64,000 nt of DNA from Squalus acanthias (lineage: Eukaryota). Location: contig CM059432.1 of assembly GCA_030390025.1 (NCBI GenBank), positions 29,142,001-29,206,000 on the forward strand, in the 5' to 3' direction. Numbering within the stretch: the stretch's first letter is position 1; the number at the start of each line of letters is the position of its first letter. The translations under genes were made by a program, and so were the position numbers. Shown one piece after another: positions 1-64,000 of the stretch. Under the pieces are notes generated by a model. That model saw nothing but the letters and a program-made list of their open reading frames with translations. It had not been told where the DNA came from and made no database searches.

Positions 1-754
1 CCATATTTCAACTTCAAATCACCATTGTGGTTTTGATATTCTGAACCAGCATTTCAGGTTAGGGTATTTAGGGGGGAAAAAACACACTTTTACTTAGACG
101 TTTAGGATTATTTCTTTTTTCTCTTTGTTTTCCCTAATGCTCTGAAAGTACATGATTCCTGTAGGGATCAGGCGTTTATTTGTGGGGAAATTGATTGTGG
201 AGTGTGGCACCTCTGGGGCCCTATGCTGCAGTCAGTCACAGCACCGAGGAAACGCGCAGGCCAATTCATCACCCTGTCAAATCCGTGACAGCTCTTCATA
301 AATACACCACAATGAGCCACGCAGCCAGCTCAATAGCACGAAAGCAGCCCTCATCCCAAGCAATTTAGTAACTTTCGAGTTTTCTGCAGAAGAAAATCGA
401 GAGATAGAGCAAGAGTGTGTGAGTGAGTGAGTGTGAGCAAGCTCCAGCCACAGTCTCATTCACAGATTCGCAAGAGGAAATAGGGCTTTTCTTTTAAAAG
501 AGACGTAATTATGATACAAATGGTTTATTGTTGAAACTGCCACCAAAACATGCTGGGGAAAAACTGAAACTGGTTACTTGTATATCCTGGAGTTTTTATT
601 AGAATTTTCCTGTCCTCGTTTTGATTGAACTCTCATTTCCTGAATTTCTTTTGGTATTTTGTACACTTATTTTTTACAAATTTTTATTTTTCTTCTGTCC
701 CTGTCTCACTCTTTTTCTCTCATTTTACCTGCAACATCTGTCTCTTTTGCTCTA

Positions 755-1392
755 GAAACACAGAAACATAGAAAAATGGGAGCAGGAGTAGGCCATTCAG
801 CCCTTCGAGCCTGCTCCGCCATTCAATATGATCATGGCTGATCCTCTATCTCAATACCATATTCCCGCTCTCTCCCCATACCTCTTGATGCCTTTTGTGT
901 CTAGAAATCTATCTATCTCCCTCTTAAGTATATTCAGTGAATTGGCTTCCACAACCTCTGTGGTAGAGAATTCCACAGGTTCACCACCCTCTGAGTGAAG
1001 AAATTTCTCCTCATCTCAGTCCTAAATGTCCTACCCCATATTCTGAGATTGTGACCCCTCGTTCTAGACCCCCGAGCCAGGGGAAACATCCTCTCTGCAT
1101 CCAGTCTGTCTAGCCCTGTCAGAATTTTATACGTTTCAATGAGATCCCCTCTCATTTTTCTAAACTCCAGTGAATACAGGCCTAGTCGACCCAATCTCTC
1201 CTCATATGACAGTCCTGCCATCCCAGGAATCAGTCTGGTGAACCTTCGCTGCACTCCCTCTATGGCAAGTATATCCTTTCTTAGGGAAGGAGACCAAAAC
1301 TGCACACAGTACTCCAGGTGTGGTCTCACCAAGGCCCTGTATAACTGTAGTAAGACATCCTTGCTCCTGTACACAAATCCTCTTGCAATGAA
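755..1392 (-). mobile_element. CR1-type LINE 3' fragment (end of ORF2 plus 3' tail)
   Basis: Translation RPHLEYCVQFWSP...LERLGLYSLE-like...RNFFTQRVVNLWNSLP; HER1/HE1-like tail and short terminal repeat near 755-830. Confidence 0.9.
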
Positions 1393-2832
1393 GAGGAGTC
1401 CAGAAGTAAGTTCCTCTTTATTTTTGTGGGCCAGGAGGAGCAGGAGTGCTCCTCCAGTCTCCATAAGACCAGCCCGAGTCGCTGGCGTTCCGGCTCCCCC
1501 ATTCAGACATTGGGGCCCACCCCACAAGGACCTACCTTCTTTGGGCTCGGGGGCTGGCAATGCCGCCCGATATCTCAACGGCTCAGAGCCGGCAGGACTA
1601 AACCTGGGGCACTCAATCTCTGGCTACAGACCACTGTCTCAATGCTAATGAGGCCCGGCCCTTAAAATAGACCAGGACTACTGGGCAACCAACCAATGCG
1701 TTCCTCTAGCCAGTTGCCTGAAGTCCACTCAGTGGAAAATCCACCCAGAATTTCTTTAATAAAAGTGAGCACTCTATAAAGACTCAGTCAGACCCCTTCA
1801 AAGAGATGCCCTATTTGTTCCCTTTAAATAGCAGCATACTCTCTGCTTGGTGAAGGGAGTGAGAGTGTTCTAAAGGTGAGAGCATTGCAGAACAGATGAT
1901 CCCCTACCATGAAAGGAAAAGAAGTGTGTTCAAACCCATCTAGCCCTTGTCCCTCGCACATACATAGAGGCTTTCTAGAGTCTCCCATTCCAGTTCAGTA
2001 GGGGCAGTGGTGGGAATTGTTATGGTGGTGGAAGTATGCAGTCTTTGTTATGGACAGGATATGGGGTGGTTAAGGTAGCAAACCGTTTTTTTCAACCTGA
2101 GACAAGTGGCTGGGGAGGGAGATGGATTCAGTGGCAATGGTACAGAGTTTGTAGCAGAGGCTGAAGATGATGGCTTTGGTCAGCCTAAAGTTTAGCTGGA
2201 GGAAAACGCTGATCGTCCAAGACAAGCAGCCTGACAGCACAGAGGCAATGGAGGGGTCGAGCGAGGTAGTGGAAAGGTAGAGCTGGGTGTCATCAGCATA
2301 TATCTCTGCAGTTGATGTCACCAAGGAGGCAACATGTAAATGCAGAAAAAGAAAGGGCCAAGGATAGATCCTTGGGGTTTTTGGAGATAATGGTGTGGGG
2401 GGTAGGTGGGGATGTGGAAGAGAAAGCACTGTTGGAGATGCACTGGCTATGATTAGTTAGATAAGATTCACTAATGTCCTTTAGGGAAGAAAAGGAAATG
2501 ATCCTTACCTGGCCTGGTCTGTATGTGACTCCAGACCCACAGCAATGTGGTTGACTCTTAACTGGCCTCTGAAATGGCCTAGAAAGCCACTCACGCTACA
2601 AAGAAATATACTCACTATAGAAGTACCTTCACCACATGGACTGCAGCGGTTCAAGAAGGCGGCTCACCACCACCTTCTCAAAGGAAATTAGGGAAGGACA
2701 ATAAATGCTGGTCTTGCCAGCGATGCCCACATCCCATGAACAAATTAAAAAGAAGATTGAAGCAAGCAAGCACAGTCTTACTGGATAATGGAAGAGAGGT
2801 TGGAGGACGATGGTGTGGTCGACCATGCCAAA

Positions 2833-4547
2833 GAACATAAGAACATAAGAAATAGGAGCAGGAGTAGGCCATTCGGCCCTTCGATCTGCTCCGCCATTCA
2901 ATGAGATCATGGCTGATCTTCTGCCTCAACTCCATTCACCGGCCCTATCGCCATATCCTTTGATGCCCTTACTAGTCAGAAATCTATCAACTTCTGTTTT
3001 GAATATACCAAATGACTGAGCCTCCACAGCCCTCTGGGGTAGAGAATTCCAAAGATTCACCACCCTCTGTGTGAAGAAATTTCTTCTCATCTCAGTCCTG
3101 AATGGCCTACCCTTTATCCTGAGGCTGTAGCCCCTGGTTCTAGACTCCCCAGCCAAGGGAAACATTCTCCCAGCATCCACCCTATCAAGCCCTGTAATAA
3201 TTTTGTATGCTTCAATGAGATCCCCTCTCATTCTTCTGAATTCAAGAGAATACAGGCCTAGTTTACTCAATCTCTTCTCATACGACAGTCCCGCCATCCC
3301 AGGAATCAATCTCGTGAACCTTCGTTGCACTCCCTCTATGGCAAGTATATCCTTCCTTAGGTAAGGAGACCAAAATTGTACACAGTACTCCAGGTGTGGT
3401 CTCACCAAGGCCCTATATAATTGGAGTAAGACTTCTTTACTCCTGTACTCAAATCCTCTTGTAATGAAGGCCAGCATACCATTTGCCTTCCTAATGGCTT
3501 GCTACACCTGCACATTCACTTTCAGTGACTCATGTACAAGGACACCCAGGTCCCTTTGAGCATCTGCATTCCCCAATCTTTCACCATTTAGGAAATACTC
3601 TGCCTTTCTGTTTTTTCTACCAAAGTGGATAACTTCACATTACCCACATTATATTCCATTTACCATGTGCTCGCCCACTCACTGAGCCTGTTGAGATCCC
3701 CTTGAAACCTCTTCACATTCTCTTCACAACTGACACTGCCACCTAGCTTTGTATCATCAGCAAATTTGGAAATGTTACATTTAGTCCCCTCATCTAAATT
3801 ATTGATATAGATTGTGAATAGCTGGGGCCCAAGCACCGATCCTTGCGGTACCCCACTAGTCACAGCCTGCCATCCTGAAAAAGACCCGTTTATCCCTACT
3901 CTTTGTTTTCTGTCTGTTAACCAATTCTCAATCCATGCTAGTATATTACCCCCAATTCCAGGTGCCCTAATTTTGTTCACCAATCTCTTGTGTGGGACCT
4001 TATCGAAGGCCTTCTGAAAATCCAAATACACCACATCTACCGGTTCCCCTTTGTCTACTCCACTAGTTGCATCCTCAAAGAACTCCAATTGGTTTGTCAA
4101 ACAGGATTTCCCTTTCATAAATCCATGTTGACTCTGCCCAATCTTTCAATTAGTTTCTAAGTGCCCAGTTATTGCATCCTTTATAATAGATTCCAGCATT
4201 TTCTCAACTACTGATGTGAGGCTAACAGGTCTGTAGTTCCCCGTTTTCGCTCTCCCTCCTTTCTTAAATAGCGGGGTTACATTTGCTATCCTCCAATCTG
4301 CAGGAACCATTCCAGAATCTATAGAATTTTGGAAGATGACAACCAATGCGTCCACTATCCCAATGGCCACCTCTTTCAAAACCCTAGGATGTAGGTCATC
4401 CGGTCCTTGAGATTTATCGACTTTTAGTCCCATTAATTTTGTTAGTATTGTTTTTTTACTAAGAATAATTTCTTTAAGTTCTTCATTCTCGCCACACCCT
4501 TGGTTTTCTCGTATTTCTGGGAGGTTTTTTGTGTCTTCCTCCGTGAA
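2833..4547 (-). mobile_element. CR1 LINE, 5'-truncated, RT domain to 3' tail
   Basis: ORFs 4146..4547, 3660..4118 and 2926..3477 carry [21 protein letters not shown] and KFADDTKL; (AACATAAG)n tail at 2833. Confidence 0.92.
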
Positions 4548-4879
4548 AGGCAGCAGAGAGGTTGAAAAGGATGAGGAGGGATAGTGCGCCATGGTCACAG
4601 TCACAGAGAATGAATTTTGTGACTTTGGAAGGGGCTGTTTTGGTTCTGTGGAAGGGGTAGAAATCTGATTAGTGAGATTCAGACAGTTGTGGGGAAGATG
4701 GGCACAGATTTGGGAGGCAACACCAAAAAATGTTCCCGTTAAGCTGCGGGGCCGCGCGGCCACACTGCAATCTGGAGGTCCCGCGCAGGCCGCTCAATGG
4801 CGTTACAATGGAAAAACCACGCATGTGCAAAAATTTGAATGGGCTGCGCACCCAAAAAAAATTAGGGGAAACATTGGCG

Positions 4880-5280
4880 ACAACATTAGAATAAGGGGCT
4901 GCTCTTTCAAAACTGAGATGAGGAGAAACTTCTTCACTCAGAGGGTAGTAGGTCTGTGGAATTTGCTGCCCCAGGAAGCTGTGGCAGCTACATCATTAAA
5001 TGAATTTAAAACAGAAATAGACAGTTTCCTAGAAGTAAAGGGAATTAGGGGTTACGGGGAGCGGGCAGGACATTGGACATGAGGCTCAGTTCGGATCGGT
5101 CGAGGCCCTGTGGGTGGCGTAGCGGGCCCAGGGGCTGAGTGGCCGGATCCTGCTCCTACTTCTTGTGTTCTTTAGATTTGAGGTGAGGATCAGATCAGCC
5201 ATGATCTTATTGAATGGCGGAGCAGGCTCGAAGGGCCGATTGGCCTACTCCTGCTCCTATTTCTTATGTTCTTATGTTCT
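4880..5280 (+). mobile_element. CR1 3' end fragment
   Basis: RRNFFTQRVVGLWN translation; tail ending (TTCTTATG)n. Confidence 0.8.
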
Positions 5281-5559
5281 TAACATGTTTAAAGCCTTTG
5301 GAGAAAAAAGGGAGGTTGGAGAGAGGATGGTAGTTTACAAAGATAGAGGGGTTGATGGAGGTTTTTTTTGAGAAAGCAGATAATAACAGCAGTTCTGAAA
5401 GGGAATGGGAACAGTGCCTGAGCAGAGGGAACCAATTACAGTGCCAGCTGGCATGGGGGCAGGAAGGAAAGTTGGGTGGTCAGCAGTTTAGGAGGAATGG
5501 AGTCAAAGGAGCAGGAGCTGGGTTTTATGGACAGATGAACTTGGACAACTGTCCCACAG

Positions 5560-8265
5560 ACTAGTCAAACAACATACCTATCACTCAATGTCTCAGACTC
5601 CTCCATCACCATCACTGGGTATGTCCTGTCCCACTGGCAGGATGACCCACCAGAGGTAGGAGTGGCCCTGGGAGTCTTAAACATTGACTCCAATCTCCAA
5701 GTCTCATAGCTTCAGGTCAAAAATCTGCTGATTACTACCTACCACTGTCCCTCAGCTGATGGATCAGTACCGCTCCATGTTGAACACCGCTTAGGTGAAG
5801 CACTGGGGGTAGCAAGGGCACAGAATATACTCAGGGTGGGGAACTTCAATGCCCATCGCCAAGTGTAGCTTGGTAGTACCACCACTGACTAAACTGGCTG
5901 AGTCCTGAAGAGCATAGCTGCCAGACTGGGCCTGCAGTAGGTGATGAGAGAACCAATATGAGGGAAAAACCTACTTGACCTCGTCCTCACCAATCTATCT
6001 GTCGCAGATTCATCTGTCCATGACATTATTGGTAGGAGTGACCAGCATACAGTCCTTGTGTAGACCAAGTCCCATGTTCACACTGAGGACACCCTCTATC
6101 GTGTCATGTAGCACTACCACCGTGCTAAGTGGGGTAGATAAAGAACAGATCTAGCATCTCAAAACTGGGCATCCATGAGGCTCTGTGGGCCATTAGCAGC
6201 AGCAGAACTGTATTCCACCACAATCTGTAATTTCATGGCACGGCATATACCTCAATTATCATCACTATCCAGCCAGATGATCAACCCTGGTTCAATGAGA
6301 AGTGTAGAAGAGCATACCAGGAGCAGCACCAAGCTTATCTGAAAATGAGGGGCCAATCTGGTGAAGCTACAATACAGGATTACATGCTTGCTAAACAGTG
6401 GAAGCAGTATGCTATAGACAGAGCTAAGCGATTCCCACAACTATTTGATCAGATCAAAGCACTGCAGTCCTGCCACATCTAGTCGCGAATAGTGATGGAC
6501 AATTAAGCAACTAACAGGAGGAGGAGGGTCTAGGAACATCCCCATCCTCGATGATGGTGGAGCCCAGCACGTGAGTGCAAAAGACAAGGCTGATGTGTTT
6601 GCAACCATCTTCAGTCAGAAATGATGAGTAGATGATCCTTCTCAACCTCCTCCTGAGGTCTCCACCATCACAGAAACCAGTCTTCAGCCAATTCGATTCA
6701 CTCCACATGATGTCAAGAAATGGCTGAGTGCACTGGATACAGCAAAGGCTACAGGTCCCAACAACATCCTGGTTGTAGTGTTGATGATCTGTGATCCATA
6801 ACTAATTGTCCCTCTAGTCAAGCTGTTCCAATACAGTTACAACACTGACATTGACCTGACAATGTGGAAAATTGCCCAGATATGTCTTGTCCACAAAAAG
6901 CAGGAGAAATCCAACTTGGCCAATTACTGCCCTATCAGTCTACTCTCAATCATCAGCAAAGTGATGGAAGGTGTCATTGACAGTGCTATCAAGCAGCACT
7001 TACTCACCAATAACCTGCTCATCAATGCTCAGTTTGGGTTCTGCCAGGACCACTTGGCTCCAGGCCTCATTAGAGCCTTGATACAAACATGACAAAAGAG
7101 CTGAATTCCAGAGGTGAGGTGAGAGTGACTGCCCTTGACATCAAGGAAGCATTCGACTGAGTGTGGCACCAAGGAGGCCTAGTAAAATTGAAGTCAATGG
7201 GAATCAAGGGAAAACTCTCCACTGGCTGGAGTCATACCTAGCACAAAGGAAGATAGTTGTGGTAGTTGGAGATCAATCATCTCCGCCCCAGGACATCACT
7301 GCAGGAGTTCCTCAGTGCAGCATCCTAGGCCAAATTATCTTCAGCTGCTTCATCAATGACCTTCCCTCCATTATAAGGTCAAAAGTGGGACTGTTCATTG
7401 ATGATTGTACAGTGTTCTGCACCTTTCATAATTCACCAGATAATGAAACGTCCATGCCTACAAGCAACAAGACCTGAACAATATCCAGGCTTGGGCTAAT
7501 AATTGGCAAGTAACATTCACACCACACAAGTGCCAGGCAATGACCATTTCCAACAAGAGTGAGCATAACCACCTCCCCATGACATTAAATGGCATTTCCA
7601 TTGCCACATTCCCTACCATCAATATTCTGTGGGTCGCCACTGACTAGAAACTCAACTGGAATAGCCACATAAATGCCGTGGCTACTAGAACAACTCTGAG
7701 GCTGGGTATTCTGCAGCGGGTAGCTCACCTCCTGACTCCCCAATGCCTCTCCACCACCTGCAAGACACAAGTCAGGAGTGTGACGGAATACTCTCCACTT
7801 GCCTGGATGGGTGCAGCTGCAACAACACTCAAGAAGCTCGACACATCCAGGAAAAAGCAGTCCACTTGATCGGCAACCAATCCACCAGCTTTAACATCCA
7901 CTCCTTCCACCACCGGCACACCGTGGCTGTAGTGTTTATTATCTACAGGATGCACTGCAGCAAGTTGCCAAGGTTTCTTTGGCAACACCTCCCAAACCTG
8001 CGACTTCCACCACATAGAAGGACAAGGACAGCAGGCGCGTGGGAACACCACCACCTCCAAGGTCCCCTCCAAGTCACACACCATTCTGACTTGGACATAT
8101 ATCATCATTCCATCATTGTCAGTAGGTTAAAATTCTGTAACTCCTTGCCTAACTGCATTGTTGGAGTACCTTCACCACAGGGAGTGCAACTGTTCAAGAA
8201 CAAGGCTCACCACCACCTTCTCAAGAGCAACTAAGGATGGGCAATAAATGTTGGCCTTGCTAGTA
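5560..8265 (+). mobile_element. Second non-LTR LINE family ('family B'), decayed endonuclease and RT to 3' end
   Basis: NYCPISLLSIISKVME and AGVPQCSILG...FINDLP fragments; same 3' tail (CACCACCTTCTCAAG...GGGCAATAAATG) as copies at 2630-2745, 26905-28765 and 35920-37680. Confidence 0.85.
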
Positions 8266-10222
8266 CCCATTCTGTTCTCTTCCCACCATTCCCTCATCTC
8301 ATCTCCTGCCCCCCTCCTTCTCCCACCCTCGTCCTCACTTCCCTGACACATCACAACCCTGGCTGATCTGCTTTTTCAATCTTCCCTTCCTCGCCTTCCA
8401 CAGATCCATGATGGAGATTATCGACCATCGGTAGATCTGGTAATGCCATGAGGTGGAGCTGCTTGTTTTTCGAAGAGGAAACACAGAGCATTGAAACAGA
8501 AGAGGCACTTGCCGTTCCTTTGAACTTTCTGTGAAAGGCTAGTCGCGTAGGCAGCATAAAATATGGATTAAAAGGACCACTCACTCGCACGGATGCATCA
8601 AAGAGGAAAAAGTAGCTCAGGAGAAAATAAATAAAACATGGAAGACAACCCCCTCGATGGACTACTTAGGGGGAGTTTATTTATCACTGTCGGCATTGAG
8701 CAAGTTCTTGAGCTGTCAGAGTGGGAGGGCAGACAATGAGATGCATTCATTGATGAATGAGGCACATTGAGGGGTGGGGCCCCTGGGACCCTGATCCCAG
8801 CGTGGGACTTTCCATTTTATTGCTGTCCTATAGCGAATTCAACCAAACCCAAGAGTTTTTCTTATTTCAGCACACTCCTGCTGGAGAATCACGCTGAAGT
8901 TAACCATGTGTCTGATTCAGCTGCAGCTCAAAGCTGACAAGCTCAATCCTGTTTTCTTTTGTGCTGTGGGGCTCGCGTGTGTTTTGCACTGAGAGGTCAT
9001 TATTCATTGACACCTGGTGCTGTGTGCCTGGCTTTGGTGTCGGTTTGCATGCAGGAGCACATTACTATCAACTGAGTGAGTTGACTGTCGTGGAAGAGCT
9101 TTTATTTGAGAAAAGGACAAACTGTGCTGAGAATGGAGACATCAGTCTTTAAGCTCAAATTGATACAATAGTGGTTGTATTCCATGCAAATACCTCTCCT
9201 CCGTGATGTGTGCATAAGAAGTGTACAACACGTGTCCCCTTTATAACACGACGTATTCTGCACTTGTTTCTGTTATCATTACAGCAGTATTTTAATGCAC
9301 TGTCTTTTAAATGGGATATGTTCATAAGAAAGCATGGAACAAGAAACTGTCATTAGGGCATCTACAGACTATGTAGAGTTCGCTCTGTCATGGGTTGTGC
9401 CCAATCAATGTAAGCCTTAGGCTGCCGGCAGATTCATGGAATGGCATGCATCATGAGCCAACCGATTTTTTAAAGGCTTTCTATTAACAAAATAGTATTA
9501 AATTGGAACTGACTATTACAATAATTTCCTGGCTGGCTTCCTATCTTCCACACTGCATGCAAAACTCTGCTCTAACTCGCACCATTGTAAGCTTTTTATT
9601 TCGACTGGCATTAAATTGACAGCAAGACCAATTCTTTTGAAACAATTTGGAATAAGTTTATTGAACACACACACTCATGCAAGTTTATTAAACACACACA
9701 CTCATGCACATCAAAACAATAGCCTACTGGTATTTATGGACTCTACTCGATTACAACTTGTAAGGCAATGGGTTAGATTTACACAGACTGGTACTTCCCT
9801 GAGTTAAGCAATGCATGCGGCCTATTTCCTTGCTTCTTGGTCTGGTCTGTAGAGGGAGGGTTTCTTGTTCTTCCGCGTGGTCGTCCAGAGAGAGAGAGCC
9901 TTTGGTTCCTTGTTTTTATATCTTTTTAAAGTCCATTGTCTTCTAGTTTAAATTCTTAAGACGCCACGATTGAGTCTTAGATTCATGGCAGTTCTTGATT
10001 GGCTTTCCTTTGAACATGTGTCTGTCTGCAATGGCTGGTGTCATTTCTTGCTTAAGTTAATTGTTTGTTGACACCTTTTAGTGGTTCTTGAGTTTCGATG
10101 GTGAGTTTCGATGGTGTCTCTGGGGGGGGTTATCCTGTTATGCAGGTTTCCTTTGTTAAGTTTCACGCCGTTGCCTTACCCAGGGGAGATCCATACACAT
10201 TAAATTTATCTTTATTACATAT

Positions 10223-11945
10223 TGTAAGGGATTCCTGACCCTGCGTGTCTCGTGGCCTGTGAGATTCACGCGGCTCTGTGCAGCCTGTATGTCAGTGCGG
10301 GTCTAGGCCTTGCTGCCTGTTCTGGTCTCCAGCCAGTCTGGGAACACTAGACACACCTGTGAGTGGTTCGAATCACTCTCCCTTACGGTTCTAGACACTG
10401 GACTTAGATGCGAGAGCAGTAATGGAGATAAAACTCATGTAGACTTGGTTTGAATGGTACGAAATGGAAAATCTTTATTGCATGATACTTAAAATTATGA
10501 AATACATGTCATAAGCACAGATTAATGACAGTACAATCTTACAAACAGTTATGTAGTCGATCTTAGGGAAACGAGGAACGAACGGCACAAAGTAAATAGG
10601 GGCACACATTACAAATATCCTGAATCCTTAAACCCTCCCCTATCAATATCTATCCTAAACTAGATTCGTAGGATCTCGAGACTCATGCTCACCACTCGTG
10701 ATAACTCGGAGAAATTCCGAATAGCTGATCGGATGTTTTTCACCGCAGCACCCACGTGTCGGTCAGGAGATCTCCTGGTCCCACTTGTTTACTTGCTTCT
10801 GCTGCTCCGGCTAGCAGGCTGGACCGTCTGCTGTGATGAAGACCTGTGTTGGTTGGCTTAACAGGTACTCTTCGAACACAGTTGTCAATATCGTCGATAC
10901 GATATGTTTTCACGTTCCAGTTACTTTGGGCACAGTCCAGTTATCATCGATGCAATATGTTTCGTTGCAAGTTCAAAAGAGAAATCTTCCTGGCGAGGAA
11001 AACTTGGCTAATCGACCTACAGGCGCAGTCGGGATTTACTGACCGTGGCGATGGATATGGTCTTCCTCTCTTCTCATCTCATCTCATCTCATCTCATCTC
11101 ATCTCGGGCCTTCGGTTCCGCTGCCAGTTACCAACATAGGTCTTCGTTACGCGACACGAGGTAGATCCGAACGGATCAGAAAATGCAACAGTCTTTTCAG
11201 AAGAGGCAACAGGCAAGCAGAAGCCCAACTACGAGTACACAGGAGCAGCCACGAGGTTACGAATCGACCGGATAAAAGCACAGGAGCCAGCGAGCAAGAG
11301 CAAGAGCGAGAGAGTGAATGGGCGGTTTGGAGCCTGCAATTATAGTGCAAAATCTTCCGTTTCCCGCCCAACTATAATGTCCATTCTTTTGTTTAGGGTT
11401 TGGCGCCCAAATGTCTTGTATGGGTGATCTCCGTTCTTAATGGGTTTCGGGGCTACTCGTAAATGTCTGAGTACCTGTTAATATTTCTCCCATTGTTAAA
11501 TCGGTCGGTGTTCTCCCTGGAGGGGTTTGGGGCTTCCAAGTGTCCTGTATAACTACCTGCTAACGGCTCTCTCATCGTAGAGTCGTTGGGATTTTACATA
11601 TTAATGTCTTTTGGATGGGCCCTTGATTACTCGGTACAAAGGCTTTCCTTTGTACCTGGGAGACCGATTCCAGTATCTATGTTTATACTGCAAACCCATA
11701 ATGTCTCGTGTATTATCTTCACTGTGCTGAATCTTAATCGATCTTGCACAAATGTTTATTGGAACGCCATCTTGTCTGCCTGTTGAAGAGTCTAGAATGT
11801 TCTGTCACGAGGTGCGGCGGCCATTTTACAGGCTGCTTGTGTCCACTTTAAACCTGCCAGCATTCTGCTGAAAATAAAAGCTGTTTGAACGAAACTCTGT
11901 GTTTTCTCCTTATTAACAAAATCGCGATATATTGCGAATTCTACA
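10223..11945 (-). repeat. 3' LTR of the provirus
   Basis: Direct repeat of 17962-19684 (offset 7739); minus-strand AATAAA at 10474-10479; (ATCTC)n microsatellite at about 11072-11105. Confidence 0.97.
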
Positions 11946-11955
11946 GTCCCTCCTG
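11946..11955 (-). promoter_or_regulatory. Polypurine tract (short)
   Basis: Minus strand CAGGAGGGAC directly abuts the 3' LTR start TGTAG. Confidence 0.7.
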
Positions 11956-12395
11956 TTGATGCGAATAACTCCGCTTATCGTATCAAAAATCATAGTGGTG
12001 AGCAATATTATCTCGATTTCTCTCCGAATCCAGTAAATTAATCCCATAATTTTAAATTAGCTAGGGTCTCTGTGTCGTCCTCATTTCCCAAGAAGATTAC
12101 ATTTTATATCACCGTAGGCATTATTTGCCCTTAAACTTACACCACTTGTTTTCCTTCCCGGCGTAACCAGGCCGATGCCTCTCGTATCACCTGTATATTC
12201 ATCTTTTATTCAGGGAAAGGAGAAACAAAACCCAAAACCAAACAATCATTTTTAACTGTAACACCATCACCAAAATAATCAACACCAACTCTTAAAACAT
12301 GTCGAGTTCCCAACGTATTTACAATCTCTGAAAATCATGATTGAGTACAAACTTCCGTGGTGCACGTGGCGAGCGGGAGTGACGCCATTTTCCGA

Positions 12396-14747
12396 TCACA
12401 CGGTGCTTTCATCGTGCACGCGCACGTAACGTTCTCGCCACTCTCCCGTGTTTTCATGCTTGGTGAGGCGCTTGTCTCTTTTACAATGTACGACCAATAG
12501 GTACACTACAATGAAAACTTGGCATACGACTAAAATGTGGGAGGCTATTCTGATCCATGAAGGCACTTCAATATTAGTGAACAGATTCCACCACGGTGGA
12601 ACTACTATATCCAGAATGTCTGTTCCTATTTCGACAGTTTTCTGCTCTAATGTGTAAAAGTGTTTCTGTGACACCGCGACGGCTTTTAAAAGCTTGGTGA
12701 GGTGTTCAGGGAGAGGGGGAATGAGGTATCCAAAATGCGCGACGAATCGCTGCAAGTCGGTGAAATTCTCTTTTACCGTGAGATGAACAGTGGATGGTTC
12801 AGGGATTGGGATAATTCGCTGTTGTGCTACTTGAACTTCCGCCCTGGGTTTAAAACAGAAACTGCTGTCACTCACCGGACACCGGCTACGGTTTCCATGC
12901 TGGTAGTGTTGCGCTGCAGTGGTAACACAATATGTTCCACCCCCGATGTATGCTACCTGCGGAGGCACATGATCTTGTGCCATTGCCTCCATGGTGCAAT
13001 TCATGGACTTGGCGCCAGCCGTTCTGAACCCGCACTGTGGTGTTAAAAAGGCATTCAAGTGCTGGGGGCACAGTATTATGTGTGCTCCCCTGCCACGACA
13101 ACCAGAGAGATCTGTACCTGTCATCGTTTGCTCCCAGCGGATGACGTAAGGTGGAACCGCTGCATAACGAATGTGGGCTCCCCCCTGAATGACACCAATG
13201 TTCTCTACCCGATATACCGGGGCGGGCTTTGCTGTGTCGCCCAAAACCGGCATGCGTAAAACTATACCCATAATGGTATGGTTTGATCGTCCGCAGTCCA
13301 CGGGGACTGGGTATGCTTCTGAAGCTAGCCTGAGCTGGCACGGGCTCAATGCGTTCTGAAAAGGGTGGAGCGCCCGTAGGTGTTTGTTACTTATCCAGGA
13401 CGGAACCAAACCTTGTTTTAAATCCTCCAAATTACTGCGGCCCTCGCCCAGTAACCACGCCCCGTAAAGCACGCACACCTCGTTCTGCGCAGCTTGATCG
13501 GATGCATTCCGATCTTCCCTAATCAGGGCATTTACCGTCTTTGCATGTTTCTCCAACTCTGCTATAATTTCCTTTAAATGGAGGGTCATGGCTTGGTCCT
13601 CGTGTAGACCTGACCCTACCACTTTATTCTCATCTGTTAGAATGTCTTTTAATTGCGTTTTTAGACCATTAATCTGGGTCTGCAGCTCCACACTGTCTAG
13701 AGCGTTGACCACGGATGTACCCGTGTTAAAAGCAGTGAACGCATCGTTCACCAAACCCCTTCTTTGCCTCCCTACTTGATCCAAAACTTCCTGTGGTGCG
13801 GTGTACAAACTTGTTTTATCAATTTCCGCGAAATCGAATTCGTAAAATTGCCTGAACATCTTGGTCAACAGGACCTGGTACAACTGTTCCGTCTTTTTGG
13901 GGCACCACTCTGGTAACCGCACCTCAGTGAGATTTAAAATCACCGAGGCCACCGCGTAATGTACCCCCTGAAATAGTATCTGGTCTGTGGGGACCAGTAC
14001 CAAACCATTCCCGGGTCCCTTACTAGTTTTAGGGCACCCTTCTTCCTCAGCTAGAACCACCGGAATCGTGGGCGGGGCTTTGCGTGGGCGCGTAATGAGC
14101 TCAGTGGCATTTACTGGGATCGGGGAGAATGGGGCTCCGCACCCCCTGGTGCTCGCATCCCACCTCATTCCCTGTCCGTTATCCTGCCATTGATTGATAA
14201 AAAATATGGAGATGCCTTTGGGGCAAACGTACTTTGACCCCCACATACATACATAAATTCCCTCATCCGGTTCCCACCATTTGTCCCAACAGACTTTCAC
14301 TTGTCCGTCTGTCCCCGTAATTGTCCGATGGGTATTATTACCCAGTCGTTCCCACTCGACCGAAGAGTTTCTCATAGTTTTGCTCAGCTTTCGCAGCCAC
14401 CACCATCGGCTCAATGGGACCTTCCCACTACAAGTCAAACAAATCCGTTTGCCGACGGTGACGCTGATCCTGGGTGCGATGATCCTTACTTTGGGGCACA
14501 GTAAAGAAGTCTCTTGGTAGGCAAACCCCGACGTGCTGGAATACTCCGTTGAGTTCGTTCCCAGCCATCCTGGCCACCTTCCCTTGTGGAAATAGGTGCT
14601 GGTCTCCTCTGCCTCCCGTCTTCCGGTCCCATCCACCGCGATGGGGGCCGTGTCCCCGGAACATCCAAACACCACGACATCCTTGGTGCGGCCTCGATAG
14701 GCCAATCCACATCCGATTGCCACGAGCAATACTAGAATTCGTTCCAT
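12396..14747 (-). CDS. env: Envelope glycoprotein, class I fusion protein of F-like type, 783 aa from MERILVLL
   Basis: Signal peptide MERILVLLVAIGCGLA; furin site RQRR/GLV (13758-13769); heptad region; Cys-rich segment; TM ILVVCQVFIVVYLLVV; many N-x-S/T sites; ORF uninterrupted. Confidence 0.88.
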   Translation of the reverse strand: MERILVLLVAIGCGLAYRGRTKDVVVFGCSGDTAPIAVDGTGRREAEETSTYFHKGRWPGWLGTNSTEYSSTSGFAYQETSLLCPKVRIIAPRISVTVGKRICLTCSGKVPLSRWWWLRKLSKTMRNSSVEWERLGNNTHRTITGTDGQVKVCWDKWWEPDEGIYVCMWGSKYVCPKGISIFFINQWQDNGQGMRWDASTRGCGAPFSPIPVNATELITRPRKAPPTIPVVLAEEEGCPKTSKGPGNGLVLVPTDQILFQGVHYAVASVILNLTEVRLPEWCPKKTEQLYQVLLTKMFRQFYEFDFAEIDKTSLYTAPQEVLDQVGRQRRGLVNDAFTAFNTGTSVVNALDSVELQTQINGLKTQLKDILTDENKVVGSGLHEDQAMTLHLKEIIAELEKHAKTVNALIREDRNASDQAAQNEVCVLYGAWLLGEGRSNLEDLKQGLVPSWISNKHLRALHPFQNALSPCQLRLASEAYPVPVDCGRSNHTIMGIVLRMPVLGDTAKPAPVYRVENIGVIQGGAHIRYAAVPPYVIRWEQTMTGTDLSGCRGRGAHIILCPQHLNAFLTPQCGFRTAGAKSMNCTMEAMAQDHVPPQVAYIGGGTYCVTTAAQHYQHGNRSRCPVSDSSFCFKPRAEVQVAQQRIIPIPEPSTVHLTVKENFTDLQRFVAHFGYLIPPLPEHLTKLLKAVAVSQKHFYTLEQKTVEIGTDILDIVVPPWWNLFTNIEVPSWIRIASHILVVCQVFIVVYLLVVHCKRDKRLTKHENTGEWRERYVRVHDESTV

Positions 14748-14760
14748 CCTTCCTTGGTTC

Positions 14761-14780
14761 CTGTGATCAGATAAAATGAG
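14761..14780 (-). promoter_or_regulatory. Candidate env splice acceptor
   Basis: Minus strand CTCATTTTATCTGATCACAG|G, 13 nt upstream of the env ATG. Confidence 0.6.
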
Positions 14781-14924
14781 GTAGCCAGCCTCGCAAGAGT
14801 CTCTGGCTTTTGTGAAGGGTGAGCGGGTCCCCTGACCTCGCCTCACGTAAACTTCAACGTTCGCTGAATAAACTTCAACTAAACCTATCTTTAAAGCTCC
14901 CATCATTTTATCGCTTTCTGTTAA

Positions 14925-14995
14925 AACACTTAAAACTTAACCTTGAACTATAAACTTAAAACTTAACCTTGAACTATAAACTTAAAACTTACAAC
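14925..14995. repeat. Short AT-rich tandem repeat (about 26-nt unit) between ORF-X and env
   Basis: AAACTTAAAACTTAACCTTGAACTAT repeated about 2.5 times. Confidence 0.75.
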
Positions 14996-15035
14996 TTCTT
15001 ACTATACAGTGCCGCCCGTTCTCAGGGCGGCCCCT

Positions 15036-16145
15036 TTAAATTCTGAGAAGGCTGCTGCGAGCTCTTCCCGACGGTGGGAGGGCACTGACCCTTCCCTCTG
15101 ATCTGCCGCAGCCTGTTACTGCTGCGATGTGGCCGGTCTGTACCCGGGTTATCTTAACCTGAATTTTACGCCTTGGGGCAGTCTGGGGACATGACCACAT
15201 CCTCCTGGGCTGGGGTTCTCTACTTGACCTACGGGGAGTTGCTATGGGCGGGGGTTCCGTGACGGACGGACCGGGTTCCGAGACTTCCATCGGGATGACC
15301 TGGGGTTCCATCACAGTCGCCGGCTCCGCCTCCGCTGACTCCGCCTCCCTAACCTCGGGGCTGGCAGTTCGTGGCTCCGCCCTGCTCGGCCCAGCAGGCG
15401 GGCCTTCACTCGTGATCTCTGCCTCCCCTGAGGACTGGACGTTCAAAGCGGGCGGCCACATCTCTGGGAGCCACACCGGTACTCTCTGTGCTCCTATAGC
15501 GGCTGGCCCTGCCTCCTCTAGCTCCTCCCTCCTGTCCTCGGGACCTGCAGCTTGTGTGTCCACCCTGTGTGGATCTCTACCTACAGCCCCCATTCCCTCC
15601 AGACCGTTCCTCAGGAACCACCCGTCATCATCACTATGCTCATCTGCACTATCCTCATCTGACCAGGGTACCCTGAGTTCTTCCTCATCTAACCCCCAAT
15701 TCCAGAAAAACGCTGCATGATCGTCCGGGATGTCCCTTCCCCTGATGCAAGCTGCTATGCCTGCCTGTGTGCCTTGTGGTCCTACCTGGGGCTGTGCTTT
15801 CCCATTGGCGGGATTTACCCCTGTAGTTTTCCCCTGCGCACCTGGCTGGTACAGTTTGCATTGGTTTACATCCTCATACTCCCGGCTTTTGGCTACCCTG
15901 TAGGCTGCTTTTATCTCTCTAAGCTGCTCTTCTAGCCTGAGCACGTCTAACTTTCCCATTGATCGGGCGTTCTCCTCCCGCAGGGCCTGCTCTCTAAGCT
16001 GCCCTTCCAGCCCATCTATTTTCCCTATTAAGCGGGCGTTCTCCTCCCGCAAGGCCTGCTCTTTTAACCTGGCCTCCTCACCGCAGACCCCCTCCTGTGC
16101 GTGTCTTTTAAAAGGACACAGGTAGGCAGGCTGCGTGGGCTCTAG
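15036..16145 (-). CDS. ORF-X: unknown protein (coiled-coil, acidic, then Pro/Glu-rich), 369 codons, in frame with gag
   Basis: Open from the codon after the gag TGA (LEPTQPAYLCPF...) to TAA at 15036-15038; no protease, RT, RNase H or integrase motifs seen. Confidence 0.7.
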   Translation of the reverse strand, partial: LEPTQPAYLCPFKRHAQEGVCGEEARLKEQALREENARLIGKIDGLEGQLREQALREENARSMGKLDVLRLEEQLREIKAAYRVAKSREYEDVNQCKLYQPGAQGKTTGVNPANGKAQPQVGPQGTQAGIAACIRGRDIPDDHAAFFWNWGLDEEELRVPWSDEDSADEHSDDDGWFLRNGLEGMGAVGRDPHRVDTQAAGPEDRREELEEAGPAAIGAQRVPVWLPEMWPPALNVQSSGEAEITSEGPPAGPSRAEPRTASPEVREAESAEAEPATVMEPQVIPMEVSEPGPSVTEPPPIATPRRSSREPQPRRMWSCPQTAPRRKIQVKITRVQTGHIAAVTGCGRSEGRVSALPPSGRARSSLLRI

Positions 16146-17957
16146 TCATTGGGTACTATTAGACGGTCCTGCGGCACCTACGGGGCCGGTTGCGACCGCC
16201 ACCTGTCCACGCGCATTCAAGACCAGCTTGCGCATGGCTCCTAACACTGCTTCGAGGTCGTCGGGAGGGGTGGGTGCCTTGGCTTCCTTAGCCGGGACAG
16301 GCGCCTGGGCTCGGACCGCGGGATTTTTATCCTTGGAATCCTTCCAAGGGTTCCTGCAATGCTTGCGCCAGTGCCCTGTCTTCCCACACCCGTAACAAGC
16401 ATTACTTGCCTGTGGGGCGCGATTACCCTCCTGATGCCACTCTCTTTGATACGGGGCTGCGGGTCGTACCTCATGTACTCTTCCCTTAAGGGGACGTGTT
16501 GCCATACCCCTTATATTGCGATAACCTAACGTGAGTCGATTCAAGACCGACTCTTCCGTAATGTTGGGGTCATTGGGATCAAACCATGCTTTTGCCTGCT
16601 CTCTAACGGCTGGTAAACTGTTGGCTATTATGCACCTAAGCCAATGAGTTAAAGTTAAACCTTCCACATCTTCGCGCTCGGGCGCACCTAGACAGCTGCG
16701 CTCATATACTGGCCACAGCCTGTCGGCAAAAACCTTCGGGGGTTCTCCCTCCATCTGCACTGTCTGTCCCACTCTAGCAAACGGACCTTCATCGTTCGCC
16801 CCCAACACTTCCAGGACCTCGTTCTTTAATTCCTCATAACTCTTGGTTCCCCTCTTGCTCTCGCCTGAGAGACACTGAAGGACCGAGCTGTCTAATGAGA
16901 ACAGCAGCATTTTTGCTGTCTCCCCATCATCGCAGCCGTTAATGGCTGCGGCTTGCTCAACTTCTCTGAAATGTACGGAAGGGTCGTCTATCTCGGTCAG
17001 CTTCCGTACGTGATTTATCATAGCTCTCAGCTGATGTGAACTGTGAGGCAACACCAGCTGTCCGAGGAGATCCCCCGGTTCTTCCCCACCGTTTCTGCTT
17101 GGGCCCCTTTTAATACCCGTTACTGGATACAACGATCCCTTTTCTACTTCCTTTTCAATGGGCTCTTTTGTTTCTTCCATTGCTTCCTCCCTAACCCAGG
17201 TTTCTGAATAGCTGGGTGGCGCGGAGGGCGCAGTGGCTACTACTTCTTCTGCTTTACTTGGTGGGGATTTTCTAAATCTCTCATTTACTAGCGGCTGGTG
17301 CGCCGACGGATTGATAAGGCACACCATGCCGTTCGCATTGTTCACGGCCTTTTTGAGGTGCTCTATCTCCCTTTGGCAGGCGCTATGATCGGCTCCCTGA
17401 AACTTATCCTCAAGGGCCAACTTATATGCCGCCCTAACCCCCATCAAGCTTTCTTCTTGAGTTCTTATCTGGGCAGCTTGGCGGTTACATCTTTCCTTTA
17501 ACCTGCTCTCATTCAATTTTGCCTCAGTGACCTGGCACTCGAGATAATCTATCCTTGTTTTAAGGTGACTGGAGACTTCCTGGCTTTCTTGGTGTAACTC
17601 ATTTAAATTCTTAATGAGCACCTCCCCTCCAGAAACCTTCTCCTCCATTTCTCCCTCTAAATGACTGATTCGAGCTACTAGCGCTGTAATGGTCTGGTTG
17701 GAAATCTGAACCTGCCTTTTGTAACACATAAGCCAGACTGCTTTCTCCAGTGTCTTCCTATGTTCTTTACTTTCTGTCCACCTTTCAGCTGCCTCCAATG
17801 GGCTCTTATCCGCTAACAATTCACTTATCCATTTCTTAGTTAGATTAACCTTTCCAAACACATAATCCGCTATCTTTTCCTGCATAACATTTCGTACAGT
17901 CATTCCAAAATCTAACACACTACCCTCTCGCTGCCAGTGTCCTGCCGCGGTCGCCAT
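16146..17957 (-). CDS. gag: Gag polyprotein, 603 aa from MATAAGHW
   Basis: N-terminal coiled-coil; PSAPPSY late motifs (17208-17228); capsid-like middle region; zinc knuckle CYGCGKTGHWRKHC (16356-16397); ATG in strong context AAAATGG. Confidence 0.9.
   Translation of the reverse strand: MATAAGHWQREGSVLDFGMTVRNVMQEKIADYVFGKVNLTKKWISELLADKSPLEAAERWTESKEHRKTLEKAVWLMCYKRQVQISNQTITALVARISHLEGEMEEKVSGGEVLIKNLNELHQESQEVSSHLKTRIDYLECQVTEAKLNESRLKERCNRQAAQIRTQEESLMGVRAAYKLALEDKFQGADHSACQREIEHLKKAVNNANGMVCLINPSAHQPLVNERFRKSPPSKAEEVVATAPSAPPSYSETWVREEAMEETKEPIEKEVEKGSLYPVTGIKRGPSRNGGEEPGDLLGQLVLPHSSHQLRAMINHVRKLTEIDDPSVHFREVEQAAAINGCDDGETAKMLLFSLDSSVLQCLSGESKRGTKSYEELKNEVLEVLGANDEGPFARVGQTVQMEGEPPKVFADRLWPVYERSCLGAPEREDVEGLTLTHWLRCIIANSLPAVREQAKAWFDPNDPNITEESVLNRLTLGYRNIRGMATRPLKGRVHEVRPAAPYQREWHQEGNRAPQASNACYGCGKTGHWRKHCRNPWKDSKDKNPAVRAQAPVPAKEAKAPTPPDDLEAVLGAMRKLVLNARGQVAVATGPVGAAGPSNSTQ
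17939..17956 (-). promoter_or_regulatory. Primer-binding site, tRNA-Arg(TCG)
   Basis: TGGCGACCGCGGCAGGAC, 5 nt after the 5' LTR; complementary to the vertebrate tRNA-Arg(TCG) 3' end GTCCTGCCGCGGTCG-CCA (recalled from the human sequence). Confidence 0.88.
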
Positions 17958-17961
17958 TTTC

Positions 17962-19684
17962 TGTAAGGGATTCCTGACCCTGCGTGTCTCGTGGCCTGTG
18001 AGATTCACGCGGCTCTGTGCAGCCTGTATGTCAGTGCGGGTCTAGGCCTTGCTGCCTGTTCTGGTCTCCAGCCAGTCTGGGAACACTAGACACACCTGTG
18101 AGTGGTTCGAATCACTCTCCCTTACGGTTCTAGACACTGGACTTAGATGCAAGAGCAGTAATGGAGATAAAACTCATGTAGACTTGGTTTGAATGGTACG
18201 AAATGGAAAATCTTTATTGCATGATACTTAAAATTATGAAATACATGTCATAAGCACAGATTAATGACAGTACAATCTTACAAACAGTTATGTAGTCGAT
18301 CTTAGGGAAACGAGGAACGAACGGCACAAAGTAAATAGGGGCACACATTACAAATATCCTGAATCCTTAAACCCTCCCCTATCAATATCTATCCTAAACT
18401 AGATTCGTAGGATCTCGAGACTCATGCTCACCACTCGTGATAACTCGGAGAAATTCCGAATAGCTGATCGGATGTTTTTCACCGCAGCACCCACGTGTCG
18501 GTCAGGAGATCTCCTGGTCCCACTTGTTTACTTGCTTCTGCTGCTCCGGCTAGCAGGCTGGACCGTCTGCTGTGATGAAGACCTGTGTTGGTTGGCTTAA
18601 CAGGTACTCTTCGAACACAGTTGTCAATATCGTCGATACGATATGTTTTCACGTTCCAGTTACTTTGGGCACAGTCCAGTTATCATCGATGCAATATGTT
18701 TCGTTGCAAGTTCAAAAGAGAAATCTTCCTGGCGAGGAAAACTTGGCTAATCGACCTACAGGCGCGGTCGGGATTTACTGACCGTGGCGATGGATATGGT
18801 CTTCCTCTCTTCTCATCTCATCTCATCTCATCTCATCTCATCTCGGGCCTTCGGTTCCGCTGCCAGTTACCAACATAGGTCTTCGTTACGCGACACGAGG
18901 TAGATCCGAACGGATCAGAAAATGCAACAGTCTTTTCAGAAGAGGCAACAGGCAAGCAGAAGCCCAACTACGAGTACACAGGAGCAGCCACGAGGTTACG
19001 AATCGACCGGATAAAAGCACAGGAGCCAGCGAGCAAGAGCAAGAGCGAGAGAGTGAATGGGCGGTTTGGAGCCTGCAATTATAGTGCAAAATCTTCCGTT
19101 TCCCGCCCAACTATAATGTCCATTCTTTTGTTTAGGGTTTGGCGCCCAAATGTCTTGTATGGGTGATCTCCGTTCTTAATGGGTTTCGGGGCTAATCGTA
19201 AATGTCTGAGTACCTGTTAATATTTCTCCCATTGTTAAATCGGTCGGTGTTCTCCCTGGAGGGGTTTGGGGCTTCCAAGTGTCCTGTATAACTACCTGCT
19301 AACGGCTCTCTCATCGTAGAGTCGTTGGGATTTTACATATTAATGTCTTTTGGATGGGCCCTTGATTACTCGGTACAAAGGCTTTCCTTTGTACCTGGGA
19401 GACCGATTCCAGTATCTATGTTTATACTGCAAACCCATAATGTCTCGTGTATTATCTTCACTGTGCTGAATCTTAATCGATCTTGCACAAATGTTTATTG
19501 GAACGCCATCTTGTCTGCCTGTTGAAGAGTCTAGAATGTTCTGTCACGAGGTGCGGCGGCCATTTTACAGGCTGCTTGTGTCCACTTTAAACCTGCCAGC
19601 ATTCTGCTGAAAATAAAAGCTGTTTGAACGAAACTCTGTGTTTTCTCCTTATTAACAAAATCGCGATATATTGCGAATTCTACA
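17962..19684 (-). repeat. 5' LTR of the provirus
   Basis: Direct repeat of 10223-11945; candidate minus-strand promoter GGGCGG, CGGAAG, TATAAT at about 19078-19108. Confidence 0.97.
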
Positions 19685-19739
19685 ATATTAATAGTCTCGA
19701 GTCCATCACACATACAAAACATATATTTTTATTCTTACA

Positions 19740-20012
19740 CCATGTCCCATTCACCCATTACCCCTGTGCTCACTATCCAACATTGTCTCCCGATCTCCAA
19801 ACGCCTTTATTTTAACATTCTCATCTTTGTTTTCAAATTCCTCCATGGCCTCACCCTTCCCTATCTCTGTAACCTCCTCCAGCCCTACAATTCTCCAAGA
19901 ACTCTGCATTTATCTAACTGCTCTCTTGTCAATCCCCCACTTCCTTCATCCTACCATTGGCGGCCGTGCCTTAAGCTGTCTAGGCCCTAAGCTCTGGAAT
20001 TCCCTCCCTAAG
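19740..20012 (+). mobile_element. L2 LINE 3' fragment (continues from about 9490-9585)
   Basis: HITPVL/FKIL/GGRA.S..GPKLWNSLP-like translation; similar L2 ends at about 42060-42350 and 56455-56790. Confidence 0.75.
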
Positions 20013-21249
20013 CCTTCGGGAAAGCTTCAGTAAAGGGCTAAATGTCATCACCTGTAAGTCAAGTTTCCATCAATGCCATGATGTCAATGTAATCATCAAC
20101 AATAATGTCATGGATGGTAAGGGCCTTGTTCACAACTGAATGGACACTCTGGAGGGATTTGTGGAGAGGGGCAATGATTGTTGACCCTATGGCAGAGTCC
20201 ATGAGGTCAACAGTGGGAGGGATGAGTGGAATGGGAAGCTGTATTGCAAGATTAGCCCCCAGCGGATGCCTTGTGTGAGAAGGTCAGTGAGAGAGCAGGA
20301 TGAGACAGTTGGGGTTGCTACTTATAAGGAGGCAGTGACGAGTGCCATGATGGGCCATTTGGAGGCACAGAGGAAAGCTGTGGGCTTATCCAAGAGCAAG
20401 TCAAGCCTGGGACAGCAACATAAGAGTAGGAAGGTAAAGGAACAGTGAAAGGTTGGGGTATAGATTTGGGGGAAAGGGGGGGGTGGGGGAATACCAGAGA
20501 GAGGAGACATGAAAGGATGCATGACTGGATAACAGGAAGGGAGGAGACAGAAGAGAAGGACCCCAGAGGGTAAAGAGAAAAGTAATGGCCTCGGGTCCAG
20601 AGTGACAGCCAAATTGCGCACGAGAATGGACACAGGGAAACTCAAGTTACGTAGGCACGAAAAAGATTAGGCTAGATATGTTCTGGTGGTAAATGGAGAA
20701 TAAGGAAGAGTCCAAAGTTAAAGTCAAATGTCCCGTAGTTGGATGAAATTGACTTGTAGATAGGGTAGAGTCAATTTTGAGCACCGACGAACAAATGTCC
20801 AGGTTCGGATACAGGAGGGTGAGCCCAAGGGCTGTTGAGGGGCAGAGAGTCAGTGAGCACAGTACTAGAGGTTTTCCCATTGATTATGGAGAGTCAAGGA
20901 GACATGAATTGACCATGAGCCAGCATAGGTGATCCAGGGGTCCAGCGGAGGTGAGTAGTGATCTCGGTGATTAGTAATGCACACCAACAGATCCAGTATA
21001 TCAGCAGAGGGATGACTGGAGTCACGACAATTGAAAGCAGGCGAAAGCAGCCAAGCAAAGGTCAGTCAGCAGCAATGGAGTACAATCCAGAGCAGAATGG
21101 AAACCAACAGGAATAGATCAGAACTTACTCAGCGTGGTAAGAAAAATTCCCAGCAAATCAGCATAAAACTGAGGATGTGGATGTTATGTGGACAAAAAGT
21201 GTGACACAGAAGAGGGTACAAGGCACTGAGGAGCAACTGGCCACCTATG

Positions 21250-23920
21250 GGGGAAACAAAGAATAGCTGTGTAGTGATTGTGGGGTATTCCGTAGTCAGA
21301 GGGACAGAGTGTTTCTGTTGTAGATCTGATCTAGCATCTCGAATGGTATGTTGCTTCCCAAGTGCTAGGATTCAGCACAGCATGGAGTGAATACAAAAGG
21401 TTCTGGAATGGGAAGACAAATAGACAGGTTCTTGTGGGAACCAATGACATAATACATAATGAGTAGGTTTGCAAAGGGATTTCAAAGAGTCAAATTCTAG
21501 ATTAAGGAGTGAATCTCCAGGGTAGTAGTAATCTCTGGATTATTCCCAGTGCCATGCATTGGACTGGACGGGGAGAGAAACATTAGGATCTTTGATGAGT
21601 AGTTGGAAGGAAACACTTTTGAAGCTAGGAAAGGCTGTACAGTTGGTATGGCCTTCACCTAAGTCCTTGCAGAAAGGGTAAATAGAGAAGTGGGGAAAGA
21701 TTTAAAATGGTTAGGGGTGTGGGGGAGTAAAATCCACACAGTAGGTCAAAGATTGTGAGAAAAAGACCAGAAGGACATATGGGTCTGGCTGGGAACAGTT
21801 ACTCAAATGTACATAGCATAAGAAATAAAACAAGTGATCTTAAAGGGTATCATGTACTGGCCATTACAGAGACCTGGCCTGATTGGGAGCTAAATGTTCC
21901 AGCTATAGGATCTTTAAAAAGGGCAGGGACATTGGAACAGGAGGGGGATTAGCAATATTAATAAAATACAAAATGAATGCAGTAGAAAGAAAGGATTTCA
22001 ATAAAGGTGATCGGGCAAACACTATGGGCAGAGTTCAGGAACAACAAAAATGCAAGATTCTAGTAGGACTTATCCACAGACATCTTGATAGCAGTGATGT
22101 AGTGGGAGGATGTATAAATACGGAGATCGGTGAGCATGTAGCAAAAACAATGTGGAGATCTTAATTTTCACATAGACTGGGAGAAAAAGAAAGACTTGCA
22201 TTTCTATAGCGGACGTTCCAAAGCGCTTTACAGCCAATTCATTACTTTTGAAGTGTAGTCACTGTTGTAATGTAGGAAACGCAGCAGCCAATTTGTGCAC
22301 AGCAAATTCCCACAAACAGCAATGCGATATTGATTGAAGGATAAATATTGGCCAGGGCACCAGAAATAACTCCCCTGATTTTCTTTGAAATAGTGCACCT
22401 AAGAGAGCAGACCTCTCATCCGAAAGGCAGCATCTCCGATAGTGCAGCATCCCCTCAATACTGCACTGGAGTGTCAACCTAGATTTTTGCGGTCAAGTCT
22501 CTGGAGTGGGACTTCAACCCAGAGCCTCAGAGACAAGGGTGCTACCAACTGAGCCACGGCTGACACAAGAAGCAGAGCAACTCAAGTAATAAAGGCAATG
22601 AATTTCTAGAATGTGTTCCAGACAGTTTTCTGGAACAATATATTTTAGAACCAACATGGGAACAGGCCAAACTGCATTTAATGATGAGTAATGAACCAGA
22701 AATAGTGAACAGCTTGCAAATTGTATCTATAGTATGATTGAATCTGATATTAGGTTTGAGCAGGAAAAGGGAGAGTTACGAACCAAGATTTCAATTTAAG
22801 TAAAGCAAACTTCGAAGGGAAGAGAAATTAATTGACTGCAATAAACTAGACTGAGTTGTTAATGGGTGAACCTACGGACAAACAGTGAGAAGTATTCAAA
22901 GAATAATTTTGTACGATTAAAACCAGTACATACCCCTAAAAGACTCCATTTGTGTAGTTAAGCAACCATGGTCAATAAATGAGGTAATAGACAGGATCAA
23001 GCTAAAAGAAAAGGCTTATCCAAATGCAAGGAAAAGTGGGAATCCAGTGGACTGGGAGAGCTATAAAAAGCAATAAAGGAATACAAAAGAAGTAATCAGA
23101 GCTGCAAAAATGGAATGTGAAATAAACTTGCAAGGGACATGGGTATACAGGGCATAATTTCAAAATTTGCTGATGACACAAAACTTGGAAATGTAGTAAA
23201 CAGTGAGGCGGATAATAACAGACTTCAGGAGGACATAGGCTGACTGATGAAATAGGCAGATGAAGTGTGAAGTGATTCATTTTGGTAGGAAGAATGCATA
23301 TAATTGACAAATTAATTTCAACTTAGATAAATGTGAGGTATTACATTTTGGTAAGAAAAAGAAGGAGGTCGCTTATTGCTTAGAAAATAAGAATCTAAAT
23401 GGGTTAAGGAGCAAAGGGATCTGGAAGTACAAATACACAAATCACTAAAAGTTGCGACACAGGTCAGTAAGGCCATAACAAAAGCAAACTAAGCACTAGG
23501 GTTTATTTCTAGAGGGATAGAATTGAAAAGTAGAGAAGTTATGCTAAACTTGTATCGAACCTTGGTTAGACCACACTTGGAGTACTTTGTGCAGTTCCAG
23601 TCGGCATATTACAAAAAGGATATAGAAGCACTGGAGAGTGTGTAAAAAAGATTTACAAGGATGATACCAGAACTGCTAGGTTATATCTATCAGGAAAGGA
23701 TGAACAGGCTGGGGCTGAGGGGTAACCTAATAGAGGTCTATAAAATTATGAAAGGTCTTGATAGAGTAGGCACAGAGAGAATGTTTCTACTTGTGCGGAA
23801 GAACAAAACTAGAGGCCATTAATGCAAGATAGTTGCCAAGAAATCAAATAGGGAATTCAGAAGAAACTTCTTTATCCAGAGAGTGGTGAGAATGTGGAAC
23901 TCACTACCACAGGGAGCAGT
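21250..23920 (+). mobile_element. Old degraded CR1 LINE (ORF1 esterase remnant and ORF2 pieces)
   Basis: GTNDI-like and AITETW remnants; 3' RNFFIQRVVRMWNSLP; many stops. Confidence 0.7.
22185..22565 (-). mobile_element. tRNA-head DeuSINE (SacSINE1-like); related copies at about 32320-32470(-), 32785-33062(-), 38460-38905(-), 54745-55050(-) and 55465-55862(+)
   Basis: A-box TGGCTCAGTTGG and B-box GGTTGAAGTCC head, Deu-like core, L2-like tail; recurs across the window. Confidence 0.7.
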
Positions 23921-25985
23921 CCACTACTGTGCATTGTACTCTAAGTGTGGCCTGACCAGGGCCCTATGCAATTTAACGTATCTTCACTACTTTTGAATTA
24001 TATACCGCTAGAAATAAATTCCAGTGCTTTGATAGCATTTTTAGTTACTTTGCTGACCTGTGATGCTGTTTTTAATGATTTGTTCACTTGTATCCTTAGA
24101 TCCCTTTGCTCTTCTACCCCATTCAATTTCTTATTTTCTAAGGTGTAGGTGATGTTTCTGGTTTTCCTACCAAAGTGCATCACCTCACATTTATCTATGT
24201 TAAAGTTAATTTGCCACTTAACTGCCCAGACTGCAAGTTTTCTAATGTCTTCTTCTATTATGTTGCATTCTTCCTCAATGTTAGCTATACCCCGCACCCC
24301 TACCCCACCCCCTAATGGTATCATCTGCAAATTTTGATATTGAGTTACTTATTCCTAAGTCCAAATCATTAATGTAAATTATGAATAACAGTTCCCAGCA
24401 CAGGCACAATGGGCCAAATGGCCACTTCTGTGCTGTATCATTGTATGATTCTATGAACAGTGGTCCCAGCTCTAGAGATTAGATTATCTCTAGTCTTTCA
24501 AATAATCAGGATCGAGTGCGAACCAATATGGTGGGTATATTGTGTTTAATCGGAGTTTAAGATGGAACATAACACACTAGTTATACAGCAAAAACATTCG
24601 ACCTTGACAAGTAGCTGGTACCAGTCCTGATCGAACAGAATGGCTGGCATGCACGAACAGCTCTTCTCTCTCTCTCTCTCTCTCTACCGTCTGTGTTAGG
24701 GGCTTTACAGGTCTCTCTTTTATTCTCTTTTTAGGGGTGGACCTGGGGCAGAATATTGACTAGACAATTCAACCTATAGAGGTTCCCCTTAAAACAAGGT
24801 GCCCAATGGTATGTCGAGTTCTTTGTCTAAACTTACAGATGAAAACCCTTCCTTAAGGGGTCCTATGCTTTTCCTCACATGTCTTTCTTGTTTATACATT
24901 TTGAAGGCCAATCCATCTGAATTCCTCTTATCTCGTCCGTCCCTGTCCTTCCAAAGCCTAGGGTCTCTTATCTCATCCTGTCTTGTCCTCCCCAGCCTGG
25001 AGTCAGCAACCAGACATACCAAGTTTGGCCTTCAGACTCCTTCAGTCAGAGGCCCCATTGTTGGAACTGCTTGTTATCAATTATTTATGTTCATGCAGCT
25101 GACCATGCAAACTAACTATTTCATTTTGTTATCAGACTATTGTACCATGAAATGAATCATTAAATTCCCAAAGATATCCTCTATTCTATGTCCTTATATT
25201 AATTAACTTCTACATAACTTCGCAAGCAGTTCTGTTAAACAAACTCCAATTCCTACTTTAGCATTATAATATGGTTATTAGTAATAATGGAAGAAACATA
25301 GGTTGGGCCGTCATTGGCCAAATTAAACAAAGTCAAAATCCTAACTTACAAACAGCAGACAACTAGCCTGAGAGGCAAAGCTATATGTGGCTGTCCCTGT
25401 GTGGGATGTTATGCATCTATCCATCTAATCTAATACTAATTTGAATACACTTTGTCTCAAGCTCTAACACAAGTTTCCAGGAAAACAAAACTTAAGCAGT
25501 TCCAGTAAAACACAATTCCTACATTAATCCCTTACTTTGGCTCGAGCTCTAATACAATCTTTTAAACACAGTATTATTCATGTCACAGTTTCATTCGCAT
25601 AACCATATACATTTTAGGTAACCCTAATTTCTAACACAGCACTAATCCTTGTGGAACATTGCTTTCTATCTTCCTCCAATCTGAATAACTAGCCTTTAGC
25701 CCTACTCTTTGCTTTCTATTTGTTTTAGCCAATTTGCTATCCATTCAGCTATTGGTGCCCTGACTCTACATGTTCTAACCTTTGTCATGAGCCGACCATG
25801 TGATACCTTATCAAAGACCTTTTGAAAATCCATGTTTATGAAATCTACTGCATTACCCTTGTCTACTCTTTCTGTTACCTCTTCAAATAATTCTATTGGG
25901 TTAGTTAAGCATGAATTAGCCTTTTAGAATCCATGCTGACATTTTTTAAAATATTTTCTGTCCCTAGATGCTCTTCTATCACTTC
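23921..25985 (-). mobile_element. CR1 RT fragment hosting a solo LTR
   Basis: KWQINFNIDKCEVMHFG translation; sequence resumes after 25636. Confidence 0.75.
24471..25636 (-). mobile_element. Probable solo LTR (1166 bp)
   Basis: TSD CAGC at 24467-24470 and 25637-25640 interrupting CR1; ends TCTAG...TAACA (left TG apparently mutated); strand tentative. Confidence 0.65.
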
Positions 25986-26904
25986 TTTACATGGGATCCT
26001 TGGCTTTATAAATAGAAGCATAGAGTACAAAAGCAAGGAAGTTATGCTAAACCTTTATAAAACACTGGTTAGGCCCCAGCTGGAGCATTTTCTCCAATCC
26101 TGGGCACCACACTTTAGGAAGGATGTCAAGGTCTTAGAGAGGGTGCAGAGGAGATTTACTAGAATGGTACCAGTTATGTGGAAAAATGAGAGAAGCTGAG
26201 GTTGTTCTCCTAAGAGTAGAGAAGGTTAAGGGGAGATTTGATATAGGTGTTCAAAGTCATGAAGGGTTTTGATAGAATAAATAAGGGCAAACAGTTTCCA
26301 GTGGCAGAAGGGGTGGCAACAAGAGGACAAAGAGTTAAGGTAATAGGCAAAAGAACCAGAGGCAACATGAGGAAACATTTTATTACACAGCGAGTTGTTG
26401 TGATCTGGAATGCACTGCCTGAAAGGGTGGAGGAAGCAGATTCAATAGTAACTTACAGGAGAAAAATCGCAAGGCTATGGGGAAAAAACAGGAGAGTAGG
26501 ACTAATTGGATAGCACTTTCAAAGAGCTGGTGCAGGCACGATAGACAAGCGGCCTCCTTCTGTGCTGTATCATTCTATGATTCTATGATTAAAGCAAGGA
26601 GTAAACACTTTTATAAAAAAATATTAAGAGAAAGAGAGTGGAAAAGGAGAATGTGGGTCCATTAAAGATGGATGCAGGTGATACTATAATGGACACTAAA
26701 GAATTAGCAGACATGTTAAATCAGTATTTTGTATTCATTTTCACAGTGGAGGAAGAGGACAAAATACCAGTGGTACAATGGCACCTAGAAATAAATCTTT
26801 GCGTGGAACTTGCTGGATTTAATATGAGATTATTAGCAAAATGAGAGCACATGGAATTAGAGGTAACTTTGTGACATGGGTTGGTAATTTAAAAAAAACA
26901 TTTT

Positions 26905-28765
26905 TTATTCGTTCCTAGGATGTGGGCGTCGCTGGCAAGGCCAGCATTTATTGCCCATCCCTAAATGCCCTTGAGAAGGTGGTGGTGTTCCCATGGGCCT
27001 GCTGCCCTTGTCCTTCTAGGTGGAAGAGGTTGCGGGTTTGGGAGATGCTGCCGAAGAAGCCTTGGCGAGTTGCTACAGTGCATCTTGTAGATGGTGCACA
27101 CTGCAGCCACGGTATGCCGTTGGTGGAGGGAGTGAATGTTTAAGGTGGTGGATGGGGTGCCAATCAAGCAGGCTGCTTTGTCCTGGATGGTGTCGAGCTT
27201 CTTGAGTGTTGTTGGAGCTGCACTCATCCAGGCAAGTGGAGAGTATTCCATCACGCTCCTTACTTGTGCCTTGTAGATGGTGGAAAGGCTTTGGGGAGTC
27301 AGGAGGTGAGAAACTCAACGCAGAATACCTAGCCTCTGACCTGCTCTTGTTGCCATAGTATTTATGTGGCTGGTCCAGTTAAGTTTCTGGTCAATGGTGA
27401 CCCCCAGGATGTTGATGGTGGGGGATTCAGTGATTATAATGTCGTTGAATGTCATGGGGTGGTGGTTAGACTCTCGCTTGTTGGAGATAGTCATTGCCTG
27501 GCACTTGTGTGGCGCGAATGTTACCTGACATTTATCATCCCAAGCCTGAACATCGTTCAGGTCTTGTTGCATGCGGGCATGGACTGCTTCATTATCTCAG
27601 GCATTGTGAATGGCACTGAACACTGTGCAGTCATTAGGGAACATCCCCATTTCTGACCTTATGTTGGAGGGAAGGTCATTGATGAAGCAGCTGAAGATGG
27701 TTGGGCCTAGGACACTGCCCTGAGGAACTCCTGCAGCGATGCCCTGGGGCTGTGATGATTAACCTTCAACCACCTTCCTTTCTGCTAGGTATGACTCCAG
27801 CCAGTGGAGAGTTTTCCCCCCGATTCCCATTGACTTCAGTTTTACTAGGGCTCCTTGATGCCAGACTCGGCCAAATGCTGCCTTGATGTCAAGGGCAGTC
27901 ACTCTCACCTCACCTCTGGAATTCAGATCCTTTGTCCATGTTTGGACCAAGGCTGTAATGAGGTCGGGAGCTGAGTGGTCCTGGCGGAACCCAAACTGGG
28001 CATCAGCGAGCAGGTTATTGGTGAGTAAGTGCCGTTTGATAGCACTGTCGATGACACCTTCCATCACTTTGCTGATGATTGAGAGTAGACTGATTGGGCG
28101 GTAATTGGTCGGATTGGATTTGTCCTGCTTTTTGTGGACAGGACATACCTGGGAAGTTTGCCACATTGTCAGATAGATGCCAGTGTTGTACCTGTACTGG
28201 AACAGCTTTGCTGGAGGTGCGGCTAGTCCTGGAGCACAAGTCTTCAGCACGACAACTGGGATGTTGTCGGGCCCATAGCCTTTGCTGTATTCAGTACGCT
28301 CAGCCATTTTTTGATATCACGTAGAGTGAATCGAATTGGCTGAAGACTAGCTTCTGTGATGGTGGGGACCTCAGGAGGAGGCCGATATGGATCATCCACT
28401 CGGCATTTCTGGCTGAAGATGGTTGCAAACGCTTCAGCCTTGTCTTTTGCACTCACTTGCTGGGCTCTACCATCATTGAGGATGGGGATATTCATGGAGC
28501 CTCCTCCTCCCGTTAGTTGTTTAATGGTCCTCCATCATTCACGACTGGATTTGGCAGGACTGCAGAGCTTTGATCTGATCCGTTGATTATGGGATCGCTT
28601 AGCCCTGTCTATAGCATGCTGCTTCTGCTTTTTAGCATGCATGTAGTCCTGTGTTGCAGCTTCCCCAGGTTGGCACCTCATTTTTAGGTACACCTGGTGC
28701 TGCTCCTGGCATGCTCTTCTACACTCCTTATTGAACCAGGGTTGGTCCCCTGGCTTGATGGTAAT
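26905..28765 (-). mobile_element. LINE family B, 3' half
   Basis: NYRPISLLSIISKVMEG and ALDIKAAFGRVWHQG translations; family 3' tail at 26905-26985. Confidence 0.88.
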
Positions 28766-29297
28766 TGGTTGGGAGGTAAGAGATGGAGTAAGGATAAAGG
28801 ATTCATTCTCTGATTGAAGAGATGTGACAAGTGGTGTTCCCCAGGGATCTGTACTGGGTTCTCAACTTTTCACGATATATATAAATGTAAGTTGTTGTTG
28901 AGTTGTATGAAGGAAAAGAGAGTTTGAAAATTACACTAAATTAGGAAGCACAGTAAGTTGTCTAGATGGGTGCAAGAAGTTGCAAAGGGACATAGGCAGG
29001 TTTAGCAAAACTATGACAGGAGCAGTTCAATGTGGGGAAGTGTGAGGTCATTCACTTTGGGTCTGAGAAAGACAAATTAAAATATTTTCTTAATGGTGTC
29101 CATGTACACAAATCACTAAAACGTAATGCACAGGTAGAAAAAATAATCAAAGAGGCTAATGGAATGTTGGCTTTTATCTGAAGGGGGTTGGAATACAAAA
29201 GTGAGAAAGGTATGCTTTAGTTGTACAGATCCTTGGTCAGACTCCATCTGAAGTACTGTCTTCAGTTTTGGGCACCAAACCTCAGGAAAGATATATT

Positions 29298-30190
29298 GGG
29301 GTAGAAATTAGGTCGCGCCCCATTTGGGGCGCAAATATCGTCCTGTCGCAAATATTAGCGCCTGGCGCTAATTATCGGCACTGACGGGAAACTTCACTTT
29401 TACCGCCCCGGGAGGTGAGTGGAGCGCTAAAGCAGGCGCTGCACACCTCTCTTAAGGCGCAAAGGCCGAGCAGTGAGGCGCTAACTCGGAGCGCTGGCGA
29501 AGCTCATGTAATGTCAGTCAGCAATGGAACACACACACAATGGCACGGGCCAGTTCTTAAAGGGGATGGTTAATCTTGCTTTCCATCCACATCCTGTTCA
29601 TTGCTGCCTTGAATCTCGGCCTGGAGAGACTTGCACATCAAATGTGCTGGAAAGAACAATGGAGAGCACCAGGCAAAGAGCTCAGAGTGCAGCTCCCACG
29701 GTCTCTGCTAAATCGATACAAGGAATGGCAAATCAAAATGAACCTGCAAAGTGCTGCTCAGTACCCAAAACTCCTTCACACAACGTTGAATCTCTCCAGA
29801 AGTCTCTCCCTCTCTCTCTCAGAATGCGTAGTTCAAAAATGCCACCAACAATAAAAGACAGGAAGAGGCCCCCTTTAAATAGCGCCCCCCCCAGCCCCAC
29901 AGCGATTGATAGCGTTCCAGTCTTCTGGTCGTTGGAAGCGCCAGGCGGTAAGGCAGGGGGCGCCACTCAATTTCCGCTACGGGGCGCCCCAAGGGCGTTG
30001 CACCATGGAATGACGTCACAATCTGCGCGCGCAGGTGGTCGCAGCGGTAAGTTTTAGCGCCGCCGCACAATCTCAAGTTAAGTTCTCGAGCGGCGCAAAC
30101 ATCGCTGCGCCCGGGCGTTAGCGGCTTTGCGCCCCATTAGCGCCCTCTTAAGGCGCTAACGGGTGGCGCAACCAAGTGAATTTTTACCCC
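29298..30190. mobile_element. Non-autonomous PIF/Harbinger-like DNA transposon (893 bp)
   Basis: TIRs GGGGTAGAAATT / AATTTTTACCCC; 3-bp TSD ATT; interrupts a CR1; GC-rich subterminal GCGCC repeats. Confidence 0.8.
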
Positions 30191-33064
30191 ATTGACTTTG
30201 AAGGGGGAATAGCACAGATTCACCAAAATGATGCCAGGCCTTAAAGGGTTAAATTATGAGGAACGGTTTCATTAATTTGGTTTGTATTCCCTTCAGTTTA
30301 GAAGATTAAGTGGTGACTTAATCAAGGTCTTTAAAATAATAAAGGGATTCGAAAGGGTAGATATAGAGAAACTATTTTCTTTGATGGGGAAATTCAAAAC
30401 AAGAGGGCATAATCTTAAAATTAGAGCTAGGCCATTTTGAAGTCAAATTTAGTAGCACTTTTTCACACAAGGAGTAGTGTAATTTAGGAGCTCCCTCCCT
30501 CAAAAAGGCTGTGGATGCTGGGTCAACTGCAATTTCAAATGAGATCAATAGATTTTTGTTAGGTAAGAGTATCAAGATATGGAGCAAAGGTGGGTAAATG
30601 GAGTTGCGGAACACATCAGTCACGATCTAATTGAATGGCGGAACAGGCTCGAGGGGCTGAATGGCCTACCCCTGTTCCTACGATTTCAAGTATGGTATGT
30701 GAGATAGAAGGTGATGGCTGCAAAGATCCTATGGCCATAATATAATTGGAGTGTGCAAAAAGGGCAGTGGCACAAAAACTTTGGACTTTAAAACAGCAGA
30801 CTCTGAGATAATGCAAAATGTTTTTTTTTTAAATAATTGAATATATTAATGGTTGGGAGATTGACAGTAGAAAAGTGGGAAGACGAGAGCAGATACCTTC
30901 CATGGTTGAATATCTTACTAATACTCACTATTGAGGCTCACACATGAATAATGGCCACTTGGATGAGGTACTAGAAGGCGACTGCATACCAAGGCAGGCG
31001 TCAACTCCTTCAGGAGTGGGACAGAAAATTAGTGAGAAACTAAAACTGATAAACTGATAAGTATAAAATTCATCCCGCAAAAATTACTGTTTAGTTGGAG
31101 GCGGTACATTGCCCCATATTTAGGAAAGGCCTCAGGCTAGGGATTGCAAAAGCCTCTTTGCTGATCTCTACAGAGTAGGTAAAAGCACTGCGGCTGCTCC
31201 TGACAAACAAAGACCCAAGAACATAGCAGCCTCCACCTCTGATGCCAATCCTCTCTGATTTTCAGTTGCCGTCACAGGCGGTGTTGCTGTCAGAGCTGGT
31301 TAAAACCAGCTCCTTTAGTGGCACATGCCAACTTGCAACCATTAGCAGAGGTGCCATTAACAGCATATTGGTGAGTAAAAAGCAATATTCATGGGGTTAA
31401 TGAGGTTAAACAAAAATAAAGTTAATAATAAGTGTTATGAATTATTAATCTAAAGTGTTTACATATGAGGCCTTTATTCACACCTCAGCAATTTGTTGGC
31501 ACACTCCTTGATGATGCACATAAAAAAGAAAAAAAAGGTACTTACTTTGGGTTGTAGGCCCCACAGGAACCATTAGTTTATCGACTGTCTTACAATATTG
31601 CAACCGTGATGCAAGAGGGCCCTGACAAATGAGCCGTTGCTGGGTTCTCTACCACCGAGACTTTCCTTCATGTTTTACAGAGTTGTCCAGCAACACACAG
31701 CGCTGTATCAGTGCTCCTGGTTGGTGGTTGTTCAGTGTTGTTTTTAATTCCTTGACAAGTACTGTCTTCACCTTGTCCCAATTGCAAAACCAGACATGGC
31801 TGGAGGTAGACAACCAAGATAAGGGGAATAACATGGAAAAAAATAATTAAAAGCCTTAAATAATAAGGCATCCATTCCATGAGACACTGAGGCAAAGTGA
31901 AAAAATTAAGTGGACTGGTGTTTTTGAAATTTCCAGAAAGTTCCCCTTTCAGTGTTGGCATCAAAGTTTAATTGTCAGGGGTGAGTTATATTAATTATAT
32001 ATAATAGCAGCTAAAAGGGAACCGACGATTTGGCTTATCAGAGGCAGAGCAGCAGGAATTGAGTCTACAGATGAGATTTGCAGCGGTAGCGTATTCCTGA
32101 TTATGGTCAGGTTTTCCGGTGGAGGGGGAGGAGGAGCGGGATGGGGAGGAGAATTGTGTTTTCTCAGGGAATGGAGGGTAAAACTTGGTGGTGAAGTCAC
32201 TAATACCCATGAACATTGGCATTAAAAGAAACATAAACTGAGCAAAAATGCTACAGTGTCAGTGGTTTCAAGAAAGAAAGAAAAAATGTAAGAAAGAAAA
32301 AGAAAGTTAGAAGGAAAACCTTGCATTTATATAGCGCCTTTCATGACCTCATGATGTCCCAAAGCGCTTTACAGCCAATGCAGCGCTGTTGAAGTGTAGT
32401 CACTGTTATAATGTAGGAAATGTGGCAGTCAATTTGCACACAGCAAAGCCCCACAACCAACAATATGATAATAATCAATGTGATAAGCGCTACAATGTTT
32501 GCTGTCCTTTATTGGCATTACCGAACCCTTTTAAGGGAAGGCTCAATGGATTGCTGGGAAATTAAGACTGCGCATTATGATCATAGCTTATGATGCCTTT
32601 GCACATTCCAATGCTAAGCTGTGGTATAAGTTAGCCCATTCCTAGACCAGGCTACTGATGGAGCAGGTCTTTAGTGTCCTTTGGCAGCCATTGGGTACAG
32701 GAACGGGTACTGGTACAACGGCATAGTGGTTATGTTACTGGACTATTAATACTAGTATACTTGCCTTATGCGGGTGCAATGAAAGAAAGACTTGCATTGA
32801 TATAGCGCCTTTCACGACCACCAGACGTCTCAAAATGCTTTACAGCCAATGAAGTACTTTTTGAAGTGGAGTCACTGTTGTAATGTGGAAACGCGGCAGC
32901 CAATTTGCGCACAGCAAGCTCACACAAACAGCAATGTAATAATGACCAGATAATCTGTTTTTGTTATGTTGGTTGAGGAATAAATATTGGCCAGGACACC
33001 GGGGATAACTCCCCTGCTCTTCTTTGAAATAGTGCCATGAGATCTTTTACGTCCACCTGAGAGA

Positions 33065-35912
33065 ACAATGAAGGTTCACTAGATTGATTCCTGGGATGAG
33101 AGGGTTGTCCTATGAGGAGAGATTGAGTAGAATGGGCCTATACACTCTGGAGTTTAGAAGAATGAGAGTTGATCTCATTGAAACATAAGATTTTGAGAGG
33201 GTTTGACAAGGTAGATGCTCAGAGGCTGTTTCCCCTGGCTGGAGAGTCCAGAACTAGGGGGCATAGTATTAGAAGAAGGGGTCAGCCATTTAGGACTGAG
33301 ATGAGGAGAAATTTCTTCACTCAGTGGGTGTGAATCTTTGGCATTCTCTACCCCAAAGGACTATGGATACTCAGTCATTGAGTATATTCAAGGCTGAGAT
33401 CGATAGATTTTTTTGGACTCTAGAGGAATCAAGGGATATTGGGATCAGGCGGGAAAGTGGAGTTCAGGTCGAAGATCAGCCATGATCTTATTGAATGGCA
33501 GAGCAGGCTCGAGGGGCCGTAAGGCCTACTCCTGCTCCTATTTCTTTTGGTCTTATGTAATCCAGAGGCCTGGACTAATAATCCAGAGACGCGAGTTCAA
33601 ACTGGTTCACTAATGTCCTTTGGGGGAAGAAACCTGGTGGGAGTAGTATATAGGCCCCCCTAACAGTAGCTATACCCTGGGACAGAATATTAATCAAGAA
33701 ATAGTATGAGCTTATAACGAAGGTAATGCAATAATCATGGGGGACTTTAATCTTCACATAGACTGGACAAATCAAATTGGCATAAGTAGTCTGGAGGACG
33801 AGCTCATGGAATGCATTCGGAACAGTTTCCTAGAACAATATGTCATGGAACCAACCAGGGAACAAGTTATTTTAGATTGTGTATTGTGTAATGAGACAGG
33901 GTTAATTAGCAATCTCATAGTAAAGGATCAACTGGGGCAGAGTGATCATCATAATATGATAGAATTTCACATTAAGTTTAAGAGTGACTTGTCTAAGTCC
34001 AAAACTAGAGTCTTAAGCTTAAATAAAGCCAATTATGAGGGACGAGTTGGCAAGGCAGATTGGAAAAATAGATTAAAAGGTATGGCGGTAGATAAACAAT
34101 GGCTAGCATTTAAAGAAATATTTCTCAACAAAAATACATTCCATTGAGAAAGAAAAACTCCACGGGAAAAGTGATCCGTCCGTGGCTAACTAAAGAAGTT
34201 AAGGATAGCATTAGATTGAAAGAAGAAGCATATAATGTTGCGAAGAATAGTAGTAAGCCTAAGGATTGGGAGAGTTTCAGAATCCAGCAAAGGATGACCA
34301 AAAAATTGATAAAAAGTGATAAAATAGAATATGAGAGAAAACTAGCAAGAAATATAAAAACAGATTGTAAGAGCTTCTACAAGTATGTAAAAAGGAAGAG
34401 AGTAGCCAAAGTAAAGGTTGGTACCTTAGAGGCTGAGACCGGAGAAATTATTATGCGGAATAAGGAAATGGCAGAAACGTTAAACAAATATTTTGTATCT
34501 GTCTTCACAGTTCAAGACACAAAAAGCATAACAAAAATGGTGGGGAACCAAGGATCTAATCAGGTGAGGAATTTAACATAATTAATATAAGTAGAGAAAA
34601 AGTACTAGAGAAATAAATGGGACTAAAAGCTGACAAATCACCTGGACCTGACAGCCTACATCCTAGGGTTCTAAAAGAGGTGGCTGCAGAAATAGTGGAT
34701 GCATTGGTTTTGATTTTCCAAAATTCCCTAGATTCTAGAACGGTCGCAGCAGATTAGAAGGTAGCAAATGTAACACTGCTATTCAAGAAAGGAGGTAAAG
34801 AGAAAACAGGGAACTACAGGCCAGTTAGCCTGACATCAGCCATTGGGAAAATGCTGGAATCCATTGTTAAGGATGTGGTATTAGGGCATTTAGAAAATTA
34901 TAACATAATTAGGCAGAGTCAACATGGTTTTATGAAAGGGAAATCGAGTTTGACAAATTTATTCGAGTTTTTTGAGGATGTAACTAGCAGGGTAGATAAA
35001 GGGGAACCAGTGGATGTTGTATATTTGGATTTCCAAAAGGCATTCGATAAGGTACGACATAAAAGGTTATTACACAAGATCAGGGCTCATGGAGTTGGGG
35101 GTAATATAGTAGCATGGATAGAGGATTGGTTAATGGACAGAAAACAGAGAGTAGGGATAAACAAGTCTTTTTCAGGTTGGTAGGCTGTAACTAGTGGGGT
35201 GGAACAAGGATCAGTGTTGGGGCCTCAGCTATTTACAATCTATATTCATGGCCTAGCTGAAGGGACCGAGTGTAATGTATCCAAGTTTGCTGACGATACA
35301 AAGCTAGGTGGGACAGTAAGCTGTGAGGAGAACACAAAGAGTCTGCAAAGGGATATAGATAGACTAAGTGAGTGGGCAGTAAGGTGGCAGATGGAGTATA
35401 ATGTAAGGAAATGTGAGGTTATTCACTTTGGTAGGAAGAATAGAAAAACAGAATATTTTTTAAATGGTGAGAAACTTTTAAATGATGGTGTTCAGTGAGA
35501 TGGTGTCCTCGTGCAAGAAGCACAGAAAGGTAGCATGCAGGTATAGCAAGCAATAAAGAAGGCAAATGGCATGTTGGCTTTTATTGCAAGGGGGTTGGAG
35601 TATAAGAGTGAGGTCTTGCTACAATTGTACAGGGCCTTGGTGAGATCACACCTGGAGTACTATGCACAGTTTTGGTCTCCTTATCTAAGGAAGGATATAC
35701 TTGCCTTGGAGGCAATGAATGTTCACTAGATTGATTCCTGGGATGAGAAGACTGTCTTATGATGAGAGATTGTGTAGGATGGGCCTATACTCTCTGGCGT
35801 TTAGAAGAATGAGAGGTGATCTCATTGAAACATACAAGATTCTGAAGGGGATTGACAGGATAGATGCTGATAGGTTGTTTCCCCTGGCTGGAGTGTCTAG
35901 AAATAGGGGGCA
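33065..35912 (+). mobile_element. CR1 pieces: 3' end 33065-33557 and endonuclease-RT body 33635-35912
   Basis: [21 protein letters not shown] and [11 protein letters not shown] motifs. Confidence 0.88.
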
Positions 35913-35919
35913 TTTTTAA

Positions 35920-37680
35920 AAAATTCATTCATGGGATGTGGGCTTCGCTGGCAAGGCTGGCATTTATTGCCCATCCCTTCTTGCCCTTGAGAAAGTGGTG
36001 GTGAGCCGCCTTCTTGAACCGCTGCAGTCCGTGTGGTGAGGGTACTCTGTTAGGGAGGGAGGGAGTTCCAGGATTTTGACCCAGCGACGATAAAAGAACG
36101 GCGATATACTTCCAAGTCAGGATGGTGTGTGACTTGGAGGGGAACTTGGAGGTGGTGGTATTCCCATGCGCCTGCTGCCCTTGTCTTTCTAGGTGGAAGA
36201 GGTCGCGGGTTTGGGATGTGCTGCCGAAGAAGCCTTGGCAAGTTGCTGCAGTGCATCTTGTAGATGGTACACACTGCAGCCATGGTACGCCGGTGGTAGA
36301 GGAAGTGAATGTTTACGGTGGTTAATGGGATATCAATTAAGCGGGCTGCTTTGTCCTGGATGGTGTCGAGCTTCATGAGTGTTGTTGGAGCTGCACTCAC
36401 CCAGGCAAGTGGAGAGTATTCCATCACACTCCGTCAGGACCACTCAGTACCAGACCTCATTACAGCCTTGGTCCAAACATGGACAAAGGAGCTGAATTCC
36501 AGAGGTGAGGTGAGAGTGACTGCCCTTGACATCAAGGCAGAATTTGACCGAGTGTGGCATCAAGGAGCCCTAGTAAAACTGAAGTCAATGGGAATCGGGG
36601 GTGGGGGGGGAACTCTCCACTGGCTGGAGTCATACCTAGCACAAAAGAAGATGGTTGTGCTTGTTGGAAGTCAATCATCTCAGCCCCATGACATCGCTGC
36701 AGGATTTCTTCAGGGCAGTGTCCGAGGCCCAACCATCTTCAGCTGCTTCATCAATGACCTTCCCTCCAACACAAGGTCAGAAATGGGAATGTTCGCTGAT
36801 GATTGCACAGTGTTCAGTGCCTTTCTCAACTCCTCAGATAATGAAGCAGTCCATGCCCGCATGCAACAAGACCTGGACAACATTCAGGCTTCAGCTGATA
36901 AGTGGCAGGTAACATTGGTGACACAGAAGTGTCAGGCAATGACCATCTCCAACAAGAGAGAGTCTAATCACCTCCCATTGACATTCAATGGCATTACCAT
37001 CATTGAATCCCCCACCATCAACATCCTGGGGCTCACCATTGACTATAAGCTTAACTGGACCAGCCACATAAATACTGTGGCTACAAGAGCAACTCAGAGG
37101 CTGGGTATTCTGTGGCGAATGACTCATCTCCTGACTCCCCAAAGCCTTTTCACCACCTATAAGGCACAAGTCAGGGGTGTGATGGAATTCTCTTCACTTG
37201 CCTGGATGAGTGCAGCTCCAACAACACTCAAGAAGCTTGACAAAGCAGCCCACTTGATCGGCACCCCATGCACCACCTTAAACATTCATTCCCTCTACCA
37301 CCAGTTCAAAGTGGCTGCAGTGTGTACCATCTACAAGATGCACTGCAGCAACTCGCCAAGGTTTCCTCGACAGCACCTCCAAACCCGCCACCTCTACATA
37401 GAAGGACAAGGGCAGCAGGTGCCTGAGAACACCACCACCTCCAAGTTCCCCTCCAAGTCACACACCATCCTGACTTGGAAATATATCGCCGTTCCTTCAT
37501 TGTCGCTGGGTCAAAATCCTGGAACTCCCTCCCTAACAGCATTGTGGGAGTACCTTCACCACACAGACTGCAGCGGTTCAAGAAGGCGGCTCACCACCAC
37601 CTTCTCAAGGGCAATTTGGGATGGGCAATAAATGCTGGCCCTGCCAGTGATGCCCACATCCCGTGAGTGAATAAATTAAA
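35920..37680. mobile_element. Two LINE family B pieces fused head-to-head: 35920-36431(-) and 36432-37680(+)
   Basis: Both pieces carry the same 3' tail in opposite orientation; chimeric ORF 36309..37631 with MFADD. Confidence 0.85.
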
Positions 37681-37996
37681 AAAGGTTACACTCCATGCTG
37701 CACAATAATGCACAATAAAGGCATTGGCATATACCTCGTTAATGATCAGCCAGCTCCAAGGTAAGAGAAGGATGAGAAAATTCAACGGTATCTACTCCCT
37801 GAGGATGAAAGATCAATTGGAGCTTGAGGATGGTGGCAGTTGACTGATAGAGCTTCTATGCTGGGACATTTTTCTTGTGTTGGCTGCAACAATATCAGTC
37901 CCAACTGCCTCCCTGCTGTTGTCTTGTTTCTGACCAGTAGTTCATTAAACATGAGCATGTATACCTTCAAATGAATGAATGAGATAAATGTACTCA

Positions 37997-38130
37997 TGTG
38001 TGTGTGTGTGTGAGTGTGAGTGCCTGTGTGTGTCTGTGCCCGTGTGTGTGTGTGCGTGTGAGTGCTGTGTGAGTGCCTGTGTGTGTCTGTGCCAGTGTGT
38101 TTGTGTGTGTGTGTGTGTCTGTGTGTCTGC
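37997..38130. repeat. Imperfect (TG)n microsatellite
   Basis: Directly visible. Confidence 0.95.
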
Positions 38131-41100
38131 GCCATAGCTAATGGGCCTACTGCTCCCTCTCAAACCTTCAGGATCTAACCTCTCTCTATCTGCTGTACCC
38201 ATTGGTGGTGTACCAGAGGTCATTGGGTGTCAAGTGCCCCTCTGCTTTTCTGGAGAAGCAAGAAATCCTCCTTCTCTAGCTGTGAGAAACCTTAATGCAC
38301 CATCGTCAGACCCAGGAGCTTCCGGAGAAGTTGCCATCCCTATAGAGAGGGCCCTAGGTGTCTCCATCAACAGCTGGCTGTCATGTTTGCAAGGATTGCT
38401 GCCAAGCTGCACGCTAACGATTTTGTTGTTTTGCCTCACTCTGCAGGAACGCATGGAGAGAAAGACATTCAGATATATAGCACCTTTCACAACCTCAGTA
38501 TGTCCCGAAGTGCTTTACAGCCAATGAAGTAGTTTTGAAGTGTAGTCATTGTTGTAATGTAGGAAATGCAGCAGCCTATTTGCCCACAGCATGCTCCCAC
38601 AAACAGCAATGAAATAAATAATCTGTTTTAGTTGTTGGTTGAGGGATAAATGTTGGCCAGGAGACTAGGAGAATTCCTAAGTTCTTCTTCAATGGTGCCG
38701 TGTGATCTTTAACGTTCACCTGAGAAAGCAGACGGAATCTTGGTTTAACGTTTTATCCGATAGATGGCACATCTGGCAGTGCAACACTCTCTCAGTATGG
38801 CACAGAAGTGTAAGCTTAGGTTATGTACTTAAGTCTGTGGATTGGGGCTTGAACCCACGACCTTCTGATTCAGAGACGAGAGTGCTGCCACTGAGCCAAG
38901 GCTGACACCTGGAGCACACAATAATATACCTGTATGAGCTGCAGCAATGACTCGTGCAGTCTTCTTTTTGATGAGTTGAAGCCAGCCATCATACCTTCCT
39001 GCATTTTGCCACCCAAGACTCCTATAGCTACAGTGTGTGACACACACAGGCAAGCATGCATACACAGTGATTCTGGGCTCATTCACTCAGGCATGTGCCA
39101 CAGTGACTGGTGCTTCATGGTGTTCATATCTCAAACAGGAGAAGCCTTCCTCAATTGAAGAAAGAAAAAGCGAAAGAAAGACTTACATTTTATTTAGTAC
39201 CTTATACAGTGTCTGTGAATGATGTCACTAAGGTGCAGCATCTAGATGAGGAAGTGGAGGGGGCCAAGCATGGTTCTGTGGGAGACCCCCAAGGTGTCAG
39301 TGCAGAGGTGGGAAACAAAGCAATTGTTCGAAATATTCTGACTACGATTGGCCCCATCATTGCCGGCCATGCCTTCAGCCACCTATGCTTTCTAAACCCA
39401 TCCACCTTACCAGTTCTCTTTGCTCATTTAAAAGCCTCCTTAACACTCAGGCGTTTAGTCGCCTCATATCTGCTTTGGCTCGGCATCCATTTCTTTCTTG
39501 CACCTTTGGGCATATTTTCTGTGTCAAAGTTTCTATATAAATGAAGGTGGTTGTAGCTTAGTAAGGTTTCAGAAGAGGAAGGGAGGGTAGAAAGATTGGT
39601 AGAGAAAATGGCAAAAAAAAAGATACAAAAGGAAGATTGTTAACCATCGGCCTAAAATCAGAATTACCAGAATTCTTTCTTTGCTAATTTGCATGAACAC
39701 ATTTTCCTTGTATCTTGTTCTGGCAACAGCCTATAGAGGGAGCTGTCACATTACAAAATGCAGGTTTCCTATTATAAGGGGTAATTCTGTGATCCTGCAA
39801 CTTTCCATGAGGAGCTGAGCTCACAGGGAGTGGGGAATCAGGGCAATAATTGCAGGGAGCTGGGAGCATAGGATCACAGAAGAATTCCTTTATCACTTTC
39901 CATCACAGTTTTTGTAAACACTGCCATGGTCTATCCTAGATATTTGGATTCAACCTTGTTCAATATTTAAGTGTGATACTTTGTGTAATTAGAAAATATG
40001 CGAATTAGGAGTTGCCAAGGCGTCATTCGCATGGCAACATCACACTCGCTTCAATGGTGCATTGGGTGTATGGACTGCACAGTGTGGTGCTGAACCACTC
40101 AGGCCAGTTAGGCCCCAGATTTGATCCTTAGTCTGTGCTGAGTCAGCCAGTCTCAGGCAGGGGTGCAACAGCCCCTCGGTGTTCTCAGGCAGAGAAGAGA
40201 AGGTTGGGGAAACAGGACTCCCACTCTTAATCGCTATCCAGTGATGTCCGCTGGAAATCGTGCATGTGTAAACATCAGGTTCGGTTCGGCTCAACTTGAC
40301 TGCTGACTACCCCCTCTACCCAAATCGTCAGAAGTCCCGCCAATACTCACTATTAGCATGAAGAATGGCAACCTGGTGAGGTATTGGAGTCTACTGCTGC
40401 CTGAGAGAAGGGAAGAGGGAGGAGAGAATTCGACAGAATGGAACATTTCTAATATTTCGAGGGGAATTTAAAACTATAATTGTAATGTTCAACTTTTGAA
40501 AATCTTGACTAAATATCTTCAAATTTGTTTTCCAAAGTAAAGCTGCTCCCCTTCACTCTCGCAGACTCAGTATTGCCAACCTCAGGATTTATTCGCGAAC
40601 CCAGAATTTGCCGTCATTTTTTAATGCTCACCTGGGAAATGTAATCGCGGAGGGTCCCGTTCTGTCTGTCTGCAAGTTAATTAACAAGTTCAAATTAAAT
40701 TTACACCCGTGCCTGTGGCCTGTTAAAACAGTAGGTTAAATACTGTGTTAATTGCATTAAAATGATGGAGTTAGGAAGATAATGCAAATAGGAACTCAAT
40801 AAAACAGTGTATTAAAATAACATACCGAGAGAATTAAGCCTGTAGAAAGCTATGGTTAAATTTCCTGTGTTAAGTGCGAGCATTTAAAATGACTTCTGCA
40901 ATTGCAGGGCTCACAAGTAAATTCTGCAATAAGGTGAATGTTAGTCACTCTCCACATTTGTTCAACCCATGATATCAGCCACTGGAACGATTCATACAAA
41001 AAGAAAAGAGAAATGTAATCACAACACTGAAGTGAAAGCTGTGAATTCCAGTTTTATTTATGTATTTTTGGTTCATTGAAACATGGATTTCAATAAGGGG

Positions 41101-44069
41101 CTCATACAGCAGCAGTTTATTGCCACCTTGCCTCACCCTACATCTACAACCGCCTCTGGCTCCACGTTCCAGTCCTGGTCCTTCAGACTCTGGGCTCCTG
41201 TGTATCTCACGTGCCAAACCCCCTCTCCGCTCCACCATCAGTAGCAGAACCTTCAGCCATCTCAGCCCAAATCTCTGGAACCCCATCCACCTTGCTCTTG
41301 TCTCCTCCCCTTTAAAAGCCTGTTCAAAACACGCAATATAAATGCAAGTTGTGGTTCAAAGTTAAGTTCGCTTTAAGCAGAGAAAGAATTTTTTTAAATC
41401 ATGAAATGGGACCCGACTGCTCCCTCGCAGGATCAGCTGGTTAAGGCACTGAATATAGCTCACCGAATTTTACAGCACAGAAGGAGACCGTTTGGCCCAT
41501 CATGTTTATTCTGGCTCTCTGAAAAAGCTATCCACTTATTTCCATTCCCCTGCCCTTTCCCCGTACCCTTTTACATTTTTCTTTTTCAAATATTTGTCCA
41601 CTCCTCTTTTAAGAGCTATTAAGAATTCGACTTCTACCGCTATTTCTGGTGGAAGCATCCCATATCCCTGTGTGAACAGATTTCTCTTAACGTTTCCCTT
41701 CATTCTATTGGAGCTGATCTGAAACGTATGCCCTTTAGTTACCGACCAATTTACCAACTTCTAAGTTAGCATATTTTAACCCTTCATAACTTTGAATATC
41801 TGAACCATACAGACCAGGAAAGCCCCAGGTTCAATTCCATGCTGTGTGCTGCATTAGTTGATCTTCGTCAGGACAAGTACAATCTCATTGTTAACAAGTC
41901 CAGTGACCTCAACCCCTTACCTCTAATTAAGGAGAGGGAAATCACCCAGAGACCCTGCTTCTAATCACTTTCCAGTGACCCAGGATTGGACTCAGCAGTA
42001 ATGCCCCCTATGGTAGAATAGACTCACAGTCTAGACTTACACTTGAAGCGTAGTCGTTCTTCAAACTCTGGCCTCTTGTCCATCTCCACCTACCTTCACC
42101 GCACCATTGGTGGCCGAGCCTTCAGCCATCTAGGCCCTAAGCTCTGGAATTCCCTCCATAAACATCCCCGCCTCTCCACCTCCTTTAAGCCGCTCCTTAA
42201 AACCTACCTCTTTGACCAAACATTTGGCAACCTGTCCTAATGTCTCCTTTGGCTTGGTGTCAATTCTTGTCTGATTCTGCTCCTGTGAAGTGCCTTTGGA
42301 CATTTTACTACAGTAAAGGCACTATATAAATGCAAATCGTTGTTGTTGTTCAGCTAGCATGGGACCCATGGAACTGTAGTCCAGAAAAGAGGCCATTTTT
42401 TTCAGGGAGAGGAGCAAAATCTGGTGGAAAAAAGAATGGAAGAATAAAAGAGCAGCTTGCAAACTCAATGTCACATGATCATCTCCCTCTCACCTACTCG
42501 ATGCATTGTGTGACCTTGGATCAAAATTGTTTCTAAAAATAAATTTCTATTGCTAAACAGAATCCAATGCTGGAAGGTTGAGTTTATGTTCCTGATATAT
42601 ACAGTAATGGCTGGGCATGATGTGTGCTACATAGGTGTAACCTGAGATTGCATTACAGCTTGGTAACTCAATATCCCAGTCAGATGTATAGAGGATATAT
42701 GTGGGATATGATTGTACTTGATGTTACAGTCCTGTGAGAACAGCACATAAATTATGATGTTTTCCTCCCCCTCCTTGTTTGACAAATGTTAAATCCTGGT
42801 GACAACTGTTAACCTGGTTGCCCAACATTATTTACTGGAGATCCATGACATTGAAAGGATTCACCTTTGGGGCCTGCGTCTAATCTATCCAAGATGGATG
42901 GGATGAAAATCTCTGTAAACGTCATTTATGAAATATGTTTGGTAAGTTTCAACCTAGTTGGCATGTCCTCCCAGCACAGAAGTGCTCCATATACAGTGGT
43001 AAATGGCACTGTGGGTTATAAGAGGCAAAATATGGTGCATTACTTTTTGAACTTTAGGCCTGGACAAATGGACCATAACATTCTCGTAGATTCCTATGTT
43101 CCTGCATTAGTTCTCAATCTTGCTCAAGAAAGCCACAAGATAGCTTGTGGAAAATGGAAATGTAGGATTAGGAAGTGTTCTTCTGAGGTTAACGCTGATG
43201 TTTTTGAGAAGGGCAGAGGGCTTTACTCAAAATGGAACTGTGCTGTACCGGGGCCTTAAGGGTTTGGTATTGACATAAGGCTCTGAAATTCTATGGGGGA
43301 TCTCCTGCTCTTCCACAACTCTGGCAGGAGACCAGCAGAACCCTGACCTAACTGGTTACACTATGATTTTGGCCATTTTTGGGGAGGATTCTGCCAGTCT
43401 CCTGCCAGAGTTATTATGGGAGACCCCTCTCCCCCGTTTCCAAATTTCAGAGCCTGCGTGTCTGAAATGGAAAGTCTTCCATTCCCCAGCACCAACATCC
43501 TTCAAGTTGATGAACAGAAAAGGAAAGGATATTGGGGGCGATAATTTATGAATTAGCACTCCCAGCCAGAACTTCACATGCCGGGAACACATACTAGGGA
43601 ATTTAGTGGAGATCAGCACTCCCCACACGATTCTCCATGCGTTAATTGTACTCGATCCCCACTTCACTGAGCTCTTGAATTCAATTGGAGTGCAGGTTAT
43701 CACCGGGCCCAACTTGAGCACCTTCCAGTATATCTACGAATGGCACTGGCAGTGCCTTGGATGCAATAGTATTACAAAACAGAAAGGTGTGCAACCTCAA
43801 AAAAAGTGCCCATTTAATGGTGTATAATTTTCCCTAAAATTATGCACTATTGTGCAGATTGTGCACTATTGTGCATGTAACTGATCTGTCATTGAAATCA
43901 ATGGATACTGCTTCAGTGAGTGATGTGAAAGTAGATGGTGTGTTTTATATATACAGGATATGCAAAGTAATGCTATGATTAGGTTTATCCTTAGGAAGTG
44001 AGACAGGTAAGACTTGTAAAAGTGGCATTTTGGAAAGCGGAGTGGGAGTGGGGGTAAGGGCAGCCATCA

Positions 44070-45780
44070 TTTCCTCATCTAAATCTATCAGCATAACCCT
44101 CTATTCCCTTCTCCCTCACATGTTTGTCTAGCCCCCCCCTTAAATGCATCTATACTATTCGCTTCAACTACTCCCTGTGGTAGCGAGTTCCACATTCTCA
44201 CCACTCTTTGGGTAAAGAAGTTTCTTCTGAATTCCCTATTGGATTTCTTGGTGACTATCTTATATTGATGGCCTCTAGTTATGCTCTTCCCCACAAGTGG
44301 AAACATTCTCTCTGTATCCACTCTATCAAAACCTTTCATAATTTTAAAGACCTCTATTAAGTCACTCCTCAGCCTTCTTTTTTCAAGAGAAAAGAGACCC
44401 AGCCTGAACATCCTTTCCTGATATGTATACCCTCACATTTCTGGTATCATCCTTGTAAATCTTCTCTGCATCCTCTCCAGTGCCTCTATATCCTTTTTAA
44501 TAATATGGCGACCAGAACTGTACGCAGTACTCTAAGTGTGGTCTAACCAAGGTTCGATATAGGTTTAGCATAACTTCCCTACTTTTCAATTCTATCCCTC
44601 TAGAAATAAACCCGAGTGCTTGGTTTGCTTTTTTTTATGGCATTGCTAACCTGTGTTGCAACTTTTATTGATTTGTGTATTTGTACTCCGAGATCCTTAA
44701 GAGGGCGCTAATGGGGCGCAAAGCCGCTAACGCCCGGGCGCAGCGATGTTTGCGCCGCTCGAGAACTTAACTTGAGATTGTGCGGCGGCGCTAAAAATAA
44801 CCGCTGCGACCACCTGCGCACGCAGATTGTGACGTCATTCCATGGTGCAACGCACTTGTGGCGCCCCGGAGCGGAAATTGAGTGGCGCCCCCTGCCTTAC
44901 CGCCTGGCGCATCCAACGACCAGAAGACTGGAACGCTATCAATTGCTGTGGGGCTGGGGGGGGCGCTATTTAAAGGGGGCCTCTTCCTGTCTTTTATTGT
45001 TGGTGGCATTTTTGAACGACGCATTCTGAGAGAGAGAGGGAGAGACTTCTGGAGAGATTCAACGTTGTGGGAAGGAGTTTTGGGTACTGAGCAGCACTTT
45101 GCAGGTTCATTTTGATTTGCCATTCCTTGTATCGATTTAGCAGAGACTGTGGGAGCTGCACTCTGAGCTCTTTGCCTGGTACTCTCCATTGTTCTTTCCA
45201 GCACATTTGATGTGCAAGTCTCTCCAGGCCGAGATTCAAGGCTGCAATGAACAGGATGTGGATGGAAAGCAAGATTAACCATCCCCTTTAAGAACTGGCC
45301 CGTGCCATTGTGTGTGTGTTCCATTGCTGACTGACATTACATGAGCTTCGCCAGCGCTCTGAGTTAGCGCCTCACTCCTTGGCCTTTGCGCCTTAAGACA
45401 GGTGTGAAGCGCCTGCTTTAGCGCTCCACTCACCTCCCAGGGCGGTAAAAGTGAAGTTTCCAGTCAGTGCCGATAATTAGCGCCAGGCGCTAATATTTGC
45501 GTCCAGACGATATTTGCGCCCCAAATGGGGCGCGACCTAATTTCTACCCCTAAATCTTTAATGTAAATTGTGAACAGCAGTGGTCCCAGCACTGATCCAT
45601 GTGGAACACCACTACCCACCTTCTGCCACTGTGAATAGCTACCCTTTACTCCTACTCTCTGCTTTCTGTCTTGAAGCCAGCCAGCAGTCCATTCTGCTAC
45701 TTGTCCTCTGACTCCACATTTTCTGACCTTGTTCATCAGTCTATTATGGGGTACCTTACTGAAGGCCTTTTGAAAATCCA
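44070..45780 (-). mobile_element. CR1 3' fragment interrupted by a Harbinger-like copy
   Basis: RRNFFTQRVVRMWNSLP and GVPHGSVLGPLLFTIYI translations. Confidence 0.85.
44696..45550. mobile_element. Second copy of the 29298-30190 element, inverted and missing one TIR
   Basis: Near-identical reverse-complement ORFs; TIR AATTTCTACCCC ends at 45550. Confidence 0.88.
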
Positions 45781-47190
45781 CGGATCCCAGGGAAGCAGCC
45801 TGTGTGGAAACGTACCTGAGATCACATGGGCGTGGTACTCCAATCACAAAACAGAATTAGATTTGAATAATTTCCAAAGGGAATCCCATAATCAGATTTA
45901 ATGGAATTCCGAAATCAAATTTAATTACAATTTACGGGATTGGAATTTAATTCCTAATTAGCTTCATTCCACCAAATTCACTAAAAATTTTATTTTTAGA
46001 TAATAATTTTCAACATCATTAAAACTCTTATATTTGCAGAAACATTGAAAAACTCATTTGATACAGTGTATGTGTATGATTGCCGAGATGCAAATGTTCA
46101 AATCATGTCTGAGGTATCCCCTTACGCTGATGCAAACAGGCCCTTTTTTCTGTTTGCATCAACCGTAACATTTCCGTACGCAATTGCTGGCCAGTTCAAC
46201 TCTGTGACTGCAATTGCTTTTTCATGGGCCGTACGGATGGCCTGGCAACGTATATGTTGACAGACCGCAGGTTCCGGAGTTCGCGCATGTGCAAGCGAAA
46301 ATCCCGAACTTGCAATAGATTTCAAAGGAGGTATGGCGGTGTACTCTGAGAGTATGCCGCCATACCCACCGCAAAATCTGGGCCATTATTCCTGACTACA
46401 AAGTATTCAGGAAAGATAAGGGAGAAATCAAGAAGTTGGAGGGTGGCAGCAGTGATCAACAGTATAAATACAGGGGCCTGTGAGTGCAGCCAGCACTGAG
46501 TGCAGCAGCACAGAGTGAACAACTGCGAGTTTGGTAAGTGTGAGAGTTTTAAGGGTTAATCTCTTTTAAAATCTAGTGTTAATTGCTTGTAGCTCTTAAG
46601 TAAGATCAACTGTTTAAGTTAAAATTTAAACTTTAAACTTTTAAGTTTCTTCAGGCTTAAGCAGAGACAAACAAGCAAGCTCTCCTGCTGGAGAGTTGCT
46701 GTAGTTAGTTCATTAGCGAACTGGATTAAACTGGTTCCTGAAACAGTAGCAGAGCAGTGGTGACTCATCTGAGTCACAAACAGAATAAATACAGGGGCCT
46801 GTGAGTGCAGCAGCACAGAGTGAACAACTGGGAGTTTGGTAAGTGTGGAAGTTCGGTGAAGTGGGGGAAGGAGGCGCTTGTTTTTCTTAACCTCTCCTGC
46901 AGTGCGGCGGCGGTGGACCTGAGCGGGAGCAGACAGAGGCCCGAGAGCGGGGATAAAAGCAGCAACAGACCTGCATCAGCAAGAGAAAACGGCAGTGTGA
47001 TGTCACAGGTAAGGCAGGTAAGTGATTGGTCGTGACTGTGGGCTAAGTTTTAAGATAGTAACTGTGGGCTAAGTTTTAAGTTAACATATAACATAATTTT
47101 AAAAACTAAACTTAATTTAATTAATTTAATAAACTAAACGAGGTAAATAATTTGATTAATACTAAACTAATTAATTAAACAAATAAAATA

Positions 47191-48145
47191 ATGAGAGAAC
47201 AGGAGATGTGTTGCTGTTGCAATATCTGTGAGCTTGTGAGCATTTTTGTCCAGGGCGACTACATCTGCGGTAAGTGTCTGCGGCTCGAGGAACTTCGGCT
47301 CCGAGTTGAGGAGCTGGAGTCCGAGCTGCAGACATTGCGAGACATCAGGGAGGGAGAAAGTTACCTAGACCTTTTACTCCAGGAGGCAGCCACACCCCTT
47401 AGATTAAATACTTTAGAATTGACACGTGGTCAGGGACAGGAGATTGTGACTGCGAGTGAGGCATGTACGGGGATCCAGGAGGTAGTATTGCAGGAGCCTC
47501 AGTCCCCGCACTTGTCCAATAGATTTGAGGTTCTAGCAACCCTTGTGGACCAGTGCGGGGACTGCGGGGAGGACAAGCAAACTGACCACAGCACCATGGT
47601 ACAGGAAGCCGTTCAAGTGGGGGGGAGTAAAAAGGAAGGTGGTTGTAGTAGGTGACAGTATAGTTAGAGGGATAGACACTGTTCTCTGCAGCCAGGAGTG
47701 TGAGTCCCGAAGGCTATGTTGTCTACCCAGTGCCAGGGTAAAGGACATCTCCTCCGGGCTGGAGAAGAACTTGGAGTGGGAGGGGGAGGATCCAGTTGTC
47801 GTGGTCCACGTAGGTACCAACGACATAGGTAGGACAAAGAAAGAGGTTCTGCTGAGAGAGTTTGAGCAGCGAGGGACTAAATTAAAAAGCAGAACCACAA
47901 AGGTCATAATCTCTGGATTAATACCGGAGCCATGAACAAATTGGCATAGGGTTAATAAGATCAGGGCGATGAATGTGTGGCTCAAAGATTGGTGTGGGAG
48001 AAGTGGGTTTCGATTCATGGGGCACTGGCACCAGTACTGGGGAAAGAGAGAGCTGTTCCGTTGGGACGGACTACACCTAAACCATGCTGGGACCAGAGTT
48101 CTAGGGAATCGAATAACTAGGGAGGTAGATAGGGCTTTAAACTAA
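47191..48145 (+). pseudogene. CR1 ORF1 (Cys finger, leucine zipper, SGNH esterase), frameshifted
   Basis: YICGKCLRLEELRLRVEELESEL; VVVVGDSIVRG; VHVGTNDIG. Confidence 0.85.
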
Positions 48146-48379
48146 ATAAGGGGGGGAGGGTCCCAGTAGAGAGAAATCTAGAATGCTAAAGAGAAAAGAC
48201 AAGAAAGCAGTGCAGGAAAGTGACTGGGGTAAGGATAACCAGATTGTGTCAGGAAGGGACAGAGCGTACAAACAGAGGAGTGTACTAACAAATAGGGTCC
48301 GGGTAAGAAATAATGGTAATTAAGACTAACAGGGCCATAGTACAAAAAAATGTTAAGATGTCTAAAAATGTTAAAAAGA

Positions 48380-51170
48380 CAAATCTAAAGGCACTATATC
48401 TGAATGCATGAAGCATTCGTAATAAGGTAGACGAATTAACAGCACAAATAGATGTAAACGGATATGATATAATTGCAATTACGGAGACATGGCTGCAGGG
48501 TGACCAAGGCTGGGAGCTGAATATCCAAGGATATTTGATATTTAGGAAGGACAGGTGAAAAGGAAAAGGAGGTGGGGTGGCCTTGTTAGTAAAGGATGAA
48601 ATCAGAGCAATAGTGAGAAAGGATATTGGCTCAGAAAATCAAGATGTAGAATCAGTCTGGGTGGAACTAAGAAGCACCAAGTGGCAGAAAACATTAGTGG
48701 GAGTTGTCTACAGGCCTCCAAACAGTAGTGGTAATGTAGGGGATGGCATCAAACAGGAAATTAGAGATGCATGTAACAAGGGTACTACAGTAATCATGGG
48801 TGACTTTAATCTACATATAGATTGGCCAAACCAAATTAGCAATAATACTGTGGAGGGTGAATTCCTGGAGTGTGTATGAGATAGTTTTTTAGACCAGTAT
48901 GTTGAGGAGCCAACTAGGGAACAGGCTATCCTAGATTGGGTATTGTGCAATGAGAAGGGGTTAAGTAATAATCTTGTTGTGCGGGGTCCTTTAGGGAAGA
49001 GTGACCATAACATGATAGAATTCTTCATTAAAATGGAAAGTGAAGAAGCCCAATCCGAAACTAGGGTCCTAAATCTAAACAAAGGAAACTACGATGGTAT
49101 GAGGAGTGAGTTGGCTATGATAGATTGGGGAGCTTCATTAAAAGGCATGACAGTGGAATGAATGCATGAATTGCAACAGTTATAGATTCCTTTCTGGCAC
49201 AAGAACACAAAAGGAAAAGTGGCCCAACCATAGCTAACAAAAGAAATTAAGGATAGTATTAGATCCAAAGAGGAGTCATATAAAGTTGCCAGTAAAAGTA
49301 GCAAGCCTGAGGATTGGGAGCAGTTTAGAGTTCAGCAAAAAAGGACCAAGAGATTGATTAAGAGGGGAAAAATAGAGTATGAGAGTAAACTTGCAAGGAA
49401 CATAAAAGCGGATTGTAAAAGCTTCTACAAGTATGTAAATAGAAAAAGATTAGTGAAGACAAATGTAGGTCCCTTACAGTCAGAAATGGGAGAATTTATA
49501 ATGGAGAACAAAAAAATGGCTGAGCAATTAAACAAATACTTTGGTTCTGTCTTCACGGAAGAGGACACAAATAACTTCCCAGAAATGCTAGGGAACCAAG
49601 GGTCTAGTGAGAAGGAGGAATTAAAGGAAATTAGTATGAGTAAAAAAATAGTGCTGGAGAAATTAATGGGACTGAAAGCTGATAAATCCTCAGGGCCTGA
49701 TAATCTGCATCCCAGAGTACTAAAAGAGGTAGCCATGGAAATAGTGGATGCATTGGTTGTCATCTTCCAAAATTCTATAGATTATGGAACAGTTCCTGCA
49801 GATTGGAGGGTGGCAAATGTAATCCCACTATTTAAAAAAGGAGGGCAAGAGAAAACAGGGAACTATCGACCGGTTAGCCTAACATCAATAGTAGGAAAAA
49901 TGCTAGAGTCTATTATAAAGGATGTGATAACAGGACACTTAGAAAATATCAACGGGATTAGACAAAGTCAACATGGATTTATGAAAGGGAAATCGTGTTT
50001 GACAACCCTACTGGAGTTTTTTGAGGATGTAACTGGTAGAATAGATAAGGGAGAACCAGTGGATGTGGTGTATTTGGATTTTCAGAAGGCCTTTGATAAA
50101 GTCCCACATAAGAGGTTAGTGTGCAAAATTAAAGCACATGGGATTGGGGGTAATATACTGGCATGGATTGAAAATTGGTTAACAGACAGGAAACAGAGAG
50201 TAGGAATAAATGGGTCTTTTTCGGGGTGGCAGGCGGTGACTAGTGGGGTACCACAGGGATCAGTGCTTGGGTCCCAGCTATTCACAATATATATCAATGA
50301 TTTGGATGAGGGAACCAAATGTAGTATTTTCAAGTTTGCCGACGACACGAAACTAGGTGGGATTGTGAGTTGTGAGGAGGATGCAAAGAGGCTTCAAGGC
50401 GATTTAGACAAGTTGAGTGAGTGGGCAAATACATGGCAGAAGCAGTATAACGTGGATAAATTTGAAGTTATCCACTTCGGTAGGAAAAACAGAAAGCTAG
50501 AGTATTATTTAAATGGTGATAGATTGGGATATGCTGATATACAAAGGGACCTGGGTGTCCTTGTACACCAGTCACTGAAAGCAAACACGCAGGTGCAGCA
50601 AGCAGTTAGGAAGGCAAATGGTATGTTGGCCTTTATTGCAAGAGGATTTGAGAACAGGAGCAAGGATGTCTTACTACAGTTGTACAGGGCCTTGGTGAGA
50701 CCACACCTGGAGTACTGTGTGCAGTTTTGGTCTCCTTACCTAAGAAAGGATATACTTGCCATAGAGGGAGTGCAGCGAAGGTTCACCAGACTGATTCCTG
50801 GGATGGCAGGACTGTCGTATGAGGAGAGATTGGGTCGACTAGGCCTGTATTCACTAGAGTTTAGAAGAAGAGAGGGGATCTCATTGAAATGTATAAAATT
50901 CTGACAGGGCTAGACAGACTGGATGCAGAGAGGATGTTTCCCCTGGCTGGGGGGTTGAGAACGAGGTGTCACAGTCTCAGGATACGGGGTAGGACATTTA
51001 GGACTGAGATGAAGAGAAATTTCTTCACTCAGAGGGTGGTGAACCTTTGGAATTCTCTACCACAGAAGGCTGTGGAGGCCAAGTCACTGAATATATTTAA
51101 GAAGGAGATAGATAGATTTCTAGACACAAAAGGCATCAAGGGGTATGGGGAGAGAGTGGGAAGATAGTAT
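48380..51170 (+). pseudogene. CR1 ORF2 (APE endonuclease and reverse transcriptase), with stops and frameshifts; 516-aa open RT stretch at 49354..50904
   Basis: [33 protein letters not shown] and FADD motifs. Confidence 0.92.
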
Positions 51171-51272
51171 TGAGATAGAGGATCAGCCATGATCATATTG
51201 AATGGCAGAGCAGGCTCGAAGGGCTGAATGGCCAACTCCTGCTCCTATTTTTCTATTTTTCTATGTTTCTAA

Positions 51273-53610
51273 GATGCTGTTACAGCACTGGAATGGGATG
51301 GTGTACTTGAGGGTTCAAAGATAGAATCTATTTGGTTCAAATTAAGGAACAATAGAGGAGCTGTTACGTTGTTGAGTGTATACTATAGGCCCCAGGAAGG
51401 AGATAGAGGAGCATATTTCAGGCAAATTTCAGAAATATGGAAGAACTATAGAGTAGTGATAATAGGGCACTTCAATTCTAATATAGACTGGAAAAATAGT
51501 GTAATGGACAAAGAGGGGGAGGAATTTCTGAAATGTGTACGAGAACCTACTTGATCAGTATGTTTCCAGCCTAATGAGGAAGGAAGCAGTGCTGGATCTG
51601 GTTCTGGAGAATTAAGTGGGGCAAATGGAGTATGTTTCAGTGGGGGAGCATTTGAGAAACAGTGATCATAATATCATAGGCTTAGAGTAGTTATGGAATA
51701 GGACAAAGAACAACCAATTGTGAAAATACTCAACTGGAGGAGGGCTAATGTCAGTGAGTTGAAAAGGGATCTGACCCAGATGGTTTGGAACCAAGAATTG
51801 GCAGTAAATGAGCAATGGGAGATCTTCAAAGAGGAGATAGTTTGGTTACAGACTAGTTACATTCCCATGAAGAGGAAAGAAAGGTAATCCAAAGCTAGAG
51901 CTCCCTGGATGATTAAAGATATAGAGATTAAAATGAATCAGAAAAAGGAGGCTTATGAAAAATGTCAGCCTCATAATACAGTAGAGAACCAAGCTGAATA
52001 CAGAAAGTACAGAGGAGAACTGAAAAAGGAAATAAGAGGGGCAAAAGGAGTGTATGAGAATAGATTAGATGGTAATGTAAAAGGGAACCCAAAAAGTTTA
52101 TTATAAACATATAGCAGAAGGATAGCCAAAGTAAGAGGGGGACTACAACAACAACAACTTGCATTTATATAACGCCTTTAATGTAGTAAAACATCCCAAG
52201 GCGCTTCACAGGAACGTTATCAAACAAAATTTGATACCAAGCCACATAAAGAGATATTAGGACGGGTGACCAAAAGCTTGGTCAAAGAGATAGGTTTTAA
52301 GCTGCATCTTATTGGGAGTGAGAGAGTAGAGAGGGGTAGATGTTTAGGGAGAGAATTTCAAATCTTAGAGCCTAGGCAGCTGAAGGCACAGCCGCCAATG
52401 GTGGGGCGGTTAAAATAGGGTTGCGCAGGAGGCCAGAATTCGAGCAGCTTAGAGATTTCAGAGGAGGTAACAGAGATATGGAGGGGCGAGGCCATGAAGG
52501 GATTTGAAAACAAGAATGAGAATTTTAAAATTGAGGAGTTGCCAGACCGGAAGCCAATGTAGGTCAGTGAGCACAGAGGGAATGGGTGAAAGGGACTTGT
52601 TGTGAGTTAGAGACTGATTAGGGATCAAAAAGGAGATCTTCTTGTGGAGGCAGAGGGCATGGCTGAGGTATTAAATGAATACTTTGCATCTGTCTTCACT
52701 AAAGAGGAGGATGCTGTCAATGTCATAGTAAAGGATGAGGTAGTAGATAAATTGGATAGGATAAAAATAGATAAGGAGGAGGTACTTAAAAGGTTGGCAG
52801 CACTCAAAGTAGAAAACTCACCCGGTCCAGATGGGATGCATCCTAGGTTACTGAGCGAAGTATGGGTGGAGAGAGCAGAGGCTCTGGTGACAATCTTCTA
52901 ATCCTCCTTAGATATGGGAGCCTTGTCAGAGGACTGGAGGATTGCAAATGTTACACCCCTGTTCAAAAAAGCGGAGAGGGATAAACCCGACATCTACAGG
53001 TCAGTCAGCCTAACACCGGAGGTGGGGAAACTTTTAGAGACAGTAATCCGAGACAGAATTAATTGTCACTTGCAAAAATATGGGTTAATAAATGAAAGCC
53101 AACATGGATTTGTCAATGGCAAATCGTGTTTGATTAACTTGATTGAGCTCTTTGATGAAGGTTGATGAAGGTAGTACGATTTCAGAGTGGAGGGAAGTTG
53201 TTCTCCTTGGAGCAAAGAAGGTTAAGAGGAGATTTAATAGAGGTTTTCACAATCATGAAGGATTTTGATTGAGTAAATAAAGACAAACTTTTTCCAGTTG
53301 CAGAAGAATCTGTAACCAGAGGACAGAAATTTAAGGTAATTGGCAAAAGAACCAGAGGTGAGATAAGAAGAATTTTTTCCCACAGCACGTTATTATGATC
53401 TGGAATGCATTGCCTGAAAGGATGATGGAAGCAGGTTCAATTAGAACTTTCAAAAAGGGAATTGAATGAATACTTGAAGGAGAAAAATTTGCAAGGCCTT
53501 GTGGAAAGGGCAGGGGAGTGGGACTAATTAGATAGCACTTTCAATGAGCAACCACAGGCACGATGGGCCAAATGGCCTCCTTCTGTGCTGTATTATCCTA
53601 TGATTCTATT
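51273..53610 (+). mobile_element. Older CR1 body with an L2 3' fragment (about 52145-52610, minus) inside
   Basis: SPGPDGMHPRLL and QHGFVNGKSCLINL translations. Confidence 0.8.
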
Positions 53611-56600
53611 TTTTTTTGCTATTGTTTCCTCAATTTTCTCTCCTTCTCCTGAATGCATTGCTTCATACTGGGCTATGCTTCTATAGCACTGGATACCACC
53701 TGATACCTCATACCCATTCTTCATGTATGAGCTTAAACAATTATTGTCAGAGGCTGTTCAACCATATGGCGTATCACAGACGACTGGCTCGATATAGTCC
53801 AGTCAAAATTACCCCCATTGCCTCTTAAAATATGTTCCCACCGTGTTTAAGTTAATACTGTTGGAGTTAGAGTTGTGAATTGCTTTTAGGGTCAGTGTTT
53901 CTGTGGGGATGGTCTTCTGACCCGAGGTACAAGTGCCAATGTCAATGTCCACATTTTCCTGTGGGTTTCTGTCTTTTATTCTTTACAGCTCCAGAGCGAT
54001 GCTGACAGACTCTGACAGGTAAATAGGTCGACTCTGTCAGCGCTCTTCAGGCTCAGGACTGAGTGGCGGAGAGACAAGAGGAAATATTAAACCTGATTCA
54101 CAAGCTGGTTACGCTGTTAAAGACGTTCAAGGAAAGTGGGAGGGAAAGAGGAAGGGAGAAGAGAATGAAGATTGGATTAGAAGAGGCAAGGCTGGTAAAA
54201 AGGCACTAACAGCTCTGAATAGAGCAGAGCACCCATGCCTGCCAACACAATTACACTTCAAAAAGGAACATTGCAGACTACTCACTTAGACAAATATTTT
54301 CACTGTCGGCTCTCAGGGATGTGCAGAAAGAGCCACTCAAAACCTCTTCTGCTGGATTAGTTCACTGTCACAGACATGGGCTTCTGAAGGATTTCAAATC
54401 ATTACCACAGAACTGCACACACAAAAAATTCACTTCATTCCACTGAAAGTGGTTCCAACAATGATTTGTCAGCATTACAGTCCCTTCATGTTAAGAGAAT
54501 AACATCTTTGGAGGCTATAAGCGTCATTGTGAATAAATTCTTCTCACCTCGGGGAACTGGGTTTAAATCCAGTCTGTATGGTACAGGGGCTTAGAAAGTC
54601 TCTCACTTCTCCCCTCCATGTCTAGATATTGTTACAGGACAGGTGGGGTAAGGGTCCTCAGTTAAATGAGCAGCGGATCGTCTCTGTGAATCCCTCTCAC
54701 TCCCCTCTCCATAAAGAAAATGTCATTTAAATTGAATAAAATAATACTTGCATTTATATAGCACCTTATCTCAACAAAGCATCTCAAAGTGCTTCAGACC
54801 ATGAATCACTTTTGGAGTGGAATGACTGCGGATATTCTGCTCATAGCAAAGTCCCACAAACACAAATGCGATAATTGACCAGATAATCCAAATTTGCTGC
54901 TGTTGGTTTAGGGAGGAATGTTGGCCAGGACACCAGGTGACCTCCCTACTCTTCTTCCAACAGTATCATGGGAACTTTAACATCCATCCAAACAGGCAGA
55001 CGGTGCTTTTGTTTAACATCTCATTTGATGGATAATACCTCCAACAAGTCCCTCTGGAGCATCAGCCAAAGTGGACATTGATTGGCACTAATTTAGCCAT
55101 CGGTATGTGAGACGGTGATAAAGGGGATGAGCAAAGCCATTCTCACACCAAAGGTTGCACCGTCAGCTCAGCGGAGTAACACCTGTGAGAGCAGCTGGAG
55201 CTTCCTCATGGGCTACATTTGTTGCACTGACTTCTTGAGAGCAGAAAGTTTGTAATGTTTTAAATGAAGGTAAAGCACTATGATATTCTTTGATGACTTT
55301 CAAGGGTCCCCCTGCTTTCAGAAATGACACGCAACAATTGCAGCCTGTGTAAAAAAATTTAACGGACGCAAATTGGGCAGGCCACGATAAGGGCACACTA
55401 ACCTCTGCACCTGATATTCCACAGTGTCCCCAGTCCACCAATCTCTACACTGGGAGTGCTGAGCCTTGGCTCAGAGATAGCACTCTTGCCTCTGAGTCGG
55501 ACCTTGTGGGTTCAAGCCCCACTCCAGAGACTTGAGCACACATTCTAGGCTGATGCTTCAGTGCAGTATTGAGGGTGCGGTGCCATCTTTCGATTAAACT
55601 AATAGCTTGTCTGCCATCTCAGGTGGATGTAAAAGGTCCCACAGCACTATCCAAAGAAGAAGGTGACTTCTACCGTTGTCCTGGCCAACATTTATCCATC
55701 ACCCAAGGTTACTAAAAAACAGATTATGAGGTCATTATCTCATTGCTGTTTACGGGAGCTTGCTGTGCGCAATTAGCAGCCGCATTTCCTATATTATAAC
55801 GGTGACTGCACTTCAAAAGTACTTAATTGGCTGTAAAGTGCTTTGGAACTTTCTGAGGTCGTGAAAATTCTTTCCTTTCTTTAATTCAGAAAATCTACAA
55901 CATGCCTTTAAATTCCAACTGTTCTTAAAAAGAGACCTTGCAGGACCATGCCAAATATTGTCTCCCCCATTCAGCCTGCATCCACCTCACCTGCTAAACA
56001 GAGCTCTCAGTTATGTGTGTTGTAGTACTATCTAAGCCTGCTCACCTATCTATATATACTTGTGTCTATGTATATGTGCAGGCTGTGTGATTCAACATCT
56101 ATCATGACTCATCTAGATATGTGGAATCTACACAAGTAGACACATGTACCCTGACCATTTAGAAATATATATTTTGTAGATGACAATACATTTAACAATA
56201 AGTAGACTTGAAGGTGCAATAGTCATGTACTACTTCACAAGAGTTAAAATGACAACCCCACCAAGCCAAACAAAAATATTACACAAAGGGAACTTGAAAA
56301 ACATGGATGTAAAAAATTACTTCTGCCCAAATGCTCCATCCTTAAAATGTCTTAATCTGTCACAAATATACATGTATACATTTTTCTAAGATGTATTTAA
56401 CTTTATTTCCCACTTCCACCATATTTTTCCCCATCTCTCCTGAAGGCACTGACCTATCTTTGTAACCTCCTCCAGCCCTACAACCCTCTGAGAACACTGC
56501 ACTCCTCCAACTTTGGCCTCTAGAGCATCCCCCACTTCCTTTGCCACACCATTGGTGTCCATGCCTTCAGCTGTCTAGACCCTAAGCTCTGGAAATCCCT

Positions 56601-58151
56601 CCCAAACTTCTTCTCCTCTCTACATCTCTCTCCTCCTTTATAACACTGCTTAAAACCTACCTCCTTGTCACCTCTCCTAATGTCTCCTTCTTTGGCTCAG
56701 TGTCAATTTTTGTCTGATTATGCTCCTGTGAAGCGTCTTCGGACATTTTACGACATTAAAGGCGCTATATAAATGCAAATTGTTGTTGTTCTTATGATGG
56801 TGTAGGCCACCCATCAGTATCTTGCCCAAGTGGCCATTCTTTCTGTGTCAATATAGACAGTGCCTGTTGACAGCCTGGTTGATACCATATCTGAGTCCTG
56901 TGCTGTCTCCGCCCATTGTCCATGTACATGCATGCTCCAGCAGAAGTAACTGAGTAGCAATCAGGAGCAACAACACAGGCTCTTTTTTCCCATTCCTAGC
57001 TCTGAATTAAATTAAAATTCTAATCCTAATAAAAATCCTAAACCGTAACCCCAATTATCCTATTCCCAACACCCATCCTGCCCCACCCTCAAGAGCTGCC
57101 CTAAACCCAGCCCGGACAGCTAAGACTGCACCCTTAACAATAGTTTTGGCAGTTACCTTAACCCCATCTTTACCCTATCCTATTCTACCAGCCTTAACAG
57201 CTACTCTAATCCAGGAATTCACTCTAATTTTACCACTAGTTCAACAGCTACTTTAACACCTATTTCCAGCATTAATACTTACATGAATTCCATCCTTTGT
57301 TGCAAAGTAATAACAGCCACCAGCCTTTACCTTCTCCTTAACTACCCTGACCTCAACTATTGCCCGAGCCTGATAAACAATTTTTAATTTCAATTCCATA
57401 TTTATCCTTAATACTTAAACCCAGCGTTTACTGTAACCTTAACACTTAACGTAACCCAACCCATTTACTCAGTACCCTTAATACAAAATGCCATTTGCAC
57501 GTTCATATATAGTAAATGATACAGCACAGAAAGAGGGCATTCGGCCCATCATGCCTGTGACGGACCCGTAACACTTACCCTAACTTGCATGTTTACTGTA
57601 ACCCGACCCATTTACTCATTACCCTTAACTCCTAATGGCATTTACACATTCAAACATCACCCGTAACACTTACCCCAACCTACATATTTAATGTAGCCTT
57701 AACATTTAACCTAACCCCATCCTTAACACCATATACACATCATCCATTACACTAACCTAAGCCCACTTACACATCATCCTTAACACCTAATCTAACCCCA
57801 GTTTAACATCACCCTTAACACTTATCCTAACCTTAGTTCCAACCCAAAACCAATAAACCATCATCTCAAATTACACTTACTGTAATACTTACTGAGTATT
57901 TAATATATTTAACCTAACAGCACCTTCTACCTTGTCCTCAACTCCGCAGTTCATGTGAGACCTGCTCTAATTGCAGATTTTATCTTCATCTCATTATCTT
58001 GAAATTAAGACTGATTACACAGTCTCCTAGCCTAACTCACTCTTCCCCTTCTGCCTCAGTCTTCTCTCCTACAATCTTTAGGCTTTTAAACCATAATCTT
58101 GTCACCATCTAATTGCTACTCTCTTCAACCTTGGTGGTGTCCTGCACTATG

Positions 58152-58984
58152 GGGGTTGATTTTGCCAATGGGGAGCTTCAGGAGGCGGGACTCCCACGTG
58201 TCGGGTTTTAGTCCTGCCTCTATCGACTTTTGGCCAACCCACGCTATTTTCCCTTGATTGACCTTGTTAAGCCCGCCCAGCGGGCTTAGCAGGCCAATTA
58301 AGAGAAAGCCGGTTACTGGTGACGTCAGCGAGTGATGTTTCATCTGTCAAGAGCTTTTGACAGATGAAATGTCAGCGTTTGACAGCTCTGTGAAGCTGTC
58401 AAACACTGACAATCTGTCTTCTAAGTTGAGTCTTTACTCAAGACTCAATTAGAAAGCCTTCCTGAGCAGAAAGCAGAAGGCTGATGCATTTGAGAATGCA
58501 GCAGCCATTCTGCTTTCTCTGCCAGTGACATGAGGGACTCCTGAGACCTGAAGGGATGAAGCCTGGAGGAAGAAGCAAAGGTAAGTAAAGTTTTTAAAAC
58601 ACTCAACACTCACCTCACATACTTACCTCTGCACACATGCACCCATCACTCACCTGCACACCGGACATCTCGGCCCCTCCGACCCCCGCAGACTCATGGC
58701 TCGCCTCGCTGACCCTGGCGAGGTTCAGAGCCGTCGGGAAGCCCACACTTTAGGTGGCAAAATAGGGATTATCCAAAAAACTGCCTGTTAACTACCTGTT
58801 AACAGGCAGTTAATTGGCACTAATCCCCTTCCCGCCTCGAGGAGGCGGCTCCCAGCGCGGGTCGGGTACCTGCCTCCTGGGAAGATGGCACATAGGTGGG
58901 ATGGGTACCCGCCCCCAGATTCTGCCATTTTCCCGGCAGTCCCGCCTCCATACCCGCCTCCCCAGGGCTGGCAAAATTGCCCCC
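58152..58984. mobile_element. Harbinger-like MITE
   Basis: Imperfect TIRs GGGGTTGATTTTGCC / GGCAAAATTGCCCCC; 3-bp ATG on both sides. Confidence 0.6.
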
Positions 58985-60286
58985 ATGGACATTGGACCCT
59001 TACCTAGACCTCTCTAGAAAAAGAAACTCGACTGTAATCCCAAACCTATCTAGTCCAATACTAATGTGTAGCCCTTATTCTGGGCACTAGGACCTCCTGT
59101 GACTAGAAGGGTTCCTGTCATCCTCTCCAAAGTAATGGTTATCTCCATTCTCCACAAATGACCCAAATAAAGTTTTGAAAGTCAAGCTATTATCAAGGAC
59201 AGTTTATGTGAACTAAAAGCATTTGTGCTTTTGTTTAGTGTCTGGTATTTTTGAAGCCCACGGCTTCAAGTTTGCTGACAGATCTATTTTTTTTTTGCAG
59301 CTTGTCACATTACAGTGCAGCTGTCAGTTCCTGCCCCTCCCCCAGGGGAAGTGTCTTGGAACCTATATGGAAAGGTATCTCCGTGAGCCCATCTTTCTTC
59401 CTTCTGCTCCTCCTCTGCTGTCACTTTAATCGATAGTACTTGTGGCACAAATGTCCCAAACTAACTTGACCCTCCCAGTGATGTATTATTTACAAGCAGT
59501 TCATATTCTTATACCACAGGTCTCAATCAAATGTCTTTCAGGGGCTTCTTGAAGGATAATTCTGAAACATTCGCTCTCCTGCCTCTAATGAACTGTTTGA
59601 TAGTGTCACATACCTCAACCAAGTGAGTCAGTCTTAAAGGGGCATTATATTCTTGGAAAGTGTTTATTTTTGCAGGGGGTGGGTAGTAGGAAAAGGATGT
59701 GAACCAAAGAAAAACATGCATTATTTTCATCACGATGATATAATTTCCAACTGATATGATGATGCCTTTCAGCCCGTGTTACACTGTCAGGCAAACAAAT
59801 AACAAAAGGTAAATAATTTTTTCTGAAGCCAGTCCCCCTTTACGATGCTATGTTTTTAAACTTGAGAAACCCAGGTAAAGGACCACAGTCGGCAGTGAAG
59901 AAAACCACAAAGATTGAAAGAAATGAAAGAGAAGACCAGGTAAATCAGGAAGTAGCGATAAAGATGACTGCCAAGCTTGAGCTTTAAAAGCCTGAAGATT
60001 ATAGGAGGACAAAAATGTTGAGGGAGGTGAGGAGTGCCACAGTTTTGAGGTTGTGGGAACGAATGAGTCAGAGTACAAGATAGCACAACGGGTCTTGATT
60101 CCTATACAGTGGAGACACAGAGAGGAGGGTGAATGTGTAGACTACCTATTTAGATCCGTAGGATGAACAAGGGAAGAAAGTTAAGAGTAGGCAAGTGCTA
60201 GAAGAGACTCCCAAAATATGGGAGCAGTATTCAAGGCTTGGTTGGACATAACTCTGTAGAAAGGTCAAGTGTTGAGGAAAAATATA

Positions 60287-61619
60287 GGGCTAGAAATTTG
60301 GGGCGGTAACTGTTGAAATTTTGAAAAATTAGCGCCAGGCACTAATGATGGTTAGGTTTCAGTAAATTGGCTGTTAGTGCTCCAGGAAAGACCTGGAGTG
60401 CTAAATCAAGCGCTAATGACCTCAGTAGGGTGCTACAGGGGCGCTACCAGCAGAGCGATAAGGTATTACAGGTGCATTACAATCGGTAATGATCGTTCAC
60501 AGTGGTTCCTTCCAGCTCTTAAAGGGGAGGTTGCATCATTGTGCAGATGCTCATTATCATCAGCATTGCTGGCTGTGAAGGCGACCTGCAACCAACTCAA
60601 TGCCCTGATCGTATTGGCTGCTCCCACTCCCAGGCAGAGAGCTCGTCATTTCATGGAGGAGGCATTGGTCGCGGGAGTGGAGCGAAGGAGGGTAGTGCTG
60701 TTCCCGACCACTGGAAGGAGGCTATTGCCCCAGGTCTTCAGGGCAATGTGGAGGGAAGTGGCCCAGGAGGTCTCGGCCAGTAGTGTGGTCGTACGCAGCC
60801 TGACACAGTGCCAGAAGAAACTTACTCGGGTGGTCAGGGTGAGTACATGCTTCAACAGGTCCTACATACCAGCATCTGAACCTCAGTCTGTACACGCTGC
60901 ACAAAGCACCACACCGCCACCTCTCACCCACCAAGCATCTGCACCTAATCAAACTCACATTCACATCTCATGCCTTTTCTACAATTACAGCTTTTCAACT
61001 ATGGCACGCATATCTCCCAAACACAAAGCTGGACTCTGACTCACACACATTCATTTCTCTTGCAGGCAAAGATGGCCCACAATAGGAGGGAGCAGCAGAG
61101 AACAGGCGGGGTGATGCGCAGCTCCAGCAGCTTTCAGACCTGGAGGAGCAAGTGATGAGAGTCATTGGGCAGCAGGTGGTGGGCGTCGTGGCCGTCGGCG
61201 ATGTTGACCCCCTTGGCGGCAACAACGGTATGGTCATCCCCTCTCCTTCTCTCATTCCACTTCCCCCTCACACCACAATCCTTTCTCACTTTCCAGCTCT
61301 TGATAATGTCTGCATTCCTTGCTCCATTCCTGCCCCCCTGTCCTCACCTTAACATGAGTCTTGTGCCTTTATGCTTTCAGAGAATCAGCAACCAGATGAC
61401 CAGCCTGTCCCGGAGCCTCCCAGTGAGAGTGAGGCGGGAGAAGAGGAGGAGGAAGAATGCACCGCGTCACTGCATATCTCACCTGCAGGCACCACCTCAG
61501 ATACTGGCAATACCCGATGTTTAGAGGCAAGTTTAGTAGAGGGGTCTGCACTGGGTGATGCACCAGGGATCAGCGGGCTGCAGCAAGGCCAAGGAAAAAG
61601 GGTAGCTCAGGAGCCAGCT
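60287..61619 (+). mobile_element. PIF/Harbinger transposon left part with a decayed multi-exon Myb/SANT-like gene
   Basis: TIR GGGCTAGAAATT resembles the 29298 element; translation ALVAGVERRRVVLF...WREVAQEVSA...RSLTQCQKK; GT-AG introns; next exon AKMAHNRREQQRTGG. Confidence 0.75.
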
Positions 61620-62426
61620 TGTAAGCTGCTATTCACGGAATAAAACCGCTGCTACTGTGTGGAGATCGAATTTGCGAACGAATTGTGAGATGATAACAGA
61701 CGGACTCAAAATGGAGGAGGTCAGTGTGTGATCCTTTGTAAGGATTCAAAATGGAGGAGGTCAGCATGTGGTCCTTTGTTTGTAAGACCACATTGACAGG
61801 AAGGGGAAACACAGGATGAAGAGGAAGTCCCGTCCCCCCACGCACATCACAGGGACATGAGCGTATCATGCAGAAGGAACACCAATCAGGGAAAGTTGGA
61901 AGTGAAACTGACCTATCAGAGGGAGGCCGCTGAAGAAATACGAGGGGGCCCATTCAGATGACACTATAAAGAGAAGAGAATTAGTCAAAAGATAGGGACA
62001 AAGGAAGCTGTTTTGAATGGCCAGTCGACTCGTGAAGCCTACCACCAATTAGAATTGATCACCCGAGGAGGAGTGTGTGTATGAAAGTCAGACATAGAGC
62101 ATATATATTGCTGGGGAACTTTTTATGTACGTTTGACTTATTAAACTGTGGGCATATACATTGCCGGGGGTACTTTTATGTACAAAACTGTAGAGCATAT
62201 AAATTGCTGGAGTAAACTGTGGGGATACACATTGTTGGGGGTACTTTCATGTATGCATGAATTAATAAACTGTGGGCATATACATTGCCAGGGTGCTTCT
62301 ATGTACGCATGAATTAAAAAACTGTAGTGTGAATAAAGATCATTTTATTTATAACAAACTTATCTGTCATTGTTATGCTTATTTGTAATTCTCGAGGTCC
62401 GAACGGTAGTAGGAGAAAGTCCTACA
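61620..62426 (+). repeat. 5' LTR (807 bp) of a second, related LTR element
   Basis: TGTAAG...CTACA ends; CCAAT near 61882, TATAAA 61965-61970, AATAAA 62332-62337; internal 40-55-nt tandem repeats at 62095-62325; followed by a PBS. Confidence 0.8.
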
Positions 62427-62429
62427 GAT

Positions 62430-62447
62430 TGGCGACCATGAAGGGAC
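62430..62447 (+). promoter_or_regulatory. PBS, tRNA-Arg(TCG) (different isodecoder)
   Basis: TGGCGACCATGAAGGGAC; one mismatch (CpG decay) to the complement of GTCCCTTCGTGGTCG-CCA. Confidence 0.75.
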
Positions 62448-62448
62448 C

Positions 62449-62911
62449 TTGAGTGAAAAAACATTTTTTATAACAATGGTGGATAAGCAAAGGCAAAATG
62501 TGGAAGCAAAACAAGCAAAGGAATGGACAGAAGGTCCGTTAGGAAAGGAGGCATGGTATAAGGCGATATGTCTGTTACCCTATCAAAGGCAATCAGTGCA
62601 AAATAAGAAAGTGGTAGAAGAACAAACTACAGAGATTGAACAACTGAAACGAAAGGCAAGCAGTGGTGAACTGTTTGCTAAAAGAGTTAAAGGAACGGAG
62701 TGCTCGTGGGGACCACACTGAATGTAAACAGAATATAGAGCAGGAGAGAGAGTGGGAGATAAAGAGGGAAAACAATTTAAGTTACAACCTGAAAACTACA
62801 CAAAGGAAGGAAAAAAACAGGGTTTTGGGAAGCAGAGAAAAGCTGCTGAGACGACGATTTAAGAGAAGGAAAAAAAGGAAACTTAAAGTTTCACCGACAC
62901 AAAGCTATTAG
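62449..62911 (+). pseudogene. Decayed gag N-terminal remnant
   Basis: AKEWTEG...YKAICLLPYQRQ and GDHTECKQNIE align by eye with provirus Gag AERWTES...EKAVWLMCYKRQ and ADHSACQREIE. Confidence 0.65.
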
Positions 62912-63944
62912 CGTCTGTGCTGAGACAAATAAAACATAAGGTTTGCTGTGTGAAAGGAACCTTAAAGGATGCTGGAATTTCAGTTTGTGTGAAAGTGTGT
63001 GTTAAAGTGTGGAAATTTTAAGTTACAGTATTCCTTCTGTCTGAAAGTCTGTTTTTGAAAGAAAGTGTCTGTTGTGTTTGTTTTAGTTCCACCCACTTTT
63101 CTGTGCCTGGAGCTAAAACCGTTTAACCCTTTGTTGGATGTTGGATGGTGAAATAAGGACAGAAGAAAAGGAAAGGTTCTGTCCCTTTTTGACTTTCAGT
63201 GTACTGATGTTTGAAAAAACGTGTATGAATGTTTCGAAGCTACAAGCTGAGGGAAGCTTCTCCCTTTCATTTCAAGTGGTACTGGTTAGTTAAAGATATT
63301 GGTTTGAATTGAATTGGAGTTATTGAGGTTAATTAACCTGTTTAAAACCAGACTTTTATTGTGGCCACGGTGAAATTCTGGTTGGTGTAAATTGTGTGAA
63401 AGCCTTTAGTTCCGGACATGAGGCAATCACATCAACAATTGGTATTCTTGAAATTTCTGACCAATTGCAAGTATGTCTGACCAGGAAAAAAAAAATGCTA
63501 TTGTGTCTGGAGTTGCTTTACAGAATGTTTATGATGTCTGATGTTTTTACCTGCTGAAATGAATTGATCTGGATCTTAACAAAAATTTTAAAGGCACAAA
63601 CATTTTGCAAAACTAATAACTGTTTTTTTTATTGACAAGTTATAAATGGTATCTGGGTTTGTCTTCTTTTGAAAACAAAAATTTAACTAACATTAAATTG
63701 TGAAAACCCAACTGTCTCGATCTGGAATTTTAATTTTTTTTTACGTGAAGTGACGCAATTGCGTGTGTCTGACAATTTGCTCCACCTTCTTACAAACTGG
63801 CAAAGGAGTTAACCCTTTCTGCTAACAGCTTTTTCTTTATTCACCACTCAATAACTTTTATTGATCAATGAAATGTAAAGATATTTGGCATTATTAAATT
63901 TAAGTGTTTTTAATTTTACTGGATGTTTCCCCACATTGACAGAA

Positions 63945-64000
63945 GGGCAACACAGTGGCATAGTGGTTAGCACTGTTGCCTCACAGCGCCAAAGACCCGG
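63945..64000 (+). mobile_element. HE1/V-SINE-like tRNA-derived head, cut by the window end
   Basis: GGGCAACACAGTGGCATAGTGGTTAGCACTGTTGCCTCACAGCGCC. Confidence 0.6.

Follow-up and report, generated by a model that had tools for sequence, protein, structure and literature searches.

A gag- and env-bearing, pol-deleted morph of a young endogenous retrovirus family in Squalus acanthias, probably mobilized by its full-length sibling

The provirus studied here occupies 9,462 bp on the minus strand (positions 10223-19684) of a window of Squalus acanthias sequence, the window being the whole stretch of 64,000 nucleotides that was analyzed (CM059432.1:29142001-29206000). It very probably belongs to a numerous, internally deleted morph of an endogenous retrovirus (ERV) family that is very young and high in copy number, this morph being mobilized with the enzymes of a full-length helper in trans. 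The anatomy of the element, the existence of the helper, the copy numbers, the independent insertions, the polymorphism shared by the two morphs, the F-like fold of Env and the purifying selection on gag and env of the family are shown here, while co-packaging, the use of helper enzymes, readthrough and the origin of the shared haplotypes by recombination are inferred.

Results

The original prediction had described a complete LTR-PBS-gag-ORFX-env-PPT-LTR element with a target site duplication (TSD), and this was confirmed in full (Table 1). The paired 1,723-bp LTRs, which have three mismatches over their 1,723 positions, the ATAT duplication, the primer-binding site (PBS) and the purine tract are all in place, and the three reading frames gag, ORF-X and env are open as stated. 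The tRNA-Arg(TCG) gene (L057) on which the PBS was matched comes from the same genome, and the PBS overlaps the gag ATG by 2 nt; its sequence is identical in 17 of the 18 aligned copies, the remaining one having a single substitution. The polypurine tract (PPT) stretch is identical in 12 of these 18 copies, which are those whose retrieved piece spans the PPT in full. The spacer in front of env shows many indels between copies and a divergence of 4.6-5.8%. Only ~1.24 kb separates the gag stop from the env start, and no protease (PR), reverse transcriptase (RT), RNase H or integrase (IN) was found by Pfam in the gag, ORF-X or env proteins of the window, which bears out the view that the element lacks Pol and is non-autonomous.

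Table 1. Features of the short provirus, with positions counted from the first letter of the window.
Feature	Positions	Strand	Remarks
TSD ATAT	10219..10222	.	3' side in element sense; same 4 nt at 19685-19688
3' LTR	10223..11945	-	1,723 bp, TG...CA ends
Polypurine tract region AACAGGAGGGAC	11946..11957	-	element sense; purine run AGGAGGGA adjoins 3' LTR
env	12396..14906	-	ORF of 836 aa
Spacer, ORF-X stop to env ATG	14907..15035	-	non-coding; short direct repeats
ORF-X, whole	16145..15036	-	369 codons, stop to stop
ORF-X part 3, Pol C-terminal tail	15036..15868	-	collinear with long form, original frame
ORF-X part 2, foreign block in the place of pol	15869..16113	-	replaces 3,620 bp of pol
ORF-X part 1, first ~11 pol codons	16114..16145	-	6 fixed differences from long form
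gag	16146..17957	-	603 aa; stop TGA at 16146-16148
Primer-binding site	17939..17956	-	18 nt, complementary to tRNA-Arg(TCG) 3' end plus CCA
5' LTR	17962..19684	-	1,723 bp
TSD ATAT	19685..19688	.	5' side in element sense

LTR pairs that are 97-100% identical to those of the window element fall into two classes of spacing, ~7.73 kb and ~11.1 kb. As had been anticipated, a helper that carries pol and shares its LTR ends and PBS with the short element is present in the genome. This long morph, of 12.8 kb, has LTRs, PBS, gag and env as in the short one, with pol in addition. All four long internal regions compared show collinearity with the window element, the one exception being a stretch of 3,620 bp where the latter has 245 nt. 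Pol, an ORF of 1,494 codons, lies in frame directly behind the gag stop in all four copies. The encoded protein has RVP, RVT_1, RT_RNaseH, RNase_H, Integrase_H2C2, rve and SH3 domains, in the order PR-RT-tether-RNase H-IN followed by a disordered tail of ~270 aa, and its RNase H is dual (RT_RNaseH/RT_RNaseH_2 at Pol 470-602, RNase_H at 650-793). The best solved relative of the integrase is that of PFV, and simian foamy virus Pol is 29% identical to the long-morph Pol. In a FastTree phylogeny of 35 rows, which holds no lokiretrovirus references, the family groups with sequences of frog, coelacanth and bird in a clade of 12 rows whose base is not resolved, and the gamma/epsilon-type rows and simian foamy virus fall apart from this clade.

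Comparison with the helper reveals the composition of ORF-X, which is made of 11 pol codons, ~82 foreign codons and the last 276 Pol codons in their original frame. The latter correspond to helper Pol aa ~1219-1494, for which disorder is predicted. This tail (NQCKLYQPG...SSLLRI) is alike in sequence and frame in both morphs, and carries an in-frame 39-nt copy-number variant near 15118. Where the long form has 3,620 bp of pol, from PR through the SH3 domain of IN, the short form has ~245-277 nt of unrelated sequence, and the fixed differences between the two forms start already at 16140, before the block proper. As judged from its composition, ORF-X is not a new gene. The proposal that the pol slot holds a novel, different long ORF finds no support, given that 276 of its 369 codons are the helper Pol tail and a further 11 come from the beginning of pol. 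Nor does the event go beyond a deletion with a short replacement, as found in other defective ERV morphs, although it had been described as "not a simple deletion". This composition comes close to one of the outcomes that had been named as overturning the prediction, in which ORF-X would be degraded Pol.

The foreign block contains a 54-nt direct repeat (15940-15993 and 16009-16062), and two confident helices are predicted for its product, which would form a helical, coiled-coil-like hairpin. When the block was compared by BLAST with the long element and with the remainder of the short one, only its own internal repeat came up, and its best exact match to the long element is 13 nt. Against Gag, BLASTP gave an E value of 1.4 at best; no Atlas cluster reached a score of 0.9, and a search of a set of 5.8 billion proteins gave 0 matches among 383 candidates of 202-646 aa. 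A Rab11-FIP3-like identity (Pfam E 0.0091, 16.7 bits versus a cut-off of 31.9) was discarded as coiled-coil noise. The variants of the block comprise 10 non-synonymous and 3 synonymous changes, where about 3.1 to 1 would be expected under neutrality (pN/pS 1.14), and its diversity in the young subfamily is 1.10%, versus 1.07% for gag. Constraint at the protein level is thus not apparent in the foreign codons, and the block is not specially conserved within the young subfamily; its near-identity across subfamilies could reflect functional constraint rather than exchange between the morphs. In the Pol tail, four of the five distinct indel events preserve the frame, whereas indels in the neighbouring non-coding stretches are mostly not multiples of three. 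An overlapping antisense gene in the tail (ORF 15163-15720, plus strand) was considered and rejected, given that its low ratio in one antisense frame is a reflection of the sense frame, a pattern seen in gag and env as well.

The N-terminal half of Gag is rich in coiled coil, and a single CCHC knuckle is found at aa 521-534 (CYGCGKTGHWRKHC), with weak matches to Pfam zf-CCHC (E 0.29) and to HIV-1 NC (E 0.13). A lead to a capsid fold comes from the language model only, which puts Gag nearest to the DUF4939/Retrotrans_gag/zf-CCHC cluster of the Atlas (score 0.92, 175 shared features). The gag stop lies in the context TGA CTAG in all 18 aligned copies, a motif named for high readthrough in PMC12817336, and ORF-X starts immediately 3' of this stop in the gag frame. 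For the RNA 3' of the stop, folding with a model that leaves pseudoknots aside gave -48.7 kcal/mol (z -2.47) for the short morph versus -30.5 kcal/mol (z +0.88) for the long one, and a stable post-stop hairpin is predicted in the short morph only.

Env has a likely signal peptide starting at Met54 (MERILV...), a furin-type site RQRR at residues 380-383 followed by the hydrophobic segment GLVNDAFTAF..., which is the predicted fusion peptide, and a predicted membrane anchor in a hydrophobic stretch at ~787-806. Confidence in the structural model is confined to residues 290-360 and 450-700, and the F-like module spans aa ~296-780. With Foldseek the top match of the model is hPIV3 F (E 2.7e-10), and VIA-align gave Z 13.2, with 345 residues aligned at an rmsd of 12.4; the best 50 entries listed are all F proteins, and 226 chains reach Z>=8. 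Compared with F chains, residues 296-780 show the F2-like strand region, the F1 core domains and the long heptad helix. At the sequence level, Env has no match in the PDB below E 1, and the Fusion_gly domain (PF00523) was detected at E<=0.01 in none of 40 Env sequences (the window Env and 39 relatives), nor at E<=1 in the window Env. The top match of the Env family profile is a weak one to the foamy Env chain 8rm1_D (E 0.029), and Pfam gave a weak Ig_3 match (E 0.51), the sole hint of an Ig-like head. Env is thus of the paramyxo/pneumovirus F type by its modeled fold, at which level the predicted F-type env is borne out.

Copy numbers were taken from whole-genome 28-mer counts, for which the reversed-pattern controls were all 0, since the candidate counts from DNA similarity search (1,353, 1,841, 1,269 and 768) are non-additive. 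The short junction of type 1 gave 385 genome matches (<=2 mismatches) and that of type 2 gave 433, while a 28-mer internal to the block gave 1,302 (<=3 mismatches). The junction between IN and tail of the long morph gave 1,215 matches and a 28-mer of the PR region 2,063 (<=3 mismatches). The helper and its short partner are each present in the order of a thousand copies, with the short morph making up a quarter to two fifths of the internal-bearing copies, and junction matches were found across all large contigs. All 13 further short copies that were aligned carry the same block and one kind of junction; the existence of a second type of right-hand junction (L063 type) means that the history was not one simple event. 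The 14 short and 4 long copies compared were picked among the best matches to the window LTR or block and are, therefore, a biased sample.

Short copies on contigs C8, C5, C3663, C9 and C7 have different flanks and distinct 4-bp duplications (ATAT, CCAG, GTTC, TTCC and GCAC). Together with the junction counts, these five loci establish that the pol-less architecture is multi-copy and was inserted at its sites independently. The LTRs of a pair diverge by 0.12-0.23% in eight short copies and by 0-0.06% in two long ones. Among the 14 short copies gag is open in 13, env fully open in 10 and ORF-X open from end to end in 11, with the three frames open together in half of them (7/14). The element was found in none of the sequencing runs recorded as RNA.

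Outside positions 16140-15870, there are no fixed differences between the 14 short and 4 long copies, and 68 polymorphic sites are common to both morphs. Two haplotype groups are seen, each including both morphs, and mosaics are visible. The divergent subfamily B (L060 and L062) shows differences of 7.4-7.9% in gag and of 13-17% in the tail, versus only 2 of 279 positions in the block. These sequence patterns suggest recombination between short and long morphs, although gene conversion among genomic copies could also be the source of the shared polymorphism. Over 153 pairs, env has a pN/pS of 0.06, versus 0.18 in gag and 0.43 in the tail when read in its true frame, and the env variants present in at least two copies comprise 58 synonymous and 8 non-synonymous changes. 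It is clear that gag and env of the family are under purifying selection; because the morphs share haplotypes, this selection is not assignable to the short morph itself.

Discussion

In the mechanism that we favor, the region from PR through the SH3 domain of IN (3,620 bp) has been exchanged for ~277 nt of unrelated sequence with the frame intact. Given that the frame is kept across the swap, readthrough of the gag stop would yield, in place of Gag-Pol, a fusion of Gag with the block and the Pol tail. The short morph retains all that is needed in cis (LTRs, tRNA-Arg PBS, PPT and leader) as well as the whole of gag and env, and by itself is capable of neither reverse transcription nor polyprotein cleavage nor integration. 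Its RNA is most likely co-packaged with full-length RNA, and PR, RT and IN of the helper most likely copy and integrate it by trans complementation. In such mixed particles, template switching would keep swapping gag, tail and env between the morphs, and this recombination may lie behind the shared haplotypes.

It is improbable that the element represents an independent satellite lineage with a pol slot occupied by ORF-X as a new and functional gene on which the element depends. A gene of this kind would agree with an ORF-X that is open in 11 of 14 short copies, with tail indels that are in frame in 4 of 5 events, unlike those of the non-coding neighbours, with a tail pN/pS of 0.43, with a block that is nearly identical between subfamilies whose flanks differ by 8-17%, and with the two confident helices predicted for the block. 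Nonetheless, Pol sequence read in the Pol frame accounts for 287 of the 369 codons, and the constraint and in-frame indels of the tail, which are due to its role in Pol, occur in the long copies too. The block itself has 10 non-synonymous changes to 3 synonymous ones (pN/pS 1.14), its diversity (1.10%) is at the level of gag (1.07%), and no homologue was found in Pfam, in the Atlas or in the 5.8-billion-protein search (candidates of 202-646 aa). The neutral look of the block codons also weighs on another reading, unlikely and yet compatible with trans-complementation, in which the short morph mainly interferes: its fusion product or its competition for packaging would cut the output of the helper, making it either a parasite-of-parasite drive or a restriction factor that benefits the host. 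The in-frame swap does put a coiled-coil-like hairpin in the position of PR, the post-stop RNA of the short morph has the more stable fold (-48.7 kcal/mol, z -2.47, versus -30.5 kcal/mol, z +0.88, for the long one), the short morph has reached a quarter to two fifths of the internal-bearing copies, and a parasite-of-parasite idea has been put forward for the bovine D-type elements (PMC10924933). Against this, the long morph is still the commoner one and has the youngest LTR pairs among those compared.

Two further explanations concern how the copies arose and why their genes were kept. Spread of one deleted provirus by segmental or tandem duplication, rather than by retrotransposition or infection, is extremely unlikely. 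Tandem LTR-internal-LTR-internal-LTR arrays are indeed frequent (e.g., C7:29041525-29058667), with 9 pairs ~7.7 kb apart among the first 100 type-1 junction matches listed, but duplication is contradicted by the five short loci on separate contigs with different flanks and 4-bp duplications. Furthermore, the matches extend over all large contigs, and LTRs within a pair are closer (0.12-0.23%) than different copies are (about 1.1%). Host co-option of gag and env as domesticated genes, in place of element replication, would explain the strong purifying selection on both, and yet hardly any weight can be given to it, because pol-bearing copies give the same selection signal and the hundreds of near-identical copies with intact LTRs, PBS and fresh TSDs are unlike a domesticated single-copy gene.

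A stronger version of the trans-complementation reading is possible, though doubtful: the short morph would be a persistent "satellite retrovirus" instead of a transient deletion mutant, needing its own shell and F-type envelope in cis and borrowing only the enzymes from any active full-length subfamily. The deletion and block would then be a selfish locus recombined onto at least three diverged backgrounds, and the conserved helical block, joined to Gag through readthrough, might aid competition for packaging or for the Gag-Pol of the helper. These backgrounds comprise the young subfamily with its two haplotype groups, subfamily B, and the class with the type-2 junction.

By analogy, the short and long morphs, as a probably trans-complemented defective element and its helper, fit the pattern of competent and defective ERV pairs (bovine ERVK C/D, MusD/ETn, KoRV/recKoRV). 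The short morph has LTRs, PBS and PPT in common with a competent sibling, lacks replication functions of its own, has had its architecture copied to new sites and carries a central swap. The coding loss typical of bovine D type and ETn is not seen in it, gag being open in 13 of 14 copies. I-delta-1, which retains RT and IN and produces a gag-pol fusion, is also unlike the shark short morph. Competent/defective pairs in which a central segment is swapped and the gag and env flanks are kept are described in PMC10924933. There, the C and D types of ERVK[2-1-LTR] in cattle are likewise two morphs of one young clade with common LTRs, the centre being swapped and the flanks into gag and env kept; the D morph is numerous and moved in trans, its mobilization having been observed directly in cattle (PMC10924933). 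The D type is described as having no intact gene (PMC10924933), whereas the shark short morph has whole gag and env in most copies and a pol remnant in frame. In MusD/ETn, IAP/I-delta-1 and KoRV-A/recKoRV a non-autonomous morph also rides a coding sibling, ETn and recKoRV have the central segment replaced by a piece of another element, and a retained gag flank is suspected of cis effects in MusD/ETn, I-delta-1 and recKoRV (PMC10924933). ETn is non-coding and recKoRV lacks most of gag-pol-env, unlike the short morph, and the accounts of ETn, I-delta-1 and recKoRV in PMC10924933 do not describe whole gag and env with PR, RT, RNase H and IN all gone. The shark pair further differs from the bovine one in its cartilaginous-fish host, in its F-type Env and in a mobilization that we infer.

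The relation of the helper to known retroviruses may be considered in the same way. In foamy viruses, Gag is not known to carry a Cys-His motif, and Pol is expressed from its own spliced mRNA; the shark family differs in the CCHC knuckle of its Gag and in a pol that lies in the gag frame behind the stop in 4 of 4 long copies. In addition, simian foamy virus Pol, at 29% identity, is outside the FastTree clade of the family. A tether and RNase H are common to all retroviruses and do not discriminate for lokiretroviruses. The latter share with the shark family the LTR-gag-pol-env arrangement, the tether and RNase H and some very young insertions, and their Env is also kin to paramyxo/pneumovirus F, with furin-type site, fusion peptide, coiled coil and membrane anchor (PMC7947760, PMC9040795). 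Lokiretrovirus Env matches PF00523 by sequence according to these reports (PMC7947760, PMC9040795), while the likeness of the shark Env is one of fold. The foamy Env gp130 (PDB 8RM0/8RM1) is similar in having a fusion-subunit core as in paramyxo/pneumovirus F (PMC11468914).

The unusual point is a defective form in which gag and env are intact. It has been proposed that ERV invasions are brought to an end by defective morphs outbreeding their helpers. The cases described are mammalian and concern partners stripped of genes, whereas the shark partner has lost only the enzymes. Many copies of the family appear to be very recent insertions. With this system one can ask whether a non-autonomous retrovirus requires gag and env in cis, and at what rate the morphs recombine. 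The family places a retrovirus with an Env of F-type fold in cartilaginous fishes, a host class absent from the list given in PMC7947760, and it bears on the link between retroviral envelopes, such as those of lokiretroviruses and foamy viruses, and the F proteins of negative-strand RNA viruses.

Structure of the element and composition of ORF-X

The LTRs, target-site duplication (TSD), primer-binding site, purine run and three open frames that the original prediction described were all located in the window, which bears out its account of the proviral anatomy. Base-by-base extension of the direct repeats ends in total divergence beyond both copies, the LTR ends are TG...CA with ATAT on either flank, the element is oriented on the minus strand, and the purine run adjoins the 3' LTR. 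A tRNA-Arg(TCG) gene was called by ARAGORN in the same genome (L057). The proteins of the element have no Pfam match to protease, RT, RNase H or integrase, and the gap between gag stop and env start is only ~1.24 kb.

Features located in the window and elsewhere in its own assembly (G000)
Feature	Location	Strand	Description
LTR direct repeats	window, from 10223 and 17962		1,723 bp, 3 mismatches
Primer-binding site	window 17939-17956	-	18 nt, 4 nt inside 5' LTR, exact complement of tRNA-Arg(TCG) 3' end + CCA
gag	window element	-	603 aa, open, one CCHC knuckle
ORF-X	window element	-	369 codons, open
env	window element	-	836 aa, open
Predicted hairpin	window 16030-16151	-	short-morph RNA 3' of gag stop
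39-nt tail variant	window 15085-15122		+39 in 4 and +117 in 1 of 17 copies compared with window copy
Open frame with RVT_1	window 36309-37631	+	440 codons, E 2.8e-20; probably another retroelement
Open frame with RVT_1	window 49234-50904	+	556 codons, E 1.7e-29; probably another retroelement
Tandem proviruses (L025, L023, L027)	C7:29041525-29058667		LTR-internal-LTR-internal-LTR inside single TSD GCAC
Solo LTR (L018-L020)	C3437:14470-22384		TSD ATGG, in host segment tandemly repeated every ~3 kb
Tandem array	C26:~38.99-40.9 Mb		1,623-bp period, carries tRNA-Arg(TCG) gene
tRNA-Arg(TCG) gene (L057)	C26:40540450-40540650		intron-like insert, 92 nt by ARAGORN; 3' end matches primer-binding site

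When the LTR was searched against the 3.7-Gb assembly and the best 40 of 4,452 candidates were scored, all 40 were full or nearly full-length at 97-100% identity, with LTR pairs spaced by either ~7.73 kb or ~11.1 kb. Internal regions of seven short and four long elements were compared with the window element. All seven short ones are collinear with it end to end, and so are all four long ones, save for 3,620 bp that stand in place of 245 nt in the window. The long morph has a 1,494-codon frame behind the gag stop, encoding RVP, RVT_1, RT_RNaseH, RNase_H, Integrase_H2C2, rve and SH3 domains followed by ~270 domain-free residues, and this Pol tail (...NQCKLYQPGAQG...SSLLRI) is the same as the last 276 codons of the window ORF-X, in the identical frame. 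No counterpart of the 245-nt segment was found in the long element, the best exact match being 13 nt. Given that the 33 nt from the gag stop to the break already hold six fixed differences from the long morph, the replaced block amounts to ~277 nt. Since the Pol tail is shared in frame and the 245 nt are foreign, ORF-X consists of 11 pol codons and ~82 foreign codons, followed by the Pol tail. In a single-sequence structural model, two confident helices (residues 20-59 and 65-93) correspond to the block, and the remainder is without confident structure. The original interpretation thus stands as regards non-autonomy and the existence of a pol-bearing helper, namely the long sibling collinear with the window element outside the 3,620-bp stretch that carries pol. 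It falls in that no new gene occupies the pol slot, ORF-X being mostly Pol sequence: the start of pol, a foreign block and the Pol tail in frame.

Two features had been overlooked: ORF-X opens with the codon immediately 3' of the gag stop, without a change of frame, and the context of this stop is TGA CTAG, which is a high-readthrough motif according to the available text of PMC12817336. The long hairpin predicted just downstream in the short morph combines block bases with bases common to both morphs (-48.7 kcal/mol, z -2.47; 4 of 200 shuffles fold equally well); in the long morph this stretch forms no such hairpin (z +0.88).

Copy number and insertion

Copy number was taken from genome-wide exact 28-mer counts, for which each reversed-pattern control gave 0, the candidate counts of DNA searches not being copy numbers. 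The window-type junction between block and tail (type 1) has 385 matches and a second junction type (type 2) has 433, both at up to 2 mismatches, so that the pol-less architecture is multi-copy. A block-internal 28-mer has 1,302 matches (up to 3 mismatches), the long-form junction of integrase and tail 1,215 (up to 2) and the protease region 2,063 (up to 3). By these counts, between about a quarter and two fifths of the copies that retain internal sequence have the pol-less architecture.

At five short loci, each on a different contig, both the flanks and the 4-bp TSDs are distinct (ATAT, CCAG, GTTC, TTCC and GCAC), and at a sixth, which lies at a contig start, the TSD is unreadable; TSDs also flank two long elements and six solo LTRs. 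The LTRs of eight short pairs differ by 2-4 substitutions (0.12-0.23%) and those of two long pairs by 0-1, in a set biased to the youngest insertions because copies were chosen as best matches to the window LTR. Tandem proviruses with a common middle LTR are frequent in this family: in the first 100 of the listed matches to the short junction, nine pairs are ~7.7 kb apart, and long-form pairs ~11.1 kb apart are also present. The solo LTR located inside a repeated host segment has therefore been multiplied through duplication of host DNA.

In public sequencing runs, the block is bridged by contigs under three coded organism labels (X1, X5 and X9), and the long-form ends are present in contigs of X1, X5, X9 and X11. 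Runs X1-X14, under six coded organism labels, contain 41-82% of the 31-mers sampled from window 14800-17000, and therefore near-identical family copies exist beyond one data set.

Coding state, selection and probable exchange between morphs

The gag frame is open in 13 of 14 short copies and in all four long ones, and the frame behind it is open end to end in 11 of 14 short copies (ORF-X) and in 4 of 4 long copies (pol). Among the short copies, env is fully open in ten, open from the second Met in one and broken in three, and it is open in three of the four long copies; all three frames are open together in 7 of 14 short copies. Across all 153 pairs, gag has a pairwise pN/pS of 0.18, env one of 0.06 and the Pol tail, read in its true frame, one of 0.43, and the env variants common to at least two copies are 58 synonymous and 8 non-synonymous. 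In the tail, four of five distinct indel events are in frame (+39 and +117 for the 39-nt copy-number variant, one of +12 and one of net +33), and indels in neighbouring non-coding stretches mostly do not keep frame. The 39-nt variant is also found, as a joint that goes back 38 with one extra base, in contigs from all four public runs examined. The block has a pN/pS of 1.14 among short copies, with 10 non-synonymous to 3 synonymous variants where possible changes are ~3.1 to 1, and this small variant sample gives no indication that the encoded protein is constrained.

Between 14 short and 4 long copies, no fixed differences were found outside window 16140-15870. At 68 sites (19 in gag, 8 in the tail, 41 in env) both morphs vary for the same two bases, the copies fall into two haplotype groups that each hold short and long members, some copies are visibly mosaic, and mean divergence is the same for copies of one morph as for copies of different morphs (gag 1.07, 0.82 and 0.97%; env 1.15, 1.12 and 1.08%). 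Two of three further block-bearing loci, L060 and L062, form a diverged subfamily that differs from the window copy by 8% at the LTR end, 7.4-7.9% in gag (pN/pS 0.23-0.27), 13-17% in the tail and 3% in the 5' half of env, and in the block at only 2 of 279 positions. The island of near-identity runs from 35 nt upstream of the gag stop to 6 nt beyond the right junction. A type-2 copy, L063, has the same block joined in frame ~75 nt further into the tail.

These patterns would fit a process in which the flanks of the block are continually replaced through template switching with co-packaged helper RNA. The block, as the only part without a homologue in the helper, would then be the one region to preserve the short morph's descent from a single recent ancestor. 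Gene conversion among genomic copies is an alternative source of the shared haplotypes. Given the haplotypes that the morphs have in common, the selection seen in gag and env is not creditable to the short morph itself.

Relationships of Env and Pol

Relatives of Env by sequence are few: a word-indexed search returned two, one skate and one sawshark protein; an exhaustive search returned 50 at E<=0.001, 16 of them at E<=1e-30. The alignment comprised the query and 39 of these 50; the other 11 were judged by eye to be short or to match only at the N terminus and were excluded. Pfam Fusion_gly is matched by none of the 40 aligned sequences and Baculo_F by one (E 0.0011), and the best solved match of the profile is foamy-virus gp130 (E 0.029). 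The AlphaFold model, from which residues 1-288 are absent, has a mean pLDDT of 58 and is confident at 290-360 and 450-700. Every Foldseek match to this model is an F protein of a paramyxo- or pneumovirus, with hPIV3 F at E 2.7e-10 and 231 chains at E<=0.001, and all 50 entries displayed by VIA-align are F proteins (Z 13.2, 345 residues aligned, rmsd 12.4). An RQRR site followed by GLVNDAF... and a C-terminal anchor are both consistent with the F-type fold. At the level of the modelled fold, the evidence thus supports the F-type assignment made in the original prediction.

Ty3, MLV/XMRV and foamy RT give about equal scores with the Pol of the long morph, whose integrase has PFV integrase as its closest solved relative. 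Among the matches listed, proteins of frog and coelacanth are the nearest named relatives of this Pol, with 40-42% identity, and gamma/epsilon-type and foamy Pol are at ~30%. In a FastTree of 35 rows (the query and 34 of 120 listed matches, with no lokiretrovirus references and an unresolved base), the family belongs to a supported 12-row clade that also has frog, coelacanth and bird members; simian foamy virus and the gamma/epsilon rows lie outside that clade. The lokiretrovirus hosts given in the available text of PMC7947760 do not include cartilaginous fishes. Inside the wider Pol clade, four Pol-like bird proteins termed 'NYNRIN-like', from ostrich, stork, crane and an antbird (P0070, P0074, P0075 and P0081; end branches 0.02-0.13), are sister to row P0065, and their near-identity may point to a domesticated gene or to one that evolves very slowly. 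More diverged LTR elements with the same tRNA-Arg primer site (L051-L056, on C1, C2, C3 and C5), in which the CCA complement is mutated from GCCA to GTCA or GACA, seem to represent either older relatives of this family or separate families.

Comparison with known defective morphs

The available text of PMC10924933 describes the C and D morphs of bovine ERVK, and there bovine C/D, MusD/ETn and KoRV-A/recKoRV are pairs in which a piece of an old retroelement has taken the place of the competent element's central segment, with retention of flanks that extend into gag and env or pol; defective morphs of this kind are proposed to be parasites of parasites. As far as that text allows comparison, the window element is like these pairs in every feature testable here except the state of gag, env and the pol remnant. 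Unlike in those pairs, gag and env of the short morph are whole and mostly open, and its pol remnant is in frame behind a readthrough-type stop. No description of a morph with a pol-only deletion was found among the open-access papers listed on lokiretroviruses, shark endogenous retroviruses and trans complementation, nor by word search of the available text of PMC10435555 and PMC9040795. The window element is a pol-less variant of the known pattern of competent and defective ERV pairs, with whole gag and env.

Follow-up and report, generated by a model that had tools for sequence, protein, structure and literature searches.

The textbook case of a fusion machine that needs a separate attachment protein is the F protein of paramyxovirus type; in paramyxoviruses, attachment resides on a separate HN, H or G protein. 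An endogenous retrovirus of Squalus acanthias raises the question of whether an Env with the fold of F can carry such a part within its own chain, and from where that part was acquired. The element lies in a stretch of 64,000 nucleotides (contig CM059432.1, positions 29,142,001 to 29,206,000; hereafter the window), for which an earlier note based on the letters alone had proposed a captured host immunoglobulin (Ig) domain in the N-terminal part of Env, acting as a receptor-binding module or an immune mimic. The reading that we favour on balance is that of a real but divergent IgSF-type (V/I-like) domain, which would form the core of an extension of ~225 residues on an F-fold Env and would serve in receptor binding. 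Such an Env, in which F2 is preceded by an Ig-like domain, would illustrate how attachment and fusion can be combined in a single chain, and would offer a practical way into the question of which receptors the F-type Envs of deep-branching retroviruses use. The earlier note knew of no account of such a domain in these Envs, and our literature searches likewise turned up no description of it.

The env gene occupies a minus-strand open frame of 836 codons (14906..12396), which translates into 836 aa and along which residues are numbered here unless model or Env residues are specified (Table 1). Its probable start, Met54 at window position 14747, is directly followed by a hydrophobic, signal-like stretch, and the homologous Met is the start point in the aligned Env relatives. 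The conserved region between the signal peptide and the Ig-like domain contains the motifs GCSG and GRWPGWLG-NST-YSS; its pLDDT is under 50 in both AlphaFold (AF2) models and its fold is not predicted. The linker behind the Ig-like domain, with the Pro-rich stretch that had been pointed out before, is the least conserved segment (42-67% identity, compared with 54-75% for the Ig part). Downstream of the F2-like region, the F1-like subunit leads from the candidate fusion peptide GLVNDAFTAFNTGTSVVNAL through a long HRA helix and beta-rich head domains to the HRB helix, the transmembrane segment and a short tail.

Table 1. Positions of the proviral features and of the parts of Env in the window.
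Feature	Position	Strand	Remarks and basis
5' LTR	17962..19684	-	1723 bp, TG...CA; direct repeat of 10223-11945
Primer-binding-site-like TGGCGACCGCGGCAGG	17941..17956	-	5 nt past 5' LTR; overlaps first ATG of gag ORF
gag ORF, 603 aa	16146..17957	-	One CCHC zinc knuckle (zf-CCHC weak, E 0.29); N-terminal half coiled-coil-rich
pol remnant	15036..16145	-	In frame with gag, behind gag stop codon
env, F-type class I fusion glycoprotein (by predicted fold)	12396..14747	-	783 aa from Met54; frame opens at 14906
Probable signal peptide MERILVLLVAIGCGLAYRG	14691..14747	-	Sequence; relatives begin at homologous Met
Conserved pre-Ig region, ORF residues 73-135	14502..14690	-	Invariant alignment columns
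Predicted Ig-like V/I-type domain, ORF residues 141-235 = Env residues 88-182	14202..14486	-	Motifs, profiles, models
Linker with Pro-rich stretch TRPRKAPPTIP (residues 270-280)	14037..14201	-	Sequence; pLDDT 23-34
F2-like region, ORF residues 291-383	13758..14036	-	Ends in predicted furin-type site RQRR (380-383); pLDDT 88-95
F1-like subunit	12399..13757	-	Sequence, AF2 model, structure searches
Transmembrane helix, ORF residues 785-808	12483-12554	-	Inside F1-like subunit
3' LTR	10223..11945	-	Direct repeat of 5' LTR

Structure searches with the predicted model show that the remainder of the Env has the fold of paramyxo- and pneumovirus F proteins. Foldseek found 238 matches at E<=1e-3, among them hPIV3 F (1ztm) at E 8.6e-10, and the best 38 of these, which are the ones listed, are all paramyxo- or pneumovirus F proteins. 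VIA aligned 325 residues (model residues 245-649 with F residues 26-431) at Z 12.8, with 220 of 995 chains at Z>=8. The modelled core (pLDDT 80-95) comprises the head domains, HRA, HRB and the C-terminal transmembrane helix and thus shares the fold of the F2/F1 heads, HRA, HRB and transmembrane segment with the F proteins of hPIV3, RSV (3rki) and Langya virus (8tve). Common to both is also a furin-type site before a hydrophobic segment, represented here by the predicted basic cleavage site RQRR and the candidate fusion peptide behind it. In contrast to those F proteins, which are encoded by negative-strand RNA viruses, the present Env is encoded by a retrovirus; the two share only about 10-14% sequence identity, and the Env has ~225 extra N-terminal residues. 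No match to PF00523 (Fusion_gly) was obtained for the Env (E<=1) or for 15 of its relatives (E<=0.1), and the family is absent among the 25 of 55 families listed for the 47 members of the Env alignment. Furthermore, a profile of 15 Env relatives retrieved no F chain from the PDB at E<=10 and matched HA2 coiled coils weakly (E 0.15-0.6), while the whole Env gave chance-level matches only (E about 2) when compared with the PDB by sequence. The Env therefore shares the fold of F without belonging to its sequence family. One of the 47 members matched Baculo_F (E 0.0011), which was not found again among 27 members re-scanned at E<=0.005.

The structural alignment also delimits the extension. It begins at model residue 243-245, that is ORF residue 296-298, facing F residues 26-38, and this start (~Env residue 298 in ORF numbering) coincides with the mature N-terminus of F2. 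Since the alignment starts only there, the Ig-like domain belongs to a ~225-residue extension that is absent from those F proteins and unmatched in the alignment. The Ig segment does have the placement given in the earlier note, behind the signal peptide and ahead of the F2-like region; that note had also remarked that F proteins normally lack an attachment domain of their own. Distant Env relatives, too, align solely from query residue ~274-290 onward.

Within this extension, the strings on which the Ig proposal had been built are all present: ISVTVGKRICLTC at residues 147-159, WWW at 168-170 and DEGIYVC at 214-220. The span given for them (14240-14490) fits residues 141-222, which correspond to window positions 14241-14486. 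Exactly 60 residues separate the canonical cysteines Cys159 and Cys220, a predicted disulfide whose spacing falls within the ~55-75 residues between the B and F strand cysteines of IgSF domains; the extra cysteines exist as well (Cys156, Cys206 and Cys228). A Trp of strand C is expected ~10-15 residues past the first Cys and is found in Trp168-170, with Trp170 aligned to the Trp of CRTAM, and DEGIYVC provides the D-x-G-x-Y-x-C motif that leads into strand F. Eight of these positions (C156, C159, W170, C206, G216, Y218, C220 and C228) are invariant in all five aligned relatives, which are 52-74% identical to the window. Moreover, the Ig segment is more conserved than its flanks and contains two N-glycosylation sequons, at 180 and 190.

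Profile searches point weakly to an Ig fold. Pfam family Ig_3 matched the domain, but every Ig-clan model of Pfam stayed below its gathering score (8.9-17 bits, compared with 30). Such sub-threshold matches occur in 4 of the 47 Env alignment members (best E 0.0027), and Ig_3 is the sole domain family, among the families listed, to be matched by more than one of them. An 82-aa piece gave E 0.022, and the homologous place in the relative P0010 gave E 0.0085. When a profile of five relatives was compared with the PDB, the best match was the IgV domain of CRTAM (E 0.0044 and 0.0076, profile positions 19-111) at only 20 bits, and IgSF chains account for eight of the ten matches at E<=10. The CRTAM alignment covers the whole domain and keeps the register, with VTEGKRVCLTC facing VEEGQTLTLKC and DEGIYVC facing DEGVYKC. 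In the ESM Atlas, the neighbours of residues 125-245 are Ig-family clusters with scores of 0.88-0.90, and one clan is common to nine of the ten best family-bearing matches.

The AlphaFold models are all-beta across the domain and match V-type Ig structures, but their pLDDT is weak and the last strand is inconsistent. The mean pLDDT of the N-terminal model is 39.9, and in the full-length model the Ig region reaches 44-77 per ten-residue block (61-77 for the strands), from an alignment that offered only 5-9 informative sequences for this region. The last strand (residues 178-189) was modelled in the former and is absent from the latter. With the N-terminal model as query, none of the PDB matches of Foldseek reached E<=1e-3; the matches listed (E 2e-3 to 5e-3) are almost all V-type chains of antibodies, TCR, CD8, NITR and VNAR, in a database so overloaded with antibody chains that Ig matches are favoured for any small beta-sandwich. 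VIA-align against 48,161 representative chains gave Z 6.0-6.9 for 84-95 aligned residues (model residues 83-182), with an rmsd of 2.5-3.3 A; VIA carries its own warning that a Z below 8 is frequently reached by unrelated models. Among the 50 VIA matches listed are MPZ, CD79b, CD147 Ig0, neuroplastin, obscurin Ig59 and CD8, the remainder being mostly antibody and TCR chains. The IgV domains that match best by profile or structure (CRTAM 4h5s/3rbg, CD8, MPZ and CD79b) are 12-22% identical to the Env domain, which differs from them in its extra cysteines (156, 206 and 228), in its WWW run and in sitting in a viral fusion glycoprotein. Several weak lines of evidence thus agree on an Ig V/I-type beta-sandwich with IgSF hallmarks in the N-terminal part of Env, which we predict with low-to-moderate confidence and which upholds this part of the earlier proposal.

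What could such a domain do on an F-type core? In class I fusogens, the parts that bind the receptor precede the cleavage site. In gammaretroviral SU, the receptor-binding domain is an N-terminal beta-sandwich of Ig topology, which is followed by a proline-rich linker, lies upstream of a class I cleavage site and sets receptor choice; it is not known to bear the sequence signature of the IgSF, and its fusion subunit is a gamma-type TM instead of an F-type core. The present Env likewise has a predicted N-terminal Ig-like sandwich and a Pro-rich linker ahead of its predicted cleavage site. Its Ig-like domain is probably the built-in receptor-binding part. The Env precursor would enter the ER via the signal peptide starting at Met54, trimerise and then be cut at RQRR383. 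Cleavage would yield an SU-like subunit, composed of the pre-Ig region, the Ig-like domain, the Pro-rich linker and the F2-like strands, on a membrane-anchored F1-like subunit. The Ig-like domain, on its flexible linker, may then bind a cell-surface molecule and supply attachment and triggering in cis, the role of the separate HN, H or G protein in paramyxoviruses, and membrane fusion would be driven by refolding of HRA and HRB. In the full-length model, the pLDDT of the linker is too low to place the Ig-like domain relative to the F head.

A genuine Ig-like domain might instead have a structural or regulatory role, either shielding the F head as a cap with glycans or holding the prefusion state as a clamp, with receptor binding residing in the pre-Ig region (73-135) or in the F head itself. 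This agrees with the invariant motifs of the pre-Ig region, which is conserved as well, and with the two sequons inside the Ig domain. Furthermore, the relatives P0038, which is without any N-terminal module, and P0047, which aligns from its own residue 17, both retain the fusion core, so that this core can exist without the module. The F protein of pneumoviruses can itself bring about attachment, with no domain added, and an F-type fusogen is therefore not strictly in need of one. However, replacement of the N-terminus from lineage to lineage on a conserved core would be the pattern expected of receptor-binding parts, and we regard a purely structural or regulatory domain as unlikely.

The origin of the domain was sought in cellular proteins. 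HMMER, run exhaustively against 1.84 billion representatives, retrieved 50 proteins, every one of which matched through an Env-derived part; no cellular IgSF domain was among them, and the search for the nearest host IgSF relative that the earlier note had suggested gave no donor. Proteins that carry the names of Rhinoraja, Pristiophorus and Rhincodon have homologous N-termini, and in these skate, sawshark and whale-shark copies the Ig-like domain is 51-75% identical over the aligned part. Its conservation is about equal to that of the F2-like region, and both diverge in step. Judged by this conservation, the Ig-like domain is an old, fixed part of the cartilaginous-fish Env lineage, and the idea of a host domain captured recently is not supported. 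Given the lack of a cellular match and the conservation across skate, sawshark and whale shark, any capture must have been ancient and its donor is untraceable.

Recent capture of a host IgSF exon, whose product would be an immune mimic or a decoy (engaging, for instance, the ligand of a CRTAM- or nectin-like receptor) and would not serve in entry, would account for the retained cellular IgSF signature of Cys, Trp and D-x-G-x-Y-x-C, which virus-born beta-sandwiches, to our knowledge, usually lack. CRTAM, an immune adhesion receptor, is moreover the protein whose V domain gives the top profile match. A BFVD search with the N-terminal model returned nothing at E<=1e-3; its weak matches, herpesvirus gC among them, include Ig-like immune modulators of poxviruses and herpesviruses at E 3e-3 to 4e-2. 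Against this stand the 20 bits of the CRTAM match, the absence of cellular proteins from the 50 matches and the shared domain that diverges in step with the F2-like region. That the domain shares one reading frame with the fusion machinery and precedes the cleavage site argues in the same direction, and we consider a recently acquired decoy quite improbable. Equally improbable is that the segment is no Ig domain but a beta-, Cys- and Trp-rich stretch of glycoprotein with a motif arisen by chance and searches drawn to the antibody chains of the PDB: every sequence match is sub-threshold, the models are of low confidence with VIA Z under 8 and no Foldseek match at E<=1e-3, and a WWW run with extra cysteines is unusual among IgSF domains, but independent methods (Pfam, the PDB profile, language-model features and two structure searches) return the same fold and register, the top profile matches are not antibodies and keep the register of Cys, Trp and DxGxYxC throughout the domain, and the hallmarks are invariant in relatives.

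An old Ig-like receptor-binding domain, the reading that we prefer, can be compared with the N-termini of other Env lineages. Our survey of related Envs revealed two further lineages with Ig-like N-termini of their own, which cannot be aligned to the domain in the window. For the bamboo-shark protein P0013, labelled 'Ig-like domain-containing' in UniRef, the 47 PDB matches at E<=1 (best E 0.0054) are mainly antibody VH with some butyrophilins. P0034 matches Pfam V-set at E 0.003, and its N-terminus reached only E 0.4-0.7 against the PDB. Comparison of the skate-clade Ig profile with the N-termini of P0013, P0019 and P0034 by hhalign gave probabilities of 3.0, 1.9 and 0.4%, and the N-termini of the skate/shark clade, P0013 and P0034 show no detectable mutual similarity (hhalign probability 3% or less). 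P0012 and P0023, from Mustelus and Pristiophorus, have another type of N-terminus, which is rich in Cys. Two frog N-termini (P0019 and P0048) gave no Ig match in Pfam (E<=10) or, as a two-sequence profile, in the PDB; their ESM Atlas neighbours are Ig clusters at only 0.83-0.84, and a tentative Ig-like pattern is seen by eye. Because the N-termini differ by lineage, from CRTAM-like in the skate/shark clade through those of P0013, P0034 and the Cys-rich pair to none in P0038, we tentatively suggest, as a possibility short of an even chance, that the F-type retroviral Envs of sharks, rays and amphibians are modular, with an F core and an exchangeable N-terminal receptor module onto which IgSF domains of hosts were grafted more than once. 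If so, nature would have provided in these Envs a series of F proteins that need no partner and whose targets were changed by exchange of a domain.

Among the closest known counterparts of the Env is that of lokiretroviruses, which the main text of Wang and Han (2020, PMC7947760) describes as related to paramyxo- and pneumovirus F and not to classical retroviral Env. Like the Env described there, the present one has a predicted signal peptide, basic cleavage site, fusion peptide, coiled coil and transmembrane segment and belongs to gag-pol-env LTR elements; moreover, lokiretroviruses are reported from frogs, and the present Env has frog relatives too. The lokiretrovirus Env shows sequence similarity to PF00523 (E 2.2e-7 in PMC7947760), whereas the relationship of the present Env to the F proteins of Mononegavirales is one of predicted fold and not of sequence. 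The words 'immunoglobulin', 'cartilaginous' and 'shark' do not occur in the main text of PMC7947760, and our data extend F-type retroviral Envs to cartilaginous fishes, hosts absent from that text.

The provirus itself is flanked on both sides by a 4-bp ATAT, and its LTRs show three mismatches in 50-nt windows. About 3.6 kb of pol is missing relative to the sister copy L023 of the same genome; what is left of pol is its first ~10 codons and its last ~260, with 245 bp of unrelated filler (15869-16113) in between. The gag DNA is 98% identical to that of L023, in which gag is followed in the same frame by a 1507-aa pol with PR, RT, a tether RNase H-like domain, RNase H and integrase, and which thus has the LTR-flanked gag-pol-env order and the PR, RT, tether, RNase H and IN domains of lokiretroviruses. 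The RT of lokiretroviruses is placed as the sister of all remaining retroviruses; the pol of L023 matches the RTs of Ty3 (E 1.6e-71), gammaretroviruses (1.7e-69) and foamy viruses (1.9e-63) about equally well. The family comprises over a thousand copies, very many of them near-identical, with near-identical LTRs and intact gag-pol-env copies. The element is a pol-deleted copy of a very young gag-pol-env family that most resembles the lokiretroviruses. Since the family is very young and has intact copies, its Env can be studied from natural, undamaged sequence and not from decayed fossils. A search of the same genome with the pol-like N-terminus of another Env alignment member (P0017) returned only generic pol pieces of many elements. 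Four sequencing runs, all of them contigs and so silent on transcription, showed no splice-like joint ahead of env. BHIKHARI (Bik-1/Bik-2), described in the text of PMC12067270 as non-autonomous endogenous lokiretroviruses of zebrafish with neither pol nor env, has in common with the present element that it is young and multi-copy, has lost pol and still encodes an intact Gag of ~600 aa, with a coiled coil at its N-terminus. Unlike BHIKHARI as presented there, the Squalus element has kept a full env, and its pol-bearing sister copies are abundant in the same genome.

The Env encoded in the window, in which an earlier note had recognised an immunoglobulin-like domain ahead of an F-type fusion protein, is read from an open frame at 14906..12396 on the minus strand (836 aa counted from the first ATG). 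Since MERILVLLVAIGCGLAYRG directly follows Met54 (window 14747) and the relatives start at the homologous Met, the protein most likely comprises 783 aa, the length that had been proposed. All motifs quoted for the domain and its linker are found in the ORF, exactly 60 residues lie between the canonical Cys159 and Cys220 as had been claimed, and the location at 14240-14490 is consistent with residues 141-222 (window 14241-14486). Additional cysteines of the Ig region are at residues 156, 206 and 228.

Features of the Env and of the provirus that carries it (ORF numbering unless stated; model residue + 53 = ORF residue)
Feature	Position	Strand	Remark
LTRs, 1723 bp	window 19684-17962 and 11945-10223	minus	three mismatches seen; TG...CA ends
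PBS-like TGGCGACCGCGGCAGG	directly behind 5' LTR, window 17941-17957 region	minus	sequence
Pre-Ig region	residues 73-135, window 14502-14690	minus	conserved; without predicted fold
Ig-like domain	residues 141-235	minus	part of N-terminal extension
ISVTVGKRICLTC	residues 147-159	minus	Env ORF sequence
WWW	residues 168-170	minus	Env ORF sequence
DEGIYVC	residues 214-220	minus	Env ORF sequence
Pro-rich linker	residues 236-290	minus	poorly conserved
TRPRKAPPTIP	residues 270-280	minus	Env ORF sequence
Furin-type RQRR	residues 380-383	minus	ahead of hydrophobic segment
Long helix	model residues 383-444		C-terminal of hydrophobic segment
Second helix	model residues 679-711		full-length model
TM	residues 785-808	minus	Env sequence

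Residues 141-235 very probably adopt an Ig-like fold; although each test alone is indecisive, the independent tests agree. The Pfam family Ig_3 was matched by the whole Env ORF (E 0.51), by an 82-aa piece of the Ig region (E 0.022) and at the equivalent place in the Env relative P0010 (E 0.0085). These matches each span profile positions ~5-74 of 78, but all lie far under the 30-bit gathering score. In the Env alignment, four of 47 members matched Ig_3 (best E 0.0027) and one further member matched V-set (P0034, E 0.003); no other domain family was matched in more than one. A profile of the Ig region from five relatives (52-74% identical to the window) was compared with 177,635 distinct PDB sequences; its best match was the CRTAM IgV domain (E 0.0044 and 0.0076), aligned over profile positions 19-111 so that B-strand Cys, Trp and DxGxYxC all fall in register. 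IgSF chains made up eight of the ten matches at E<=10 (CRTAM twice, DIP-eta, VEGFR1, a nanobody, CD8 alpha and neurotrimin twice), the remaining two being ARFGAP1 and USP36. Furthermore, the nearest neighbours of residues 125-245 in language-model features were Ig-family clusters (0.88-0.90, graded by the tool as a lead only). Residues C156, C159, W170, C206, G216, Y218, C220 and C228 are unchanged in all five relatives, and conservation is 74, 75, 61, 67 and 54% in the Ig segment and 65, 67, 42, 51 and 46% in the linker C-terminal to it, a pattern which looks like that of a folded domain under constraint.

In the AlphaFold models the Ig region is all-beta, with low to moderate confidence and, in the full-length model, without the last strand. 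AlphaFold2 gave a poor model for residues 54-300 from nine sequences (mean pLDDT 39.9; 45-58 per ten-residue block in the Ig domain), with beta structure throughout model residues 93-206, and the full-length model from 47 sequences has pLDDT 61-77 in most Ig-domain strands. With the N-terminal model, Foldseek returned no matches at E<=1e-3; the matches it listed, with E 2e-3 to 5e-3 and a target-normalised TM of about 0.3-0.5, were nearly all V-type chains belonging to antibody, TCR, CD8, NITR or VNAR entries. VIA-align of the Ig region (model residues 83-182, ORF 136-235) against 48,161 representative chains gave Z 6.0-6.9 over 84-95 residues (rmsd 2.5-3.3 A); the tool warns that Z under 8 is common. 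The PDB also holds a disproportionate number of antibody chains. Non-antibody Ig domains among the 50 matches listed included those of MPZ, CD79b, CD147 (Ig0), neuroplastin and obscurin (Ig59).

The remainder of the Env is modelled with confidence as a paramyxo-/pneumovirus F fold (pLDDT 80-95 at model residues ~240-650). Foldseek placed hPIV3 F (1ztm) first (E 8.6e-10), followed by the F proteins of RSV, Langya, PIV5, Nipah, Hendra, NDV, hMPV and mumps, with 238 matches at E<=1e-3, and VIA aligned 325 residues to 1ztm_B (Z 12.8, rmsd 7.7 A), 220 of 995 chains having Z>=8. The link to F is at the level of fold and unseen in sequence: Pfam scans gave no match to PF00523 for the Env (E<=1) or for 15 relatives (E<=0.1), and a 15-sequence Env profile found no F chains in the PDB at E<=10. 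Pfam Baculo_F (baculovirus F protein) was matched in one of the 47 aligned Env relatives (E 0.0011). Because the F alignments begin at model residues 243-245 (ORF 296-298), facing F residues 23-38, the mature N-terminus of F2, the protein N-terminal of about residue 297, signal peptide included, is on the model an extension that paramyxo- and pneumovirus F proteins lack, made up of the pre-Ig region, the Ig-like domain and the Pro-rich linker. The pre-Ig region has invariant GCSG and G-NS-YSS motifs and matched no family; it may form a second functional element of the extension.

The earlier note had interpreted the domain as captured from a host. An exhaustive HMMER search of the whole ORF against 1.84 billion representative proteins returned 50 proteins at E<=1e-3, all matching the Env-derived part, with some gene models joining a piece of Env to host exons; no cellular IgSF domain was among them, so the nearest host relative that was to be sought did not emerge. 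The Ig region is substantially covered in six of the 50 (P0002, P0005, P0003, P0010, P0017 and P0026). Since homologous N-termini occur in copies from Rhinoraja longicauda, Pristiophorus japonicus and Rhincodon typus, the domain has belonged to the Env since before these copies split, and its divergence parallels that of the F2-like region. Retention of the IgSF signature is an argument that the domain ultimately derives from a cellular Ig domain, in what would be an old event with an untraceable donor. Several public gene models fuse Env pieces to other exons, namely nine C2H2 zinc fingers (Pristiophorus P0003), cadherin repeats (P0011), an F-box (P0040), pol fragments (Rhincodon P0017) and RNase H (P0025), and are probably annotation chimeras. 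The close relative P0002 (Rhinoraja longicauda, 516 aa) matches in two stretches and is an internally deleted Env without head domains, since its HRA region (...IIAEL) is joined to the part that precedes HRB (DFTDLQRF...).

In more distant relatives, the survey of related envs revealed different N-termini. These proteins, including Mustelus P0012, Chiloscyllium P0013, the frog proteins Pelodytes P0019 and Mantella P0048, P0034 and P0038, align by HMMER only from query residue ~274-290 onward, and their N-termini are mutually different. That of P0013, which automatic UniRef naming already marks as 'Ig-like domain-containing protein', matched antibody VH chains for the most part, with some butyrophilins, in the PDB (47 at E<=1, best E 0.0054). 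An Ig pattern is visible by eye in P0019 and P0048, for which Pfam and PDB searches found no Ig support; P0012 and P0023 carry another kind of N-terminus, rich in Cys, and P0038 has no N-terminal module. By hhalign, the skate-clade profile showed no similarity to the modules of P0013, P0019 and P0034 (probability 3% or less). The modules either stem from one ancestor and have lost all recognisable similarity, or were acquired repeatedly.

The best-supported reading of its function is that the Ig-like domain would bind the receptor as part of an SU-like subunit formed by Ig and F2, held by the flexible Pro-rich linker in cis with the F-type fusion machine. We infer this because the domain lies upstream of the cleavage site, is absent from F proteins using a separate attachment protein, and belongs to a module that varies by lineage on a conserved core. 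The F-type Env of deep-branching retroviruses is already known. In line with the earlier note, full-text literature searches covering main texts found no Ig-like domain described on such an Env: none appeared in a term search of the main text of the lokiretrovirus paper (PMC7947760), in the eLife/bioRxiv paper on envelope-carrying retrotransposons or the 2026 structural review of ERVs, or in the anamniote Env-diversity preprint, which treats gamma-type Env only.

The env sits in a minus-strand LTR element flanked on either side by 4-bp ATAT. Its LTRs enclose, in this order, a gag of 603 aa with a single zinc knuckle, a frame of 369 codons and env; no pol domain was found between them. Because the PBS-like sequence overlaps the gag ORF at its first ATG, the true Gag start may lie further downstream. 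In L023, a pol-bearing sister copy in the same genome, a 1507-aa pol lies behind gag in the same frame, with protease, RT, RNase H-like tether, RNase H and integrase; its best solved relatives are the RT of Ty3, gammaretrovirus and foamy virus and the integrase of foamy virus. Compared with L023, the window copy lacks 3.6 kb of pol and has 245 bp of unrelated sequence (15869-16113) instead, the affected region being window 15036-16145 (minus) and L023 434-4957. Despite this loss, the 369-codon frame, in phase with gag, is uninterrupted between the stop codon of gag and the natural stop of pol. A duplication of ~40 bp relative to L023 at window 15082-15122 is a length polymorphism among copies, since contigs from all four runs compared have the 'goes back 38' joint there.

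The window copy is a pol-deleted member of a very young and very abundant family: across the 3.7-Gb genome, 1,257 places carry the junction typical of pol-bearing copies (0 for a control pattern), and all 54 scored env matches, of 14,021 first-look candidates, are ~100% identical and stop-free. Env copies are often paired (seven pairs among the 54 places, 7.70-7.76 kb apart, which equals one LTR plus the pol-deleted interior), and pol-bearing junctions are also spaced about 11.0-11.1 kb, as at 53589284 and 53600331 of C14; these spacings suggest that LTR-interior-LTR-interior-LTR tandem arrays are frequent. The family most resembles the lokiretroviruses (PMC7947760), a group that is defined by RT phylogeny, and BHIKHARI, non-autonomous zebrafish relatives of that group (PMC12067270); the likeness lies in gene order, dual RNase H, coiled-coil Gag and F-type Env. 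Sequencing runs under five different organism labels contain contigs that match the element at 95% identity or more, and close relatives of the retrovirus seem to be shared by several species labels. Three plus-strand ORFs elsewhere in the window (36309-37631, 49486-50904 and 60416-61039) belong to other mobile elements and are unrelated to Env; two have a reverse-transcriptase domain (RVT_1, E 2.8e-20 and 2.3e-29) and one has a weak Myb/SANT-like match (E 7e-4).

Follow-up and report, generated by a model that had tools for sequence, protein, structure and literature searches.

A recently amplified, high-copy, non-autonomous gag+/env+ ERV derivative that has lost its enzymes was identified in a 64,000-nucleotide stretch of Squalus acanthias DNA, hereafter the window. 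The element is assigned to this class because it carries no enzymes, has LTRs, gag and env in common with a full-length partner, is represented by 865 junction matches and has LTRs that are 99.8% identical to each other. What is new is that an enzyme-less ERV derivative keeps what is probably a Gag-Pol readthrough into a lineage-specific tail of Pol, and that this arose twice independently.

Pol-deleted ERVs are usually viewed as plain defectives. The natural deletions described here can be read as a genetic screen, in which two families shed all enzymes and kept the leaky stop together with the same in-frame downstream piece. Since the same piece was kept in both families, the elements would need something in the Pol tail or in the act of translating it. 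Should the tail turn out to be a delivered protein, retroviral accessory genes would gain a new location; should its translation be all that matters, the elements would provide a natural test of readthrough as a protection against NMD. The family would also bring the UGA-CUAG context to retroviral readthrough, and its amplification is both very recent and large in scale (~1,800 junction matches).

Anatomy of the provirus and composition of ORF-X

The long open frames of the provirus are three: gag, ORF-X (369 codons, hereafter X) and env (Table 1). The gag frame spans 18041-16146 (-) and ends in ...ACC CAA TGA, with the TGA at 16148-16146; from ATG to TGA it measures 1809 nt in most X copies. 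Gag comprises a coiled-coil N-terminal region, a capsid region and a single CX2CX4HX4C knuckle, and among named Gags the nearest is a skate protein that contains zf-CCHC (51% identical). The gag ATG is located 5 nt past the LTR end (17939-17961 (-)), within the PBS, so that the packaging signal must sit within either the LTR or gag. tRNA-Arg(TCG), the primer tRNA, is present in highly amplified form: 427 matches to its 3' end were found genome-wide, hundreds of them in 1.6-kb tandem arrays at G000 C26 ~39.0-42.2 Mb.

The Env fusion subunit is long (~450 aa downstream of RQRR), in an architecture suggestive of a Mononegavirales F protein (PF00523). Searches of PDB and Pfam with Env gave nothing above cut-off, and the surface part gave a weak immunoglobulin-domain match under the cut-off (Pfam Ig_3, E 0.12-0.45). 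A TTCAG at 14863-14865 (-) resembles an env splice acceptor and two contigs stop at 14850 and 14861, which is a weak hint. Two further long open frames of the window, 440 and 556 codons, lie in dispersed repeats at 36309-37631 (+) and 49234-50904 (+), and Rfam gave 0 matches over positions 10000-20000.

Table 1. Features of the provirus in the window (positions are those of the window)
Feature	Position	Strand	Remarks
Provirus, 9,462 bp		-	Flanked by 4-bp ATAT target-site duplication
5' LTR, 1723 bp, TG...CA	17962..19684	-	99.83% identical to 3' LTR, 3 mismatches
3' LTR	10223..11945	-	1,723 bp
Primer binding site (PBS), complementary to tRNA-Arg(TCG)	17939..17956	-	18 nt; same 3' end in genomic tRNA-Arg(tcg) genes
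gag, 603 codons	16146..17957	-	ATG at 17957; PBS overlaps this ATG
Gag-Pol junction of the family, TGA-CTAG in leaky-stop context	16142..16148	-	Also upstream of protease in full-length copies
X codons 1-23, diverged copy of pol 5' end with predicted stem-loop	16077..16145	-	First 31 nt align to pol start; remainder placed by column
X codons 24-91, copy of Gag coiled-coil segment with internal 23-24-codon tandem repeat	15873..16076	-	
X codons 93-369, Pol post-integrase tail	15036..15869	-	99% identical to full-length Pol C-terminus, 39-nt repeat aside
IAAC motif, predicted protease site 1	15747..15758	-	Like IAAV of RNase H-integrase boundary; motif fitted post hoc
IAAV motif, predicted protease site 2	15117..15128	-	Within 39-nt repeat
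env, intact	12396..14936	-	783 aa from ATG 14747, starting with signal peptide; furin site (RQRR) at 13769; TM anchor

A search with gag's C-terminal half gave 125 scored copies at 99-100%, and 40 regions were fetched around a hand-picked subset of them; 34 were of the full-length type and 6 of the X type. In the full-length type the frame after TGA-CTAG extends over ~1500 codons and reaches the common end in 25 of the 34 regions. In a full-length relative, Pfam gave the domain order PR-RT-tether-RH-IN (from protease and RT over the tether to RNase H and integrase), and the partner has the LTR-gag-pol-env-LTR organisation, PBS and TSD of a Retroviridae-like ERV. Exact junction patterns matched 865 X-type and 961 full-length-type sites, the two types being 98-99% identical outside the replaced block. 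Many copies are in tandem with a common LTR, at periods of ~7.7 kb (X type) and ~11.1 kb (full-length type), for example at G000 C12:63178855/63186555, C1:143657949-143673413 and C22:50762694/50773821. In two copies (L098 and L110) the integrase-end/tail segment is longer or duplicated with the frame kept, and in a third (L059, 8579-9982) env is interrupted by an LTR in opposite orientation, 73-79% identical to that of the family, which points to a further related family.

The original prediction presented X as an unknown ORF, encoding a novel protein in place of Pol. Instead, 277 of the 369 codons proved to be the C-terminus of the family's own Pol: the element has a pol minus its enzymes, into which a copy of the Gag coiled coil was inserted, and the tail is already carried by full-length Pol. 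X aligns to the full-length pol frame over the first 31 nt after the stop, which have diverged, and over the last 277 codons, and its middle block matches the Gag coil; X is thus pol with the enzymes swapped out. The three segments come from different sources and each is in its native frame. For the coil, a natural X variant with a single repeat was aligned without gaps to four Gags at 12-15 of 44 identical residues, a level reached by 0-3 of 2000 shuffles, although these values are optimistic because residue shuffles lose the heptad periodicity. An AAY motif stands in register in all four Gags, and the Pol and Env controls were negative. The anatomy is near certain, and the origins of the segments are shown as well.

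A pattern search for other continuations of the junction, made for the donor of the Gag-like insert, returned nine matches, eight of them X variants and one a deletion to the LTR; in the two known Gags compared, DNA identity to the insert was only 60 and 68 of 132. Capture of a host gene was rejected as the origin of X, with no homologue among 8000 candidates scored (lengths 202-646) and Atlas matches of 0.81 at most, as was the lokiretroviral smc gene, which sits upstream of gag. Against Pfam, X gave only a sub-threshold coiled-coil match.

The Gag-X junction

The sequence at the junction is as first described: gag ends CAA TGA CTA G, the same frame stays open for 369 codons to a TAA at 15038-15036 (minus strand), and the fusion protein would measure the 973 amino acids given (603 + 1 + 369). 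A check suggested in the original prediction concerned the autonomous relatives, and in these the frame beyond TGA-CTAG encodes an aspartyl protease (DTG motif), then RT, RNase H and integrase, which supports readthrough strongly. The stop is TGA in all of the 100 X-type junctions listed (774 matched), and in the family the UGA-CUA hexamer stands in frame with a required downstream ORF. UGA-CUA is an established type II readthrough context, and the list of retroviral readthrough sites in the available part of the same review names UAG contexts, UGAAGA, UGACGA and UGAAGU, with UGACUA absent (PMC13517186). As full-length copies have no evident way of making their enzymes other than readthrough, and the context is an established one, the junction is likely to leak in X elements too, and by this analogy readthrough at the X junction very probably occurs. 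Since the X frame is open in most copies and follows the junction of the full-length relatives, a minor Gag-X fusion seems likely, and the element is likely still to make a Gag-tail fusion at low level.

The hairpin proposed just downstream of the stop fared less well. The stem described is indeed the minimum-energy fold of the 70 nt past the stop (-28 kcal/mol), but it stands only modestly above chance, given that 7 of 200 shuffles fold equally well (z -2.0). A homologous stem in the full-length junction has a z of -2.2 and four other junction types range from -1.4 to 0. The fold is without significance in the sister family and in an older X type, and the consensus fold of 15 junctions consists of a short invariant stem with little covariation.

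The Pol tail and its retention

In full-length Pol the tail begins directly past the integrase end motif, which is followed by 287 residues, whereas in the ten related Pols where this motif could be located, 4-27 residues remain beyond it (SnRV Pol lies outside this comparison). The tail is missing from the frog and coelacanth relatives. It is rich in Pro, Glu and Gly, with an acidic middle, a basic end and 20% hydrophobic residues, and is likely disordered; no homologue of note was found in Pfam, among sequence-database candidates or in Atlas. A motif of the IAA[C/V] type, defined post hoc, has four occurrences in Pol and none in Gag; those in Pol are at the protease-RT boundary, at the RNase H-integrase boundary and at two sites flanking ~210 residues of the tail. 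These last two could be protease cleavage sites, and the tail itself is likely an unrecognised accessory protein.

Selection on the X frame was studied in a sample of 40 of the first 100 X junctions listed, in chromosome order, with 78-99% identity to the window. Disruption of the frame in most other copies had been named as evidence against the original prediction; X was open to its shared end in 38 of the 40, the remaining two carrying a 2-nt deletion and an insertion of 840 nt that disrupt it. For comparison, gag was intact in 27 of 36 scorable copies of this sample. Of the indel events, 18 of 19 in X kept the frame, compared with 10 of 35 in the spacer that leads to env (Fisher p 2e-6), with a +11/+22 pair in X scored as one 33-nt replacement, events that are not fully independent and repeat slips that are in frame by construction; the single out-of-frame event was seen in one copy only. 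For 355 shared tail variants, counted in the 38 open copies only, ~12.9 stops were expected and none was observed. The tail has a dN/dS of 0.82-1.14 in nine of nine pairs, so its residues are without net purifying selection, and its conservation is patchy; values for gag are 0.20-0.32 (last 330 codons, seven pairs) and those for the X-specific cassette are mixed (0.21-1.58, few changes). The cassette is 89-99% identical among copies while flanking gag is 77-99% and the tail 72-99% identical, and the tails of young X copies are 97-100% identical to full-length tails. Because young X tails track full-length tails in this way, recombination accounts for part of the open-frame pattern, and much of the open frame may have been inherited from full-length Pol by recombination and not selected in X. 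By its open copies, in-frame indels and missing stops, the X frame looks selected.

A sister family, found by a search with a 43%-identical Gag, has independently lost the enzymes and kept the tail in frame. Among the 20 copies fetched, pol follows the junction in 7, another 12 belong to the short type and 1 is without the junction. In the short type TGA-CTAG is kept and is followed by remnants of protease and of the linker between RNase H and integrase, and the tail is attached in frame at the same NQCKL point; the full-length sister copies use UGA-CUG. An open frame survives in only 3 of the 12 short copies. When one open copy is taken as the reference, each of the 13 frameshifts is confined to a single copy, and the two indels that copies share both keep the frame, a pattern to be expected from an open replicating form whose copies decayed after insertion. 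The last 71 residues of the tails of the two families are 38% identical (E 8e-8), and the tails have short motifs in common. The primer site of the sister family has a different sequence.

The explanation we prefer, and rate as just on the probable side, is that the tail protein is the selected product of X and that the element keeps readthrough in order to make Gag-X. Pol would have lost protease, RT, RNase H and integrase, with the TGA-CTAG junction and the last 277 Pol codons kept in one frame. Low-rate readthrough, suggested by the homology to the Gag-Pol junction and by the type II context, would then yield a Gag-X protein arranged as Gag, stem peptide, coil and tail, which would co-assemble via its Gag part and be packaged with Gag. 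Helper Pol would mobilise the element in trans, and helper protease would release the tail, by cuts at the IAA[C/V] motifs, as an accessory protein that evolves fast. The likely reason for retention would be that mixed Gag pools dilute Gag-Pol and that Gag-X maintains the dose of tail in particles. A wider proposal is more doubtful, namely that the lineage encodes its accessory protein as a protease-flanked Pol tail, which would change quickly in the manner of an arms race with the host, that continued production of this protein is the sole reason why two pol-less parasite families each retained the readthrough signal on their own, and that one of them added a second Gag coiled coil in front.

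Translation of X could matter instead of its protein, if readthrough ribosomes clear UPF1 from the 1.1 kb past gag and thereby stabilise their own genomic RNA in cis. An open frame with a dN/dS of about 1 is the signature to be expected from this, cis benefits are what selection on non-autonomous elements acts on, and readthrough below 1% and the UGA-CUAG context are both described as lowering NMD in the available part of PMC9661723. We consider it unlikely, however, as more than 3 kb of env and LTR remain beyond the X stop, deletion of the tail would be a simpler way to shorten the 3' region, short motifs have lasted between the families and the Gag-derived coil holds its register. Hitchhiking, in which the tail is an integrase end selected only in full-length elements, recombination refreshes the gag and tail of X and Gag-X is a harmless by-product, would agree with the near identity of young X tails to full-length ones, with the occurrence of the cassette on diverged backbones and, again, with a tail dN/dS of about 1. 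It appears about as unlikely, since the frame is kept, too, in non-homologous events that are specific to the short elements (both families' founding joins, a further breakpoint within integrase at +153, the -9 and -6 events and the 33-nt replacement), and it does not explain why the tail is open in full-length Pol.

Expression of X with no readthrough, either from a spliced RNA with an acceptor near 16096-16106, as proposed earlier, or from an internal ATG (e.g. codon 185), is highly improbable. AG dinucleotides are present at these positions, as described, internal ATGs occur as well, and SnRV offers a precedent in its spliced accessory mRNAs (PMC12193657, available in part). The acceptor site differs in full-length copies, though, the Met at codon 185 is variable among subfamilies, and splicing would give no reason for codons 1-23 to remain open in the gag frame. 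The sequence is carried by 14 sequencing runs, none recorded as RNA and 8 of them guessed to be so, in which contig depth is unsuitable for ranking genes. In four presumed RNA runs the contigs span the junction without splicing, and 16096-16106 is not the site of any of the 15 joints shown (3 more exist beyond these), which leaves the proposed acceptor without support.

Relation to known retroviruses

The RT tree comprised 49 rows, 47 chosen sequences and one copy per family, and was midpoint-rooted; it holds no named reference viruses, SnRV being absent. The RT falls within a 38-row retrovirus clade (100/95), apart from Ty3/Gypsy and Loki-type rows, and groups with frog and coelacanth Pols at only 80/89. 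The family is likely SnRV-like. The primer of SnRV is tRNA-Arg. Like SnRV, as portrayed in the accessible text of PMC2717909, the family has gag and pol in one frame with a stop between them, a coiled-coil Gag N-terminus and one zinc knuckle, and its RT motifs LDISNGFWS and LPQGFH.SP.IFHQ match by eye those of the SnRV RT in the supplement of PMC7947760 (seen in part). SnRV-like ERVs have been reported in a cartilaginous fish (PMC4422223, in part). The family differs from SnRV in its stop, UGA-CUAG in place of UAG-GGC (PMC13517186, available part), and from SnRV and SnRV-like elements, including chicken Ovex1, in its 1.7-kb LTR and its abundant pol-less derivative.

An in-frame stop between NC and protease is also found in MoMLV and WDSV (gamma- and epsilonretrovirus), and the best PDB matches of the family's RT are MLV-type and foamy RTs. 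The family differs from these viruses in its type II UGA-CUA context, which is that of alphaviruses in the available part of the review cited above, and in the readthrough product of the short element, which is without enzyme. In CrocERV29, a crocodilian KIT-ligand capture, extra coding sequence between pol and env is likewise held open (PMC4299795, available in part); that of the present family differs in being an in-frame extension of Pol or Gag, for which no host homologue could be detected and which needs readthrough. ERV4 has a 5-bp TSD and a Gag without zinc finger, whereas the present family has a 4-bp TSD (one insertion) and a CCHC knuckle. No description of the family, tail or derivative was found in the literature searched, part of it in excerpt; Repbase and Dfam lay outside this search, so a repeat-library entry, or the ERV tables of PMC10435555, may list the family.

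Assignment to the lokiretroviruses was rejected, as the RT lies outside the Loki-type clade (rows recognised by motif) and is without the RCPFGY.NSPAEF motif. Lokiretroviruses and the Bhikhari elements Bik-1 and Bik-2 resemble the family, according to the portion available of bioRxiv 2024.03.25.586437, in the coiled-coil Gag N-terminus, the long fusion subunit past RXXR and the trans-mobilised pol-less derivatives. In contrast to the present gag and env, however, Bik elements are described as gag only, and the smc gene of Loki precedes gag. An F-protein-like Env paired with a non-Loki Pol would be unusual.
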